This document shows positions 1-64,000 of a stretch of DNA of 64,000 nucleotides, piece after piece; the stretch's first letter is position 1; each line of letters begins with the position of its first letter. The position numbers were made by a program, and so were the translations under genes. The notes below the pieces were generated by a model that did no database searches, had not been told where the DNA came from, and saw only the letters and a list, made by a program, of their open reading frames with translations. This stretch comes from Aquificaceae bacterium (GTDB taxonomy: Bacteria > Aquificota > Aquificia > Aquificales > Aquificaceae), in the NCBI GenBank assembly GCA_037925075.1, contig JAXSNR010000002.1, positions 160,001 through 224,000 on the forward strand, in the 5' to 3' direction.

Positions 1-198
1 ACCCGTATATACACCCTGCCCCATCTCCGACTTGTTAACAAAGACGGTGAGGTAGTTGTCCCTTGAGAGGTTTATCCAGAGGTTCGGTGCATACCTTTTT
101 GGTACCTCCTGAGCCTTTAGTATGCGGTAGCCCATAGGTGTTAGCATGACCGAAATGGTAAGACCACCGAGCTTTAAAAGTTCCCTCCTTGTAATCAT
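1..198 (-). CDS. Xanthine dehydrogenase family molybdopterin-binding subunit (IorB-like), N-terminal part, runs off window
   Basis: Manual translation from ATG 198: MITRRELLKLGG...VFVNKSEMGQGVYTG; twin-arginine motif TRRELLK and EMGQG motif; ATGA overlap with the 2Fe-2S gene. Confidence 0.85.
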   Translation of the reverse strand, partial: MITRRELLKLGGLTISVMLTPMGYRILKAQEVPKRYAPNLWINLSRDNYLTVFVNKSEMGQGVYTG

Positions 199-656
199 GT
201 CCCCCCTCCCTTGGATGCCCTTTCCACCGCCTTGATTATCCTACTGTAGGTGCCACATCTGCATATATGGGAGGAAAGCCTTTGAACAATCTGTTCTCTT
301 GTGGGTCTTGGGTTTTCAAGAAGTAGAGAGTAGGCTTCCATAATCTGTCCCGGTTGGCAGTAGCCACACTGAGGGACCTGAAGCTCAATCCATGCCCTTT
401 TGAGAGGGTGGTTTGAAGGGATGCCTTCTATGGTGGTTATGTCCTTGCCTACCGCATCCTTAACAGGCAAAAGACAAGACCTGACCGCCTCTTTCCCCAA
501 AAGGACAGTGCAAGCACCACACACACCTATACCACATCCAAACTTTGTACCTGTAAGCCTGAGCCTTTCTCTGATGACCCACAAAAGCGGTTCATCCTCA
601 TAAGCCTTTACCTTGTACAGCTTACCGTTTATCTTCAGTTCAAAGTCTTTTACCAT
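195..656 (-). CDS. (2Fe-2S)-binding small subunit of aldehyde/isoquinoline oxidoreductase (IorA-like)
   Basis: GTKFGCGIGVCGACTV and QCGYCQPG...CRCGTY motifs. Confidence 0.92.
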   Translation of the reverse strand: MVKDFELKINGKLYKVKAYEDEPLLWVIRERLRLTGTKFGCGIGVCGACTVLLGKEAVRSCLLPVKDAVGKDITTIEGIPSNHPLKRAWIELQVPQCGYCQPGQIMEAYSLLLENPRPTREQIVQRLSSHICRCGTYSRIIKAVERASKGGGT

Positions 657-1207
657 AAGAATTTGCCTTCAAAGTTCCTTATATGCTCTATAAGCTCCCT
701 TTTGCCCTCATATAGCACAGCCACATACTGGGCAAGCCTTTCTCCAAGTCTAAGGCAAGCCTCTTTTTCCTCTTGGCTTCTTGGCTCTCCAGCGACCACC
801 GCACCGTAATGCAGAGTGAATTTCTTTCCCGTGTAGTCGGTAAGACCAAAGACCAAAAAGCCGTAGTTTATAAGCATGTAAAGGACCGAAAGACATGCCA
901 CTTCGTTGCCCCCACCCCATCCACCGGAGGAGGAAAAGGCACATCCAATCTTACCATCAATCTTTCCCCAAAGCTCTCCCATTACATCGTCAAAGAACCT
1001 TTTGAGCTTCCATGAAACTATGCCCATATTGGTGGGTGTGCCCACCGCCATACCATGACACCACAGCACATCCTCCTTTGAAGCCTTATCCACCGACAAA
1101 AGCCTTACCTCTGTGCCGGGCACCCTCCTTGCCCCCTCCGCCACTAACCTTGCCATCTTTTCCGTGTTCCCCGTCCTGCTATCGTACAGCACAAGCACGT
1201 TGCCCAT
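650..1207 (-). CDS. Flavodoxin-fold NAD(P)H:quinone oxidoreductase (WrbA-like)
   Basis: YDSRTGNTEKMA FMN loop, GTPT, AFSSSGGWGGGNE. Confidence 0.85.
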   Translation of the reverse strand: MGNVLVLYDSRTGNTEKMARLVAEGARRVPGTEVRLLSVDKASKEDVLWCHGMAVGTPTNMGIVSWKLKRFFDDVMGELWGKIDGKIGCAFSSSGGWGGGNEVACLSVLYMLINYGFLVFGLTDYTGKKFTLHYGAVVAGEPRSQEEKEACLRLGERLAQYVAVLYEGKRELIEHIRNFEGKFLW

Positions 1208-1210
1208 GGC

Positions 1211-1759
1211 TTAACCTCTCAAAAGTTTTAGAAACTCCTTCATTATCTCAGGCAAGTCTGGCCAAGCCCTACCAGAGACTAAGTTGCGGTCAACTACCAC
1301 ACCATCCACATACTCACCACCAGCCGTTTCAATGTCCGGTTTTAGAACAAAGAAGGCACTAACCTTCCTACCCCTTACTACATCTGCGGCTATCAGTAGT
1401 TGAGGGCCATGGCATAGGGTTGCCACAGGTTTTTCTTTTTCAAAAAAGTACCTTACAACATCTACCGCCTTGCGGTAGGTTCTCACATACTCCGGTGCTC
1501 GTCCGCCGGGTATAAACAAGGCTTCAAAATCTTCTGGGTTTACATCGTTGATATTTAAGTCCGCCTCTAATCTGTAGCCCAACTTTTCTGTATAGGTTTC
1601 CATCACATGAGGCTCAATGTCGTGGATCACTGTTTGAATAACTTTTCTTCCGGGCACCGCCACCTTTACTTGGTAGCCTTCTTCTTTAAGCCTGTAAGGG
1701 GAATAAAGTACCTCAAGAGATTTGTAAGCATTGCCCCTAAGTATGAGAACCCTTTTCAT
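1211..1759 (-). CDS. DJ-1/PfpI family protein
   Basis: IPGGRAPEY, nucleophile elbow LCHGPQLL, VVDRNLVSGR; AGGAGG SD. Confidence 0.9.
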   Translation of the reverse strand: MKRVLILRGNAYKSLEVLYSPYRLKEEGYQVKVAVPGRKVIQTVIHDIEPHVMETYTEKLGYRLEADLNINDVNPEDFEALFIPGGRAPEYVRTYRKAVDVVRYFFEKEKPVATLCHGPQLLIAADVVRGRKVSAFFVLKPDIETAGGEYVDGVVVDRNLVSGRAWPDLPEIMKEFLKLLRG

Positions 1760-1778
1760 GACCCTCCTTCTGCCTGAA

Positions 1779-1807
1779 AATATAAACCTATATCAGGATG
1801 TGGTCAA
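1779..1807 (-). promoter_or_regulatory. Sigma70-type promoter of pfpI-wrbA-iorAB operon
   Basis: Minus strand TTGACC (1807-1802)-N17-TATATT (1784-1779). Confidence 0.65.
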
Positions 1808-1826
1808 GAAGGGTTCTATTTAAGTT

Positions 1827-2090
1827 TTACCAGTCCCAGTGATGATGCCTTTTCCAGTGTTTGGGACCATGCTTTTGTATTATGATCACCCTTTCGTAAG
1901 GAGCGTAGTAGTATATAGGTTTAGGCTTTATTATAACAACTTCCGGATCTCTGTCCACATACACAATCCTTTTCTCAGGACAAGATGGATATCCAAGATT
2001 TACTCCAAAGGAAAAATAAACCCTCTCACCCGCTTTGCCTATTCCAGCCAAACTCAATAGTATTGCGGAAGCGACAAGAAACTTTTTCAT
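1827..2090 (-). CDS. Small secreted hypothetical protein with His/Trp-rich C-terminus
   Basis: Strong SD AGGAGGAGG; signal peptide MKKFLVASAILLSLAGIGKA; tail KHWKRHHHWDW. Confidence 0.8.
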   Translation of the reverse strand: MKKFLVASAILLSLAGIGKAGERVYFSFGVNLGYPSCPEKRIVYVDRDPEVVIIKPKPIYYYAPYERVIIIQKHGPKHWKRHHHWDW

Positions 2091-2111
2091 GGCACCTCCT
2101 CCTTATTGGGA

Positions 2112-2145
2112 AATATAGCCCCTTAAAAATGAAAAAAGGATGAAA
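2112..2145 (-). promoter_or_regulatory. -10 box plus 11-bp-period direct repeat (OmpR/PhoB-like site)
   Basis: Minus strand TTTCAT-N5-TTTCAT (2145-2129), 11 nt upstream of TATATT (2117-2112). Confidence 0.45.
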
Positions 2146-2172
2146 CTTGGTTGAATGCTTTAAATCTTTTTA

Positions 2173-2590
2173 TTGGACGGAAAAGTCCCTGTTGGAAGAA
2201 TTTTCAGTGAAGACATAGGTTGTCAGGCTCTGTTGGTAGATGAAGAGAGGAGGGTTGCCTTTTCCTCGGAGTGAGCGTTGGAGACTGTAAAGTATTATTT
2301 ATGAAGAGTTTACCCGAAGGATGCGTTCCTTGGTAATAGGACTGTAAGTATGCGGTGGGAGGTTTAAGGGGAAAGCTTTGGCATTTCTTTCTTGTGGATG
2401 TGAAGGGTAGGAAGGGTAAAGTCCTGTCTATGAGAGATGAAATATACATCCACAGTCTTGCAAAAGTTGAGGGAGGCTATGCGAAATTTGGACATTGTAG
2501 GATTTTCTGGTTAACTTTTCCCTCGTGCATTATGGATACGGTTCGCTTAGTAGGACCTCCTGCAACCGGGAAGACCGTGGAAAGCTCTAT
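2173..2590 (+). pseudogene. Possible decayed gene (PAS-like fragment and Walker-A-like remnant)
   Basis: About 500-nt gap in a very dense region; fragments ALLVDEERRVAFSSE* and LVGPPATGKT separated by stops and frame changes. Confidence 0.35.
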
Positions 2591-2603
2591 TAAAATAATC
2601 CTT

Positions 2604-3125
2604 ATGGCACTTATCATACCTTACAAGGGCAAGTATCCTTCCATACACCCTTCCGTGTTCCTTGCGGAAAACTCCACGGTTATAGGAGATGTGCAGATAG
2701 GTGAAGACTCTTCCGTTTGGTATGGTACTGTGATAAGGGGCGATGTCAATTACATACGCATAGGAAAGGGAACAAACCTTCAGGATAACTCGGTGGTGCA
2801 TGTGACCCATGACACTTACCCCACCATAGTGGGAGACTATGTAACCGTAGGGCATAGGGTGGTGCTACATGGATGCAAGATAGGTAATCATGTGCTTGTG
2901 GGTATGGGTGCGGTGGTGATGGATGGGGTAGAGATTGAAGATTATGTGCTTGTGGGAGCGGGAGCATTGCTTACGCCGGGCAAGAGGTTTCCCTCCGGTG
3001 TGCTTGTGGCAGGCTTTCCCGCAAAGGTAATAAGAGACCTAAGGGAAGAGGAGATAAGACTAATAGAAGAATCCGCAAAGAACTACATAGCATACAAAAA
3101 CTCCTACCTTACGCAAAAGCCATAA
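2604..3125 (+). CDS. Gamma carbonic anhydrase family (hexapeptide repeat) protein
   Basis: IRGDVNYIRIG, QDNSVVH, GHRVVLHG Zn ligands; start re-called at ATG 2604, 7 nt after TAAAAT. Confidence 0.9.
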   Translation: MALIIPYKGKYPSIHPSVFLAENSTVIGDVQIGEDSSVWYGTVIRGDVNYIRIGKGTNLQDNSVVHVTHDTYPTIVGDYVTVGHRVVLHGCKIGNHVLVGMGAVVMDGVEIEDYVLVGAGALLTPGKRFPSGVLVAGFPAKVIRDLREEEIRLIEESAKNYIAYKNSYLTQKP

Positions 3126-3939
3126 GAACATTACCTGCTACCATAAGAAAAGCGGGAAGAAGCAACCTTTCGGTTTTTTCTCTTAGGAAAAGCTTTCCGT
3201 AAATTAAAACCACAAGCAAGGAAAACCTTTCTGCGGAGGTCACATAAGAGGACAAGGTTAGAAACAGAGCAAGGTTGTAAAGTATATCACCTACCGCAAA
3301 GAAAAGTCCAAGGAGGGGAACTTCCCAGTGTTTATAGTTTTCTTTTTTAAGAACCTGAGAAGGCTTTACAAAAATCAAAGTGCCAAAGCTCATACAAAGG
3401 GTGTAAAACCAGCCAAAGAAAAGGCTGTTGCTTTCTATCACGGAAGCCTTTCCCATAACCACATTAAAACCAAAGAGGGCGGTGGAAAGGAGCATGTAAA
3501 GGGCTCCCCTGTTGGTTTTCATAAACTCCTTTGGTGAAAAACCCACTAGGATCAAAGTTGCCAAAATCACCATAGACATACCCATTATGCCCACGGAGGA
3601 AGGTCTTTCAGAGAGGATAAGCCAACCAAATAGGACGGAAAAGACCGGCATAAGGGAATAGAAGGACATAGCCACGGAAAGGGATGCGTGCTTTAGACCC
3701 TTTATAAAGAAAACGCCACCAAGGACCTCAAGAGGGAGCCAGATAAGGGCATACATGAAAACCTTATGGTTAAAATCCCAGTTAAGCAGGCCAAGAGGTG
3801 TAAGCAACATAAAGGCTACGGGAAACCTAACCCATAGGGTAAAGTTTTCATCAACCCCCTTTAACAAAACCCTTTTGCTTAGATAGTCGTTTGTACCCCA
3901 AAAGAGGGAAGATAGCAAAGCCAGAGAAAGTCCAAGCAT
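3109..3939 (-). CDS. DMT/EamA family transporter
   Basis: About 10 hydrophobic segments; duplicated LSER / FLREK end motifs. Confidence 0.85.
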   Translation of the reverse strand: MLGLSLALLSSLFWGTNDYLSKRVLLKGVDENFTLWVRFPVAFMLLTPLGLLNWDFNHKVFMYALIWLPLEVLGGVFFIKGLKHASLSVAMSFYSLMPVFSVLFGWLILSERPSSVGIMGMSMVILATLILVGFSPKEFMKTNRGALYMLLSTALFGFNVVMGKASVIESNSLFFGWFYTLCMSFGTLIFVKPSQVLKKENYKHWEVPLLGLFFAVGDILYNLALFLTLSSYVTSAERFSLLVVLIYGKLFLREKTERLLLPAFLMVAGNVLMAFA

Positions 3940-3959
3940 TTGAAGTAAAATATTCTACT

Positions 3960-5084
3960 ATGCGTTATGAAAGAGTTTTTACGCCGGGTCCCGTGGAGCT
4001 TCCTGAGAGGATAAGGGAGGTCCTCGGAAGACAGATCATCCATCACAGAACGGAGGAATTTAAAAAAGCTTTTCTTGAGGTAAGGGAGCTTTTTAAGAGG
4101 CTTCTTGACGAGCCATCAGAAAACTTTGTATTTTTTGCCTCCTCTGGCACGGGAGCCATGGAGTCTGCGGTGCTTAACTTCTTCAAAGAAGGCGATAAGG
4201 TTCTTGTGATAAACGGTGGAAAGTTTGGCGAAAGGTGGCTAAAACTTGCCCACCATTGGGGTCTAAAGGCGGTAGAGTACAAGGTAGAATGGGGCAGGTC
4301 CGCAGATCCAGAGGAGGTAAGAAGGCTTCTCAAAGAAAACCCAGAGTGCAAAGGAGTGCTATTCCAGATTTCAGAAACATCTACGGGTGCATACCATCCA
4401 GCCAAGGAGATAGGTAGCCTTTGCAGGGAGTTTGATGTTTTGTGTGTGGCGGACGCCATAACAGCTCTTGGCGTTTATCACATAAAGCCTTCAGAATGGG
4501 GTCTTGATGTGGTGGTGGGTGGGTCTCAAAAGGGCTTTCTTTTGCCACCGGGGCTTTCTGTGCTTTGGTTTTCAGACAGAGCGGAGAAAAACCTTGTGGA
4601 TAGAGCCTTCTACTTTAGCATAAAAAAGGAGCTGTCAAAACAAAAAGAAGGTCAGACCGCATGGACGCCCGCCATAAGCCTGATACTTGCCATGAGAGAA
4701 TCCTTGCTTATGCTACTTGAAGAAGGCATGGAAAGGGTCGAAAAAAGGTACAGGGCGGTTTCCGAGGGAACATTAAGGGCTATTCAAGCCCTTGGGCTCA
4801 AAGGATTTGCTGAAAAGCCTTCCATCTCTGTGAGTGCCATAAGCTTTGAAAGGTCAGAAGACCTAAGAAAGGAGCTTTTGAAGCTTGGTGTAAGGGTGGC
4901 GGGAGGACAGGACGAGCTAAAGGGTAAGATATTTCGTATATCCCATATGGGTGTGGACCCAAAGGACGGTCTTATGCTTATTGGTATGATAGAGGCCCTT
5001 CTCAAAAGGCTTGGCTTTTCTATAAATCTTGGAGAGGGCGTAGGTAGGTACACCCAAACCCTTATGGAATACAAAATATGGTAA
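3960..5084 (+). CDS. Class V PLP aminotransferase (alanine-glyoxylate/phosphoserine type)
   Basis: FTPGPV, SSGTGAMES, GKFGERW, ETSTG, DAIT, GSQKG (PLP Lys); start re-called at ATG 3960. Confidence 0.9.
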   Translation: MRYERVFTPGPVELPERIREVLGRQIIHHRTEEFKKAFLEVRELFKRLLDEPSENFVFFASSGTGAMESAVLNFFKEGDKVLVINGGKFGERWLKLAHHWGLKAVEYKVEWGRSADPEEVRRLLKENPECKGVLFQISETSTGAYHPAKEIGSLCREFDVLCVADAITALGVYHIKPSEWGLDVVVGGSQKGFLLPPGLSVLWFSDRAEKNLVDRAFYFSIKKELSKQKEGQTAWTPAISLILAMRESLLMLLEEGMERVEKRYRAVSEGTLRAIQALGLKGFAEKPSISVSAISFERSEDLRKELLKLGVRVAGGQDELKGKIFRISHMGVDPKDGLMLIGMIEALLKRLGFSINLGEGVGRYTQTLMEYKIW

Positions 5085-5713
5085 AGCTTTACATCATAAG
5101 GCACGCGGAAAGCCAGTGGAACCCCGTAGGTAGGTATCAGGGGCTTCTTGACCCAGAGCTTTCAGAAAGAGGCAGAGAGCAGGCAAGAAGGTTGGGAGAG
5201 CATTTCAAAGATATAGAGCTTCAGGCCATATACTCATCTCCCTTAAAAAGGACTATGCAAACCGCTCAAGAGGTGGCAAGGAGAAAGTTCCTTGAGGTGG
5301 TGGAGGACAAAAGGGTTATAGAGATTGACCACGGGGTGTGGTCTGGTCTTTTGGTGGAAGAAGTACAGCAGAGGTTTCCAGAGCAGTTTAGACAGTGGCT
5401 CGAAGAGCCTCACAAGGTAAGCTTTGAAGCTGGTGAGAGTCTTCAAGAGGTCTACGAAAGGGTCAAGGATTTCCTTGAGGAGATAAAAGAAAGACATTGG
5501 GGGCAGGCTGTGGCGGTGGTCTCTCACACGGTGCCCATAAGAGCCCTCTACTGTGCCCTTTTGAAAGTAGACCTTTCTAAGTTTTGGTCCTTTGGCTGTG
5601 ATAACGCCAGCTATTCCTTGGTTCATATGGAAAGGGATAGGAATGTTATAATGAAGCTAAACATAACCTGCCATTTGGGGGATCTTTATGTGGAAGCCCA
5701 CAAGGCTCTTTAG
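5078..5713 (+). CDS. pspA: Metal-independent phosphoserine phosphatase (histidine phosphatase family)
   Basis: RHAES catalytic motif, His85 in EIDHG, C-terminal YVEAHKAL; 211 aa, closely resembling Hydrogenobacter thermophilus PspA as recalled. Confidence 0.85.
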   Translation: MVKLYIIRHAESQWNPVGRYQGLLDPELSERGREQARRLGEHFKDIELQAIYSSPLKRTMQTAQEVARRKFLEVVEDKRVIEIDHGVWSGLLVEEVQQRFPEQFRQWLEEPHKVSFEAGESLQEVYERVKDFLEEIKERHWGQAVAVVSHTVPIRALYCALLKVDLSKFWSFGCDNASYSLVHMERDRNVIMKLNITCHLGDLYVEAHKAL

Positions 5714-8228
5714 TGTTTTTCTCTTGGTGGCTCTTGCCCTTGCCCAGCAGATAAGCAAGGAGTTTAACATAGATGTGGAGCTTACAAGCAAAATCTATGA
5801 AGAAAAGCCAAGGCTCATGCCTCCAGAAAGGATTCCTATGCCCGTAGTAAAAGAGCTTGACCTATCCTCTGAACTTCTTGAACCTCCAAGGTTTATGGAG
5901 TTTGCTCCAGTCAAACCTGTGGAAAAGGCTGGTGGTGTAAGCTGTGGAGAGCCAAAGGACGCCTTATCTTACAGGCTTGGGGTAGACTACTACCTTAAAG
6001 GTAAATACTCCCAAGCGGAGGAAGAGCTCTCAAAGGTTATCCTGATTGCCAACTCTCCCTTTAAGCCCATGGCGGAGTATGTACTGGGGATTATGGCTTA
6101 CAATAAGGCTCAAAGCGATAAAGCTCTTGAGCTTTTTAAGAGTTCATGCCAGTTTTCCCATATGTACCAAAAGCCCGCCTGCGAGGCTTACTATGGCTTG
6201 CACTTTATTCTAAGGGGATCCATACCTGAAAACAAGGATGGGCTTTGGCAAGCGGTGAAGAGTATAAAGGAGGGGAAGGTGCAAGAACCAGACTGTAAGG
6301 ATGCTGTCTTTTCCCAGTACTGTGTGTACGTGATGGACTTTGTAAAGGGAAAGGAAAACCTCCTTTACAAGGATAGTACCCTGCTTAGGTCTGCCATAGA
6401 GGGGTATTTTTCTGGAAACCTACACGATGCAAAAGGGATATTTTCCACCTACTCCACTCCGGGCAAGCCCTACAGAGACATAGCCCTTTATTACCTTGCC
6501 CTCATAGAATACAAGGAGAGTAAGGAAGATAAAGCCCTCAGGTACGCAAGCATATTGGAGAACCTAAATCCAAGGCTTGCGGGTGCACTCTACACCCTTA
6601 TATCCGAAAGGGATGCATATCTTTCAAGGCTTGCTTATACCCTTACAAAAAATCCTCACTTTTTGGAAAAGGCGGGCATAATTGCTTACAACGGAGGGGA
6701 TTATCCTCTTGCCCTTACCAATTTTCTTGAGGCAGGGAATATAAAATACGCGGTTTATTCTGCGGTCAGGATGGGGGACTACAAGAGGGTTATAAGCCTG
6801 TTAGAAAACAAAAAGGGCAAAGACAGGGAGGATTATATGTGGCTTCTTGAAGCCCTCTATTGGACTAACGGAGATATGAACCCTGTGCTTTCTGAAGTGA
6901 GGGGGCTATATCCTGACCTTGGCAGAGAGTTTACAGGGTGGGAAAGGTTCAGAGGTGGTGATTGGCTTGGAGCTCTGAGCTTTTTTGAAGACCCTTACTA
7001 CAAGGCTATAGCCCTTTACAACCTAAAAAGGTACAAGGGGGTCCTAAGCCTGCTTCAGGGGAGAACAGACCAGAGGTCAAGCCTCCTAAAGGCTCGCTCC
7101 GCCCTCATGATGGGGGATACAAAGCTGGCAAGAAGCTTTCTTACGGAAGGGTCAGACCAAGAGCTTTATCTTTTGGGAATGTCCTACTTTTTGGAGGGGA
7201 ATTACCAAAAGTCCATTTCCTTCTTCCAAAGGGTCTCAGACAAAAGCCCGCTTAAGCCAAAGGCTCTGTTAAGGATGGGTGATGCTTACTACAATGCGGG
7301 AGATGCGCAAAAGGCTAAGGAAAGCTACTATGAAGTTTTGCGCAGGCTTCCAGACAGTGAGGAGGCAAAGCAGGCGACACTTTCTCTCCTTGAGTTTTGG
7401 GGGAAGGGGGTCAGCGATGAGGAGATGGAAAGACTACTTTTGAGTTATATAGAAAGGGAAAAGAACCCACCACCCGAAATAATTTACCAGTATGCAAGCC
7501 TTTTGCAGAAAAAGAGAGACAAAGGAAGGGCAGAAAAGGAGTTTATCAAGCTTTTGGACACACCCCTGAAGTTCAAAGCCATTTTGAGGTTGGCGGAATT
7601 GGAGGAGGAAACCTCCAAAAAACTGGTGCTGTATTACAAGATATACAAGGAGGCGGAGCTCCAAGAGGATAGGATGAGAGCCAGGGAAGAACTTTTGAGG
7701 CTCTACACCTCATCGGGTGATACCAAAAGCCTTGCGGACATGCTTGCGGAAGGCGACAGCCAAGACAAGGTTAAAGCCTTAGGTCTTTATCTTGCGGTTG
7801 GTGATAAGGCTTCAGCCCTGTCCCTGTCTCGTAGCCTCATGAAAGAAAAATACAGAAGCGAAGAGTTTGAAAGATATCTCATAGACCTTTACAAGCATAC
7901 CCGGGAAACACCCTTGCTGGATTATGTGGTTGAAAGTCCCAATAAAAGCCTCAGTGGAGAAGCGCTTTTCCTTTTGGGACTTGATAGCCTCAAAAAGGGT
8001 GATAGGGAAAAGGCTCTGGAAAGTTTTGTGGATATATCCATCAACCACAAGGGAGAGCCTTACTACAATCAGGCAGTTTTAGAGGGTGCTAAAATACTTT
8101 TAGGCTTGGGAGCTAAGAAGGATGCAAGCTGTATGCTAGAGAGGCTTGACTTAAACAGTGCAAGCCCAGAGGATTTGGCTTTGTACAATAAGCTTAGACA
8201 GGGCTTACCAAGGTGTGAGGTGAGGTGA
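5688..8228 (+). CDS. Exported tetratricopeptide-repeat protein
   Basis: Signal peptide; repeated TPR-like helices (YLLGMSYF...ALLRMGDAYY). Confidence 0.8.
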   Translation: MWKPTRLFSVFLLVALALAQQISKEFNIDVELTSKIYEEKPRLMPPERIPMPVVKELDLSSELLEPPRFMEFAPVKPVEKAGGVSCGEPKDALSYRLGVDYYLKGKYSQAEEELSKVILIANSPFKPMAEYVLGIMAYNKAQSDKALELFKSSCQFSHMYQKPACEAYYGLHFILRGSIPENKDGLWQAVKSIKEGKVQEPDCKDAVFSQYCVYVMDFVKGKENLLYKDSTLLRSAIEGYFSGNLHDAKGIFSTYSTPGKPYRDIALYYLALIEYKESKEDKALRYASILENLNPRLAGALYTLISERDAYLSRLAYTLTKNPHFLEKAGIIAYNGGDYPLALTNFLEAGNIKYAVYSAVRMGDYKRVISLLENKKGKDREDYMWLLEALYWTNGDMNPVLSEVRGLYPDLGREFTGWERFRGGDWLGALSFFEDPYYKAIALYNLKRYKGVLSLLQGRTDQRSSLLKARSALMMGDTKLARSFLTEGSDQELYLLGMSYFLEGNYQKSISFFQRVSDKSPLKPKALLRMGDAYYNAGDAQKAKESYYEVLRRLPDSEEAKQATLSLLEFWGKGVSDEEMERLLLSYIEREKNPPPEIIYQYASLLQKKRDKGRAEKEFIKLLDTPLKFKAILRLAELEEETSKKLVLYYKIYKEAELQEDRMRAREELLRLYTSSGDTKSLADMLAEGDSQDKVKALGLYLAVGDKASALSLSRSLMKEKYRSEEFERYLIDLYKHTRETPLLDYVVESPNKSLSGEALFLLGLDSLKKGDREKALESFVDISINHKGEPYYNQAVLEGAKILLGLGAKKDASCMLERLDLNSASPEDLALYNKLRQGLPRCEVR

Positions 8229-8229
8229 T

Positions 8230-8844
8230 ATGGAAGGACTTTTTGAGCTACTTCAAAAGGGTGGGCTTGCCATGTATCCCCTCCTTTTTCTTTCTGTGCT
8301 CTCTTGGGCTGTTATAGTGGAACGTCTCCTTAATCTTCGGGCTTCCCTTTACGCGAGCAGGTCTGTGAAAGACCTTAAGCCTCTTATCGCAAGTGGAGAC
8401 TTAGAGGGTGCCCTAAAACTCCTCTCCACAGACAACTCCTTTACCGCAAACCTCCTTAGGGATATGCTACAGAGATACAAGGAGGGAAAGGTTTCCAAAG
8501 AAGAGATGATAAAAAGCCTTGACCTTGAGCTTTCCCTTCTTGTACCAAAGGTGGAGAAGAATTTGCCCTTGCTATCCACCGTGGCAAGCGTTGCACCCCT
8601 TATAGGCCTTTTTGGAACCATAACAGGTCTTATAAAGGTCTTCTCAGCCTTTGCGACCGCAAACCCTGAACAGGCAATGGTTCTGCTTTCAAAGGGTATA
8701 AGTGAAGCCCTTGTAGCTGCAGCCACAGGTCTTGCGGTTGCCATACCCGCTCTTATCGCCTACTGGCTTTTTAGGATATGGGGCAACAGCATACTCAACA
8801 GGATAGAGTCTGAGGTTTTTGAGGTTTTGAGGATGTTAAGATGA
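8230..8844 (+). CDS. MotA/TolQ/ExbB proton channel protein
   Basis: APLIGLFGTITGLI and GISEALVAAATGLAVAIPA. Confidence 0.92.
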   Translation: MEGLFELLQKGGLAMYPLLFLSVLSWAVIVERLLNLRASLYASRSVKDLKPLIASGDLEGALKLLSTDNSFTANLLRDMLQRYKEGKVSKEEMIKSLDLELSLLVPKVEKNLPLLSTVASVAPLIGLFGTITGLIKVFSAFATANPEQAMVLLSKGISEALVAAATGLAVAIPALIAYWLFRIWGNSILNRIESEVFEVLRMLR

Positions 8845-9233
8845 GAAAAAGAAGGCTAAGCTACGATGAAAGAACTTACATAGATGTGGTCCCCCTTGTG
8901 GATACGCTCCTTGCGGTTTTTCTCTTCCTTGCGGTTCTTGCCTTTCAGTCCCCCATAACCTTCCTTGCGGTGAAACTTCCCTTTGCAAAGGAAGGAGAAA
9001 AGCTCAGCCTTGAGGTTTTTAGGGTTCAGGTCTTGAGGGATGGAAGGTATCAGGTGGGTGGAAAAGAGGTTAGCCTTGAGCAGATAGAGATGGAGTTGCA
9101 ACAGAAAAAGCCAAAAACCCTTATGGTGGAGGCGGATGAGGATGTGGCTCACAAGTTTGTGGTTGCACTCATGGACTTGGGCAAACGCAGTGGGGTTGAG
9201 AATGTGCTTATAGGCGTTAGAACAAGGAGATGA
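8841..9233 (+). CDS. ExbD/TolR family protein
   Basis: IDVVPLVDTLLAV TM segment with conserved Asp; EADEDV; follows ExbB. Confidence 0.9.
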   Translation: MRKRRLSYDERTYIDVVPLVDTLLAVFLFLAVLAFQSPITFLAVKLPFAKEGEKLSLEVFRVQVLRDGRYQVGGKEVSLEQIEMELQQKKPKTLMVEADEDVAHKFVVALMDLGKRSGVENVLIGVRTRR

Positions 9234-9949
9234 GCCCTTCTCTCAAAAAGCTCATAGCCCTTATCCTTTTACCCCCAAACCTTTTTATCCTTCTGTTTCT
9301 CCTTATAGCCTTCCTTTCTAAAAGAAGGATTGTTGGCTTGCTTGCCCTTTCTGGTGCCCTTGCTCTCTATCTAATTTCGGTGGAGCCAGTAAAGGACATG
9401 CTTTACAGACCTTTGGAGGGAGCATACCCTGTCCCAGGGGAGGTGCGGGCGGATGCCCTTGTGGTCCTTGGAGGGGGCTCTTACAACACGGGACTTCTCA
9501 AGGAAGATTCCATGAAAAGGCTTCTTACGGGCTTTATACTTCACAAAAGGCTTGGCTTGCCCATAATTCTCTCTGGGGGTGCAAGTATAGGAGGACTTCC
9601 TGAAGCTGAGATTATGAAACAGCTTCTTGAGGAGCTTGGTGTGGACGAAAAGGATATAATCACAGAAGTGAAAAGTAGGGACACCCTTGAAAACGCCAAG
9701 CATGTAAAAGAAATATGCGACAGAAAAGGTTTTAGAAGGATAGCCCTAATAACATCCGCCTATCACATGCCAAGGGCTATGGAAATCTTCAAAAGGGCGG
9801 GAATGGAAGTGGTGCCCTATCCCACAGACTTCAAGCAAGACAAAAGCTATAATCTCTACAGCTTCATTCCCCGGGCAAGCGTCCTCAACGACAGCTACAA
9901 AGCCCTAAAAGAATACTTAGGCTTTATGGCTTACGGCGTGCTTTATTAG
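9230..9949 (+). CDS. YdcF/ElyC (DUF218) family protein
   Basis: VVLGGG, LSGG, SRDTLENA, TSAYHMPRA. Confidence 0.9.
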   Translation: MSPSLKKLIALILLPPNLFILLFLLIAFLSKRRIVGLLALSGALALYLISVEPVKDMLYRPLEGAYPVPGEVRADALVVLGGGSYNTGLLKEDSMKRLLTGFILHKRLGLPIILSGGASIGGLPEAEIMKQLLEELGVDEKDIITEVKSRDTLENAKHVKEICDRKGFRRIALITSAYHMPRAMEIFKRAGMEVVPYPTDFKQDKSYNLYSFIPRASVLNDSYKALKEYLGFMAYGVLY

Positions 9950-10918
9950 TCCTTCTTTCTCAAGCCCTTCCCTTATGGCGGTGATGAGTTTTTCCATGGC
10001 GGATTGATAACTTTTGGCCCTTATCTTACATCCTGACGCATACTTATGACCTCCACCGCCAAGACTTTCTGCTATCTTTGACACGTCCGCATGGCCCTTA
10101 GACCTAAGAGATACCTTCCAGACCTCCTCATCGGGTTTTTCTATGATGGCAAAGGCTACCTCTACACCTTCAATGGACCTTGGGTAGTTTACAAGCCCTT
10201 CACTGTCGGAATATTCACAGCCCGTCTCTTTGAAGAAACTGTCAAATATGGTTATACCCGCAACAAGCCCATCTTCATAAAGGGACAGAGTATCAAGCAC
10301 CTTTGATATCAACTTCATCTTGTTTAGACTTTCTCTCTCTGCAAAGTTTACATAAGTCCAGTGAGGCTTAGCTCCCAACTCTACAAGCTCCTTCGCAAGC
10401 TGGAAGCTTTCTACGGTTGTGTTGGAATACTTAAAAAAGCCTGTGTCTGTGGCGAGTCCAGCGTATAGGTTTTCCGCTATATCCTTGTCTATGGCGGACC
10501 TGTCCCACACACAAAGAAGCCTGTATATAAGGGCAGTTGTAGAGGGGGCGTCTGGGTCTATGTAGTCATATTCTCCATAGAACTCTCCACCCAAGTGATG
10601 GTCTATTCTGGCTCTTTTGATAGCCTTTACTTCCGCGTTTACCCTATAAAAACCGCTGGCATCGACCACTATGGCAAGACTGAAAACCTCATCAACGGGC
10701 AGTTTAACCATCTCTTCAGAGCCCGGTAAAAAGTCAAGGAAATGGGGCACCTTGTCTTTGCATCCCACTACCACCCTCTTGCCCTTTTTCTTGAGGAAAA
10801 GATACAGAGCAAGGGCACTTCCCAAGGTATCTGCATCTGGGTTCTCATGACTGGCTATGAGTATGGAGCCTTCTTCTCTTTTTAGAAGCTCTATAAGGGG
10901 TATGCTCTGCTCCAGCAT
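9917..10918 (-). CDS. nrnA: DHH family phosphoesterase (NrnA-like nanoRNase/pAp phosphatase)
   Basis: HENPDAD, IDHH, TDTGFF, SLRS, GGGGHKYASG. Confidence 0.85.
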   Translation of the reverse strand: MLEQSIPLIELLKREEGSILIASHENPDADTLGSALALYLFLKKKGKRVVVGCKDKVPHFLDFLPGSEEMVKLPVDEVFSLAIVVDASGFYRVNAEVKAIKRARIDHHLGGEFYGEYDYIDPDAPSTTALIYRLLCVWDRSAIDKDIAENLYAGLATDTGFFKYSNTTVESFQLAKELVELGAKPHWTYVNFAERESLNKMKLISKVLDTLSLYEDGLVAGITIFDSFFKETGCEYSDSEGLVNYPRSIEGVEVAFAIIEKPDEEVWKVSLRSKGHADVSKIAESLGGGGHKYASGCKIRAKSYQSAMEKLITAIREGLEKEGLIKHAVSHKA

Positions 10919-10940
10919 GGTTGCCCTCCTGTGTTAAAGT

Positions 10941-13700
10941 TTATACCTCCTGAAGCACTCCTGCACACCTTTTGCAAACCTCTCCTTGAAATTCTCTCTC
11001 AGGGTAATAGAGCCAGCATCTGGGACACTTTTTCCCCTCCACACGGGACACACCTATAATAACACCCCTTACCGATTCGCCTTGTATCACATACTGACCA
11101 CCCTCTGAAAAGCTGACCCCACTCACAGTGAAGAAGTACTTTAGGTAGTCCTCATACCTTCTTGCCACCTGTAAGCCTTCCCCCCACAGAAACACCTGGG
11201 CTTCATAAGGGTGATTTATCGCCTTTTCCCTTCTGGCTAATTCTATTGCCTTCATCACATCTTCTCTTAGGTCCATAAGGTGCTGGTAGTCTTTTAGAAG
11301 CTCTTCATCCATCATCTCCCTTCTGTACGGAGGTATTTGGTGCATAAAGACGCTTTCTGGAAGTTCTGGGTTTATCCTTCTCAGATGCTCCCAAGCCTCC
11401 TCCGCGGTAAAGCTAAGAATAGGTGCTATTGATGTGATAAGGGCTTCCGCTAAGGCATAGAGGGCTGTTTGGGCGGACCTTCTCTCCCAGCTGTTTGGGG
11501 CATAAACGTAGAGCCTGTCCTTTAGAACATCAAGGTAAAGGCTTGAAAGCTCCACGGAGCAGAAGTTTCTTATAAGATGGTAAACCCTATGAAAGGCGTA
11601 CTCTTGGTAGTGTCTGTGGACCTCCTGAAGGACCCCCTGAAGATAGGAAAGCATCCAACGGTCAAAGTGATGAAGGTCCTCGTAAGGCACCGCCTTTGAG
11701 GGCTCAAAGTCGTAGAGGTTTCCCAGTAGAAACCTTATGGTGTTTCTTATCTTCTTGTAGTCTTCCACAAGCCTTTGAAGGATACCCTTTCCAAGGCGTA
11801 CATCTTCCGTGTAGTCCTCGGAGGCGACCCAAAGCCTTAGTATGTCCGCACCGTACTGGTTTATTATCTCTTGGGGTGAGACCACATTTCCGAGGGACTT
11901 GGACATCTTCCTACCCTTTTCATCCACTGTAAAGCCGTGGGTGAGCACGGTCTTGTAGGGAGCTTCTCCGTAGCTGGCAATGGATTCAAGCAAAGACGCC
12001 TGAAACCATCCCCTATGCTGGTCTGAACCCTCAAGGTAGAGGTCTGCCTTTTGTATGCCTCTTTTCCTCAAAACATGTGCATGGGAAGAGCCAGAGTCAA
12101 ACCACACATCCAGAATGTCCTCTTCTTTGATAAACTCCTCTGAGCCACAGGCGGGGCATCTGTAGCCCTCTGGAAGCAATTCTTTTGGAGACTTTTCAAA
12201 CCAAAGGTCTGCACCCTTTGGCGACTCCTCTACCATCTTGGCAACCCTTTCAAAGACCTCCCAGTGGGAAACCACATGCCCACATTTTTTACAGTAAAAG
12301 ACCGTTATGGGCACTCCCCAAAACCTTTGGCGAGATATACACCAATCTGGCCTGCCTTCAAGCATGGACGCTATTCGGTTTTTCCCGTAGGGAGGTACCC
12401 ACTGGACCTTTTCTATTTCCTCAAGGCACCTTTCCCTGAGGCTTTTGCCCTCCACTTGACCCGACATGCTTATAAACCACTGTTGGGTTGCCCTGAATAT
12501 GACGGGGTTTTTACATCTCCAGCAGTGGGGGTAGGAGTGCCTGATTTTGCCCTCCCACAGCAAAAGCCCTCTGGACCTCAGGTCTTCCACTATGAGGGGG
12601 TTTGCTTCAAAAACCCTCTTGCCTCTTATAAACTCTGGTGCCTCTTGGGTGAACCTTCCCTCATCGTCAATGGGTGCAAAGGGTTCAAGCCCGTACCTTA
12701 TGCCTACAAGGTAATCTTCTCGTCCATGACCCGGTGCCATATGCACAAGACCCGTTCCCGTGGAAAGCTCCACAAATTCAGAGGGATAAACCTTGTTTAT
12801 CCTATTCCCGTAGGGAGCCATATATTCAAGGCCCACAAGTTTCGAGCCCCTGACCTCCCTTATCACCTGTCCCTCCATACCCGTAAAACCTTTGACCGAT
12901 TCCAAAAGGTCCTTTGCCAGCACATAGGTCTCCTCTCCAGACTTGAAGAAGAGGTACTGATAGTTCTCTCCTACCATAACGCCGAGGTTGGCGGGCAGGG
13001 TCCACGGAGTGGTGGTCCATATGAGCAGGTAGGTCTTTGGCTGGCCCTTCAGTGGAAGCTTTACATAAATGCTTGGGTCTTCTCTTTCTTGGTATTCCAC
13101 CTCCGCTTCAGCCTCTGCGGTCTTGTCGTATATGCACCAGTAGACGGGCTTTTTGCTTCTGACCGCCAAGCCCTTGCTGAAAACCCTCCCAAGCTCTCTC
13201 ACCTCCTGAGCCTGATAGAGGGGGTCCATGGTTATGTAAGGGTTTTCCCAGTCCGCAAGGACGCCAAGACGAATAAACTCCTCCTTCTGCACCCCTATGA
13301 ACCTCTCCGCATAGGACCTACAAAGCCTTCTAAACTCCACCTTGCCAAGCTGTTCCTTTGAGACCTTCTTTTCCTTGAGTTCCTTCTCCACCTGCTGTTC
13401 TATGGGAAGTCCATGACAGTCCCAGCCCGGCACAAAATCCACATCATAACCCGTCAGAAGCCTGTGCTTGACTATGATGTCCTTAAGGACCTTGTTAAGA
13501 GCATGCCCTATGTGAATGTGTCCGTTGGCATAGGGTGGTCCATCATGTAATACAAAGAGGGGTTTTCCTCTGTTTTTTTCTCTTAGCCTTTTGTAAAGCC
13601 CCTGCCACCTTTGAAGTATTTCAGGCTCCCTTTCGGGAAGGTTTGCCTTCATAGGGAAGTCCGTTTTTGGAAGGTTCAAGGTTTCCGCGTAGTTTCGCAT
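10941..13700 (-). CDS. ileS: Isoleucine--tRNA ligase (type 1)
   Basis: [29 protein letters not shown]-terminal Zn finger CPRCW..CKRC. Confidence 0.98.
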
Positions 13701-13721
13701 GAGGTCATATTATAATAGCCT

Positions 13722-15851
<2,130 letters not shown>

Positions 15852-15859
<8 letters not shown>

Positions 15860-17126
15860 CCTTATAGACTATCCTGCCCTCAAAGATGGTGTGAATCACT
15901 TTCCCTTTTAGTGTTTCATTCCATAGTGGTGTGTTTTTTGACTTGGAAAAGCTTGTCTCTTCGTTTAGCACCCATTCCTTCTCTGGGTCAAAAAGCACCA
16001 AGTTGGCCTTTGAGCCTTCTCTTAGGCTTCCACAATCCTCAAGGTTAAGTATCTTTGCAGGCTTGCAAGCCATAAGCTCCACCATCTTTGAAAGGCTTAT
16101 ATGACCCTCTCTTACCAACTGAAGCATCAAGGGTAAAGCGGTTTGCAAACCTATCATACCGGGCATAGCCTTCTCTATCTGTCCCTTTTCCCAAGGTGCG
16201 TGGGGTGCGTGGTCTGTTGCCACGCAGTCTATGGTGCCATCCTTGAGAGCCTCCAAGAGAGCCCGGCGGTGTTTTTCATCCCTGAGCGGTGGGTTTACCT
16301 TTGCGTTAGAGTAGGACCTTAAAAGCTCTTCTTCTGTGAATATAAGATGATAGGGGTTTGCCTCACAGGTGATTTTTGCTCCCTTTTCTTTGAAAAACCT
16401 TATGATTTCTACGCTTAAGCTACTGCTAAGGTGCTGTATGTGGACGTGTCCGCCCGTGTGATAAGAGAGTATGCAGTCCCTTGCCACCAATAGGTCTTCC
16501 GCACTTGCGGGTCTTGATGTTATACCAAGCAAGGAGCTAACGTAGCCTTCGTTTATGTGTCCATGAGCAAGCCTGTCATCCTCGCAGTGGTTCATCACAA
16601 AAGACCCAAGCTGAGAGGTCAGCTTTAGAGCCTTTTCCATAAGCCTTGAGTCCATAAGGGGAGAGCCATCGTCGGTAAAGGCGACGCATCCTGCCCTTTT
16701 CAAGGCGTAAAAATCCACAAGCTCCTGACCCTTTCTTCCCTTCGTTATTGCTCCCGTAGGAAGCACCTTACAGAGCCCAATATCTTCCGCCTTACGAATT
16801 ACATACTGAGCCACTTCCGGTGAGTCTATGGCTGGCTTTGTGTTAGGCATGCAAACAAGGGCGGTAAAGCCCCCAGCGACCGCACATTTCATGCCCGTGT
16901 GTAGGTCTTCCTTATGCTCTTGTCCTGGGTCTCTCAAATGCACATGAAGGTCCACAAAAGAAGGACAAGCCACAAGCCCAGAGCCTTCTATAATCTGAGC
17001 TTCAAGCTCAAAAAGTTCATCCCCTATAGCCTTTATCCTTCCCTTTTCTATGAGAACATCCTTTGTGCTGTCAAGGTTCTGTGATGGGTCTATGAGCCTG
17101 ACCTTCTTTATGAGAATCTTGGACAT
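15852..17126 (-). CDS. pyrC: Dihydroorotase (type I)
   Basis: DLHVHLRDPG, MPNT, KVNPPLR, TDHAPH. Confidence 0.95.
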
Positions 17127-18264
17127 TGCATAAATTATAAACTACCTCTTTCAGAGCCCTGTAAGGGTTTTTCTCCTCCGTTTCCCACACAAAGACGCCC
17201 CCTTGACTTAGAATTCCCTTCGCCTTAGAAGATTCAGGATGATGCCCGCATACAACCACACACAAACCTTTACTTTTTATAAGTTCAGACAGAAGTGTCT
17301 CGTCCTCTGGAAGCCTTCTTATCCTTTCTGGAGAGCTACCAAAGATGAGAAGTTCCCTTGCCTTGTTAAACCTCTGGCTTATGGTTCCCTCCTCATCCAC
17401 AAGCACGCCAATTTTTAATTCCTCCCCATCCATAGGCTCGTAGTGTATAAAGACCATATCCAGTTCCTTTATCTCTTCCTTTAGCCTTTCTTCTATGCTA
17501 TCAACGAGCTGATGGATTTTTATAAAATCTCTTCCTTCTATAGCAAGCACAAGGTCCGCAAAAAGCCTACCACCAGAGCTTCTAACAAACAGACCCTTTA
17601 TCTCTTTTACCTCTGGGAAGGAAAGGAGCACATGCCTTATTCTTTCAAGGGTCTTTTCGTCCACAGACACATCCAAAAGCACAGAGACCTCTTTCCAGAG
17701 TATGCCAAGGGCGGTATAACCTATAAGTAAGGCGACACCAGAGGCAAAATATCTGTCCCACTGATAACCCATATAAACGCTCAAAAGGCTTATCAGAACT
17801 AAAGAAGAGCCAAAGGCGTCGGTAAGCGTATGGTAAGAGTCTGCTACAAGGGTAGGAGAATTCAGCCTTTTGCCTGCCCTCCTTTCAAGAAAAGAAAGCA
17901 ACAAGGAGCTAAAAAGGGAAAAGACCACCACACCAAGACCAAGCCCAAGATACTCCTCTTTTATGACCACCTCCTCTCCTATTGCCCTCCTAACCATCTC
18001 GTAGGCGGTCAGAAGCAAAAAGAAGGCTATAACTATGGAGCCCATGTTTTCAAGTCTGTATAGACCGTAGGGAAACCTTTTAGTTTTTTTGTCAGAAAGC
18101 TTTATGGTTATGAAGGCTACCACAGAGGCGAAGGAGTCAGAAAGAGAATGAACCGCCTCCCCCATCATGGAAAGGCTTCCCGTCAAAAGCCCGGCGACAA
18201 ACTTCAAAAGTGCCTGAAGTAGGTTTATGGATAGTGAGATAAGAGCCCAGTGGTGCTTTTTCAT
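17071..18264 (-). CDS. Cation diffusion facilitator with extra C-terminal (NifB/NifX-like) domain
   Basis: HSLSD and HTLTD metal motifs, FPYG; about 110-aa soluble tail. Confidence 0.88.
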   Translation of the reverse strand: MKKHHWALISLSINLLQALLKFVAGLLTGSLSMMGEAVHSLSDSFASVVAFITIKLSDKKTKRFPYGLYRLENMGSIVIAFFLLLTAYEMVRRAIGEEVVIKEEYLGLGLGVVVFSLFSSLLLSFLERRAGKRLNSPTLVADSYHTLTDAFGSSLVLISLLSVYMGYQWDRYFASGVALLIGYTALGILWKEVSVLLDVSVDEKTLERIRHVLLSFPEVKEIKGLFVRSSGGRLFADLVLAIEGRDFIKIHQLVDSIEERLKEEIKELDMVFIHYEPMDGEELKIGVLVDEEGTISQRFNKARELLIFGSSPERIRRLPEDETLLSELIKSKGLCVVVCGHHPESSKAKGILSQGGVFVWETEEKNPYRALKEVVYNLCNVQDSHKEGQAHRPITEP

Positions 18265-19214
18265 CGGTTAAAGGGAGATTTACAACCTTGATAACTACCG
18301 CGTCTTATAAGCTCTTCCTCTATAGCTTTTATGACCTCTTGCTTTCTGGCGTAGGTGCAATAATCTGGTGCTATAAGCCTTTCTGGTTCTACCTCGCCCG
18401 TTAACCTGTGTATAACCATCTGAGGTGGTAAGATTTCTATTATATCCGCCGCCCTTTCCGCGTACTCCTGAAGAGAAAGCACCTCAAACTCCCCTCTAAG
18501 GTACTGCTCAGCCATCTTTGTGTTTTTTATGATATGCAAAGGGTGTATCTTTATGCCATCCACTGGAAGGCTCGCTACAAGCTTGCCCGTTTCTAACATG
18601 TCCTCTTTGTCTTCGTAGGGCAGCCCAAGGATTATGTGGGCACAGACCTTTAGGTTTCTTCTCTTTGTCCTTAGCACCGCATCCACAAAGTCAGATATTC
18701 CATGAGCCCTGTTTATAAACCTAAGGGTTCTAAAGTTGGCGCTTTGAAGCCCATACTCCACCCACACTTCAAGCCCTCTTTTGGAATAGCCTTCAAGAAG
18801 CTCAAGGGCCCATTCGGGAGCACAGTCAGGCCTTGTGCCCACATCTATGCCTACCACTTCCTCAAACTCAAGGGCTGTGTCGTAGATGGATTTAAGGTAT
18901 TGGTAGTCTCCATAGGTGTTGGAGTAGGACTGATAGTAGATGAAAAAGTATAGCCTTTCTCCGTAGCGGTTCTTTGCCCTTCTTATACCTTCTTCTATCT
19001 GCTGACGCAAGGGCACATGAGGTTCAAGGTGTGCAGGCCTTGTACCAGAAAAGCAATAAGTACATCCACCCCTTGCCTTTGTGCCATCTATGTTGGGACA
19101 GGTAAAGGGTAGTGCCACGGTGATTTTTTGCACGCGCCTGCCGTACTTTTCCTTGAGATAATCTTTGAGAGAATGATATAGCCCAACTGTAGCTGTTGCT
19201 TGTATGTCATTCAT
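18261..19214 (-). CDS. Radical SAM protein, TIGR01212/YhcC family
   Basis: FTCPNIDG..GGCTYC, GTRPDC, IKIHPLH, IHRLTG. Confidence 0.92.
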   Translation of the reverse strand: MNDIQATATVGLYHSLKDYLKEKYGRRVQKITVALPFTCPNIDGTKARGGCTYCFSGTRPAHLEPHVPLRQQIEEGIRRAKNRYGERLYFFIYYQSYSNTYGDYQYLKSIYDTALEFEEVVGIDVGTRPDCAPEWALELLEGYSKRGLEVWVEYGLQSANFRTLRFINRAHGISDFVDAVLRTKRRNLKVCAHIILGLPYEDKEDMLETGKLVASLPVDGIKIHPLHIIKNTKMAEQYLRGEFEVLSLQEYAERAADIIEILPPQMVIHRLTGEVEPERLIAPDYCTYARKQEVIKAIEEELIRRGSYQGCKSPFNR

Positions 19215-19246
19215 GGGATAAATTATAGTCCTGTCTCCATAGTTTG

Positions 19247-19255
19247 TGTTATACT
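19247..19255 (+). promoter_or_regulatory. Extended -10 promoter for tRNA-Val
   Basis: TG-T-TATACT ending 10 nt before the tRNA. Confidence 0.55.
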
Positions 19256-19265
19256 AATTTCCTTA

Positions 19266-19338
19266 AGGCGCGTAGCTCAGTTGGCAGAGCGCTGGCCCGA
19301 CACGCCAGAGGTCGGCGGTTCAAGTCCGCCCGCGCCTA
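19266..19338 (+). tRNA. tRNA-Val(GAC), CCA not encoded
   Basis: Acceptor AGGCGCG/CGCGCCT, anticodon arm CTGGC-CCGACAC-GCCAG, GTTCAA T-loop. Confidence 0.93.
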
Positions 19339-19345
19339 TTTTGCC

Positions 19346-19374
19346 TTGACTGTAAGCCACAAAGGTTGTATGAT
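19346..19374 (+). promoter_or_regulatory. Sigma70 promoter of tRNA-tuf operon
   Basis: TTGACT-N17-TATGAT. Confidence 0.7.
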
Positions 19375-19390
19375 ATAATATTGCCTTTGA

Positions 19391-19462
19391 GCTGGCGTAG
19401 CTCAGTGGCAGAGCGCGGGATTTGTAATCCCGCGGGCGTGGGTTCGACCCCCACCGCCAGCT
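19391..19462 (+). tRNA. tRNA-Thr(TGT), CCA not encoded
   Basis: GCTGGCG/CGCCAGC acceptor; CGGGA-TTTGTAA-TCCCG. Confidence 0.95.
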
Positions 19463-19469
19463 TTGAATA

Positions 19470-19556
19470 GGAGGGGTGGCCGAGCGGCCAAAGGCAGGGG
19501 ACTGTAAATCCCCCGGGCTCCGCCCTACGCAGGTTCGAATCCTGCCCCCTCCACCA
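19470..19556 (+). tRNA. tRNA-Tyr(GTA), CCA encoded
   Basis: GGAGGGG/CCCCTCC acceptor, CTGTAAA loop, long variable arm, ACCA end. Confidence 0.95.
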
Positions 19557-19628
19557 GCGGGCGTAGCTCAGTGGTAGAGCAGCTGCCTTCCAAGCAGCAG
19601 GCCGTGGGTTCGAGTCCCATCGCCCGCT
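19557..19628 (+). tRNA. tRNA-Gly(TCC), CCA not encoded
   Basis: GCGGGCG/CGCCCGC acceptor; GCTGC-CTTCCAA-GCAGC. Confidence 0.95.
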
Positions 19629-19644
19629 TTTTAGTAAAAACTTT

Positions 19645-19717
19645 GCCCAGGTAGCTCAGTAGGCAGAGCACACCCTTGGTAAGGGTGAGGTCGCCGGTTC
19701 AAGTCCGGTCCTGGGCT
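19645..19717 (+). tRNA. tRNA-Thr(GGT), CCA not encoded
   Basis: GCCCAGG/CCTGGGC acceptor; CACCC-TTGGTAA-GGGTG. Confidence 0.95.
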
Positions 19718-19720
19718 TAC

Positions 19721-20957
19721 AAGGAGGTAAAAAATGGCAAAGGAGAAGTTTGTAAGAGAGAAGGAGCACGTTAACGTAGGCACCATAGGGCACGTGGACC
19801 ATGGCAAGTCCACACTGACCTCTGCCATAACATGCGTGCTAGCTGCGGGAGTGATGCAAGGCGGAAAAGCCAAGTGCATGAGGTACGAAGAGATAGACAA
19901 GGCACCAGAAGAAAAGGAAAGGGGCATAACCATAAACATCACACACGTAGAATACGAAACACCGAAGAGGCACTACGCACACGTAGACTGTCCAGGACAC
20001 GCGGACTACATAAAGAACATGATAACAGGCGCAGCACAGATGGACGGAGCCATACTGGTAGTATCCGCAGCAGACGGACCCATGCCACAGACCAGGGAGC
20101 ACGTACTTTTAGCAAGGCAAGTGAACGTACCCTACATAGTGGTGTTTATGAACAAATGCGACATGGTAGATGATCCAGAGCTGTTGGACCTTGTGGAGCT
20201 TGAAGTAAGAGAACTACTATCCAAGTATGAATTTCCTGGGGATGAAGTACCAGTGATAAGGGGGTCAGCCCTTGGGGCATTACAGGAGTTGGACGCAGGC
20301 AAACCGGACAAGTGGAGCAAGGCAGTAGTAGAACTAATGGAAGCCCTAGATCAGTACATACCCACACCACAGAGGGAAGCAGACAAACCATTCTTGATGC
20401 CCATAGAGGACGTATTCACCATATCTGGGCGTGGAACAGTAGTAACAGGGAGAGTAGAGAGAGGAGTTTTAAAGCCTGGAGAGGAAGTGGAGATAGTAGG
20501 GCTAAAGGAAGAGCCACTCAAGACAGTAGCCACATCCATAGAGATGTTCAGGAAGATATTGGACGAGGCACTACCTGGGGACAACGTAGGAGTATTGCTC
20601 AGGGGAGTAGGCAAGGACGATGTAGAGAGGGGGCAAGTGTTGGCGAAGCCTGGGAGCGTGAAGCCCCACAAGAAGTTCAGGGCACAGGTGTATGTATTAA
20701 GCAAAGAAGAAGGGGGTAGGCACACACCCTTTTTTGTGAGCTACAGGCCACAGTTTTACTTTAGGACAGCGGACGTGACGGGGACAGTGGTGAAGTTGCC
20801 AGAGGGTCAGGAGATGGTGATGCCTGGTGACAATGTGGAGATAGAGGTGGAGCTAATCAAGCCGGTGGCTATGGAGGAACAGCTTAGGTTTGCCATAAGG
20901 GAAGGTGGAAGGACTGTAGGTGCCGGTGTGGTCACAAAAATCCTTGAGTGAGGTATG
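19721..20957 (+). repeat. Near-identical direct repeat of tuf with SD and 3' flank (partner 36497-37733)
   Basis: Shared AAGGAGGTAAAAA-ATG...TGAGGTATG; the two proteins differ at 2 residues. Confidence 0.95.
19734..20951 (+). CDS. tuf: Elongation factor Tu (copy 1)
   Basis: [22 protein letters not shown]. Confidence 0.99.
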
Positions 20958-20961
20958 AAAG

Positions 20962-21120
20962 ATGGCGGCGGTAAGAGAAATAGTAGTTCTTGCATGTACC
21001 GAGTGCAAAAGGAGAAACTATTCCACAACAAAGAACAAGCAGAAGCACCCCCAGAGGATGGAGATCAAAAAGTACTGCAAGTGGTGTAAAAAGCATACAC
21101 TTCACAGAGAGGTAAAATAG
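20962..21120 (+). CDS. rpmG: 50S ribosomal protein L33 (Zn-ribbon type); absent from ORF track
   Basis: Manual translation [59 protein letters not shown] 7 nt upstream. Confidence 0.97.
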
Positions 21121-21192
21121 GGGCGCTAGCTCAATTGGCAGAGCGCGGGACTCCAAATCCCGCGGTTGGGGGTTCGAGTCCTCCGCGCCCCG
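21120..21192 (+). tRNA. tRNA-Trp(CCA anticodon), 3'-CCA not encoded
   Basis: GGGGCGC/GCGCCCC acceptor, CGGGA-CTCCAAA-TCCCG, G73; canonical position between rpmG and secE. Confidence 0.95.
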
Positions 21193-21203
21193 CAGGATGG
21201 AAG

Positions 21204-21395
21204 ATGGAAAGGCTTAAGGATTTTATAAAGAGCGTAAGGAAGGAGCTTGATAAGGTCTCTTGGCCACAGAAAAATTTGGTCATAAAAGCCACCATTAGTG
21301 TTATAATATTTTCTTTGTTTTTCGGTATAAGCCTGTGGGTCTTTGACCTGGCCTTTACAAGGCTTATACACCTTTTGCTTTCTTTGAGGGGCTAA
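21204..21395 (+). CDS. secE: Preprotein translocase subunit SecE
   Basis: ELDKVSWP motif plus single TM; start re-called at ATG 21204. Confidence 0.93.
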
Positions 21396-21397
21396 GG

Positions 21398-22123
21398 ATG
21401 GAAGAGTTTAAGTGGTATGCGTTGCAGGTAGAGGCGGGCAAAGAGGCTACCGCAAGGGAGAACCTGCTTAAGGTACTTGAGCTTGAGGGACTGCTTGGAC
21501 AAGTGGAAGATGTTATAGTGCCCGCGGAGGAAAAGGTGGTCATAAAGACCATGGGCAAGGAAAAGTACAGACTGTCCTTACGTGGCAACAACAGGGACAT
21601 AAGCGTGCTCGGCAAAAAGGGCGTTACCACTTTTAGGATAGAAAACGGAGAGGTAAAAGTTGTAGAAAGCGTGGAGGGTGATGTATGTGTAGAAGCACCA
21701 CCCATATCAAAGCCCGGTCAGAAGATAACCTGTAAGGAAAACAAAACCGAGGCTAAGGTCATTCTTGAATCAAAGATGTTTCCCGGATACCTTCTTATAA
21801 AGGCTGTTATGAACGATGCACTTATGCGTGCCATAGAAAAAACTCCACACGTCTATAAACCCGTTTTGGTAGGAGGAAGGGTAGCTCCCCTTGATGAAAA
21901 GGAAGTGGAGAGGATAATAGCTTTTGTGAAAAAGGGTGTTAAGCCATTGAGAGTGCTCTTTGAGAAGGGTGATCAAGTAAGGGTAATAGAAGGTCCCTTT
22001 ATGAACTTTACGGGCACTGTGGAAGAGGTACACCCAGAAAAGGAAAAGGTGGTGGTTTTGGTAAGTATTTTTGGAAGGCTTACGCCCGTTGAATTAGACT
22101 ATTCTCAGGTGGAAAAGCTGTAG
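21398..22123 (+). CDS. nusG: Transcription factor NusG with inserted domain
   Basis: [32 protein letters not shown]. Confidence 0.97.
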
Positions 22124-22133
22124 GAGGACAAAG

Positions 22134-22568
22134 ATGAAAAAGGTAACCGCAAAAGTTGAGCTTATGCTACCTGCCCAGCAGGCAACACCCGCACCGCCGG
22201 TGGGACCTGCTCTTGGTCAGCACGGCGTGAATATAATGGAGTTTGTTAAGCAGTTTAACGCCGCAAGCAAAGACTTTGAGCCTGGAACCGTTGTGCCTGT
22301 GGTCATAACCATCTACCAAGATAGGAGCTTTAGTTTTATACTCAAAACGCCCCCCGTATCTTACCTACTTAAGAAGGCGGCAAAGGTACAAAAGGGTTCC
22401 TCCGACCCCAAGAAGCAGAAAGCTGGTAAAGTGAGTCTTCAGCAAGTGGAAGAAATAGCAAAGATCAAGCTAAAAGATATGAACACAAAGGATTTAAAGG
22501 CTGCCATGAGGCAGGTGGTTGGAACCGCAAGAAGTATGGGCATAGAAGTAGAAGGATGGAAGGAGTAG
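22134..22568 (+). CDS. rplK: 50S ribosomal protein L11
   Basis: [17 protein letters not shown]. Confidence 0.98.
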
Positions 22569-22572
22569 AGCC

Positions 22573-23298
22573 ATGAAGAGAGGAAAGAAATATCAAAAGT
22601 GTCTTGAGCTTTACAATAGGAACGCCTTCTACACGGTGGAAGGTGCGGTAGAAATCCTAAAGAAGCTTCATGCAGGCTGTGGTCCCAAGTTTGACCAGAC
22701 TGTGGAGCTTGCAATGAGGCTTGGAGTTGACCCCAAGTATGCGGACCAGATGGTAAGGGGCTCTGTGGTGCTGCCTCATGGACTTGGTAGAGAGCTAAAG
22801 GTTTTGGTATTGGCGGAGGGTGAGTACCAAAAGGTGGCAAGGGAAGCGGGTGCGGACTATGTGGGTGGTGAAGACATAATAAACAAGATAGCCAAAGAGG
22901 AGTGGGTGGACTACGATGTGGTTATAGCTACCCCTGAGATAATGCCAAAGGTGGCAAGGCTTGGTAAGATCCTTGGTCCAAAAGGGCTTATGCCAAACCC
23001 AAAGACGGGCACAGTTACAACAAACCTAAGGCAGGCAATAGAAGAAGCCAAGAAGGGAAGAGTGGAGTTCAGAGTGGACAAAACAGGAAACCTTCACATG
23101 CCTGTGGGTAAGATATCCTTTGAGGAACAAAAGCTAATTCAAAACATATACACCGCCATAGATGCCGTGGTAAAGGCAAAGCCCTCTGGTGCAAAGGGCC
23201 AGTATGTAAGAGGAATAGCCCTTAGCCTTACCATGAGCCCCTCTGTAAAGCTGGATGTGTCTACAACCTTAAGAAGACTTCAAGAGCTTGTAGCATGA
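22573..23298 (+). CDS. rplA: 50S ribosomal protein L1
   Basis: [28 protein letters not shown]. Confidence 0.98.
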
Positions 23299-23320
23299 TA
23301 AACAAAGGCAGGAGGCTAAA

Positions 23321-23857
23321 ATGAGAAAGAGTTGGGAACAGAAAGGACAGATAATTGGGTCCTACAGTGAAAGGATACAAAGGTCAAGCCTAGTGGTCTT
23401 TTTTGACTTTACGGGCATTGATGCTCAGACAATTACAAAGCTAAGGGCTGACCTAAAGGATGCGGAAGGAGAAATGCTCGTAGGTAAGAATACGCTTTTT
23501 TACAGAGCCTTTATGAACACGGTTATGGCGGACCATCGAGAAGTCCTTACAGGTCCAACAGCCTTTGCCTTTGCTTACGGCGACCCCGTTAAGGTTGCCA
23601 AGATTCTCTATGATTTTATGAAGGACCTTGATAAGGAAAAGCCCCTTTCAAAAATAAAGGGTGCCTATATGCAGGGTAGGTTTCTAAAGCCCGTGGAGGT
23701 GCAGGCTCTTGCAGAGCTTCCACCCAAGGAGGTGCTTGTTTCAAAGCTTATGGGAGCTATTCAGGGACCTATATATGCTCTTGTTATGGCTCTCAAGTCC
23801 GCACCTCAGAAGCTTGTGCTTACACTTAAAGCTATAGAAGAAAAGAAATCTCAGTAA
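23321..23857 (+). CDS. rplJ: 50S ribosomal protein L10
   Basis: KNTLF, LTGPTA, LAELP; synteny. Confidence 0.95.
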   Translation: MRKSWEQKGQIIGSYSERIQRSSLVVFFDFTGIDAQTITKLRADLKDAEGEMLVGKNTLFYRAFMNTVMADHREVLTGPTAFAFAYGDPVKVAKILYDFMKDLDKEKPLSKIKGAYMQGRFLKPVEVQALAELPPKEVLVSKLMGAIQGPIYALVMALKSAPQKLVLTLKAIEEKKSQ

Positions 23858-23869
23858 GGAGGTATAGAT

Positions 23870-24259
23870 ATGGCAACACTTACCATTGACGAGATCGTAG
23901 AGGCCATAGGCAGCATGACTTTGCTTGAAGTGGCAGAGCTTGTGAAAAAGCTCGAAGAAAAGTTCGGTGTTTCCGCAGCTATGGTGGCAGCGGCCCCGGT
24001 GGCGGCAGCAGGGGCACCTACAGCAGGAGCACCTGCAGCGGAAGAAAAGACAGAATTTGACGTTATCCTTAAGTCCGCCGGTGCAAATAAGATAAACGTG
24101 ATCAAGGTGGTAAGGGAGATCACTGGACTTGGTCTTAAAGAAGCAAAGGACCTCGTAGAAGGTGCTCCAAAGCCTGTCAAGGAGGGAGTTCCCAAGGAAG
24201 AGGCGGAGAAGATTGCGGCAAAGCTCAAGGAGGCCGGTGCGGAAGTAGAGATAAAGTGA
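23870..24259 (+). CDS. rplL: 50S ribosomal protein L7/L12
   Basis: [20 protein letters not shown]. Confidence 0.98.
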
Positions 24260-24290
24260 AACCACTCTTATGGGAGGTTTTTATAAGCCT

Positions 24291-24323
24291 TACCCCCTGC
24301 GTGTGCAGGGGGTATTTTGTTTT
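24291..24323 (+). terminator. Intrinsic terminator after rplL
   Basis: 10-bp stem TACCCCCTGC-gtgt-GCAGGGGGTA followed by TTTTGTTTT. Confidence 0.85.
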
Positions 24324-24326
24324 GTA

Positions 24327-24355
24327 TTGACGGAGTCCGCAAGTTTACTTATAAT
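24327..24355 (+). promoter_or_regulatory. Sigma70 promoter of rpoBC
   Basis: TTGACG-N17-TATAAT directly after the terminator. Confidence 0.85.
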
Positions 24356-24387
24356 TATAAGTTTATCCTACTTAGAGGGTTGAAAAC

Positions 24388-27300
24388 ATGAGAAAAAACA
24401 TGCCCTTACCAAGAAAGTTCTTTGGTAGAAGGGAAGAGCTTGTAAGTCCGCCAAACCTTCTTTTCCTTCCAAAGGAATCCTTTGAGACCTTTCTCCAGTT
24501 CTACAATCCACCATCCCAAAGGGAGCAAAAAGGTCTTGAGTACGTCTTTTCCACCTCCTTTCCCTTCAAAGACCCCGATGAAAAGATCACTCTTGAATAC
24601 TTGGGCTATGAGGTGGGCGATTGGGAATGTAGCAAGTGCGGATACAAGGCGTATGCAGACCAGAGCTTCTTGGCGGGTTATGGTGTAAGCTGTCCCAAAT
24701 GTGGAACCCTGCTAGTGTATAAGGAAAAGTATACAGAAGAAGAATGTAAGATAAAGGGCTTTACCTACTCCCTGCCTCTGAGAGTTATGGTTAGGCTCAG
24801 GGCCAAGACCAAAAAGGGTGAAAAGATAGGAGAGCCCAAAAAGGTTTACTTTGGCGAAGTGCCCATGATGACCCAGACGGGCTCTTTTATCATAAACGGT
24901 AGTGAGAGAATAGTGGTAAGCCAACTTATACGCTCTCCAGGTGTCTTTTTTGAAGAAAAGGAAGAAAGACAGAAGGAAACTACCGTAATCCGTATGATAT
25001 ACAGGGCGAGCATCATACCTGACAAGGGACCGCGCATTGAGTTTGAACTTTCAAGCACTACTGACATACTCTCATCAAGGATAGACAAAAAGAAGGTGGG
25101 TGGAACCTTTGTCCTTAGAGCCTTTGGTCTTGAAACCGCTTACCAAATACTTAAGCCCTTCTACCCGGATGCAAGAGCCTTCTTCGTACAGGGTGGGACT
25201 ATATTTGACAAGGACACGGGCGAAGAGTTCAAGGTGGAAGACTTGGAAGGTTTTTATATATTTGCGATCCTCCGATACAAGGCAAAGATAGAAGAAAAGG
25301 GAGTGGAAGAGGAGATACTGGAAGAGAGGTTAATTGAGGAGATTGAACAGCTTGACAGACTTTTAAAGGACGAAAGGATAAGGATAGACCTTATCTCTGC
25401 GGTTCCAAAGGAAAGTGCGGTCAAAAGTCCCTATGGAAAAATACTTATAGAAACCCTCGTGGCTGAGACAGCCCCGAAGGACCAAGACAGAAGAAGCCCA
25501 CTTAAAATACCCGCAAGGTTCACCCTTAGAGACTATGCCCTTGTGGACATATACAAAAAGCTCAGGGCCGTAGAGCCCATGGTGATGGAGCTTGAGCACC
25601 TTATAAGCAGGGCAAGGTCTCACTTTGACCTGTACTTTAAGGACCTAACCAGGTATGACCTTTCAAAGGTGGGAAGGGTAAAGCTCAATGCAAAGGTTCA
25701 CAGGCCACTGAAGGAGTTAAGGCCCGCGGATTTTGAAAGGCTTTCGGACCTTCCACCCCTTGCCCTTGCAGAAGATGTGGGTGAGTTTAAGGCTGGAACT
25801 CTGATAACAGAAGAGATTCTCTCTGAAATTTTCAAGCATAAAGATAGCGTAAAGGTAAAGGACTATACGGAAGGCCAGGCAAGGTTTCTAAGTGACTCTG
25901 ATCTGGTAAACACCATAAAGTATCTTATAAACCTCAGATACGGAAGGGAGAAAAGGGATGATATAGCCTACCTTGGAAATAGAAGAATAAGGGCTGTGGG
26001 TGAGCTTTTGGAAAATCAGGCAAGAATAGGCATAGCGAGGATGGAGAAGTTCTTCAGGGACAGGTGCACCGTGGCAAACCCTGAAGACCCAAACCTCAAA
26101 CCCCAAGACCTTCTAAACCCAAGGTATCTTACCAGTGCTCTCTATGAGTTTCTAAAGGGTGGTATGCTTTCTCAGTATCTTGATAACACAAACCCACTGT
26201 CTGCCCTAACTCACAAGAGGAGGCTCTCCGCCCTTGGACCTGGAGGTCTAACAAGAGAAAGCGCCAAGTTTGAGATAAGGGACGTGCACCCCTCTCACTA
26301 TGGAAGGATATGCCCCATTGAGACCCCAGAGGGTCAAAACATAGGTTTGGTGACCTCCCTCACTGTCTACGCCCAGACAAACGAGTACGGCTTTATAGTA
26401 ACCCCATACAGGAAGGTGGAAGATGGGAAGGCGACCTATAAGATTGAACGCCTTGCCGCTTATGAGGAAGAGAATTTTGTCATAGCTCAATACACTCCCA
26501 CCGACGAAGAGGGTAGGATTCTCAGCGACAGAGTTTATGTGCGCTACAAAAACGACATACAGATAGTAAAGCCAGAACAGGTGCACTACATGGATGTTTC
26601 TCCAAGGCAGGTCATATCCGTGTCAGCCTCTCTCATACCCTTCCTTGAACATGACGATGCCAACAGGGCTCTCATGGGATCCAACATGCAAAGGCAGGCG
26701 GTACCTCTCATATTTACCTCCTCTCCCCTTATCGGTACTGGCATGGAAAGGAAGGTAGCCTTTGATAGCGGTGCGGTGGTTGTGGCAAGAAGGGGCGGTC
26801 AAGTGGAGGAAGTAAACTCTAAAAGAATAATAGTTAGGGTGAACCCTGAGGAGATAAACTTCTCCGACCCTACAGACATAGGCATAGATGTATACGAGCT
26901 CAAAAAGTTTGAGAGGACAAATCAGAATACGTGTATAAACCAGAGGCCACTGGTGGTAAAGGGGCAAAAGGTCAGCAAAGGAGAGCTTCTTGCGGATGGT
27001 CAGTCCACCTTTAGAGGAGAGTTGGCCCTTGGTAAGGATGTGCTCGTTGCCTTTATGCCTTGGAGGGGTTATAACTTTGAAGACGCCATTGTCATATCGG
27101 AAAGGCTTGTAAAAGAAGACATATACACCTCCATACATATAGAAGAACTTGAAGTAGAAGCCAGAGAGACAAAAATAGGCAACGAAGAGATAACCCGTCA
27201 GATACCGGGAGTTCCCGAAAGACTTCTGTCCCATCTGGATGAGTTTGGTATAGTAAAGATTGGAACCTACGTAAAGCCCGGTGATATACTTGTCGGTAAA

Positions 27301-28794
27301 GTAACTCCAAAGGGCGAAGCCCAGCTTACACCCGAAGAAAAGCTCCTTCAGGCAATATTTGGTGAAAAGTCAAGAGATGTTAAGGATTCCTCTCTCAGAT
27401 GTCCTCCGGGTGTGGAGGGTGTGGTGGTTGATGTTAAGGTTTTTGTAAGAAAGACTGGCGAGAAGAGAAACTACCTTGTGGAGCATGTGGAAAGGGCAGA
27501 AAGGGAAGAGCTGGAGAGAGAGTTGGAAAAGAAAAAGAGGCTTATCGTTGAAGGCAGAAACAGGATAGTAAGGGATTTAGTACTTGGCAGAAAGCTTGAC
27601 AAGGATATAACGGTCAAGAAAAAGGTTTATGAGGCAGGTACAGTGGTAGATGATAAGGCCTTTGAGGCACTTCTTAACTACATAATAACCAGGCCGGAAA
27701 ACCTTTTTGAGGACGAGGAGCTTTGCAAAAGGATAAACGACCTGAGGGAGAGAACACGCTTCCAAGTGGATATGATTTCAAAGCTCTACGAGGAGAAGAT
27801 GGAGTCCATAGGTAAAAGAAGCGAGCTTCCAGCGGGTGTTATAGCCCTTGTAAAGGTTTATATAGCCCAGAAGAGAAAGATAAAGGTGGGTGATAAAATG
27901 GCGGGTCGTCACGGTAACAAGGGCGTCATATCGGTGGTGCTTCCTGTGGAGGATATGCCCTTCCTTGAAGACGGAACTCCCGTGGATATAGTCCTTAACC
28001 CTCTTGGTGTGCCCTCTCGTATGAACGTGGGACAGATATTGGAAACACACCTAGGTTGGGCTTCTAGGGAGCTGGGCAAAAGACTGAGGGAACTTATAGA
28101 GGCTGGGACGGAAAAGCAAAGGCTAATAGATTTTCTCAAGAAGGTTTATGCGGTGGGGGATATGAGAGGTGAAAACCAAAGGCATGTGGAGGAGTTTTTG
28201 CAGGGCCTTGATGAGAAAAGTTTTGAAGATGTTATTAACCTATACGCTGAAAGGGGCATTCCTATGGCGACATCGGCCTTTGAGGGTGCAAGCGAAGAGC
28301 ATATAAGGGAGCTTCTCAAGATGGCCGGGCTTCCAGAGAATGGAAAGGCGGTACTCTACGATGGAAGAACTGGAGAGCCCTTTGACATGAGGGTCACCGT
28401 GGGATACATGCACATGCTCAAGCTCATACACATGGTAGATGACAAGATACACGCCCGTAGCACAGGACCTTACTCTTTGGTTACACAACAGCCTCTCGGT
28501 GGAAGAGCCCAGTTTGGTGGTCAAAGGCTTGGAGAGATGGAAGTTTGGGCCTTGGAAGCTCATGGTGCAGCCCATACACTTCAAGAGATGCTTACCGTCA
28601 AGTCTGACGACATAGAGGGTAGGACAAAGGTCTACGAGTCCATAGTTAAGGGTAAGTATATCTACCAGCCTGGAGTGCCAGAGTCCTTTAGGGTCCTTGT
28701 GCGTGAACTCAAGGCTCTGGGTCTGGACGTGAGGTGTGAAAACGGGGCGGTCATGCCCTGCGACCAGATAGAAGTTGAGGAGGAGCAAAAATGA
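24388..28794 (+). CDS. rpoB: RNA polymerase beta subunit
   Basis: [31 protein letters not shown]. Confidence 0.99.
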
Positions 28795-31700
28795 GAAAAG
28801 GGCTTTTACCCTTTGAAAGAATAAAGCTCATGCTTGCCTCTCCGGAGGAAATAAGAAGCTGGAGCTATGGGGAGGTAAAAAAGCCAGAGACCATAAACTA
28901 CAGAACCCATAAACCTGAAAAGGATGGGCTTTTCTGTGCCAAGATATTTGGTCCCATAAAGGATTACGAATGTCTGTGTGGAAAATACAGGGGCAAACGT
29001 TTTGAGGGAACCATATGCGATAGATGCGGTGTGGAAGTGACCAAATCTTACGTGAGGCGCAAGAGGTTTGGACATATAGACCTTGCGGCCCCTGTAGCTC
29101 ATATATGGTTTCTCAAAAGCACACCTTCGAAGATAGCCACCCTGATCGGGCTTTCTGTGAGAGATGTGGAGAGAGTAATCTATTTTGAGTCCTATCTGGT
29201 TATAGAGTATCCCATGAGTGAAGAGGAGGAGAGAGCCTTTTCTCAGCAAGAGGATACCCTTCCTCTCAAGGATGAAATAGGAAACACCAAGTTTGTCAAG
29301 CTTCATGTGGTGGACGAGGACACTTACAACTCAGAGTTTGCAATAAGCTTGGAGCACAAGTACGAAGGGGGTATGGGTGCGGAGATAATAAAGAAGATCT
29401 TAGCCTCTCTTGACCTTGAAACCTACGCCAAAAAACTCAGAGAGGAGATAAGACCCTACAGCTTGGGCTATGAGGACCTATCTGAGGAGCTTTTCAACCA
29501 GTACAGAAAGCTCTATGAACGTATGCTCAGAGTTTTGGCGGAAGATCTGAGGCTTTACGGTGTTGACATAAAGACCCCCGAAGGCACCACCCTTGAACAG
29601 ATACTTCACAGAATTATATGCGGTGAGCTTTATCTGAACACAGACACGGGAGAGCTTTCGGAAGAAGCCCTTGAGGGCCTTATGACCGCTAGGGAAGCTA
29701 TCCAGTCATACTACGAGAAGGTTCGTCAGAAAAAGAGAGACCTTCCCGTCTTTGAAAAGATAAAAATGGACATACGGAATGCGGTTCTTAAGGAGGTTTC
29801 AGAGACAAAGGTCAAAAAAGTGCTCAGAGTTCTCAAGTTAGTGGAGGACTTTATAAAGAGTGGAAACAAACCTGAATGGATGATACTGGAAGTGCTTCCT
29901 GTCCTCCCCCCTGAACTTAGGCCCCTTGTGGCCCTCGATGGAGGTCGCTTTGCCACCTCAGACCTTAACGACCTTTACAGAAGGATCATAAACCGCAATA
30001 ACAGGCTAAGAAGGCTTATAGAGCTGGACGCACCGGAGATAATAATAAGAAACGAAAAAAGAATGCTTCAGGAGGTGGTCTCCGCCCTCATCGACAACGG
30101 AAAGCGTGGGAGGGTGGTCACTCAGAACGGAAGAGCCCTCAAATCCCTTTCGGACTACCTAAGAGGTAAGCAGGGAAGATTCAGGCAGAACCTGCTCGGC
30201 AAAAGGGTGGACTACTCGGGCCGTAGCGTGATAGTGGTGGGTCCCGAACTCAAGATGCATCAGTGCGGTCTTCCAAGAATTATGGCTCTTGAGCTTTTCA
30301 AGCCCTTCGTATACAGAAGGCTTGAAGAGAAGGGATACGCCACTTCCATAAAGAACGCCAAAAAGCTCGTGGACCAGAAAACACCTGAAGTGTGGGAATG
30401 CCTTGAAGAGGTGGTCAAACAGCACCCCGTGCTTCTAAACCGTGCCCCAACCCTTCACCGAATGTCCATTCAGGCCTTCGAGCCCGTGTTGGTGGACGGG
30501 AAAGCCATACAGCTACATCCCCTTGTATGCCCACCTTTCAATGCGGACTTTGATGGAGACCAGATGGCCGTGCATGTGCCCCTTGGCATAACCGCACAGC
30601 TTGAGGCTTACATACTTATGCTCTCCACTCAGAACATCCTCTCCCCAGCTCATGGTAAGCCAATAACCATGCCTTCTCAGGATATGGTGCTAGGTGTCTA
30701 CTACATGACTCAGGAGGTTCCCGGTGTAAAGGGTGAGGGTAAGCTCTTCCTTAGCAGGGAAGAAGTAATCCTTGCCCTAGAAAACAAAAAAGTAGACATG
30801 CACGCCCGTATAAGGCTTAGACTTGAGGATGGCAAGCTTATAGATACCACTCCAGGGAGGGTCTTATTTAACAGCCTGCTTCCGGAGGACCATCCCTTTG
30901 TAAACGAGCCTATGGACAAGAAAAAGTTATCAAAGCTTATAGCTAACCTCTACAACAGATACGGAACGGAGAGAACCGCAAAGTTTCTTGATGATTTTAA
31001 GGAGTTGGGCTACAACATAGCCACAAGGGCTGCGGTATCCATAGGCATAGAAGACCTGCAAATTCCGAGGGTAAAAAAGGATATTCTCTCTCAAGCTTTT
31101 GATCAAACTGATGAAATTGCAGAATTTCACAAGAACGGCATAATAACCGCAAAAGAGCGTTATAACAGGATCATTGACCTCTGGTCCGAGATAACGGACA
31201 AGGTATCAAGGGCCATGTTTGAAGAGATAGAAAAAAGCACAAGAAAAGAGGGAGAAAAGGTTTACCCGGGCATCTTCAACCCCATATACATGATGGCCAA
31301 CTCAGGAGCTCGTGGCAACAGAGACCAGATAAGACAGCTTGCCGCCATGAGAGGTCTTATGGCAAAGCATACGGGAGAGTTCATAGAAACACCCATTGTG
31401 TCCAACTTCAGGGAAGGTCTTTCTGTGCTTGAATACTTCATATCCACCTACGGAGCAAGGAAGGGTCTTGCGGATACTGCCCTAAAGACCGCCTTTGCAG
31501 GGTACCTTACCAGAAGGCTTGTGGATGTGGCACAGGATATAACGATAATGGATATGGACTGCGGGACCTACAGGGGCATACTTATGGAAGCCATAGTGGA
31601 AGGTGGTGAGGAAAAGGTTTCTCTCAAAGACAGAATAATAGGAAGGACCTTGGCGGAGGATGTGCTTGACCCATACACGGGAGAAGTGATAGCCCAAAGA

Positions 31701-33488
31701 AATCAAATTGTGGACGAGGGGCTTGCGGACAGGATAGTGCATGCGGGGATAGAGAGGGTCAGGGTAAGGTCTCCCCTTACTTGCGAATCCAAGCACGGCA
31801 TATGTGCCATGTGCTACGGTTGGGACCTCTCTCAAAGAAAGCTGGTGGATGTGGGTGAGGCGGTGGGTATAATAGCCGCCCAGTCCATAGGAGAACCAGG
31901 AACCCAGCTTACCATGAGAACCTTCCACATAGGCGGTGCTGCGGTGGCAGAAAGGGTAAAGGGTGAGCTCTTGAACGAGAAGGCTGGCGTGGTCAAATAC
32001 TACAATATAAGGCTAATTACCAACAGAGAAGGTAAGAGGATAAACATCTCCAAAGATGGAGCAATTGGAATACTTGACGCAGAGGGTAGGATGGTAGAAC
32101 GTCATGCGGTCCCCTACGGAGCCAGCATCCTTGTAGAAGAGGGCAAACAGGTTTCAGAGGGAACATTGCTTGCAGAATGGGACCCCTTCAACACCTTCAT
32201 CATCGCAGAAACGTCCGGAAGGGTTGAGTTTAAGGATATAGCCTTAGACATCACCGTCAAGGAAGAGAGAGACCCACTTACTGGCAAAACCTCCACCATC
32301 GTCTCCTTTACAAGACCAAAGGACGCAATGCTTCACACTCCCAAAATAGTGGTTCACACAGAGGATGGTGGAGAAGTTTCCTACGACCTTCCTGTAAACT
32401 CCATACTGAACGTGCCTGCGGATAAGGTGAGCTTTGAGTGGATGGTGTGCCCCACATGCAGTGAGTCGGAAGGAGCGGAAATACAGCACAAGTATTATGT
32501 GGTCAAAGACTACACGGTCCAGCCGGGAGATGTGCTTGCACGAATTCCAAAGGAAATGGCAAAGGTGCGTGACATAGTAGGTGGTCTTCCTAGGGTTGAA
32601 GAGCTCTTTGAGGCAAGAAGACCCAAAAACCCAGCGATTCTGACGGAAATTGATGGTATTGTGAGAATTTTTGAGGATGCGGACGAGGTGATAATCTTTA
32701 ATCCAAGGACGGGCGAAACCAGAAAGTACGACATAAAGAAGGATGAGTACATTCTTGTAAGCCACGGACAGTTTGTACAAAGGGGAGCCAAAATAACAGA
32801 CCGGATAGAGGCAGAGGTGGAAGGACAGGTAAGGATAAAGGGAAGAGGCTACAGGGTGGTGGTTTACAACAAGGAAACGGGCCTTCAAAAGGAATACTTT
32901 GTGCCAAAGGGTAAACACTTGCTTGTAAAGAACGGCGACCTCGTAAATGCTGGTGACCCTCTTACCGACGGCACGCCAGTGCCCGAAGAGATACTCAAGG
33001 TAAAGGGCGTGGACGAGCTTCAAAAGTTCCTTCTTAAAGAAGTCCAGATGGTTTACAGACTTCAGGGGGTGGACATAAACGATAAGCACTTTGAGATAAT
33101 CATACGTCAGATGCTCAGGCGCAGGCGTATAGTAGACCCCGGTGATAGCAGGTTCCTTGTAAATGAGGAGGTAGAGGTGGAAGAGCTACAGCAAGAAGTG
33201 GAAAGGATAAAAGAAGAAGGTGGCAAAATACCAAAGGTAGAGCCCATACTAGTAGGTATATCAAGGGCGGCGCTTACCTCAAGAAGCTGGATTTCCTCCG
33301 CCTCCTTCCAAGAGACCACAAAAGTACTAACGGACGCCGCCTGCGAGGGTAAGGTGGATGACCTCAGAGGAGTAAAGGAGAACGTCATAATAGGAAACCT
33401 CATACCCGTCGGTACAGGCCTTTGGGAGTATGCGGAGATAGATGTGCTTGAAGAGGAGAAGGCAAAAGTTCTTAAAGATGTGTTATAA
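28791..33488 (+). CDS. rpoC: RNA polymerase beta' subunit
   Basis: [10 protein letters not shown], Zn-binding CLC..CDRC, LTMRTFH. Confidence 0.99.
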
Positions 33489-33489
33489 T
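33481..33489 (+). promoter_or_regulatory. Extended -10 promoter of str operon overlapping rpoC stop
   Basis: TG-T-TATAAT, then AGGAGG SD of rpsL. Confidence 0.6.
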
Positions 33490-33513
33490 AATTAGCTTAG
33501 GAGGTTTTAGGGT

Positions 33514-33921
33514 ATGCCTACCATAAACCAGCTTGTGAAACAAGGTAGGGAAACTAGAAAGAAAAAGAGCAAGGCACCTGCTTTGCAGGGCAACCCCCAA
33601 AAGAGAGGGGTCTGTGTAAGGGTTTATACGGTCACGCCCAAAAAGCCCAACTCCGCCCTGAGGAAGGTTACAAGGGTGAGGCTTTCAAACGGCATTGAGG
33701 TGACAGCCTACATACCAGGGGAAGGACATAACCTTCAAGAACACTCCATCGTCTTGGTAAGGGGTGGAAGGGTTAAGGATCTTCCCGGAGTTCGCTACAA
33801 GGTGGTAAGGGGTGCTCTTGATACTGCGGGCGTAGCAAACAGGCGTCAGTCAAGGTCCAAATACGGAGCCAAGAGGCCAAAGCCCGGCCAACAGGCACAG
33901 GCAAAGGGAGGTAGTAAGTAA
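33514..33921 (+). CDS. rpsL: 30S ribosomal protein S12
   Basis: [19 protein letters not shown]. Confidence 0.99.
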
Positions 33922-34403
33922 TGCCAAGAAAAGGACCAGTCACACCAAGAGAAATATCACCAGACCCAAAATACGGCGATGTGATAGTGCACAAGCTGAT
34001 CAACAAGGTGATGGAAAGCGGTAAGAAGTCTGTGGCTGAGTGGATAGTGTACGGTGCCCTTGAATCTGCCGCAAAGGAAGTGAATATGCAACCCGTGGAG
34101 CTCCTTCACAAGGTGGTGGAAAAGCTGAAGCCTGAGTTCGAGGTGCGTCCAAGGAGGGTGGGTGGTGCTACCTATCAAGTGCCGGTGGAGGTACCACCTC
34201 GCAGACAGATCAGTCTGGCTCTCAAGTGGCTTGTTGATGCTGCAAGGGAAAGGTCAAAGCATAGGGGAAGCTATACCATGATAGAAAGGCTAAAGGCAGA
34301 GCTTTTGGATGCCCTAAACGAAAAGGGCGGTGCCATAAAGAAGAGGGAAGATACCCACAAGATGGCAGAAGCCAACAAGGTTTTTGCACACTTTAGATGG
34401 TAA
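33921..34403 (+). CDS. rpsG: 30S ribosomal protein S7
   Basis: [24 protein letters not shown]. Confidence 0.99.
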
Positions 34404-34413
34404 GGAGGCTCTC

Positions 34414-36498
34414 ATGGCAAGGCTTGTACCCATAGAAAGGCTTAGAAACATAGGTATAGTGGCTCACATAGACGCAGGAAAGACAACCACCACAGAGAGG
34501 ATACTCTACTACACGGGCAAAACCTACAAGATAGGCGAAGTGCATGAAGGTGCTGCCACCATGGACTGGATGCCTCAGGAAAGGGAAAGGGGTATAACCA
34601 TAACCGCCGCAACCACAGCATGCTACTGGAAGGATCACCAGATAAACATTATAGACACACCCGGTCACGTGGACTTCTCGGTGGAAGTGGTACGTTCCAT
34701 GAAGGTGTTGGACGGCATCATCTTTATCTTTTCCGCGGTGGAAGGTGTTCAGCCCCAGTCGGAGGCAAACTGGAGGTGGGCGGACAGGTTTGGAGTTCCT
34801 AGGATAGCCTTTATAAACAAATTGGATAGGCTTGGCGCTGATTTTTACAGGGTTTTTAACGAGATAGAGAAAAAGCTCAGTATAAAGCCCGTAGCCATCC
34901 AGATACCCATAGGTGCGGAAGACCAGTTTAAGGGCGTTGTAGACCTTATGGAGATGAAGGCCATAATCTGGCTTGAAGAGACGCTCGGCGCCAAGTATGA
35001 GATAGTGGATATCCCTTCAGAATATTTGGATAAGGCTCAAGAGTGGCGCGCAAAGATGGTAGAGGCCATAGTGGAAAAGGATGATGAACTTATGATGAAA
35101 TACCTTGAGGGAGAGGAAATCCCAACACAAGACCTCAAAAGGGTCCTCAGAAAGGCGACTATAAACAAGGAGCTTGTTCCAGTTCTGTGTGGTTCTGCCT
35201 TCAAAAACAAGGGCGTTCAGCCCCTTTTGGATGGGGTGCTTGACTATCTTCCCTCTCCCCTTGATGTACCACCGGTACGCGGAATAAACCCCAAAACACT
35301 TCAGGAAGAGGAAAGAAGGCCCTTTGATGAAGAGCCCTTCTGCGCCTACGCCTTTAAGGTCATGAGCGACCCATACGCCGGACAGTTAACCTACTTTAGG
35401 GTCTTCTCTGGAAAGGTTAGCGCAGGATCCTACGTTTACAACGCCACCAAGGATAAGAAGGAAAGGGTTGGTAGACTTCTTCTCATGCATGCCAACTCAA
35501 GGGAGGATGTGCAGGAGGTTTCCGCTGGTGAGATAGTGGCTGCGGTTGGAATGGATGCCACCACTGGAGACACCCTTTGCGATGAAAAGTACCCCATACT
35601 TCTTGAAAAGCTTGAGTTCCCAGAGCCTGTTATTTCTATGGCTATAGAGCCAAAGACCAAAAAAGACCAAGAGAAGCTTTCTCAGGTGCTTAACAAGTTT
35701 ATGAAGGAAGACCCAACCTTTAAGGCAAGCGCAGACCCCGAGACGGGACAAACCCTCATACATGGTATGGGTGAGTTGCACCTTGAGATCATAGTGGACA
35801 GGATGAAGCGCGAGTACGGTATTGAGGTAAACGTGGGCAAGCCTCAGGTTGCCTACAAGGAAACCATAAAGGGCAAAGCGGTTGCAGAGGGCAAGTTCAT
35901 ACGTCAAACGGGTGGTAGGGGTCAATACGGACATGCGGTTATAGAGGTTGAGCCCCTCGAAAGGGGTCAAGGCTTTGTGTTTGAAAACGCCATAGTGGGT
36001 GGAATAATACCAAAGGAGTTTATCCCTGCGGTTGAAGAGGGTGTAAAGGAGGCTATGCAGAACGGTGTATTGGCTGGATATCCTGTGGTGGATGTGAAGG
36101 TAAAGCTTTTTGATGGGTCCTATCACGAAGTGGACTCCTCTGAGATGGCCTTTAAGATCGCAGGTTCCCTTGCCTTCAAAGAAGCTACGAAGAAGGCGGG
36201 CCTTGTTCTTCTTGAACCCATAATGGAGGTGGAAGTAGAAACACCCGAGGACTATGTGGGTGATGTGATAGGAGACCTAAACTCAAGGCGTGGCAAGATC
36301 ATGGGTATGGAGAACAAGGGCATCATAACCGCCATAAGGGCATATGTGCCTCTTGCGGAGATGTTCGGATATGCCACCACGCTTAGAAGCTTGACACAGG
36401 GAAGAGGAACCTTTATAATGAAATTTTCTCATTATGATGAAGTTCCCCAGAGCATAGCTGAGCAAATAGTTGGGGAAAGAACAGCGGTAGCAAGATAA
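34414..36498 (+). CDS. fusA: Elongation factor G
   Basis: [21 protein letters not shown]; start re-called at ATG 34414 after AAGGAGG. Confidence 0.99.
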
Positions 36499-36509
36499 GG
36501 AGGTAAAAA

Positions 36510-37727
36510 ATGGCAAAGGAGAAGTTTGTAAGAGAGAAGGAGCACGTTAACGTAGGCACCATAGGGCACGTGGACCATGGCAAGTCCACATTGACCTCTG
36601 CCATAACATGCGTGCTTGGTGCGGGAGTTATGCAAGGCGGAAAAGCCAAGTGCATGAGGTACGAGGAGATAGACAAGGCACCAGAAGAAAAGGAAAGGGG
36701 CATAACCATAAACATCACACACGTAGAATACGAAACACCGAAGAGGCACTATGCACACGTAGACTGTCCAGGACACGCTGACTACATAAAGAACATGATA
36801 ACAGGCGCAGCACAGATGGACGGAGCCATACTGGTAGTATCCGCAGCAGACGGACCCATGCCACAGACCAGGGAGCACGTACTTTTAGCAAGGCAAGTGA
36901 ACGTACCCTACATAGTGGTGTTTATGAACAAATGCGACATGGTAGATGATCCAGAGCTATTGGACCTTGTGGAGCTTGAAGTAAGAGAACTACTATCCAA
37001 GTATGAATTTCCTGGGGATGAAGTACCAGTAATAAGGGGGTCAGCCCTTGGGGCATTACAGGAGCTGGACGCAGGCAAACCGGACAAGTGGTGCAAGGCA
37101 GTAGTAGAACTAATGGAAGCCCTAGATCAGTACATACCCACACCACAGAGGGAAGCAGACAAACCCTTCCTAATGCCCATAGAGGACGTATTCACCATAT
37201 CTGGGCGTGGGACAGTGGTAACAGGGAGAGTGGAAAGAGGAGTTTTAAAGCCTGGAGAGGAAGTGGAGATAGTAGGGCTAAAGGAAGAGCCACTAAAGAC
37301 AGTAGCCACATCCATAGAGATGTTCAGGAAGATATTGGACGAGGCACTACCTGGGGACAACGTAGGAGTATTGCTCAGGGGAGTAGGCAAGGACGATGTA
37401 GAAAGGGGGCAAGTGTTGGCGAAACCTGGGAGCGTGAAGCCTCACAAGAAGTTCAGGGCACAGGTTTATGTATTAAGCAAAGAAGAAGGGGGAAGGCACA
37501 CACCCTTTTTTGTGAGCTACAGGCCACAGTTTTACTTTAGGACAGCGGACGTGACAGGTACAGTGGTGAAGTTGCCAGAGGGACAGGAGATGGTGATGCC
37601 TGGTGACAATGTGGAGATAGAGGTGGAACTCATCAAGCCAGTGGCTATGGAAGAACAGCTTAGGTTTGCCATAAGGGAAGGTGGAAGGACTGTAGGTGCC
37701 GGTGTGGTCACAAAAATCCTTGAGTGA
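36510..37727 (+). CDS. tuf: Elongation factor Tu (copy 2)
   Basis: Same motifs as copy 1; follows fusA. Confidence 0.99.
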
Positions 37728-37736
37728 GGTATGGCT

Positions 37737-38051
37737 ATGGAGCAGGAACTGATAAGGATAAAGCTCAGATCCTACGACCACAGACTCCTTGACCAGTATG
37801 TGAAGCAGATAATAGACACGGTCAAGAGGACCGGTGGCGTGGTGAAGGGTCCCGTACCTCTCCCGGTGAGAAGAAAAAGGTGGGTAGTGCTTAGGTCTCC
37901 CCACAAGTTTGACCAGTCAAGGGAGCATTTTGAACTCAGGGAGCATAGAAGGGTATTGGACATAACCAGAGCAACTTCTCAAACCATAGAATCTTTAAGA
38001 GACTTAACCCTGCCCGCAGGGGTTGATGTAGAGCTAATAATAGGGAGATAG
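37737..38051 (+). CDS. rpsJ: 30S ribosomal protein S10
   Basis: [20 protein letters not shown]; second ATG (37737) fits GAGGT SD spacing. Confidence 0.97.
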
Positions 38052-38053
38052 CC

Positions 38054-38758
38054 ATGGCGATAGGTCTTATTGGTAAAAAGGTAGGGATGACAAGGGTTTT
38101 TCTCAAAGACGGCACCTCTATACCTGCAACGGTCATAGAGATAAGGCCCAACCACATAACCGCAATAAGGACTTCTGAGAAGAACGGATATACAGCCCTT
38201 CAGGTGGGTGCCTTTGAGGGTAAAGAAAAACATCTAACAAAGCCGGAGCTTGGGCACCTTAAAGGAGTGGGCAAGGTCCTCAGAAGGCTTAAAGAATTCA
38301 GAGTTGAGTCTGTGGAAGGCTACCAAGTGGGTCAGGAGCTCAGAGTAGAGCAAGTCTTTCAGCCTGGAGAGTTGGTGGATGTGGTGGGTAGAAGCAAGGG
38401 AAGAGGTTTTGCCGGCACCATGAGAAGATGGGATTTTGGTGGCTTTCCCAAGTCTCACGGGCATAGATATCACAGGGCGGTTGGTTCTATTGGAAACAGG
38501 TCAGACCCAGGTAGGGTTTGGAAAAGCAAGAGGATGGCAGGGCATTGGGGCAATGAGCCCATAAGGATCCAGTCTTTGTTGGTGCTTGATGTGGTCCCTG
38601 AGTACAACCTTCTTTTAGTTAAGGGTTCTGTGCCAGGACCCAACGGTGGTGTAGTCTTTGTGGAAAAGAGTAAGATAACAAGCAGAAGGTCTCAAAGGCT
38701 AAAGCTTAACAGAATAAAGGATTTGGTGAACGCCTTGGTTAAAGGAGAGGTTTCATGA
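38054..38758 (+). CDS. rplC: 50S ribosomal protein L3
   Basis: [21 protein letters not shown]. Confidence 0.98.
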
Positions 38759-39354
38759 AGGTGCTTGAGGTTAATTTAAAGCCTGAAGTCTTTGATGTGG
38801 AAGTTAAAAGGCATGTGCTTTGGGAAGTGGTAAAGTGGCAACTTGCCAGCAAAAGGCAGGGAAATCATAACACCAAGACAAGAGGGGAAGTATCCTACAG
38901 TGGAAGAAAGCTTCTCCCTCAGAAGGGCACGGGCAACGCAAGACACGGAGACAGGGGAGCAAACATCTTTGTAGGTGGCGGTGTGGCTCATGGTCCAAAG
39001 CCTAAGGATTACTACTACCCTCTCCCAAAAAAGGTGAGAAAACTCGGGCTTAAGATGGCTTTGACCTTGAAGGCTAAGGAAAATAACCTGCTTGTTGTTG
39101 ACGTCCTTGAGCTCGGAGATGTACCAAAAACCAAAAAAGCTGTGGAGCTTCTTAAAAATCTTGGCATAGACCAGCAGAAGGTGCTACTGGTCCTGCCTCA
39201 AAAGGAAGAAGTAATATACAAGTCCTTCAGAAACCTACCTTATGTGAAGGTTTTACCCGTTGAAGGTCTTAATGTTTATGATATGCTTTGGGCGGACAAG
39301 GTGCTTATGACAGCCCAAGCCCTTGAAAAGATATATGAGAGGTTGGCATCATGA
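38755..39354 (+). CDS. rplD: 50S ribosomal protein L4
   Basis: [25 protein letters not shown]. Confidence 0.98.
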
Positions 39355-39647
39355 AAAGACCCGAGGAAGTCATAATAAGGCCCATAATAACCGAAAAGAG
39401 TAACAGGCTCATGGAAGACCACAAAAAGTACACCTTTGAGGTGGTCATGGATGCCACCAAGCATGAAATAAAGCATGCGGTAGAAAAGCTCTTCGGAGTA
39501 AAAGTCCTTAAGGTAAACACCATGATTGTAAAACCAAGGAAGAAAAGGATAATAGGCAAGTTCAGGAGGTATGGTTACACAAGGGCTTACAAGAAGGCCA
39601 TAGTTACCATACCCCCCGATAAGGAAATAGACCTAACAGGAGTGTAA
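39351..39647 (+). CDS. rplW: 50S ribosomal protein L23
   Basis: PIITEKS, KVNT, YKKAIV. Confidence 0.98.
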
Positions 39648-39649
39648 AG

Positions 39650-40528
39650 ATGGGTGTAAGGAAGTTAAAACCTGTTACCAACGGTCAGAGGCATGCGGTT
39701 CTGTATGACTTTTCTGAGATAACCAAGTCTGAGCCAGAAAAGTCTCTCCTCGTGCATTGGCACAGGGCAAAGGGTAGGTCCCGTCAGCAGGGTAAGGTAA
39801 CCTCAAGAGGCAGAGGCGGTGGCAACAAAAGAAGGTACAGGCTTATTGACTTTAAAAGGGACAAGAGCCTTGTTCCCGCAAAGGTGGTAGCTATAGAGTA
39901 TGACCCAAACAGGTCTGCACGTATAGCTTTGCTTCAGTATGCGGACGGTGAAAAGAGGTACATCCTCTGGCCTGAGGGGCTAAAGGTGGGAGATGTGGTT
40001 ATGTCCATCTCCTACGAGGATGCGGAAAAGGGCAAAGAGCTTCCAGAAATAAAGGTAGGTAATGCCCTTCCTCTCAAGTACATACCCGTGGGTACCATTG
40101 TTCATAATGTGGAGCTTCATCCCGGAAAGGGTGGCCAGATAGGGAGGTCTGCGGGTATGTCCGCACAGATACTGGGTAAGGTGGGAGACTATGTACAGCT
40201 CAGGATACCCTCAGGAGAGATAAGGCTCGTCCATCAGAGGTGTATGGCAACCGTTGGCACTGTGGGACTTGCAGAGCACGAGCTTGTGAAGTATGGAAAG
40301 GCTGGAAGATACAGATGGCTCGGTTGGAGGCCAAAGGTAAGGGGAACCGCTACCAACCCAGTGGACCACCCACACGGTGGTGGTGAAGGTAAGACCAAGG
40401 GTAAAAACCCAGAGTCTCCCTGGGGCTGGAAGACAAAGGGCTACAAGACAAGAAGAGGCAAGAAGTATTCCGATAGGTTCATACTGGTTTCAAGGAAAGG
40501 TAAGCCTCTCAGAGGAGGTGTTAAGTAA
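39650..40528 (+). CDS. rplB: 50S ribosomal protein L2
   Basis: [20 protein letters not shown]. Confidence 0.99.
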
Positions 40529-40983
40529 TGGGTTTTAAAGGCGCGTGGAACAAAAGGAATAAGCTAATTGAAGACCTTGACAGCTTTTTAAAGCTATATA
40601 AGAAGACTCAGAGGATATACAAGAGAGTTAGAGAGGTTCAACACACACTAGAGCTTTACCAAAAGGCCTTTGAAAAGTATCAACAGGTTTGGGACCAATA
40701 CAGAGGACTTGTTAACAAAAAGGCATGGGTCGACCCAAAGCTCTGGGTTAGGATAAGGAAGATGAACGAAACGGGTGACAGAAAGGTTATAAAGACCTAC
40801 AGCAGAGACACTACCATAATCCCTGACTTTGTAGGTCACACCATAGCGGTGCATAACGGAAAAACCTTTGTGCCTGTATATATAACCTCAGATATGGTAG
40901 GTCATAAACTGGGTGAGTTTGCTCCCACAAGGACCTTTAAGGGTCACCCAGAAAAATCCGCAAAAGCCACAAAGAAGAAGTGA
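40528..40983 (+). CDS. rpsS: 30S ribosomal protein S19 with N-terminal extension
   Basis: [24 protein letters not shown]. Confidence 0.97.
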
Positions 40984-40992
40984 GGTGAAAGG

Positions 40993-41331
40993 ATGGAAGC
41001 AAGGGCTATTTTAAGGTATGCAAAGGTTTCACCCACAAAGGCAAGGCAGGTGCTTAGAATAATTCAAGGCAAAAAGGCAGGGCAAGCTCTCTATCAGCTT
41101 AAGTTCATACCCAAGAAGTCCGCCCGCATAGTGGAAGGTGTCCTCAAAAGTGCTCTTGCCAACGCGGAGCAAAAGGGTATGGACTTAGACAAGCTTTACA
41201 TTAAAAAGGCGGTTGCGGATGAAGGTCCCATGTATAAAAAGTGGCTTCCAAGAGCCCATGGAAGAGCCACAATGCTAAGAAAAAGAACCTCCCACATAAC
41301 CCTTGTACTTGAGGAAAAGGAGGAAGAATAA
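40993..41331 (+). CDS. rplV: 50S ribosomal protein L22
   Basis: SALANAE, PRAHGRA, KRTSHIT. Confidence 0.98.
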
Positions 41332-42026
41332 TGGGTCAGAAAACTCATCCCATAGGCTTCAGAGTTGGAGTTATAAAGGACTGGAATTCCAAATGGTTTG
41401 CAGGTAAAAAGGACTACACACAACTACTTCATGAGGACATAAGGATAAAGGAGTACATAAAGAAGCGTTATGCCTCCGCGGGCATATCAAAGGTTATCGT
41501 GGAAAGGATGGTGGACAAGGTGAAGGTGCGGGTTCTTGCCTCAAGGCCCGGCATAATCATAGGTAGGAAGGGAGCGGAAGTTGAACAGCTTAAAAAAGAC
41601 ATAGAGTACATAACAAGAGGCAAAGATGTGGTCATAACGGTGGACGAGGTTAGAGTGCCAGAGTTGGACGCCCAGTTGGTGGCGGAAGAGATAGCCCTTC
41701 AGATAGAAAGAAGGGTATCCCATCGTAGGGCTATGAAGAGAGCCATTGATAACGCCTTTAAGGCAGGGGCTAAGGGTGTTAAGGTGCAAGTAAAGGGCAG
41801 GATAGGTGGTGCGGAGTTGGCAAGGGCAGAGTGGTTTCTCGTAGGAAGGATGCCCCTTCAAACCCTAAGGGCAGATATAGACTATGGCTATGCGGTGGCT
41901 CAGACCAAGTATGGAGTGCTTGGAGTAAAGGTGTGGATATACAAGGGAGATGTGCTCAAGGGTGGCAAAGAAGAGATAGTCAAAAAGATAGAAGAAGACC
42001 TTAAAAAGGCTGAGAAGGAGGTATAA
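41331..42026 (+). CDS. rpsC: 30S ribosomal protein S3
   Basis: [22 protein letters not shown]. Confidence 0.99.
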
Positions 42027-42028
42027 AC

Positions 42029-42451
42029 ATGTCCTTTCTTGCCCCAAAAAAGACCAAGTTTAGGAAAACTCAAAGAGGCACTTTGAAGGGTAAGGCTTCA
42101 AGAGGTAACAAGGTTTCCTTTGGTGAATACGGTATACAGGCACTTGAATCTTGCTGGCTCACCCAGAGGCAGATAGAGTCAGGCAGGATAGCCCTTGTGA
42201 GGGCTCTCAGAAAGGGTGCAAAGGTATGGATACAGGTCTTCCCCGACAAGCCTTACACGAAAAAGCCCAACGAGGTGCGTATGGGTGGCGGAAAGGGTGA
42301 TCCGGAAGGCTTTGCTGCGGTTGTTAGACCCGGAAGGATACTCTACGAGTTCTCAGGAGTTCCAGAAGAAGTGGCAGAACAAGCCCACAAGCTAGTTGAT
42401 GCAAAACTGCCAATAAAAACAAGGCTTGTTAAGGCTGGAGGTGTAAAGTGA
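42029..42451 (+). CDS. rplP: 50S ribosomal protein L16
   Basis: FPDKP, RMGGGKG, KLP. Confidence 0.98.
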
Positions 42452-42651
42452 TGAAGGCGAAGGACCTGCGAAAGCTAAGCCTTCAAGACCTTAGGAAAAA
42501 GGAGGAAGACCTAAGGAAAGAGCTTTTCAGGCTAAGATTTAAAAAGAATATAGAGGGACTTCCTAACCCTATGCAAATAAGGAACACCAGAAGAGATATT
42601 GCAAGGGTTTTAACCATCATAAGGGAAAAAGAGCTAAGAGGTGAAGGATGA
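42451..42651 (+). CDS. rpmC: 50S ribosomal protein L29
   Basis: [19 protein letters not shown] 42451 (alternative GTG 42448). Confidence 0.96.
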
Positions 42652-42938
42652 TGAATAAGTCTTGGCATCTTAGAAGAAAGGAGTTAGTGGGCTATGTGGT
42701 AAGCGACAAAATGGATAAAACGGTGGTTGTTAAAGTGGACAGAAGGGAAGCTCACCCGCTTTACAAGAAGCACATAATAAAGAGTAAAAAATACCATGCC
42801 CATGACCCAAAGGAGGAGTGCAGGGTTGGAGACCTTGTGGTCATAAGAGAAACAAGACCTATCTCCAAGACCAAAAGGTGGGTGGTGGTGAAGATACTTC
42901 AAAGGGCAAAGTCTCCAGAGGAGGAGCTCAAAGGATAA
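42648..42938 (+). CDS. rpsQ: 30S ribosomal protein S17
   Basis: [24 protein letters not shown]. Confidence 0.98.
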
Positions 42939-42951
42939 GTAAAATATCCTT

Positions 42952-44940
42952 ATGCTCCTTTTTCTTTTCTTTTTCTTGTGCCTGTCCTCCTCCTTTTCTC
43001 TGGAAGTCTTTTCTCAGAAACTTGAGAGACTTTCAGATGGAACTCTCAAAGCCACTGGAAATGTAGAGGCTTACTACCGAGAGTACTACATCAGATCGGA
43101 ATTCATGACCTATGACCCGCAGAAGAGGGTGGTTTACGCCAGAGAGGGAGTTTACATAAGCTCAAAGGATGGAAGGCTCCAAGTCAGAGGAAGCGAGGCT
43201 CTTCTTGACCTTGAGAGGGATGTGGGATACTTCCTCGACGCGGATGCCAGGTTTGAGAAGTTTAGCTTTGTGGCAAAGAGGGTGGACAAGGAGGGTGAGG
43301 TCTACCTCGTACAAGAGGGCTCAATAACCACATGCCCGCCCGATAGAGGGGAGATGAAGGTTTGCTTCTCGAAGGCAAAGGTATCCCAGAAATACGTCTT
43401 TAGCGAGAACAACACCCTCAGGCTTTTCAACGTGCCCATAGCCTATCTTCCCATAAGCCTTTTCCCAGTAGGAGAGAGGAGGTCTGGGCTTTTACCTCCT
43501 ACTATTGGCTCCAATACATACAACGCCTTCATATACCAACAGCCCATATACTGGGCTATATCAAAGGACAAGGATGCCACCCTAACCCTTGACCTGAGGG
43601 AAAAGCAGGCAAAGGGCTTTTCCCTTGAATACCGTCAGTCTTGGAAAAGGGAGCTTGATATTACTGGAACACTATCCTTTTATAAGGAGCCTGTGCCAGC
43701 AGGCAAATGGTGGCAAGGAAGAGACCCATCCACCTTTAGAGAAAACCGATACAGGATAAAGGGGGATTTGGACCTTGGAAACCTCAAGGCTGGCATTGAC
43801 CTTATTTCAGACCCATACTTTATGCAGGATGTTTATTTTACCACCAAGGAAAGGACTGTTCCTTATCTTACCTCTTACATAAACTACACAAAAGAAGGTG
43901 AAAGATTTCTCTTTACCTTTGATGCAAGAAGGTTTTACGATACTACATCTCCCAGCAATAGACAAACACTTCAGAGACTTCCAGAGATAGGCTTTTATTT
44001 AAAGGAGACTCCTATTTTTTCCCACCTGCATCTTAACCTAAGTACCTCCTACACCAACTTTTACCGAGAGGAAGGACTTAGAGCTCACAGACTCCTTTTC
44101 CTTCCGGAGTTCTCACTACAAAAAAAGCTTTTTGGCCTTAACCTGCTTTCTACACTTACTGTGGAAAACCTTGTATACTTAGATATAAAGGGGGGAGTTT
44201 TCAAAGACAAAAGCCTGTTTGGAAGCCTCCATTACAGAGAGAGCCTTCCTTATTTTTTTAAACTTAACCTTGGAGGCTTTGACCTTAGGAATACCTTTGA
44301 ACTTTCCTATTCTTACAGACATAAAGGCTTTGATAACCCGAGATTTGACACCTTTGACAATTTAAACAAGGAGAGCCTTCTTTCCTATACACTTAGAAGC
44401 CATGGCTATCACAAAGAAAGACTTCTTTATAGCCTTTTCCTTACCGGTGGGTATAACTATCTTGGTAAGTTTATTTACGCAGGGCAAGAGGTCAAAGAAA
44501 GGGTTATGCCAATTAGGACAATCCTTTGGATTTATCCTTCATACTGGCTAAACCTCTATTCAGACATGGTCTATGACCCAGTTCATGGAAGCTTTCTGAA
44601 AGCCACAGGCTCCCTTACACTAAGAAGGGGAAGCAATAGCATAACTTTGGGTAGAACTTTAGAAAAAAATTATTATGGTGGCAGGCTCAACGACCAGTAC
44701 AACCTATCCGCTTCCGCCTTGTACAAAAATATGAACCTCTCCCTTGGGCTTACAAGGGACAACAGGATAAACAAGGACATTCAAAGGCAGGCAAGCATAG
44801 ACTACAGAGGTGCCTGCTGGAGCTTTGGGCTCTTACTGAGGGACACATACGACGGAACAAGGCAAGAGTATATTAAAGAGGTCTTTTTGACCTTTAACAT
44901 CTTTGATCTTGAAAGGTTTATAGTGCCTCTGAGAAGGTGA
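42952..44940 (+). CDS. lptD: LPS-assembly protein LptD
   Basis: Signal peptide, OstA-like N-domain with [13 protein letters not shown], beta-barrel with late Cys (GACWS). Confidence 0.85.
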
Positions 44941-45586
44941 GTAGGTCCTTTAGCTTTTTCGTCTGAAGCCTTACGTCTTCAGAGTGGAATATGCCGGAGC
45001 CTACCACCAAAATATCCGCGCCCGCTTTTGCCACCTGTAAAAGGTTGTCCTCCTTTATTCCTCCATCTATCTCTATAAGCACAGAGGGGTTTATACTCTC
45101 CACCATGGCTTTTAGCCTTCTTAGCCTGTCCAAGGACCTAGGTATAAACTTCTGCCCTCCAAAGCCCGGATTCACAGACATAAGAAGAACAAAATCCACA
45201 TGGTAAAGCACCTCCTCCAACATACTAAGGGATGTGCCGGGGTTTATCACCACTCCAGCCTTTGCTCCAAGGCTTTTTATAAGCTCAAGGGTTCTGTGTA
45301 TGTGGGGTGTGTTTTCTATATGGACGCTTACCATGTCCGCACCAGCTTTTATAAAGTCCGGTATATACCTGTCTGGGTTTTCTATCATAAGGTGCGCATC
45401 CAAGGGTAAAGGGCAGTGTTTTTTTATGCTTTCTAAAAGCACTGGACCAAAGGTGATGTTTGGCACAAAGTGCCCGTCCATAACATCAAAGTGTATTAGG
45501 TCCGCACCACCTTCTACGCATGCTATTACCTGCTCGCCGAGCCTCCAAAAGTCCGCAGAGAGTATGGAGGGAGCAAGGAGCTTCAA
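44918..45586 (-). CDS. rpe: Ribulose-phosphate 3-epimerase
   Basis: [36 protein letters not shown] start. Confidence 0.98.
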
Positions 45587-46887
45587 TCCGCCTCCTCCTC
45601 AACCCTTATAAGCACAGGCTTACCCACAACCACGGGCAAGGTTTGCACCTCTTGCAAGGCTCTACGCATAGACCTTTCGTAAGCCTTATGGGTTAGGATA
45701 ACAAGGGGCACTATGTGTTCCCCTTCCCTTCCCGCAAGCTTGCAGACCTTTTCCTTTTGCAAAACGCTCGCTATGCTTATGTGGTTGTCCGCCAAAACCC
45801 TTGCTATACTTGCCAAAACCCCCGGCTTGTCTGGCACATCAAACCTCAAGTAATACCTGCTGTAAAAATCCTCCGTTAGATTTATATTACCCCCTTCCCA
45901 GTTTATCTTATAGCTACATTCTTCTTTTGAGTGTAGCTTACAAGCTATGTCTATTATGTCGGAAACAACCGCGGACGCTGTGGGATGAGAACCTGCACCT
46001 CTTCCGTAAAACATGGTTTTACCTACAAAGTCTCCTTCCACCATTATGGCATTGAAGACATCGGAGACCTTTGCCAGTGGGTCCTCTTCTGGCAAAAGGG
46101 TGGGATGAACCCTGACCTCTAAGCCCTCCTCCCTTCTTTTGGCTATGGCAAGAAGCTTTAGCGTATAGCCTAACTCCTTCCCAAGTTCTATATCCAAAAG
46201 CTCCACACCTCTTATGCCTTCCACATAGACCTGAGAAAAAGGAAAAAATCCACCGAAGGCTATGTAAGAGAGTATGGCTATCTTGTGGGCACTGTCCCAG
46301 CCGTCTATGTCAAGGGATGGGTCCGCCTCCGCGTATCCCTTTGCCTGGGCCTCTTTTAGGGCACTTTCAAAATCCACGTCCTCCTGAAGCATCCTTGTTA
46401 GTATGTAGTTGGTGGTGCCGTTGAGTATGCCGTATATGGCTTTTATGTTGTTGCCCACAAGAGATTCTCTTACCGCCTTTATTATGGGTATTCCACCACC
46501 CACAGAAGCCTCAAAGCCTATATAAAGCCCCTTATCCTGTGCAAGCTTGAAAAGCTCATTACCTTCTTCTGCAAGAAGATGCTTGTTGGCTGTCACCACA
46601 TGCCTGCCAGAGGTGAGGGCTTCCCTTATGATACCCTTTGCAAAAGTTTTTCCTCCCACAAGCTCCACCACTATATGAGAGCTTTGAATAACCTCCTTGT
46701 AGTCCTTGGTTCTTAGTGCCTCCGGCACATGAAAACTCCTTGGTCTTTCCCAGTCCTTGTCTGCTACCTTTGAAATTTCAATCTCTATGCCTGTTTTTTT
46801 CCTTATGGTCTCAGAGTTTTTGAGAAGTAGCTCCACTACACCAGTGCCCACCACACCGCAACCCACAATTCCAACCCTTACCTTCAA
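45583..46887 (-). CDS. hom: Homoserine dehydrogenase with ACT domain
   Basis: [33 protein letters not shown] start. Confidence 0.97.
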
Positions 46888-47750
46888 GGCCCACCTCCGT
46901 TACCAGTTCTGTAGGGTACGGGTATGTACTGCACCGAAGGCACTTGCGAGCCCATGGGCTGAGGGAAAAGTTCCATAAGGGCATAAACCTCCTCTGGTAC
47001 CTCCGTGTTTACATTCAGACCGAGGTTTTTCAAATATTCTGCTGTAAGGGGGTAGTCATGGGTGTATTTGCCGGTAGCGAGCTCCTCCGCTATAAGTTTT
47101 GCCTTTACCTCTTCCATACCGTTTTGAGTGAGAAGCCAAACAAGGTAAGACTTCATCTGGTCTATGGCTTTTTTGGCTATGTCAGCCATGATAAGTGTTT
47201 GGTCTTCTACATCCTTTATATCCTTTTGCTCAAGCACTTTGAGTATGGACGCGGCGGGCATCTGTCCTATCTGGGGATCCACAGGTCCAAGCACCGCGTT
47301 AGGGTCCATAACTATCTCATCGGAGGCAAGGGCAAGAAGCGTGCCTCCAGACATGGCGTAGTGGGGAACTATTACCCTTACAGGACCCTTGTGTCTTACA
47401 AGGGCGTTTGCAATCTGGGTCGCCGCAAGGGCTAACCCTCCCGGTGTATGAACGATCAGGTCTATGGGCATATCCGGTGGTGTCATCCTTATAGCTCGTA
47501 GTACTTGCTCCGAGTCCTCAATGTTTATGTACCTGAATATGGGTATGCCAAAAAATCCAAGGCTTTCTTGCCTATGTATGAGGGTGATTACCCTGCTCCC
47601 CCTTCTCCCCTCAAGCTGTCTGATAAGGGCTTCCCTTGCTTTTGAGAGGAGAAACCTCTTCCAAAAGGGTACAAAGATAAAGGCTAAGAGTAAAAAGAGC
47701 CATAGGAGATTGATAAGAGAGAAGAAGGGATTATAAAAGGGTTGTTCCAT
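46884..47750 (-). CDS. SDH-type Clp-fold serine proteinase (DUF114), membrane anchored
   Basis: HTPGG, AMSGGT (Ser), GPVDPQ (Asp), THDYP (His); N-terminal TM. Confidence 0.88.
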   Translation of the reverse strand: MEQPFYNPFFSLINLLWLFLLLAFIFVPFWKRFLLSKAREALIRQLEGRRGSRVITLIHRQESLGFFGIPIFRYINIEDSEQVLRAIRMTPPDMPIDLIVHTPGGLALAATQIANALVRHKGPVRVIVPHYAMSGGTLLALASDEIVMDPNAVLGPVDPQIGQMPAASILKVLEQKDIKDVEDQTLIMADIAKKAIDQMKSYLVWLLTQNGMEEVKAKLIAEELATGKYTHDYPLTAEYLKNLGLNVNTEVPEEVYALMELFPQPMGSQVPSVQYIPVPYRTGNGGGP

Positions 47751-47791
47751 GAGGAAAATTATAGCATGCTATGAGATAATAGAATAACCCT

Positions 47792-48808
47792 ATGTCAAGA
47801 GCCAAGCTGAGGATAAGGGCTAAAAGTCTTGAGGAAAATGTAAAAAGCCTTTACAACTTTTCCCAAAAACCCATCATAGCGGTAGTTAAGGCTGATGCCT
47901 ACGGTGTGGGTGCCTTGTACGTGGCTTCAATACTTGAAAACTTAAAGGAGGTCTCCACCCTTGCGGTAGCCTGTGTAGAAGAAGGCATAGAGCTAAGGAA
48001 TGCGGGCATAAGGAAAAAGATCCTTGTACTCGGTGGAGTTTTGAAGGGTGAAGAGAAAGCCTTTGTGGAATACAACTTAACGCCTGTGGTGTCTCACAAG
48101 GAGCATCTTAAAGCCTTAGAAGGTATAAACATACCCATTCAGGTAAAATACGACACGGGCATGGGAAGGCTTGGCTTTCTGGAAGAGCTTTTAGAGGATG
48201 AAAGGGTTGAGGGAGTATTGAGCCATCTTTCAAGCCCTTTGGATGAGGAGCATTCAAGGCTTCAGATAGAACGTTTTCAAAGGATAGTAATACGCTACAA
48301 AAATCTCAAATATGTTCATATGGAAAGCTCCGCGGGAGTTGTATATCGTCTTCCCTTTACCACCCATATACGAGTGGGGCTTGCCCTTTATGGAGAAAAG
48401 CCCATGCAAAACTATCCTGTGGAGCTAAAGCCCGTGCTTGAGCTAAAAGCAAGGCTTCTTTCTGTGAAAACTTTACCCTCGGGCTTTCCCGTGTCTTACT
48501 CAAAAAGCTACATCACACAAGGTCCTACAAAGGTGGGCGTGGTTGCCTTAGGCTATGCGGACGGTCTTATGAAGAGCCTCTCCAACAGGGCAAACCTTTT
48601 TTACAAGGGAAAGCCTGTTAGGATACTTGGAAACATAACCATGGACATGACCATGGTGGACCTTACAGACACCGATGCACAGGTGGGAGATTGGATAGAG
48701 GTGGTGGGAGAAAACCAGACTTTTACAGACCTTGCAAGGCTTGCGGGAACGATACCTTACGAGCTTATGACAAACCTTTCAAAAAGGATAAGGAGAGAGC
48801 CATGTTGA
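47792..48808 (+). CDS. alr: Alanine racemase
   Basis: AVVKADAYG, DTGMGRLG, GYADG, MDM, GTIPYE. Confidence 0.96.
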   Translation: MSRAKLRIRAKSLEENVKSLYNFSQKPIIAVVKADAYGVGALYVASILENLKEVSTLAVACVEEGIELRNAGIRKKILVLGGVLKGEEKAFVEYNLTPVVSHKEHLKALEGINIPIQVKYDTGMGRLGFLEELLEDERVEGVLSHLSSPLDEEHSRLQIERFQRIVIRYKNLKYVHMESSAGVVYRLPFTTHIRVGLALYGEKPMQNYPVELKPVLELKARLLSVKTLPSGFPVSYSKSYITQGPTKVGVVALGYADGLMKSLSNRANLFYKGKPVRILGNITMDMTMVDLTDTDAQVGDWIEVVGENQTFTDLARLAGTIPYELMTNLSKRIRREPC

Positions 48809-49401
48809 TAACCTTTGAAGGTATAGACGGCTCTGGCAAAAGCACTCAGGCAAAAAGGCTTTACGAACATCTCAAAAGCCTTGGCTATAAGGTTTCCCTT
48901 TACAGGGACCCTGGCTCAACGCCCTTGGCGGAGAAAATTAGGGAGCTTTTACTGGACTTTGAGATGGATCCTACCACAGAGCTTTTGCTTTTTGAGTGTG
49001 CAAGGTCAAGCCTTGTTTGGGAAAAAGTCTTTCCAGACTTAAAAGAGGGCAAGATTGTTATACTGGACCGCTTTATAGACTCCACAACCGCCTACCAAGG
49101 CTACGGAAGGGAGATAAACTTAGGCACGGTGAATATACTAAACCACATGGCGACAAGGGGCAGAAAGCCAGACATAACCTTTTTGCTTAACGTTCCCATT
49201 GATGTGGCAATAGAAAGGATAAGTGCTAAGAAAACCCGCTTTGAGGACAGGGATTACCTTAGAAGGGTGAGGGATGCATACATCCTTATGGCAAGCCAGG
49301 AGAAGGAAAGGATAGTGCTTATTGACGCAAACAGGGATCAAGAGGAGGTCTTTGAGGACCTTCTTGGGGTTTTAAGGGATAGGTTTGGGCTTGATGTATA
49401 A
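48802..49401 (+). CDS. tmk: Thymidylate kinase
   Basis: FEGIDGSGKST, DRFIDST.AYQG; start re-called at ATG 48802. Confidence 0.97.
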   Translation: MLITFEGIDGSGKSTQAKRLYEHLKSLGYKVSLYRDPGSTPLAEKIRELLLDFEMDPTTELLLFECARSSLVWEKVFPDLKEGKIVILDRFIDSTTAYQGYGREINLGTVNILNHMATRGRKPDITFLLNVPIDVAIERISAKKTRFEDRDYLRRVRDAYILMASQEKERIVLIDANRDQEEVFEDLLGVLRDRFGLDV

Positions 49402-49422
49402 TCTTTGGAAGGAGGCTCCACC

Positions 49423-49782
49423 ATGCAAGACTGTATCTTTTGCAAGATAGTAAGGAAGGAAATACCTTCAAAGGGTGTTTATGAGGATGATCTGGTCTAT
49501 GCCTTTCATGATATTAACCCTGTTGCACCAACCCACATACTTATAGTGCCAAAAAAACACATAGTGGGTGTTCAAAGCCTTGAGCCAGAGGATGTGCCTA
49601 CCGTGGGGCACATGTTTTACGTGGCGAGGAAGTTGGGAGAAGAGTTGGGATATGCACCCGATGAGAAGCTAAACAAGGGCTACAGGCTTGTTTTTAACGT
49701 GGGCAAGGATGCGGGGCAGAGCGTATTTCACCTTCACCTTCACTTTATAGCAGGGAGGAGTATGTCCTGGCCACCGGGCTGA
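49423..49782 (+). CDS. HIT family nucleotide-binding protein (HinT-like)
   Basis: DCIFCKI, HLHLH triad, WPPG; ATG 49423 after AGGAGG. Confidence 0.95.
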   Translation: MQDCIFCKIVRKEIPSKGVYEDDLVYAFHDINPVAPTHILIVPKKHIVGVQSLEPEDVPTVGHMFYVARKLGEELGYAPDEKLNKGYRLVFNVGKDAGQSVFHLHLHFIAGRSMSWPPG

Positions 49783-50726
49783 TATCCTTCAGAGATTGGA
49801 TGTCCCATAGGGTAAGGGAGTATTATAGGGGGGATTTCAGAAGGGATTTTTTTACCGCACCTGAGCTTGATAGGGCTTTTGGATACGCCCTTGCGGAACA
49901 TATTGCGGAGCTTATAAAGGGCTTTGAAGAGCCCGCACTTCTTGAGTTAGGCGGTGGCACTGGAGCTCTTGCATACGATATTCTTAGCTACCTTAAAGAA
50001 AGGGAAAGAAAGCTCTTTGAAAGGCTTAGGTATTACATATACGACTTTAGCTTACCCCTTGTGGAGCTTCAGAAAAAAAGGCTTAGAGATTTTGAGGGTA
50101 AGGTCTTTTGGTGTGATGGGCTTTTTCCCGTTGAGGGTGTGGTTTTTTCTAACGAGTTTTTTGACTGTTTGCCAGTGCATTTGGTAAAGGAGGGTAAGGA
50201 GCTTTTTGTAAAGGATGGGGAGGGTGTATGGCTTGAGCTAAAAGACCAGTCTGTTAAAGAAGTTATAAGGAGGATGGGCTACGAAGAGCTTTCGCAGGTG
50301 GTGGAGGTATGCGTGGACTGTGTGGAGTTTCTGAGAGAACTTTCAAAAAACCTCGTAAGAGGATACCACCTTGTGATAGATTACGGGTATACCTCAAGGG
50401 AGATGGGTAGGTTTGCGGAAGGTACTGTTTTGGGCTACCGCCATCACAAGGTAGAAAAGGATGTTTTAAAAGCCAAAGAACCCATGGACATAACCGCACA
50501 TGTGAACTTTTCACTTCTTGAGGAGTACGGAAGGGACTTTGGGCTTGAAAAGGTATATCTGAACAGCTTGAGGGATTTTCTTATGGAAAGTCAAGCCTTT
50601 GTTAAGGAGCTTGAAAATCTGAGCTTTTCTGAAAGGCCGGAGGACATAGAGAGGCTTTCACGTATAAAGACCATGCTCCTCAGTATGGGTGATCGCTTTA
50701 AGGTACTTCTTCAGAGAAGGCTATAA
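49779..50726 (+). CDS. SAM-dependent methyltransferase, MidA/NDUFAF7 (DUF185) family; start CTG 49779 or ATG 49800
   Basis: DFFTAPEL, ELGGGTG, SNEFFDCLP, IDYG, DITAHVNF. Confidence 0.9.
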   Translation: MISFRDWMSHRVREYYRGDFRRDFFTAPELDRAFGYALAEHIAELIKGFEEPALLELGGGTGALAYDILSYLKERERKLFERLRYYIYDFSLPLVELQKKRLRDFEGKVFWCDGLFPVEGVVFSNEFFDCLPVHLVKEGKELFVKDGEGVWLELKDQSVKEVIRRMGYEELSQVVEVCVDCVEFLRELSKNLVRGYHLVIDYGYTSREMGRFAEGTVLGYRHHKVEKDVLKAKEPMDITAHVNFSLLEEYGRDFGLEKVYLNSLRDFLMESQAFVKELENLSFSERPEDIERLSRIKTMLLSMGDRFKVLLQRRL

Positions 50727-52223
50727 AGCCCTTAGCTCCAGCTCATAAACCTCTCCTCTGTTTTGTATAGTTAGAGTGCCCGTCTTTCCTGTGAGCACCA
50801 AAATCCTTCCATCTTTTGTGGTAAGGACAGCCTGCACGGATTCTTCAAAGTTCCCACCCCTTATCTGTTTTATAGATATGAGGTCTTTTCGCCTCTCTCC
50901 CAAAACAAAAAGCTCGCCCCTACTGTATTTCACTATATCCAAAAACCTTTGAACCACACCTGTGTGGTTTTTTATCACAAAAGCCACGTGGAAGTTAAGA
51001 AGCTTTGTAGAAGCCCCCCTTGGGTTAAAGACGAAGTTTAGCTTGCCCTGTTCAAAGGGAATCTCCACAAGGGTGTAAGAGCCACCAAAACCTTCCTCCG
51101 TTGAGAAAACCTCCGCATCTCCTTTAAAGACCCTTACTCTGCCTGTGCTGTCTGTAAAGACCAGATAGTCCTCAAAGTAAAAGGCACTGTCTATTCTAAA
51201 GCCTCTTGGAGCAAGGAAGGCCCCTGTTTCCTTTAGGTTTTCACCCTCAAGGGATAGCCTTATGGTTTGTCCAAACCTGTCTCTAAAGTTAAACCTTTGA
51301 CCTATAAGGGTTTCCTTTGGTCTTTTCTTGTCAAGCACTGCCATAAGGTAGGGTATGTTTTTCCTTATTGCTACAAAGCTATCCCCAACCGCCCTGAGTA
51401 TGAGGGAGCTTGCGGAGTCTCCGCTTATAATGTTCACAAGTACCAAATCCTTCCCTTCGGTGGTTATTTTTCCACACTGAAGCCCTACAGAAACACCAGC
51501 AGGTAGGCTGTATTCAAACCTTTTAACAAGGTCCCTTTTCAAAAGCTCATAAACCTCCACCTTGCCAGAGAAAAGCACCACGAGAAACTCCTTCCCTGTT
51601 CCAGTAAGGTCGCAAAGGTCCGCAGAAAGTGGTACCGATGGCAGAGATTTTATAAGTCTGGGTCTTGCAAGCAGGTTTATATCCTCAAAGCTTGCCCTTT
51701 CTATGCTTTGCACAACCGCCTGCTGGAAGAAGGCTACGGGAGAGGCCTTATACTCAACGCCTATTCCATCCCTTAGCTCCCTTATGGTGTATGTGCATGC
51801 CTTTTCCCTCTTTAGCTCTGGTATTACGGAACGAAGCTTAAAAAAACCTTCTTCTGAGCCCTCAAAACACACATCCCCTACCAACAGCTTTATCCTGTCC
51901 CCTTCCCTTACAGAGCCTTCAAGGACCTTTGCATAGGAAAAGCCGTCTTGGAGCTCTTCCACCCTTAGCCTTCCCACCCTCTGGCTCTCTTTGCCTATTA
52001 CCTGTTTTGTGATGGGATGGACGATTTCCTTTCCCTCCCTTATAACCACAAACTCTTCACCCACCCTTACCTTTTCCCTACCAAGGTCTATTATGGCTTT
52101 GCCCCCCTCCACCTTTACCACATAGCCTTCCCTTTGGAAAAAGTCCCTTATACCTTGCAAAACCTCTTGAGCATGCACCTTTAAAGAAAGAAGCAGTATA
52201 AGGACTAAGACAAGCTTTCCCAT
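50721..52223 (-). CDS. Exported hypothetical protein (FlgT-C-like N-domain, beta-rich repeat C-domain)
   Basis: Signal peptide; [19 protein letters not shown] pattern; DLTGTGKE loop. Confidence 0.7.
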
Positions 52224-53299
52224 AGCTCCTCCATAGCTTTTATTATGGCGTCGGTCATAGCTTGAGTTCCTACCTTTATCTTGCCTTCTGTGTATATATC
52301 TGGAGTTCTGTAGCCCCTTTCAAGCACAAGTTCCACAGCCTTCTCTATTAAGTCAGCTTCCTTGCTAAGCCCAAAGGAGTATCTTAGCATCATGCTTGCG
52401 GACAGTATGGTCGCTATTGGGTTTGCAACACCTTTACCCGCTATATCTGGAGCGGAGCCATGCACTGGCTCATAGAGAGCATACCTGTCTCCAAGGCTTG
52501 CGGAAGGTAGCATACCAAGACTTCCCGTTATAACCGCCGCCTCATCAGAAAGTATATCTCCAAAGATATTTCCCGTTACTATCACGTCGAAAGAAGAAGG
52601 TCTTCTCACAATTTGCATGGCACAGTTGTCCACATAAAGGTGTTCCAGCTCCACCTCTGGATAGTTTTTTGCCTCTTCCTCCACCACAGCCTTCCACAAA
52701 CCGCTTACCTCAAGCACGTTGGACTTATCCACGCTTGTGAGCTTTTTTCTTCTCTGACGGGCTATTTCAAAGGACTTACGAACCACACGCCTTATCTCAT
52801 CTTCAGTGTATCTCATAGTGTTTATGCCCACCCTTTTACCATCCTCCACAAAAATACCCCTTGGCTCCCCATAGTAAACATCACCCGTAAGCTCCCTGAC
52901 CACTATAAAGTCTGTCCCCCTTGCCACCTCCTCTTTTAGAGGTGAGGAAGAGATCAAAGGTTCATACACCTTTGCGGGTCTTAGGTTTGCATAAAGGTCT
53001 AAGGCCTTTCTTATGCCAAGAAGCCCCTTTTCAGGCCTTTTGTCCGTGGGAAGGTCATCCCATTTGGGACCCCCTACCGCACCCAAAAGCACCGCATCCG
53101 CCCTAAGGCATAGCTCCACCGTCTCCTGTGGCAAAGGCATGCCCCTTTGGTCTATGGCGGAGCCACCTATGAGAGCCTTTTCAAAAACAAAGTCCACGCC
53201 AGAGAGCTCTCCAATTTTCTTTAGAACCCTTACCGCGGAAGCTACCACTTCTGGACCAATTCCATCCCCTTCTAGAACCGCTACCTTGAAAGTGGCCAT
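52205..53299 (-). CDS. leuB: 3-isopropylmalate dehydrogenase
   Basis: [32 protein letters not shown]; start re-called at ATG 53299. Confidence 0.98.
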
Positions 53300-53306
53300 A
53301 GGGTGT

Positions 53307-53314
53307 ATTATACT
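53307..53314. promoter_or_regulatory. Overlapping bidirectional -10 elements for leuB and ffh
   Basis: Minus TATAAT (53312-53307) and plus TATACT (53309-53314), each 7 nt from an ATG. Confidence 0.65.
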
Positions 53315-53321
53315 AAACCTT

Positions 53322-54641
53322 ATGTTAGAACTGCTCACCGAAAAATTTGGTAAGGCTCTTGATAGGATAAGAGACACGAGAAAACTTACAGAAAAGCAGG
53401 TAAACGATATTCTCAGAGATGTAAGAGCTGCCCTTATAGAGGCGGATGTGGATTACGAGGTGGTAAAGGCTTTTATAAAAAGGGTAAGAGAAAGGGCTTT
53501 GAAGGAAGACCTTACAAAAAGCCCATCACCTCAGGACAGCTTTTTGCTTACCATATACGAGGAGCTTGTTCAAACCCTTGGTGGTGAAAAGCAAGACCTT
53601 AAAAAGGGTGTGGTGCTTTTTGTGGGACTTCAGGGAACAGGCAAAACCACAACCATAGGTAAGATAGCCAACTATCTCAAAGAGCAAGGGTTTAAGGTTT
53701 CTGTAAGCTCCACGGACGTAAGAAGGCCTGCGGCGATGCTACAACTACAAAGGCTTGCGGAAAAAGTGGGTGTGTCCTACTACGGCTTTGAAGAAGGACT
53801 TACCGCGGTGGAGATAGCAAAAAGGGCTTTGGAGATGGCTAAAAGGGAAGGTGTTGATTATCTACTCCTTGATACTGCGGGAAGGCTTCACATAGATGAG
53901 GAGCTTATGGAAGAGCTAAAAGAAATAAAAGGAAATGTCAGACCCTCAGAGGTTATATACGTTGCAGACGCCATGCAAGGACAGTCTGCCCTTGAGTCCG
54001 CAAGAAGATTTCACGAGGTGCTCGGGCTTACCGGCGTGGTGCTTACAAAGATGGATGGAGATGCGAGGGGTGGCGTTGCCCTTTCTGTGAAAGAAGCCCT
54101 CGGTGTGGGTGTAAAGTTTATAGGTGTGGGTGAAAGGATAGAAGACATAGAGCCCTTTTATCCTGACAGGATAGCCCAGAGGATACTGGGTCTTGGTGAT
54201 ATACAAACCCTTGCGGAGAAAGCTCAAAAAGTGATCCCAGAGGATGAAGCCCAAGCCCTTGCCTTTAAGGTGCTCAAGGGAGAGTTTGACCTTGAGGACA
54301 TGCTTAAACAAATAAGGTTTATAAAGAACATGGGACCCCTTGACAAGCTTCTTGGCATGCTTCCTGGTATAGGTGCACAGCTAAAGGGTCTAAAGATAGA
54401 AGAGAGTAAGTTCAAGAAAACAGAAGCCATAATCCTTTCCATGACAAAGCAGGAAAGGAGAAACCCCAAAATAATAAACATGAGCAGAAGACAGAGGATA
54501 GCAAAGGGAAGTGGTACAACAGTTTCCGATGTAAACAGGGTCCTCAAGGACTACGAAGAGATGAAGAAGATGATCAAAAAGCTCAAAGGTTTGCAGGGCA
54601 TACCACAACTACCAAAGTTCCCCTTCCCCTTCAAAAGGTAG
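53322..54641 (+). CDS. ffh: Signal recognition particle protein
   Basis: [25 protein letters not shown]-domain [11 protein letters not shown]; start re-called at ATG 53322. Confidence 0.98.
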
Positions 54642-55082
54642 GCATTCTATACGGAGCTTTTTTATATTCTCATCTATCTCTTTCATGGTCTTTGTGTACT
54701 CTTCTCTGTCCCTTTTACTTTTTGCTTCCTTTACAAGTTTGAGGGCAAGACAGTACTCACCCCTTTTGTTAAGCACGTAAGCCAGGTTGTTCAAAAGGTC
54801 AGGGTCTCTTTCTATCTCAAGGGCTTTGAGGTAAAGCTCTTCTGCCCTTTCCCACTCTTCCCTTTTAGCGTACATGTTTCCGAGATTGTAGTAAGCAAGC
54901 CAGTTTTTCCTATCCTTTCTTATGGCTTTTAGGTACTCTTTCTCCGCAAGCTCCAGCCTACCCTGTTTTTCATAGATGTATCCAAGGTCTGTGTGTTCCT
55001 TTGAAGTAAGAGGGTCGCTAAAAACCACAATTTTTGCACAAGAGGAGAGAAAAATAGACAGAATAAACAAGAATAATATCAT
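54609..55082 (-). CDS. TPR lipoprotein
   Basis: Lipobox LSSC; TPRs (LGYIYE, YNLGNMY, NNLAYV). Confidence 0.85.
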   Translation of the reverse strand: MILFLFILSIFLSSCAKIVVFSDPLTSKEHTDLGYIYEKQGRLELAEKEYLKAIRKDRKNWLAYYNLGNMYAKREEWERAEELYLKALEIERDPDLLNNLAYVLNKRGEYCLALKLVKEAKSKRDREEYTKTMKEIDENIKKLRIECLPFEGEGELW

Positions 55083-55702
55083 TCTAAAATCCCGATAGAA
55101 AGGGTTTCACTTCCAAAAAAGTATCCGTGTCCTACATCTACACCTAATTTAATAGCTAAGTCAAGTTTTTTGGTTGAGTCTATGTTTTTAAATCCCACCT
55201 TTACATTAAAAAGCTTAAAACTTGCTGTTAGACGTTCCAAATCTGATATTTTGGCGTTTGTGTAAAAGTCTTCACTTAAAAACACATAATCAAAAGCCCC
55301 CACTCTAAACTCTTTAGTTTCGTAACCAATGGTGCTATATCCGTCTAAAGCACATTTTAAACCACCTCTCCTTAAAGAACCTATAATTTCAGCCAATTCT
55401 GAAAGCCCCATGTCCTGTGGAAGACACACAACGAAATTTTTGCTTATGACTGGTAGCTCTTCTAACTCCATAGTTAATGGTTTTTTGATAAAGATGGGTT
55501 TTGTGATTATTTTACGGGCTACAGTCCTTAATACCATGCTTTCAGCTTTTGCTCTTGTTTCCCTGTCCACAAGGTCCTTAAAGCTAAGCTCCAAATTGTC
55601 ATAAAACACCCTTGTTAAAACCCAGTATCCATGAAGGCTTTGATCTTTTAGGTTTACCACATTTTCAAGGTAGGCGTAAACTCTTAGTTTTTTCCCCTCC
55701 AT
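55079..55702 (-). CDS. Stand-alone degenerate EAL-domain protein
   Basis: GYWVLTR (vs G.EALxR), ALDGY (vs ALDDF), LGVDVGHGYFFG (vs QGY.F). Confidence 0.7.
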   Translation of the reverse strand: MEGKKLRVYAYLENVVNLKDQSLHGYWVLTRVFYDNLELSFKDLVDRETRAKAESMVLRTVARKIITKPIFIKKPLTMELEELPVISKNFVVCLPQDMGLSELAEIIGSLRRGGLKCALDGYSTIGYETKEFRVGAFDYVFLSEDFYTNAKISDLERLTASFKLFNVKVGFKNIDSTKKLDLAIKLGVDVGHGYFFGSETLSIGILE

Positions 55703-55739
55703 ACGGATAATATGTTATAATAACAAAGGAGGTTATGCA

Positions 55740-56015
55740 ATGGGTATAATAGTAAGAGTTCCTACACCTCTCAGAAGGCTTACCAACGGTCAAGGTGAGG
55801 TAAGCGTGGAAGCCACCAACATAAGGGAAGCAATACATAAATTGGAGGAGCTTTATCCGGGCTTTAAAGAGAGGCTTATAGATGAGCAAGGTGAAGTGAG
55901 AAGGTTTGTAAACCTCTACCTTAACGATGAGGATATAAGGTTTTTGAAGGGTCTTGATACAGAGCTAAAAGATGGAGATGTACTTTCCATAGTTCCCGCT
56001 ATTGCAGGTGGTTAG
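55740..56015 (+). CDS. MoaD/ThiS family ubiquitin-like sulfur carrier (CysO/SAMP-like)
   Basis: VPTPLR, RRFVNLYLNDEDIRFL, C-terminal PAIAGG; extended -10 (55713-55721) and AGGAGG SD. Confidence 0.92.
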   Translation: MGIIVRVPTPLRRLTNGQGEVSVEATNIREAIHKLEELYPGFKERLIDEQGEVRRFVNLYLNDEDIRFLKGLDTELKDGDVLSIVPAIAGG

Positions 56016-56260
56016 AGATATACTCTTTCCAGAAGAAGTAAAAGCTCTTCAAAGAGGTTCATTGCTGTTTCTTCTGATGGCATGTCTATAACTATTCTTT
56101 CTACACCCCCTGTAGATAAAACTACCTTTTTACCCTTCAATTCCATTGTCCTTATATGGTAGTAAGGCACAACTAAGGCCTTTTCATCTGTTCTGTAAAT
56201 CATATACTTACTCTCAAGCTCAACTCCTAAGCTTTTTAGGTGTTCCCTTTTGCTTTTCAT
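56012..56260 (-). CDS. Small hypothetical protein (82 aa)
   Basis: Start re-called at ATG 56260 (ATGA overlap with upstream gene). Confidence 0.7.
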   Translation of the reverse strand: MKSKREHLKSLGVELESKYMIYRTDEKALVVPYYHIRTMELKGKKVVLSTGGVERIVIDMPSEETAMNLFEELLLLLERVYL

Positions 56261-56886
56261 ACTATCCCCGGCGGTATCTTTATTGGACTGTTGAACCTTT
56301 CGGGCTCTTCTTTTATCACCATGGCGTAAGCCCCAAAGCAATACTTTCCAAGCTCCACAACTCTTCCAACCCTTAAACCTGCCTCTTCAAGCATGAGACC
56401 CATCTCCCACTCGGAATAAACCTCCTCCGGCGGAGGTCCTTTGTCCCTTTCTTCCTTCTTCCAGTCTATGATAGCCACGTAGGCAAGTGGTTTGCAAACC
56501 CTTTTTATCTCTTGCATGTAGCTTACTGGATCCGCAAGCTCATGGAAGACAAAAGCCATAAAAACGAAATCCACAAGGTTATCCTCAAGGGGTATGTGAT
56601 TCTCTTCTGAAGACAAGACTTCTACATTGGACAGACCAAGGCTTTTTACCTTGTTTTTGGCATACTCCACCGCCAAGGGCTCTGTGTCTATGGCATAAAC
56701 CTTGCCTTCTGTTCCCACAGCTCCTGAAAGGTAGGGTAGGTAAAAGCCTGCACCCGTGCCCACATCGAGCACCTTCATACCTTTTTTAAGTCCAAACTCC
56801 CTAAGAACCTTCTCTGGGTCAAAGAGTTCAAGCCTGCTGGGGTCATCCAGCTTTTGTAGTTTTGAAGGGTCAAACTTGTGTCCCAT
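56257..56886 (-). CDS. Class I SAM-dependent methyltransferase
   Basis: VLDVGTGAG, VYAID, FHEL. Confidence 0.9.
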   Translation of the reverse strand: MGHKFDPSKLQKLDDPSRLELFDPEKVLREFGLKKGMKVLDVGTGAGFYLPYLSGAVGTEGKVYAIDTEPLAVEYAKNKVKSLGLSNVEVLSSEENHIPLEDNLVDFVFMAFVFHELADPVSYMQEIKRVCKPLAYVAIIDWKKEERDKGPPPEEVYSEWEMGLMLEEAGLRVGRVVELGKYCFGAYAMVIKEEPERFNSPIKIPPGIV

Positions 56887-56894
56887 AGAGAAGA

Positions 56895-58886
56895 TTATAT
56901 AAGTTTTATGAGTTCCCTAAGCTGTTTTATCTCATCTCTTATCTTTGCCGCCTTTTCAAACTCCCACCTTTTTGCACATTCCCACATTTCCTTTTCTAGC
57001 TTGTTTATACGTTCTATGAGGTCCTCCTCTGAAGATATGTCCTTAGGAAGCTTGATGGGAAGTTTTACATAGTCCAGTTCTTCTATTGCAAGCAGTTCCT
57101 TTATAGGCTTTACTATGCTCTTTGGTGTTATGCCATGCTCTTGGTTGTACTTTTCCTGAATATTTCTTCTTCTGTTGGTTTCTTCTATGGCTCTTTTCAT
57201 GGACTCGGTGATCCTGTCCGCGTAAAGTATGGCTTTTCCGCTTATGTTTCTTGCTGCACGCCCTATGGTCTGTATAAGGGAGGTGTAGCTTCTCAAAAAG
57301 CCCTCCTTGTCCGCTTCAAGTATGGCAACAAGAGACACCTCCGGAAGGTCAAGGCCTTCTCTTAGAAGGTTCACGCCCACTATGACTTCCACAGTACCTT
57401 CCCTAAGCTCCTTAACCACCTTTGCCCTTTCTATGGCATCAAGGTCCGAGTGCATGTACTTGGCTTTTATGCCCCTCTCATTAAGGTATTCTGAGACCTC
57501 TTCCGCAAGCCTTTTGGTGGTGGTCAAAACCAAAGCCCTTTCTTTACTTTTTTTCCTTTCTTGAACTTCTTTTATGAGGTCCTCTAACTGGTTTCTTGTG
57601 GGACGCACCTCCACCACAGGGTCAAGAAGCCCCGTAGGCCTTACTATCTGCTCCACGATCACACCCTTGCTTCTTTCAATTTCCCAATCTCCTGGTGTGG
57701 CGGACATGTATATGATCTGATTGAGCTTTTGTAAAAACTCCTCAAACTTTAAGGGTCTGTTGTCAAGTGCGGAAGGTAGCCTCCAGCCATACTCCACCAA
57801 CTTTTCCTTCCTTGAGCGGTCTCCGTTGTACATGGCTCGGATCTGTGGGATAGTCACATGGGACTCATCCACTATAAGAAGGAAGTCATCGGGAAAGTAA
57901 TCAAGCAGTGTAAAGGGCGGCTCACCGGGTTTTCTACCGTCAAAGTACCGAGAGTAGTTTTCTATTCCCTTGCAATGCCCCAACTCCCTTATCATTTCCA
58001 TATCGTGCATGGTTCTCTGGTAAAGCCTTTGGGCTTCCACCAGCTTACCTTGAGCCTTGAACCACTCCACCCTTTCCTTTAGGTCCCTTTCTATCTGCTC
58101 AAGGGCTTGTCCAAGGGTTTCTTTGGGTGCCACGTAGTGGCTTGCTGGAAATAGAACCACCTTTTTGAGGTCCCTTATCTTGTTCCTGTTGAGTGCATCC
58201 ATAAGGCTTATAGACTCTATCTCATCATCCCAAAACTCTATCCTCAAAAGCTGGTCTTCCATGTCGGAAGGAACCACCTCAAGGGCGTTGCCCTTTACCG
58301 CAAAGGTTGCCCTCCTTATTGCGTAGTCGCTCCTTTCGTAGCCTATTTCCACAAGCCTTCTGGTAAGCTTGCTAAGGCTATATCTTTGACCTATTTCAAG
58401 GGATATTCTCATAGAGTAATAAGCCTCCGGCGAGCCAAGGCCGTATATGCAAGATACAGAAGCAACCACTATAATATCCCTCCTTTCAAGAACCGAGACG
58501 GTTGCTGAGTGCCTGTATCTTTCTAAGATCTCGTTTATGCTGGCGTCCTTTTCTATGTAAAGGTCCTTTTCTGGTATGTAAGCCTCCGGCTGGTAGTAGT
58601 CGTAGTAAGAGATAAAGTACTCCACCGCGTTTTCTGGAAAAAGCTCCTTTAACTCCCTATAAAGTTGTGCGGCGAGTATCTTGTTATGGGCTATTATAAG
58701 GGTGGGCTTGTTGTACTTTTCTATCACATTGGCTATGGTGAAGGTCTTGCCCGTGCCCGTGGCACCCAAAAGCACCTGCTCTTTAACACCAGATTCTAAA
58801 TTTTCAAGAAGCTCCCTTATTGCCTTCGGTTGGTCTCCTGCAGGTTTGAAGGAAGTTTTCATACAAAAGCCTGTTGTAGCCTTCAT
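56895..58886 (-). CDS. uvrB: Excinuclease ABC subunit B
   Basis: [35 protein letters not shown]-terminal UVR domain; start re-called at ATG 58886. Confidence 0.98.
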
Positions 58887-58905
58887 AAGCTTATAATTTA
58901 AAGCG

Positions 58906-59925
58906 GTGAGGGTACTTTTGCTTACAGAAGGCTCATCCACAGTAGGGCATGGACATATAACAAGATGTTTGTCTTTATATCAAGCCTTTGAGCTTTTGGG
59001 ACATGAGCCGATTATGATGGTTGCGGGGGACCATTCTGTAAGGGGCATTTTGGAAGGGAAAAACTATGTAATCTTTGACTGGCACAAGGGATGGAAAGAG
59101 GTCCTCAAAAAGCTTAAAGACTACCATGCGGTGGTGGTAGATTCTTACATGGCAAGAGAAGAGATATACGAAGATATAAGTCAAGTTGTGAGTTCAAAGC
59201 TTTACATAGATGATTACAAAAGAATAGACTATCCTTCTGGAGTTGTTTTAAACGGCAGTATATACGCCTACGAGCTTGACTATCCGAAAAAGGAAGGTGT
59301 TAGATACTTTCTTGGACCCAAATATGTACCTCTCAGGAGTGCCTTTTGGAAGGTGGGCAGAAAAAGGATAAGGAAAAGACCTAAGCGTATTCTCATAACC
59401 TTTGGTGGAGATGATTTAAGGAATATGACACCAAAGGTACTTAGCTTGCTTAAAGAAAACTTTATCGGGCTTGAGTTTCTGGTGGTTGTAGGAAAGGGCT
59501 TTAATAACCGTGAGCTTATACTAAGCATGGCGGACGCAAGGACAAAAATCTTTGAAGGGCTTACCGCAGAAGGTATGAGAGACCTTATGCTTTATGCGGA
59601 TATGGCAATAAGTGCAGGCGGGCAGACTACCTACGAACTTGCAAGGGTTGGCACTCCCGCAGTCCTTGTGGCGGTTGCGGAAAATCAGCTTCTAAACTGT
59701 AAGGGATGGGAAAAGGCGGGCTTTGCCATCTACGCGGGCTGGTGGGAAGAGGGAAAACTCTTTGAAAAAATACTTACCTACACGGAAAGGCTGGTGGATT
59801 TTGAGCTAAGAAACGCCATGAGCAAAAAAGGGAAAAAGCTTGTAGACGGACAAGGTGCAAAAAGAGTTGTAAAGGAGCTTACCCTTTCAAAGAAACCTCT
59901 CCCTTTATCATACCCATTACAATAA
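58906..59925 (+). CDS. pseG: UDP-2,4-diacetamido-2,4,6-trideoxy-beta-L-altropyranose hydrolase (PseG-like)
   Basis: [38 protein letters not shown]. Confidence 0.8.
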
Positions 59926-60979
59926 TATCCTTCCACCTTCCATCCTTAAAAACAAACTCTCTGAGCCTACCCTCTTCCTTAAAGCCCATACGTTTGTAAA
60001 GGTCTATAGCTCTTTGATTATCTTCTATAACTTCAAGCTTTAAGGTGTGCAATTTTGCCACCTCAAAGGCAAGTATTATGATGGATTTTCCAAGAGTGAG
60101 ACCTGTAAAAGGAATTTTTTCTTCTGGGTTGGCATACATACCAAAATATGCGTTAAGGTTGCGAAAATCCACCCTGTTTAAGTATAAGACACCTATGGGT
60201 TTTCCCTCTTTGTATACCAGATAATAAAAATCCCTTCTGTTGTGCTTTAAACTCTCTATAAAATTCCTGTGCTCCTCCTCAGTTATCTCATGGTCTGTAT
60301 ACATCCATTTTCTAACCTCAGGATGGTTCCTCCATCTTCTTACCATATTTATCTCTTCTTCCTTCAGGTTCACAAAGTTTTTGAGTAGCACGCTTCCAAG
60401 CTCTATATTTCTCTTTAAGCTCTCTGATGGGTGTATCCCATCCCTTTTCTCTGATAAAGGGTTCAAAGATGTGGTATTCTCGTTTGTAGTGTCTTGACCC
60501 CCCCCGTGTTGCCTAAATGGCTTGATTTCCATATTTTTTATTTTATCCCAGTTTTCTTTAAACAGCCTTTGAATTTCCTCGTGAAGTTTCAGATAGGAAC
60601 TTCTTAAAGTTTCCTTCTCCTCGTCTATAAAAACCTCCTTCTGTAAGAGTATGGGACCCGTATCCACGCCCTCATCTACAATATGAATGGAAACGCCCTT
60701 TGGTGTATCCTCCAAAAAGCTCCACACATTGGGATAATACCCCTTGTTGTAAGGAAGAAAGGATATGTGAAGATTTATTATCCTTGGGTAGTAAGACCTT
60801 ACCACTTCCTTTGGTATTATGTGCTTGTAGTTGTAGCTAACTATAAACTCTGGGTCTATTGTTCTTACAAATTCTAAGTCTATCCTTTCTTCGGTGTATA
60901 TGACTTCCTCACCCACACCTTTTAAAAATTCAACCAGCCTTAGGCTCAGTTCATTACCACCAAGAAATAGGATTTTCAT
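59879..60979 (-). CDS. pseH: Sugar N-formyltransferase fused via G8 tract to PseH-like GNAT N-acetyltransferase
   Basis: N-half INLHISFLP, GVSIH..DEGVDTG; C-half LKNFVNL..WRNHPEVRKWMY..EHRNFI..N.RAI.LY..GF. Confidence 0.85.
   Translation of the reverse strand: MKILFLGGNELSLRLVEFLKGVGEEVIYTEERIDLEFVRTIDPEFIVSYNYKHIIPKEVVRSYYPRIINLHISFLPYNKGYYPNVWSFLEDTPKGVSIHIVDEGVDTGPILLQKEVFIDEEKETLRSSYLKLHEEIQRLFKENWDKIKNMEIKPFRQHGGGQDTTNENTTSLNPLSEKRDGIHPSESLKRNIELGSVLLKNFVNLKEEEINMVRRWRNHPEVRKWMYTDHEITEEEHRNFIESLKHNRRDFYYLVYKEGKPIGVLYLNRVDFRNLNAYFGMYANPEEKIPFTGLTLGKSIIILAFEVAKLHTLKLEVIEDNQRAIDLYKRMGFKEEGRLREFVFKDGRWKDIIVMGMIKGEVSLKG
60498..60505 (-). repeat. G8 homopolymer (C8 on plus) at the formyltransferase/PseH junction
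   Basis: Plus strand ...CTTGA CCCCCCCC GTGTTG... Confidence 0.95.
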
Positions 60980-61662
60980 GTTATTTTCCTAACGAGCTTA
61001 AAAGCTTCTGCATAATCAACACCTACCTGCATTCCTCTTAACCTTGCCAAATACTCTACACCTTCTACAGACCTTGGATGTGGATATGTCCTTAACTCAC
61101 TTTTATAGCAACTTAGAGCCTCAATTTTTTTCTTAATATGCTCCTCGGAAAGTACAAAATAAGTGTTTGGTTGGAAGCTTAGAGGATAGTTCCATTCGGT
61201 GGAAGACAATACTTCGCATGAATATATCTCCTTAACAGGGCTTAATGGTTGAGGTCTTGTAGCAGTCAATACAGCTCTATATGTTATCTGATGATCTATA
61301 TTGAGATCTTCTTTGTGGTGTGTGAATATAACTTTTGGACTTAACTCATTTATAACCTTCTCAAGAACCTTGATAATATCAAGTAAAGGCACAGTGTCAA
61401 ATCTATTATCTGGAAAATCATATAGGAAAACTCTTTTTACGCCTAGTATTTTATTGGCTTCAATTGCTTTTTCTTTTATTTCCCTAAGTTCTTTTTCTCT
61501 TAGTTTAGGGTTCCTTTTTTCATCTCTTGAAGTAATACCTTCACCAAGTATAACAGTATATACATCAAAACCTTCCTCTGAAAACCTTTTCACGGTTCCA
61601 CCGCAAGCTAACACCTCGTCATCTGGATGAGCAAAAACAAGTAAGACTGTATCGTTTTTCAC
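60976..61662 (-). CDS. PIG-L/LmbE family N-deacetylase
   Basis: AHPDDEVLACGG, DLNIDH, YKSEL..HPRS, AEAF; GTG 61662 (GTGA overlap) or ATG 61680. Confidence 0.9.
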   Translation of the reverse strand: MKNDTVLLVFAHPDDEVLACGGTVKRFSEEGFDVYTVILGEGITSRDEKRNPKLREKELREIKEKAIEANKILGVKRVFLYDFPDNRFDTVPLLDIIKVLEKVINELSPKVIFTHHKEDLNIDHQITYRAVLTATRPQPLSPVKEIYSCEVLSSTEWNYPLSFQPNTYFVLSEEHIKKKIEALSCYKSELRTYPHPRSVEGVEYLARLRGMQVGVDYAEAFKLVRKIT

Positions 61663-62384
61663 TCTTCTTTTAATGACCATTTTTTAAAAATCATTTCCCT
61701 TGTTTTGTCATATCCAATATTGAAAAGAGTATCAAAAAAGCACAACCAAGGCACAAACTCTTTAGCACCTTTTTGTGGATAAGTCAATATTTCCGGATCG
61801 TGAAATAAAACCTTTATGCCCCTAGCTTCGAAGTATTCTTTTACACCATATACTCTGCCATTGCTTCCAGAGACATAAATACCGCCTCCTACCGCTTTCA
61901 TTATATTGTATAAATTTTCCACGCCCTTGGAATTGGGTATATTTAAATCTGTAGCTTTAACAATCTTATCCCTTATGTTAATGCCAAACATATCACACGC
62001 ATTCAAAATCGTGTGAATAATCGTCTCCGCATAATTGTATCTTGTTTTTTCTAAAACATTCTCCACATCTTTGTAGTATAGTTCTATATAACCCTCGTCA
62101 AAGTAGTCATGCTTTTTATATGCCTCTCGTAAGATATTTTTGTGTTTACTTACCCACTCGCTTCCTGCAATTACTGTGTCATATATTAAACTCCTACTAC
62201 TTGAAGCCACTGGTATAGTCAACCATTGTATTTTGCCGTTGTTGAGGATTCTATTTCTATTTTCCACTCCTCTTGCTTGCCTTTGAACGTTGTCTAGGAA
62301 AACAAACAAATTTGCATTACACAGCCTTTGGAAGTATCCGATAATAGGCAAGTATCTTGGTTGACTTATGACTACCGTTTTCAT
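61659..62384 (-). CDS. WbqC family protein
   Basis: SQPRYLP..GYF, FVFLDNVQ, NRNRI, WLTIPV, YPQ..F.P.L..FD.LFN; ATG 62384 (ATGA overlap). Confidence 0.88.
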   Translation of the reverse strand: MKTVVISQPRYLPIIGYFQRLCNANLFVFLDNVQRQARGVENRNRILNNGKIQWLTIPVASSSRSLIYDTVIAGSEWVSKHKNILREAYKKHDYFDEGYIELYYKDVENVLEKTRYNYAETIIHTILNACDMFGINIRDKIVKATDLNIPNSKGVENLYNIMKAVGGGIYVSGSNGRVYGVKEYFEARGIKVLFHDPEILTYPQKGAKEFVPWLCFFDTLFNIGYDKTREMIFKKWSLKEE

Positions 62385-63049
62385 ATTTTTCTGCATATAA
62401 CTTCCCATTCCGCATGTACTTCTCCGGTGATATGACTTTTTATCATTATTTCTTTAATATCAATTATGTCAAAGCCTTCAAGTGTATGTTTTAATTCTTC
62501 TATACCATAGAAATAAACATATCCTGTTCCTGCAATAGGGCCGCTTTCAGTTAACGCATACCTTTCATTTACTTTGTTTTTAGAAGTTATATAAGAAGTA
62601 TGGAATATAGAGTATGGATTGAAAAAGAAATATCCACCTCTTTTAAGGACTCGGTATACTTCTTTTATAACTCTCTTTGCCTCCTCATAATCCACGCATG
62701 TGATAGACCCTCTGTCAAAAACCAAGTCAAAACTCTCATCCTCGTAGGGCAGGCTTTCAGTAAAATCTCCTACCCTCAAGTCGCCCCTGACCCCAAACCT
62801 TTCAAATATACCTTTGGCCATCTCTATGGCTGTTTGACTACCATCTATGCCATACACGTTAAAACCCTCGAGAGCAAGAGCCCATAGGTTATTACCTGCA
62901 CCACAACCCACTTCAAGGATGCGAATATCTTTTCTTTCCCTATCCTTCGGATGATAACGCATAACGAAGCTGATGATCTTATCGTAGGGATATCTGGCGG
63001 TTTGAACTCCCTTTTTCCTCAAGTCTTCCCATAAGGTTTGAAAACTCAT
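62381..63049 (-). CDS. Class I SAM-dependent methyltransferase
   Basis: ILEVGCGAGNN, GIDGS, FDLVFD, VLKRGG. Confidence 0.9.
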   Translation of the reverse strand: MSFQTLWEDLRKKGVQTARYPYDKIISFVMRYHPKDRERKDIRILEVGCGAGNNLWALALEGFNVYGIDGSQTAIEMAKGIFERFGVRGDLRVGDFTESLPYEDESFDLVFDRGSITCVDYEEAKRVIKEVYRVLKRGGYFFFNPYSIFHTSYITSKNKVNERYALTESGPIAGTGYVYFYGIEELKHTLEGFDIIDIKEIMIKSHITGEVHAEWEVICRKI

Positions 63050-64000
63050 AGCACGACCTCCAAAAAACTTATTCCACTTGTATGAAAACTCTCCAGTTTT
63101 CTCTCATATTCACTAACTCCATGTCTGAAGTTTGTTCCAGAGTAGTATACAAACATTTTATCATACTTTGCCAGTGGCTCGTTTGCAGTGGTTATCATTC
63201 CACTATCCCACTCTCCTTCCTTTCCAAGGGGTATAATCGGTTCTTCAGAGACAAGCTCCCACTTTATGCAGTCTTTGCTGTACGCTAAATAAACCTCTAT
63301 CTTGCCCTCATGGGTGCCCTTTTGAATCTCATAGTCTATCATAAAAAGCCAAAGAAAGCCAAGATAGTGGTCTTTGTAGTTAAAGGGGCACAAGCCATAA
63401 AAGTCAGACCACTTAAAGCCTTTTTCTTGGGCTATTCTGTCTTCTTTTTCTGATGGTATCCATAGGGTTTTTGGCTTGCTCCAGTTTATAAAATCCTTGC
63501 TTATTGACATGCCAACGCAACGTCTTGTTCTTCCTTGCTTGTCTATCTTGTAAGTTTTTACCATGGCTCTGTAAACTTTCTTTCTTTTGTCATAAAACAC
63601 CGGTGCCACATCGCTGTACCATACCTTTCTTGTCCTTTTGTTTGGGAATTTAAGCAAGGGTATAACCGGATTATCTTTGTATTCCTCAAAGTTTATTCCA
63701 TCCTTTGAGAAAGCTACGCAGTATCCCTTGTCCGTGTAGCCAAATAGTTTGTAGGGGTACTCGTCTTCTGGTCTGTATATAACAGAGGGTATATGATAGT
63801 TTGCCACCACATTGCTCATGCATTCAAGGGACTGGGTTTTGTGGTAAAAGTCCAAAATCTTACCTTCTACCTCCACGGTTGGGTATAGATGTGCCACCGA
63901 TTCCTTCAAGGGTTTTATTAAAGGCTTTTTCCAGTTTATGCCATCCTCTGATTCCGCAAGGCACACAAAAAACCCAATACCATCCACATAGCTCTGGTAA
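63046..64000 (-). CDS. Five-bladed beta-propeller glycoside-hydrolase-like protein, 5' end outside window
   Basis: Repeated Asp-boxes SEDGINW, SKDGINF, SKDFINW, SKDCIKW; GEWD; frame open to the window edge. Confidence 0.7.
   Translation of the reverse strand, partial: YQSYVDGIGFFVCLAESEDGINWKKPLIKPLKESVAHLYPTVEVEGKILDFYHKTQSLECMSNVVANYHIPSVIYRPEDEYPYKLFGYTDKGYCVAFSKDGINFEEYKDNPVIPLLKFPNKRTRKVWYSDVAPVFYDKRKKVYRAMVKTYKIDKQGRTRRCVGMSISKDFINWSKPKTLWIPSEKEDRIAQEKGFKWSDFYGLCPFNYKDHYLGFLWLFMIDYEIQKGTHEGKIEVYLAYSKDCIKWELVSEEPIIPLGKEGEWDSGMITTANEPLAKYDKMFVYYSGTNFRHGVSEYERKLESFHTSGISFLEVVL

Follow-up and report, generated by a model that had tools for sequence, protein, structure and literature searches.

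Why does a gene for a sugar formyltransferase continue, as assembled, into an acetyltransferase of the same pathway, and what is the role of a run of eight G residues inside the first enzyme? These questions are raised by a 366-aa open reading frame (60979-59879) in the window, by which we mean the whole stretch of 64,000 nucleotides of Aquificaceae DNA that was analysed. The G8 run occupies codons 159-161 of this frame. An earlier note, made from the sequence alone, had read the run as a three-state device of a thermophile that sets N-formylation versus N-acetylation of a surface sugar, and had set out that one additional G (G9) gives a shorter product in another frame and that G7 or G10 leads to a stop soon after the tract. 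Re-translation confirmed all of these frames (Table 1). The findings described below suggest that cells probably flip their surface-sugar chemistry through the length of this G run.

The locus, its two enzymes and the three reading frames

The run lies within a pseJ-type formyltransferase gene that is part of a flagellin/pseudaminic-acid cluster. The start ATG of pseJ overlaps the stop of the upstream PIG-L gene, and the pseJ-PseH gene is the last one of the minus-strand cluster, its closest named homologues being from Aquificaceae. Beyond the window, the cluster includes a cytidylyltransferase-aminotransferase, a second GNAT, pseC/pseB/pseI-like ORFs, a Maf glycosyltransferase and flagellin, where it should be noted that the PseB, PseC and PseI families were scored on the sister loci L193 and L194 and not on the window's own locus. 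This gene context (flagellin, Maf and pse genes) points to a surface structure as the likely target. A convergent pseG is also found in L192, L193 and L194, and L191 carries, beside its second GNAT (10800-11303), a short remnant in the pse cluster (11364-11753) that we presume, from reading the sequence by eye, to be hisF-like. A scan for promoters and terminators gave numbers at chance level (5 versus 3.8 expected, and 3 versus 1.8).

Table 1. Features of the switch locus, in positions of the window.
Feature	Position	Strand	Evidence
Upstream cluster genes: PIG-L deacetylase, WbqC, methyltransferase, hydrolase-like ORF	60976..63987	-	
Shared N-terminal part of pseJ-type formyltransferase, codons 1-158	60506..60979	-	PF00551, invariant alignment columns, PseJ 6CI2 match
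G8 run, switch site	60498..60505	-	Sequence; gap-free bridging in X1, X2, X5; G7-G10 in 18/166 homologous loci
Frame A (G9): PseJ C-terminal tail	60318..60497	-	Stop 60320-60318; 220-aa product
Frame B (G8, as assembled): dual-coded linker into PseH N-terminus	60405..60496	-	Stop-creating codons avoided
Frame C (G7/G10): 10 codons then stop (60465), null state	60463..60495	-	Products 171/172 aa
PseH N-acetyltransferase domain	59879..60418	-	TIGR03585 170 bits vs cut-off 93.1
Candidate internal starts in PseH frame: GTG 60391, ATG 60346	60344..60391	-	Presence in 4/14 and 11/14 loci
pseG-like hydrolase, convergent	58906..59925	+	TIGR03590 146 bits, just below cut-off 153.55; 47-nt overlap with PseH frame 3' end

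Both enzymes are identified by homology, the first as a PseJ formyltransferase and the second as a PseH acetyltransferase. The catalytic residues N69, H71 and D106 lie in the shared N-terminal part, in columns that are invariant in the alignments of fused and full-length proteins. P0024, a natural orthologue of the G9 type, matches the solved PseJ structure 6CI2 (E 3.5e-49) over residues 15-190 including the GGSYH...GWDTP tail, and its model fits 6CI4 to 1.5 A over 188 columns with 47% identity. The tail encoded in the second frame of the window (SRHYKREY...GWDTPIRELKEKY..., with a conserved core H164...GWDTPIRELKEKY at 60491-60405) is identical to that of P0024 in 35 of 45 positions. The GS.H...GWDTP tail to which the earlier note had likened this frame is therefore real, and the G9 product ends in a true PseJ C-terminus. 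By homology, the full-length state thus presents the PseJ features of fold, N-x-H and D catalytic residues, C-terminal tail and pse context. In 63 full-length homologues, the residues G161, H164, W181 and K189 reach a conservation of 90% or more, and a Pfam scan of the tail alone gave no match. The PseH part, which scores over the curated cut-off and shares the pse context, matches the solved PseH 4RI1 with an E-value of 1.2e-26 and is the only PseH over the cut-off in the genome. Past the run, the DNA is open for 59 codons in the G9 frame and for 205 codons in the G8 frame, in agreement with the earlier view that two meaningful frames, PseJ tail and PseH, leave the tract. The proposed choice between formyl and acetyl groups also gained support, since both enzymes act in the same pathway: PseJ, which takes its name from Pse5Ac7Fo synthesis, is reported to provide the formyl variant and PseF to accept both sugars (PMC11040635), and PseH is reported to transfer an acetyl group to the product of PseC (PMC5109656).

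We infer that the truncated formyltransferase borne by the fusion would be inactive. This view is supported by two observations, namely that 88 of 89 other fusion proteins inspected retain the tail in frame, and that the loop after the catalytic N-x-H (residues 75-90) is modelled with low confidence when the tail is lacking. In the AlphaFold model of the full-length protein this loop is ordered with scores above 90, while it has pLDDT values below 50 in the model of the fusion, as does the linker 159-181, the two models being based on alignments of different depth (63 versus 30 rows).

The G8 run itself is not an assembly error, a possibility that the earlier note had considered, because independent short-read contigs of three out of four runs from two studies (X1 at a depth of 52, X2 and X5) cross it with 0 gaps; X1 is possibly the window's own sample. 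The contig of run X3, with a depth of 3, stops exactly at the run (60505), as would be expected of a branch between G8 and G9, but the next 100 bases are uncovered, and we did not count this contig as evidence. No heterogeneity in tract length was seen in the assembled contigs, which were the only material examined and which drop rare variants. As is expected of a phase-variable tract, the run is over-long for its genome, being one of only two runs of 8 G/C in 1.6 Mb, and GGG GGG begins just 1 of 253 Gly-Gly-Gly triplets in long frames, where about 5 would be expected from codon use. The other run (G000:C1:540372-540379) lies in frame in an ORF that we take, by eye and not from a family search, to be glycerol-3-phosphate-dehydrogenase-like (gpsA-like), and its other frames close at once. 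At the window locus, encoding this tail protein with the codon use of the gene would leave the second frame open for 28 codons with a chance of 0.03.

Distribution of the tract and selection on the overlap

We examined 166 homologous loci, 6 of which came from a family search and 160 from searches with N-terminal DNA patterns. The longest G run at the switch site measured 7-10 in 18 loci and at most 5 in 148 loci, a G6 being found in none of them. Removal of four duplicates left 14 distinct tract loci. A GNAT was open in the +1 frame from the run in 17 of the 18 tract loci, the 18th (L123) being broken, and in 0 of the 148 tractless ones. Five tractless loci have a GNAT nearby in other arrangements; of the remaining ones, 141 had enough sequence to follow the +1 frame over 34 codons, and 14 of these had no stop in it. 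At the switch site, tractless homologues show an xGxG motif with mixed codons. Accordingly, orthologues retain the tract and both open frames, as the earlier note had required of its reading. The arrangement is no peculiarity of thermophiles: the tract loci are found in records from Aquificaceae, Thermosynechococcus, Ca. Brocadia, Nitrospiraceae, Ca. Geothermocultor and Ca. Altarchaeum, hence in several phyla and an archaeon, and those of the other phyla likewise sit among pse genes. The partners vary from close PseH over more distant PseH to a GNAT below the cut-off, the partner in L034 being a different GNAT that scores only 60 against TIGR03585. Searches around G092 (401 genomes), G093 (61), G094 (201) and G091 (132) yielded no new tract locus among the loci analysed; L196 came from 48 genomes around G090, and L197-L204 lie outside the analysis.

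Several related arrangements were observed. At the protein level, P0052 and P0073 have the same shifted linker, which here joins the formyltransferase N-domain to a SAM methyltransferase and not to a GNAT. True in-frame PseJ-GNAT fusions exist as well (P0014, P0043, P0071, L098 and L170), so some organisms make both activities at once. In P0014, from the same clade as the switch, the overlap segment is repeated after the complete tail, this time in the PseH frame, which looks like the result of a short duplication that made both activities permanent. L098 (6459-6640, in a Mucispirillum schaedleri record) is an in-frame PseJ-PseH fusion with a separate G9 after the complete tail; only the acetyltransferase would toggle in this case, which would represent a second poly-G design. 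In L078, a scaffold N gap (6430-6440) coincides exactly with the tract site, and the downstream +1-frame GNAT has its own ATG. Degenerate forms include L113 (636-800), with an interrupted tract and stops in the second frame, and L123 (4404-4500), where the tail is cut off and unrelated sequence follows instead, as is likewise seen in P0156, P0157 and P0160. In L006 (G064:C57:8490-8957), the PseH part is interrupted near its C-terminus, giving a 311-aa product with a stop inside the family match.

Selection was assessed on 14 loci, i.e. the 14 distinct tract loci minus L123 plus L196, of which 10 are in the fused and 4 in the full-length state. Among the I/L/V codon pairs of the tail, 0 of 44 were stop-creating, as compared to 198 of 366 in the N-termini of the same genes and 246 of 464 in 108 tractless tails. 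The full-length alleles alone, whose state does not imply openness of the second frame, gave 0 of 12. For individual loci, the chance of an open second frame was 0.03-0.13; the loci are kin, so that these counts do not represent independent trials, though they span phyla. The PseJ frame of the tail is also conserved in fused alleles. In nine fused alleles of equal spacing, tail differences are distributed as 228/175/449 over the PseJ-frame codon positions, and tail identity is 0.68 in the PseJ frame versus 0.45 in the linker frame, the former being close to the 0.70 measured for the last 60 codons of the N-domain as a control. Judged by these codon patterns, both frames are under selection, which implies that these lineages produce both proteins, at any rate some of the time.

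Changes of state and candidate mechanisms

Tract length differs between closely related alleles, another property expected of phase variation, although some of these differences may be sequencing errors. Identical N-domains of 155 residues occur in opposite states in the pairs P0025/P0172, P0044/P0139 and P0027/P0196, and P0025 consists of the L003 N-domain plus the L003 second-frame tail, letter for letter. It should be noted that such pairs and states known from single records may include errors in poly-G sequencing, and that the tail of P0196 looks to be of low quality. Clusters at 90% identity mix fused and split members, with tract changes of 1 and 3 bases within clusters. On a tree of 195 rows, from which rows with short or incomplete N-domains and P0187 were left out and for which labels were taken from our own profiles, the fused label changes 39 times, at least 13 of these changes being forced by well-supported branches. 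Products of the third frame are represented by four protein records (P0188, P0198, P0221 and P0222) and by 0 of 15 distinct DNA loci, where protein counts are shaped by the search windows and do not represent frequencies. Of the three states in the earlier note, two thus correspond to products and the third is a null state. In the Altarchaeum cluster, the fused state is shared by all seven full-length members, of which two are represented on 30 contigs each, and the tail frame is intact; no full-length PseJ was seen in this cluster.

The explanation that we favour, and consider somewhat more probable than not, is an either/or toggle by slipped-strand change of the DNA, through which one sugar amine would receive either a formyl or an acetyl group. 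Translation would begin once, at the pseJ ATG. With 3n G residues after codon 158 (G9), complete PseJ would be made, and little or no intact PseH, which would have no start of its own. With one G fewer (G8), PseJ would be deprived of the 45-residue tail needed to complete its active site, and a shift by one base would turn the same DNA into the linker that delivers PseH as a fusion. As the 4-amino group of the PseC product, a UDP-sugar, would be the acylation site of both PseJ and PseH, the flagellin glycan would carry N-formyl (Pse5Ac7Fo) or N-acetyl (Pse5Ac7Ac) depending on the allele, and the third tract length, giving neither enzyme, would be selected against. We infer that the run switches at some rate in living populations, that PseH is silent in the G9 state, that the sugar product changes as described, and that phage or surface recognition acts as the selective agent. 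DNA slippage is favoured by the opposite states of near-identical alleles, by the lack of conserved frameshift stimulators among our findings, and by the nature of the motif, since slipped-strand variation usually involves poly-G and transcriptional indels are found rather at A/T (PMC3711429). Several observations count against the toggle: the absence of visible tract heterogeneity in the contigs, the uniformly fused state in Altarchaeum, the true bifunctional fusions, the second GNAT in the cluster and the Shine-Dalgarno (SD) score of ATG 60346. Furthermore, the genome has MutS, and its other G8 lies in a housekeeping-type ORF, so that a G8 need not be highly mutable here.

A less likely explanation, and the main rival, is recoding, i.e. 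RNA polymerase stutter or a ribosomal -1 shift on G GGG GGN, by which each cell would make both enzymes and the DNA length would reset their ratio. Recoding accounts equally well for the selection on both frames. It is also consistent with the presence of MutS, with the stable fused state and intact tail frame over the Altarchaeum cluster, with the coexistence of both activities in true bifunctional fusions, and with the predominance of the fused state, seen in 10 of 12 tract rows from the pattern search though the ranking favoured full-length alleles. The slippery site (X XXY YYZ) is indeed present in the fused frame, yet this is a trivial consequence of any G run. Neither a conserved upstream SD-like element nor a conserved hairpin adjoining the run was found in the 14 loci, where folds near the run start about 25 nt downstream and have z-scores from -4.2 to +0.8. 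Moreover, a -1 ribosomal shift cannot yield PseH from the 4 full-length alleles, identical N-domains are found in opposite DNA states, and PMC3711429 places transcriptional indels mostly at A/T runs and lists poly-G/C under slipped-strand phase variation.

It appears doubtful that the run merely turns pseJ ON and OFF while an internal start supplies PseH whatever the tract length, in which case the fusion would be a harmless by-product and formylation would compete with constant acetylation. Such a start would most plausibly be ATG 60346, which the earlier note had overlooked: 11 of 14 loci have it four codons before the WRN motif, its SD score is -5.3 kcal/mol for the window and -6.3 for two full-length alleles, and gene callers annotate a PseH of 118-170 aa beside full-length PseJ. 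However, this ATG lies inside helix 1, and a product starting at M212 would lack two strands (192-194, 197-201) as well as half of the helix at 207-217, elements that align with the solved PseH structures 4RI1 and 4XPK. In addition, L056 and L124 have no such ATG. The other candidate, GTG 60391 (codon 197), lacks a convincing SD, as the earlier note had correctly remarked (-2.1 kcal/mol versus -3.3 to -10.0 at four neighbouring gene starts). It is a start codon in only 4 of 14 loci and absent from the other 10, most loci having GTT, GTA or TTT. The position of the H. pylori PseH Met is TTA (60418) in the window, and two pseH genes that stand alone in the same genus each possess an ATG, at a position some 15 codons before that of GTG 60391. 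On the basis of these codons, PseH in the switch loci appears to be without a conserved start of its own. An internal start would also give no reason for the avoidance of stops in the linker (0 of 44). The idea that the stand-alone pseH of L209 was derived from a linker was dropped, since comparison with L210 and 4RI1 identified the LRxNI segment as the native PseH N-terminus.

Decay of the locus, in which a frameshift at a Gly-rich motif would have inactivated pseJ and fused it to pseH by chance, leaving the G run as a by-product of glycine codons and the tail as a recent remnant, is very improbable. It would fit the PseJ-frame stop, which has moved downstream by 12-15 codons in five of the ten fused alleles but in none of the four full-length ones, and the broken forms L113 and L123. 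Yet, the tail of fused alleles is as conserved as the end of their N-domains, across phyla, tractless homologues encode xGxG with mixed codons, GGG GGG is avoided elsewhere in the genome, and the state has changed repeatedly on the tree. Homopolymers are error-prone in sequencing, and L078 has a gap at the tract site while some single-record states may be errors, but the notion that all genomes are truly G9 with two separate genes is almost certainly wrong, given the gap-free G8 in three runs, the fused proteins that are encoded on contigs as long as 1.7-1.8 Mb and that form clusters with up to 12 members, and an avoidance of second-frame stops that errors cannot produce.

Implications and comparison with known systems

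A broader view, to which we would give no more and no less than an even chance, is that of a portable either/or cassette, in which the dual-coded pseJ tail becomes, by a one-base slip, the translation leader for a competing modifier downstream. This cassette would have moved between Aquificota, cyanobacteria, planctomycetes, nitrospirae and an archaeon, with at least three types of GNAT and a SAM methyltransferase (P0052, P0073) as partners. If so, one nucleotide would pick formyl versus acetyl (or methyl) on a surface sugar, and exclusivity would be built into the genetic code of the overlap. About 30 codons would be required to work in two frames, providing a testable conserved dual-coding region in prokaryotes, and dozens of database 'formyltransferase-PseH fusions' would be misread as bifunctional enzymes. 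The findings further suggest that free-living thermophiles, groundwater bacteria and an archaeon possess contingency loci. Either mechanism would be of interest, be it phase variation with built-in exclusivity or poly-G recoding. In the open-access literature searched, supplements aside, we found no description of a formyltransferase-PseH frameshift switch or of dual-coding homopolymer phase variation, and within this literature the switch would represent a previously undescribed form of C-terminal phase variation. The repeat switches known so far control whether a gene is expressed, shorten its product or join it to a neighbour; here, an enzyme is apparently swapped for a competitor that acts on the same substrate.

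The folds of the two enzymes are those of PseJ of Anoxybacillus kamchatkensis (6CI2, 6CI4, 6EDK) and of PseH of H. pylori and C. jejuni (4RI1, 4XPK), where they are encoded by separate genes with their own starts. Programmed frameshifting or slippage is known from dnaX, where one start codon gives two products that differ C-terminally. The present locus likewise has one start and two C-terminal variants, but a G run takes the place of A/T, no conserved stimulators were found, and both states are fixed in different genomes.

Three phase-variable systems, as described in the accessible text of the respective reports, also resemble the locus. The poly-G tract in hsdS of NgoAV in Neisseria gonorrhoeae, like those of other repeat-bearing hsdS genes, is a mid-gene repeat that gives two active products and not an ON/OFF switch (PMC7383803). 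The products are full-length and truncated forms of a single protein, with no second frame that codes for a needed part, whereas the locus described here concerns two unrelated enzymes, a formyltransferase and a GNAT, and a dual-coded stretch. In Campylobacter jejuni, poly-G tracts in Cj1295, maf1 and maf7 likewise vary the pseudaminic-acid derivative on flagellin, there as ON/OFF switching of an added modification in a host-associated pathogen (PMC3068675, PMC6321876). In contrast to Cj1295, the present switch would exchange an acyl group at a core step of the pathway, in free-living microbes that have MutS. The nearest resemblance in design is to HCAN_0660/0661 of Helicobacter canadensis (Snyder et al. 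2010, PMC2823697), where the length of a late poly-G likewise determines whether separate or fused proteins are made, in a glycosylation-type cluster. The tract of the window is also late, with one frame that enters the next gene, as in C-terminal phase variation with fusion. In such systems the upstream protein stays essentially whole in all frames, whereas PseJ loses a 45-residue tail and presumably its activity. In the accessible part of that report, the partners are hypothetical proteins, one strain is described and selection is untested. In the case described here, the run lies inside the enzyme fold, so that fusion removes the tail of one enzyme and supplies the only good start of the other, and the codon patterns indicate selection on both frames in a design that is conserved across phyla and an archaeon.
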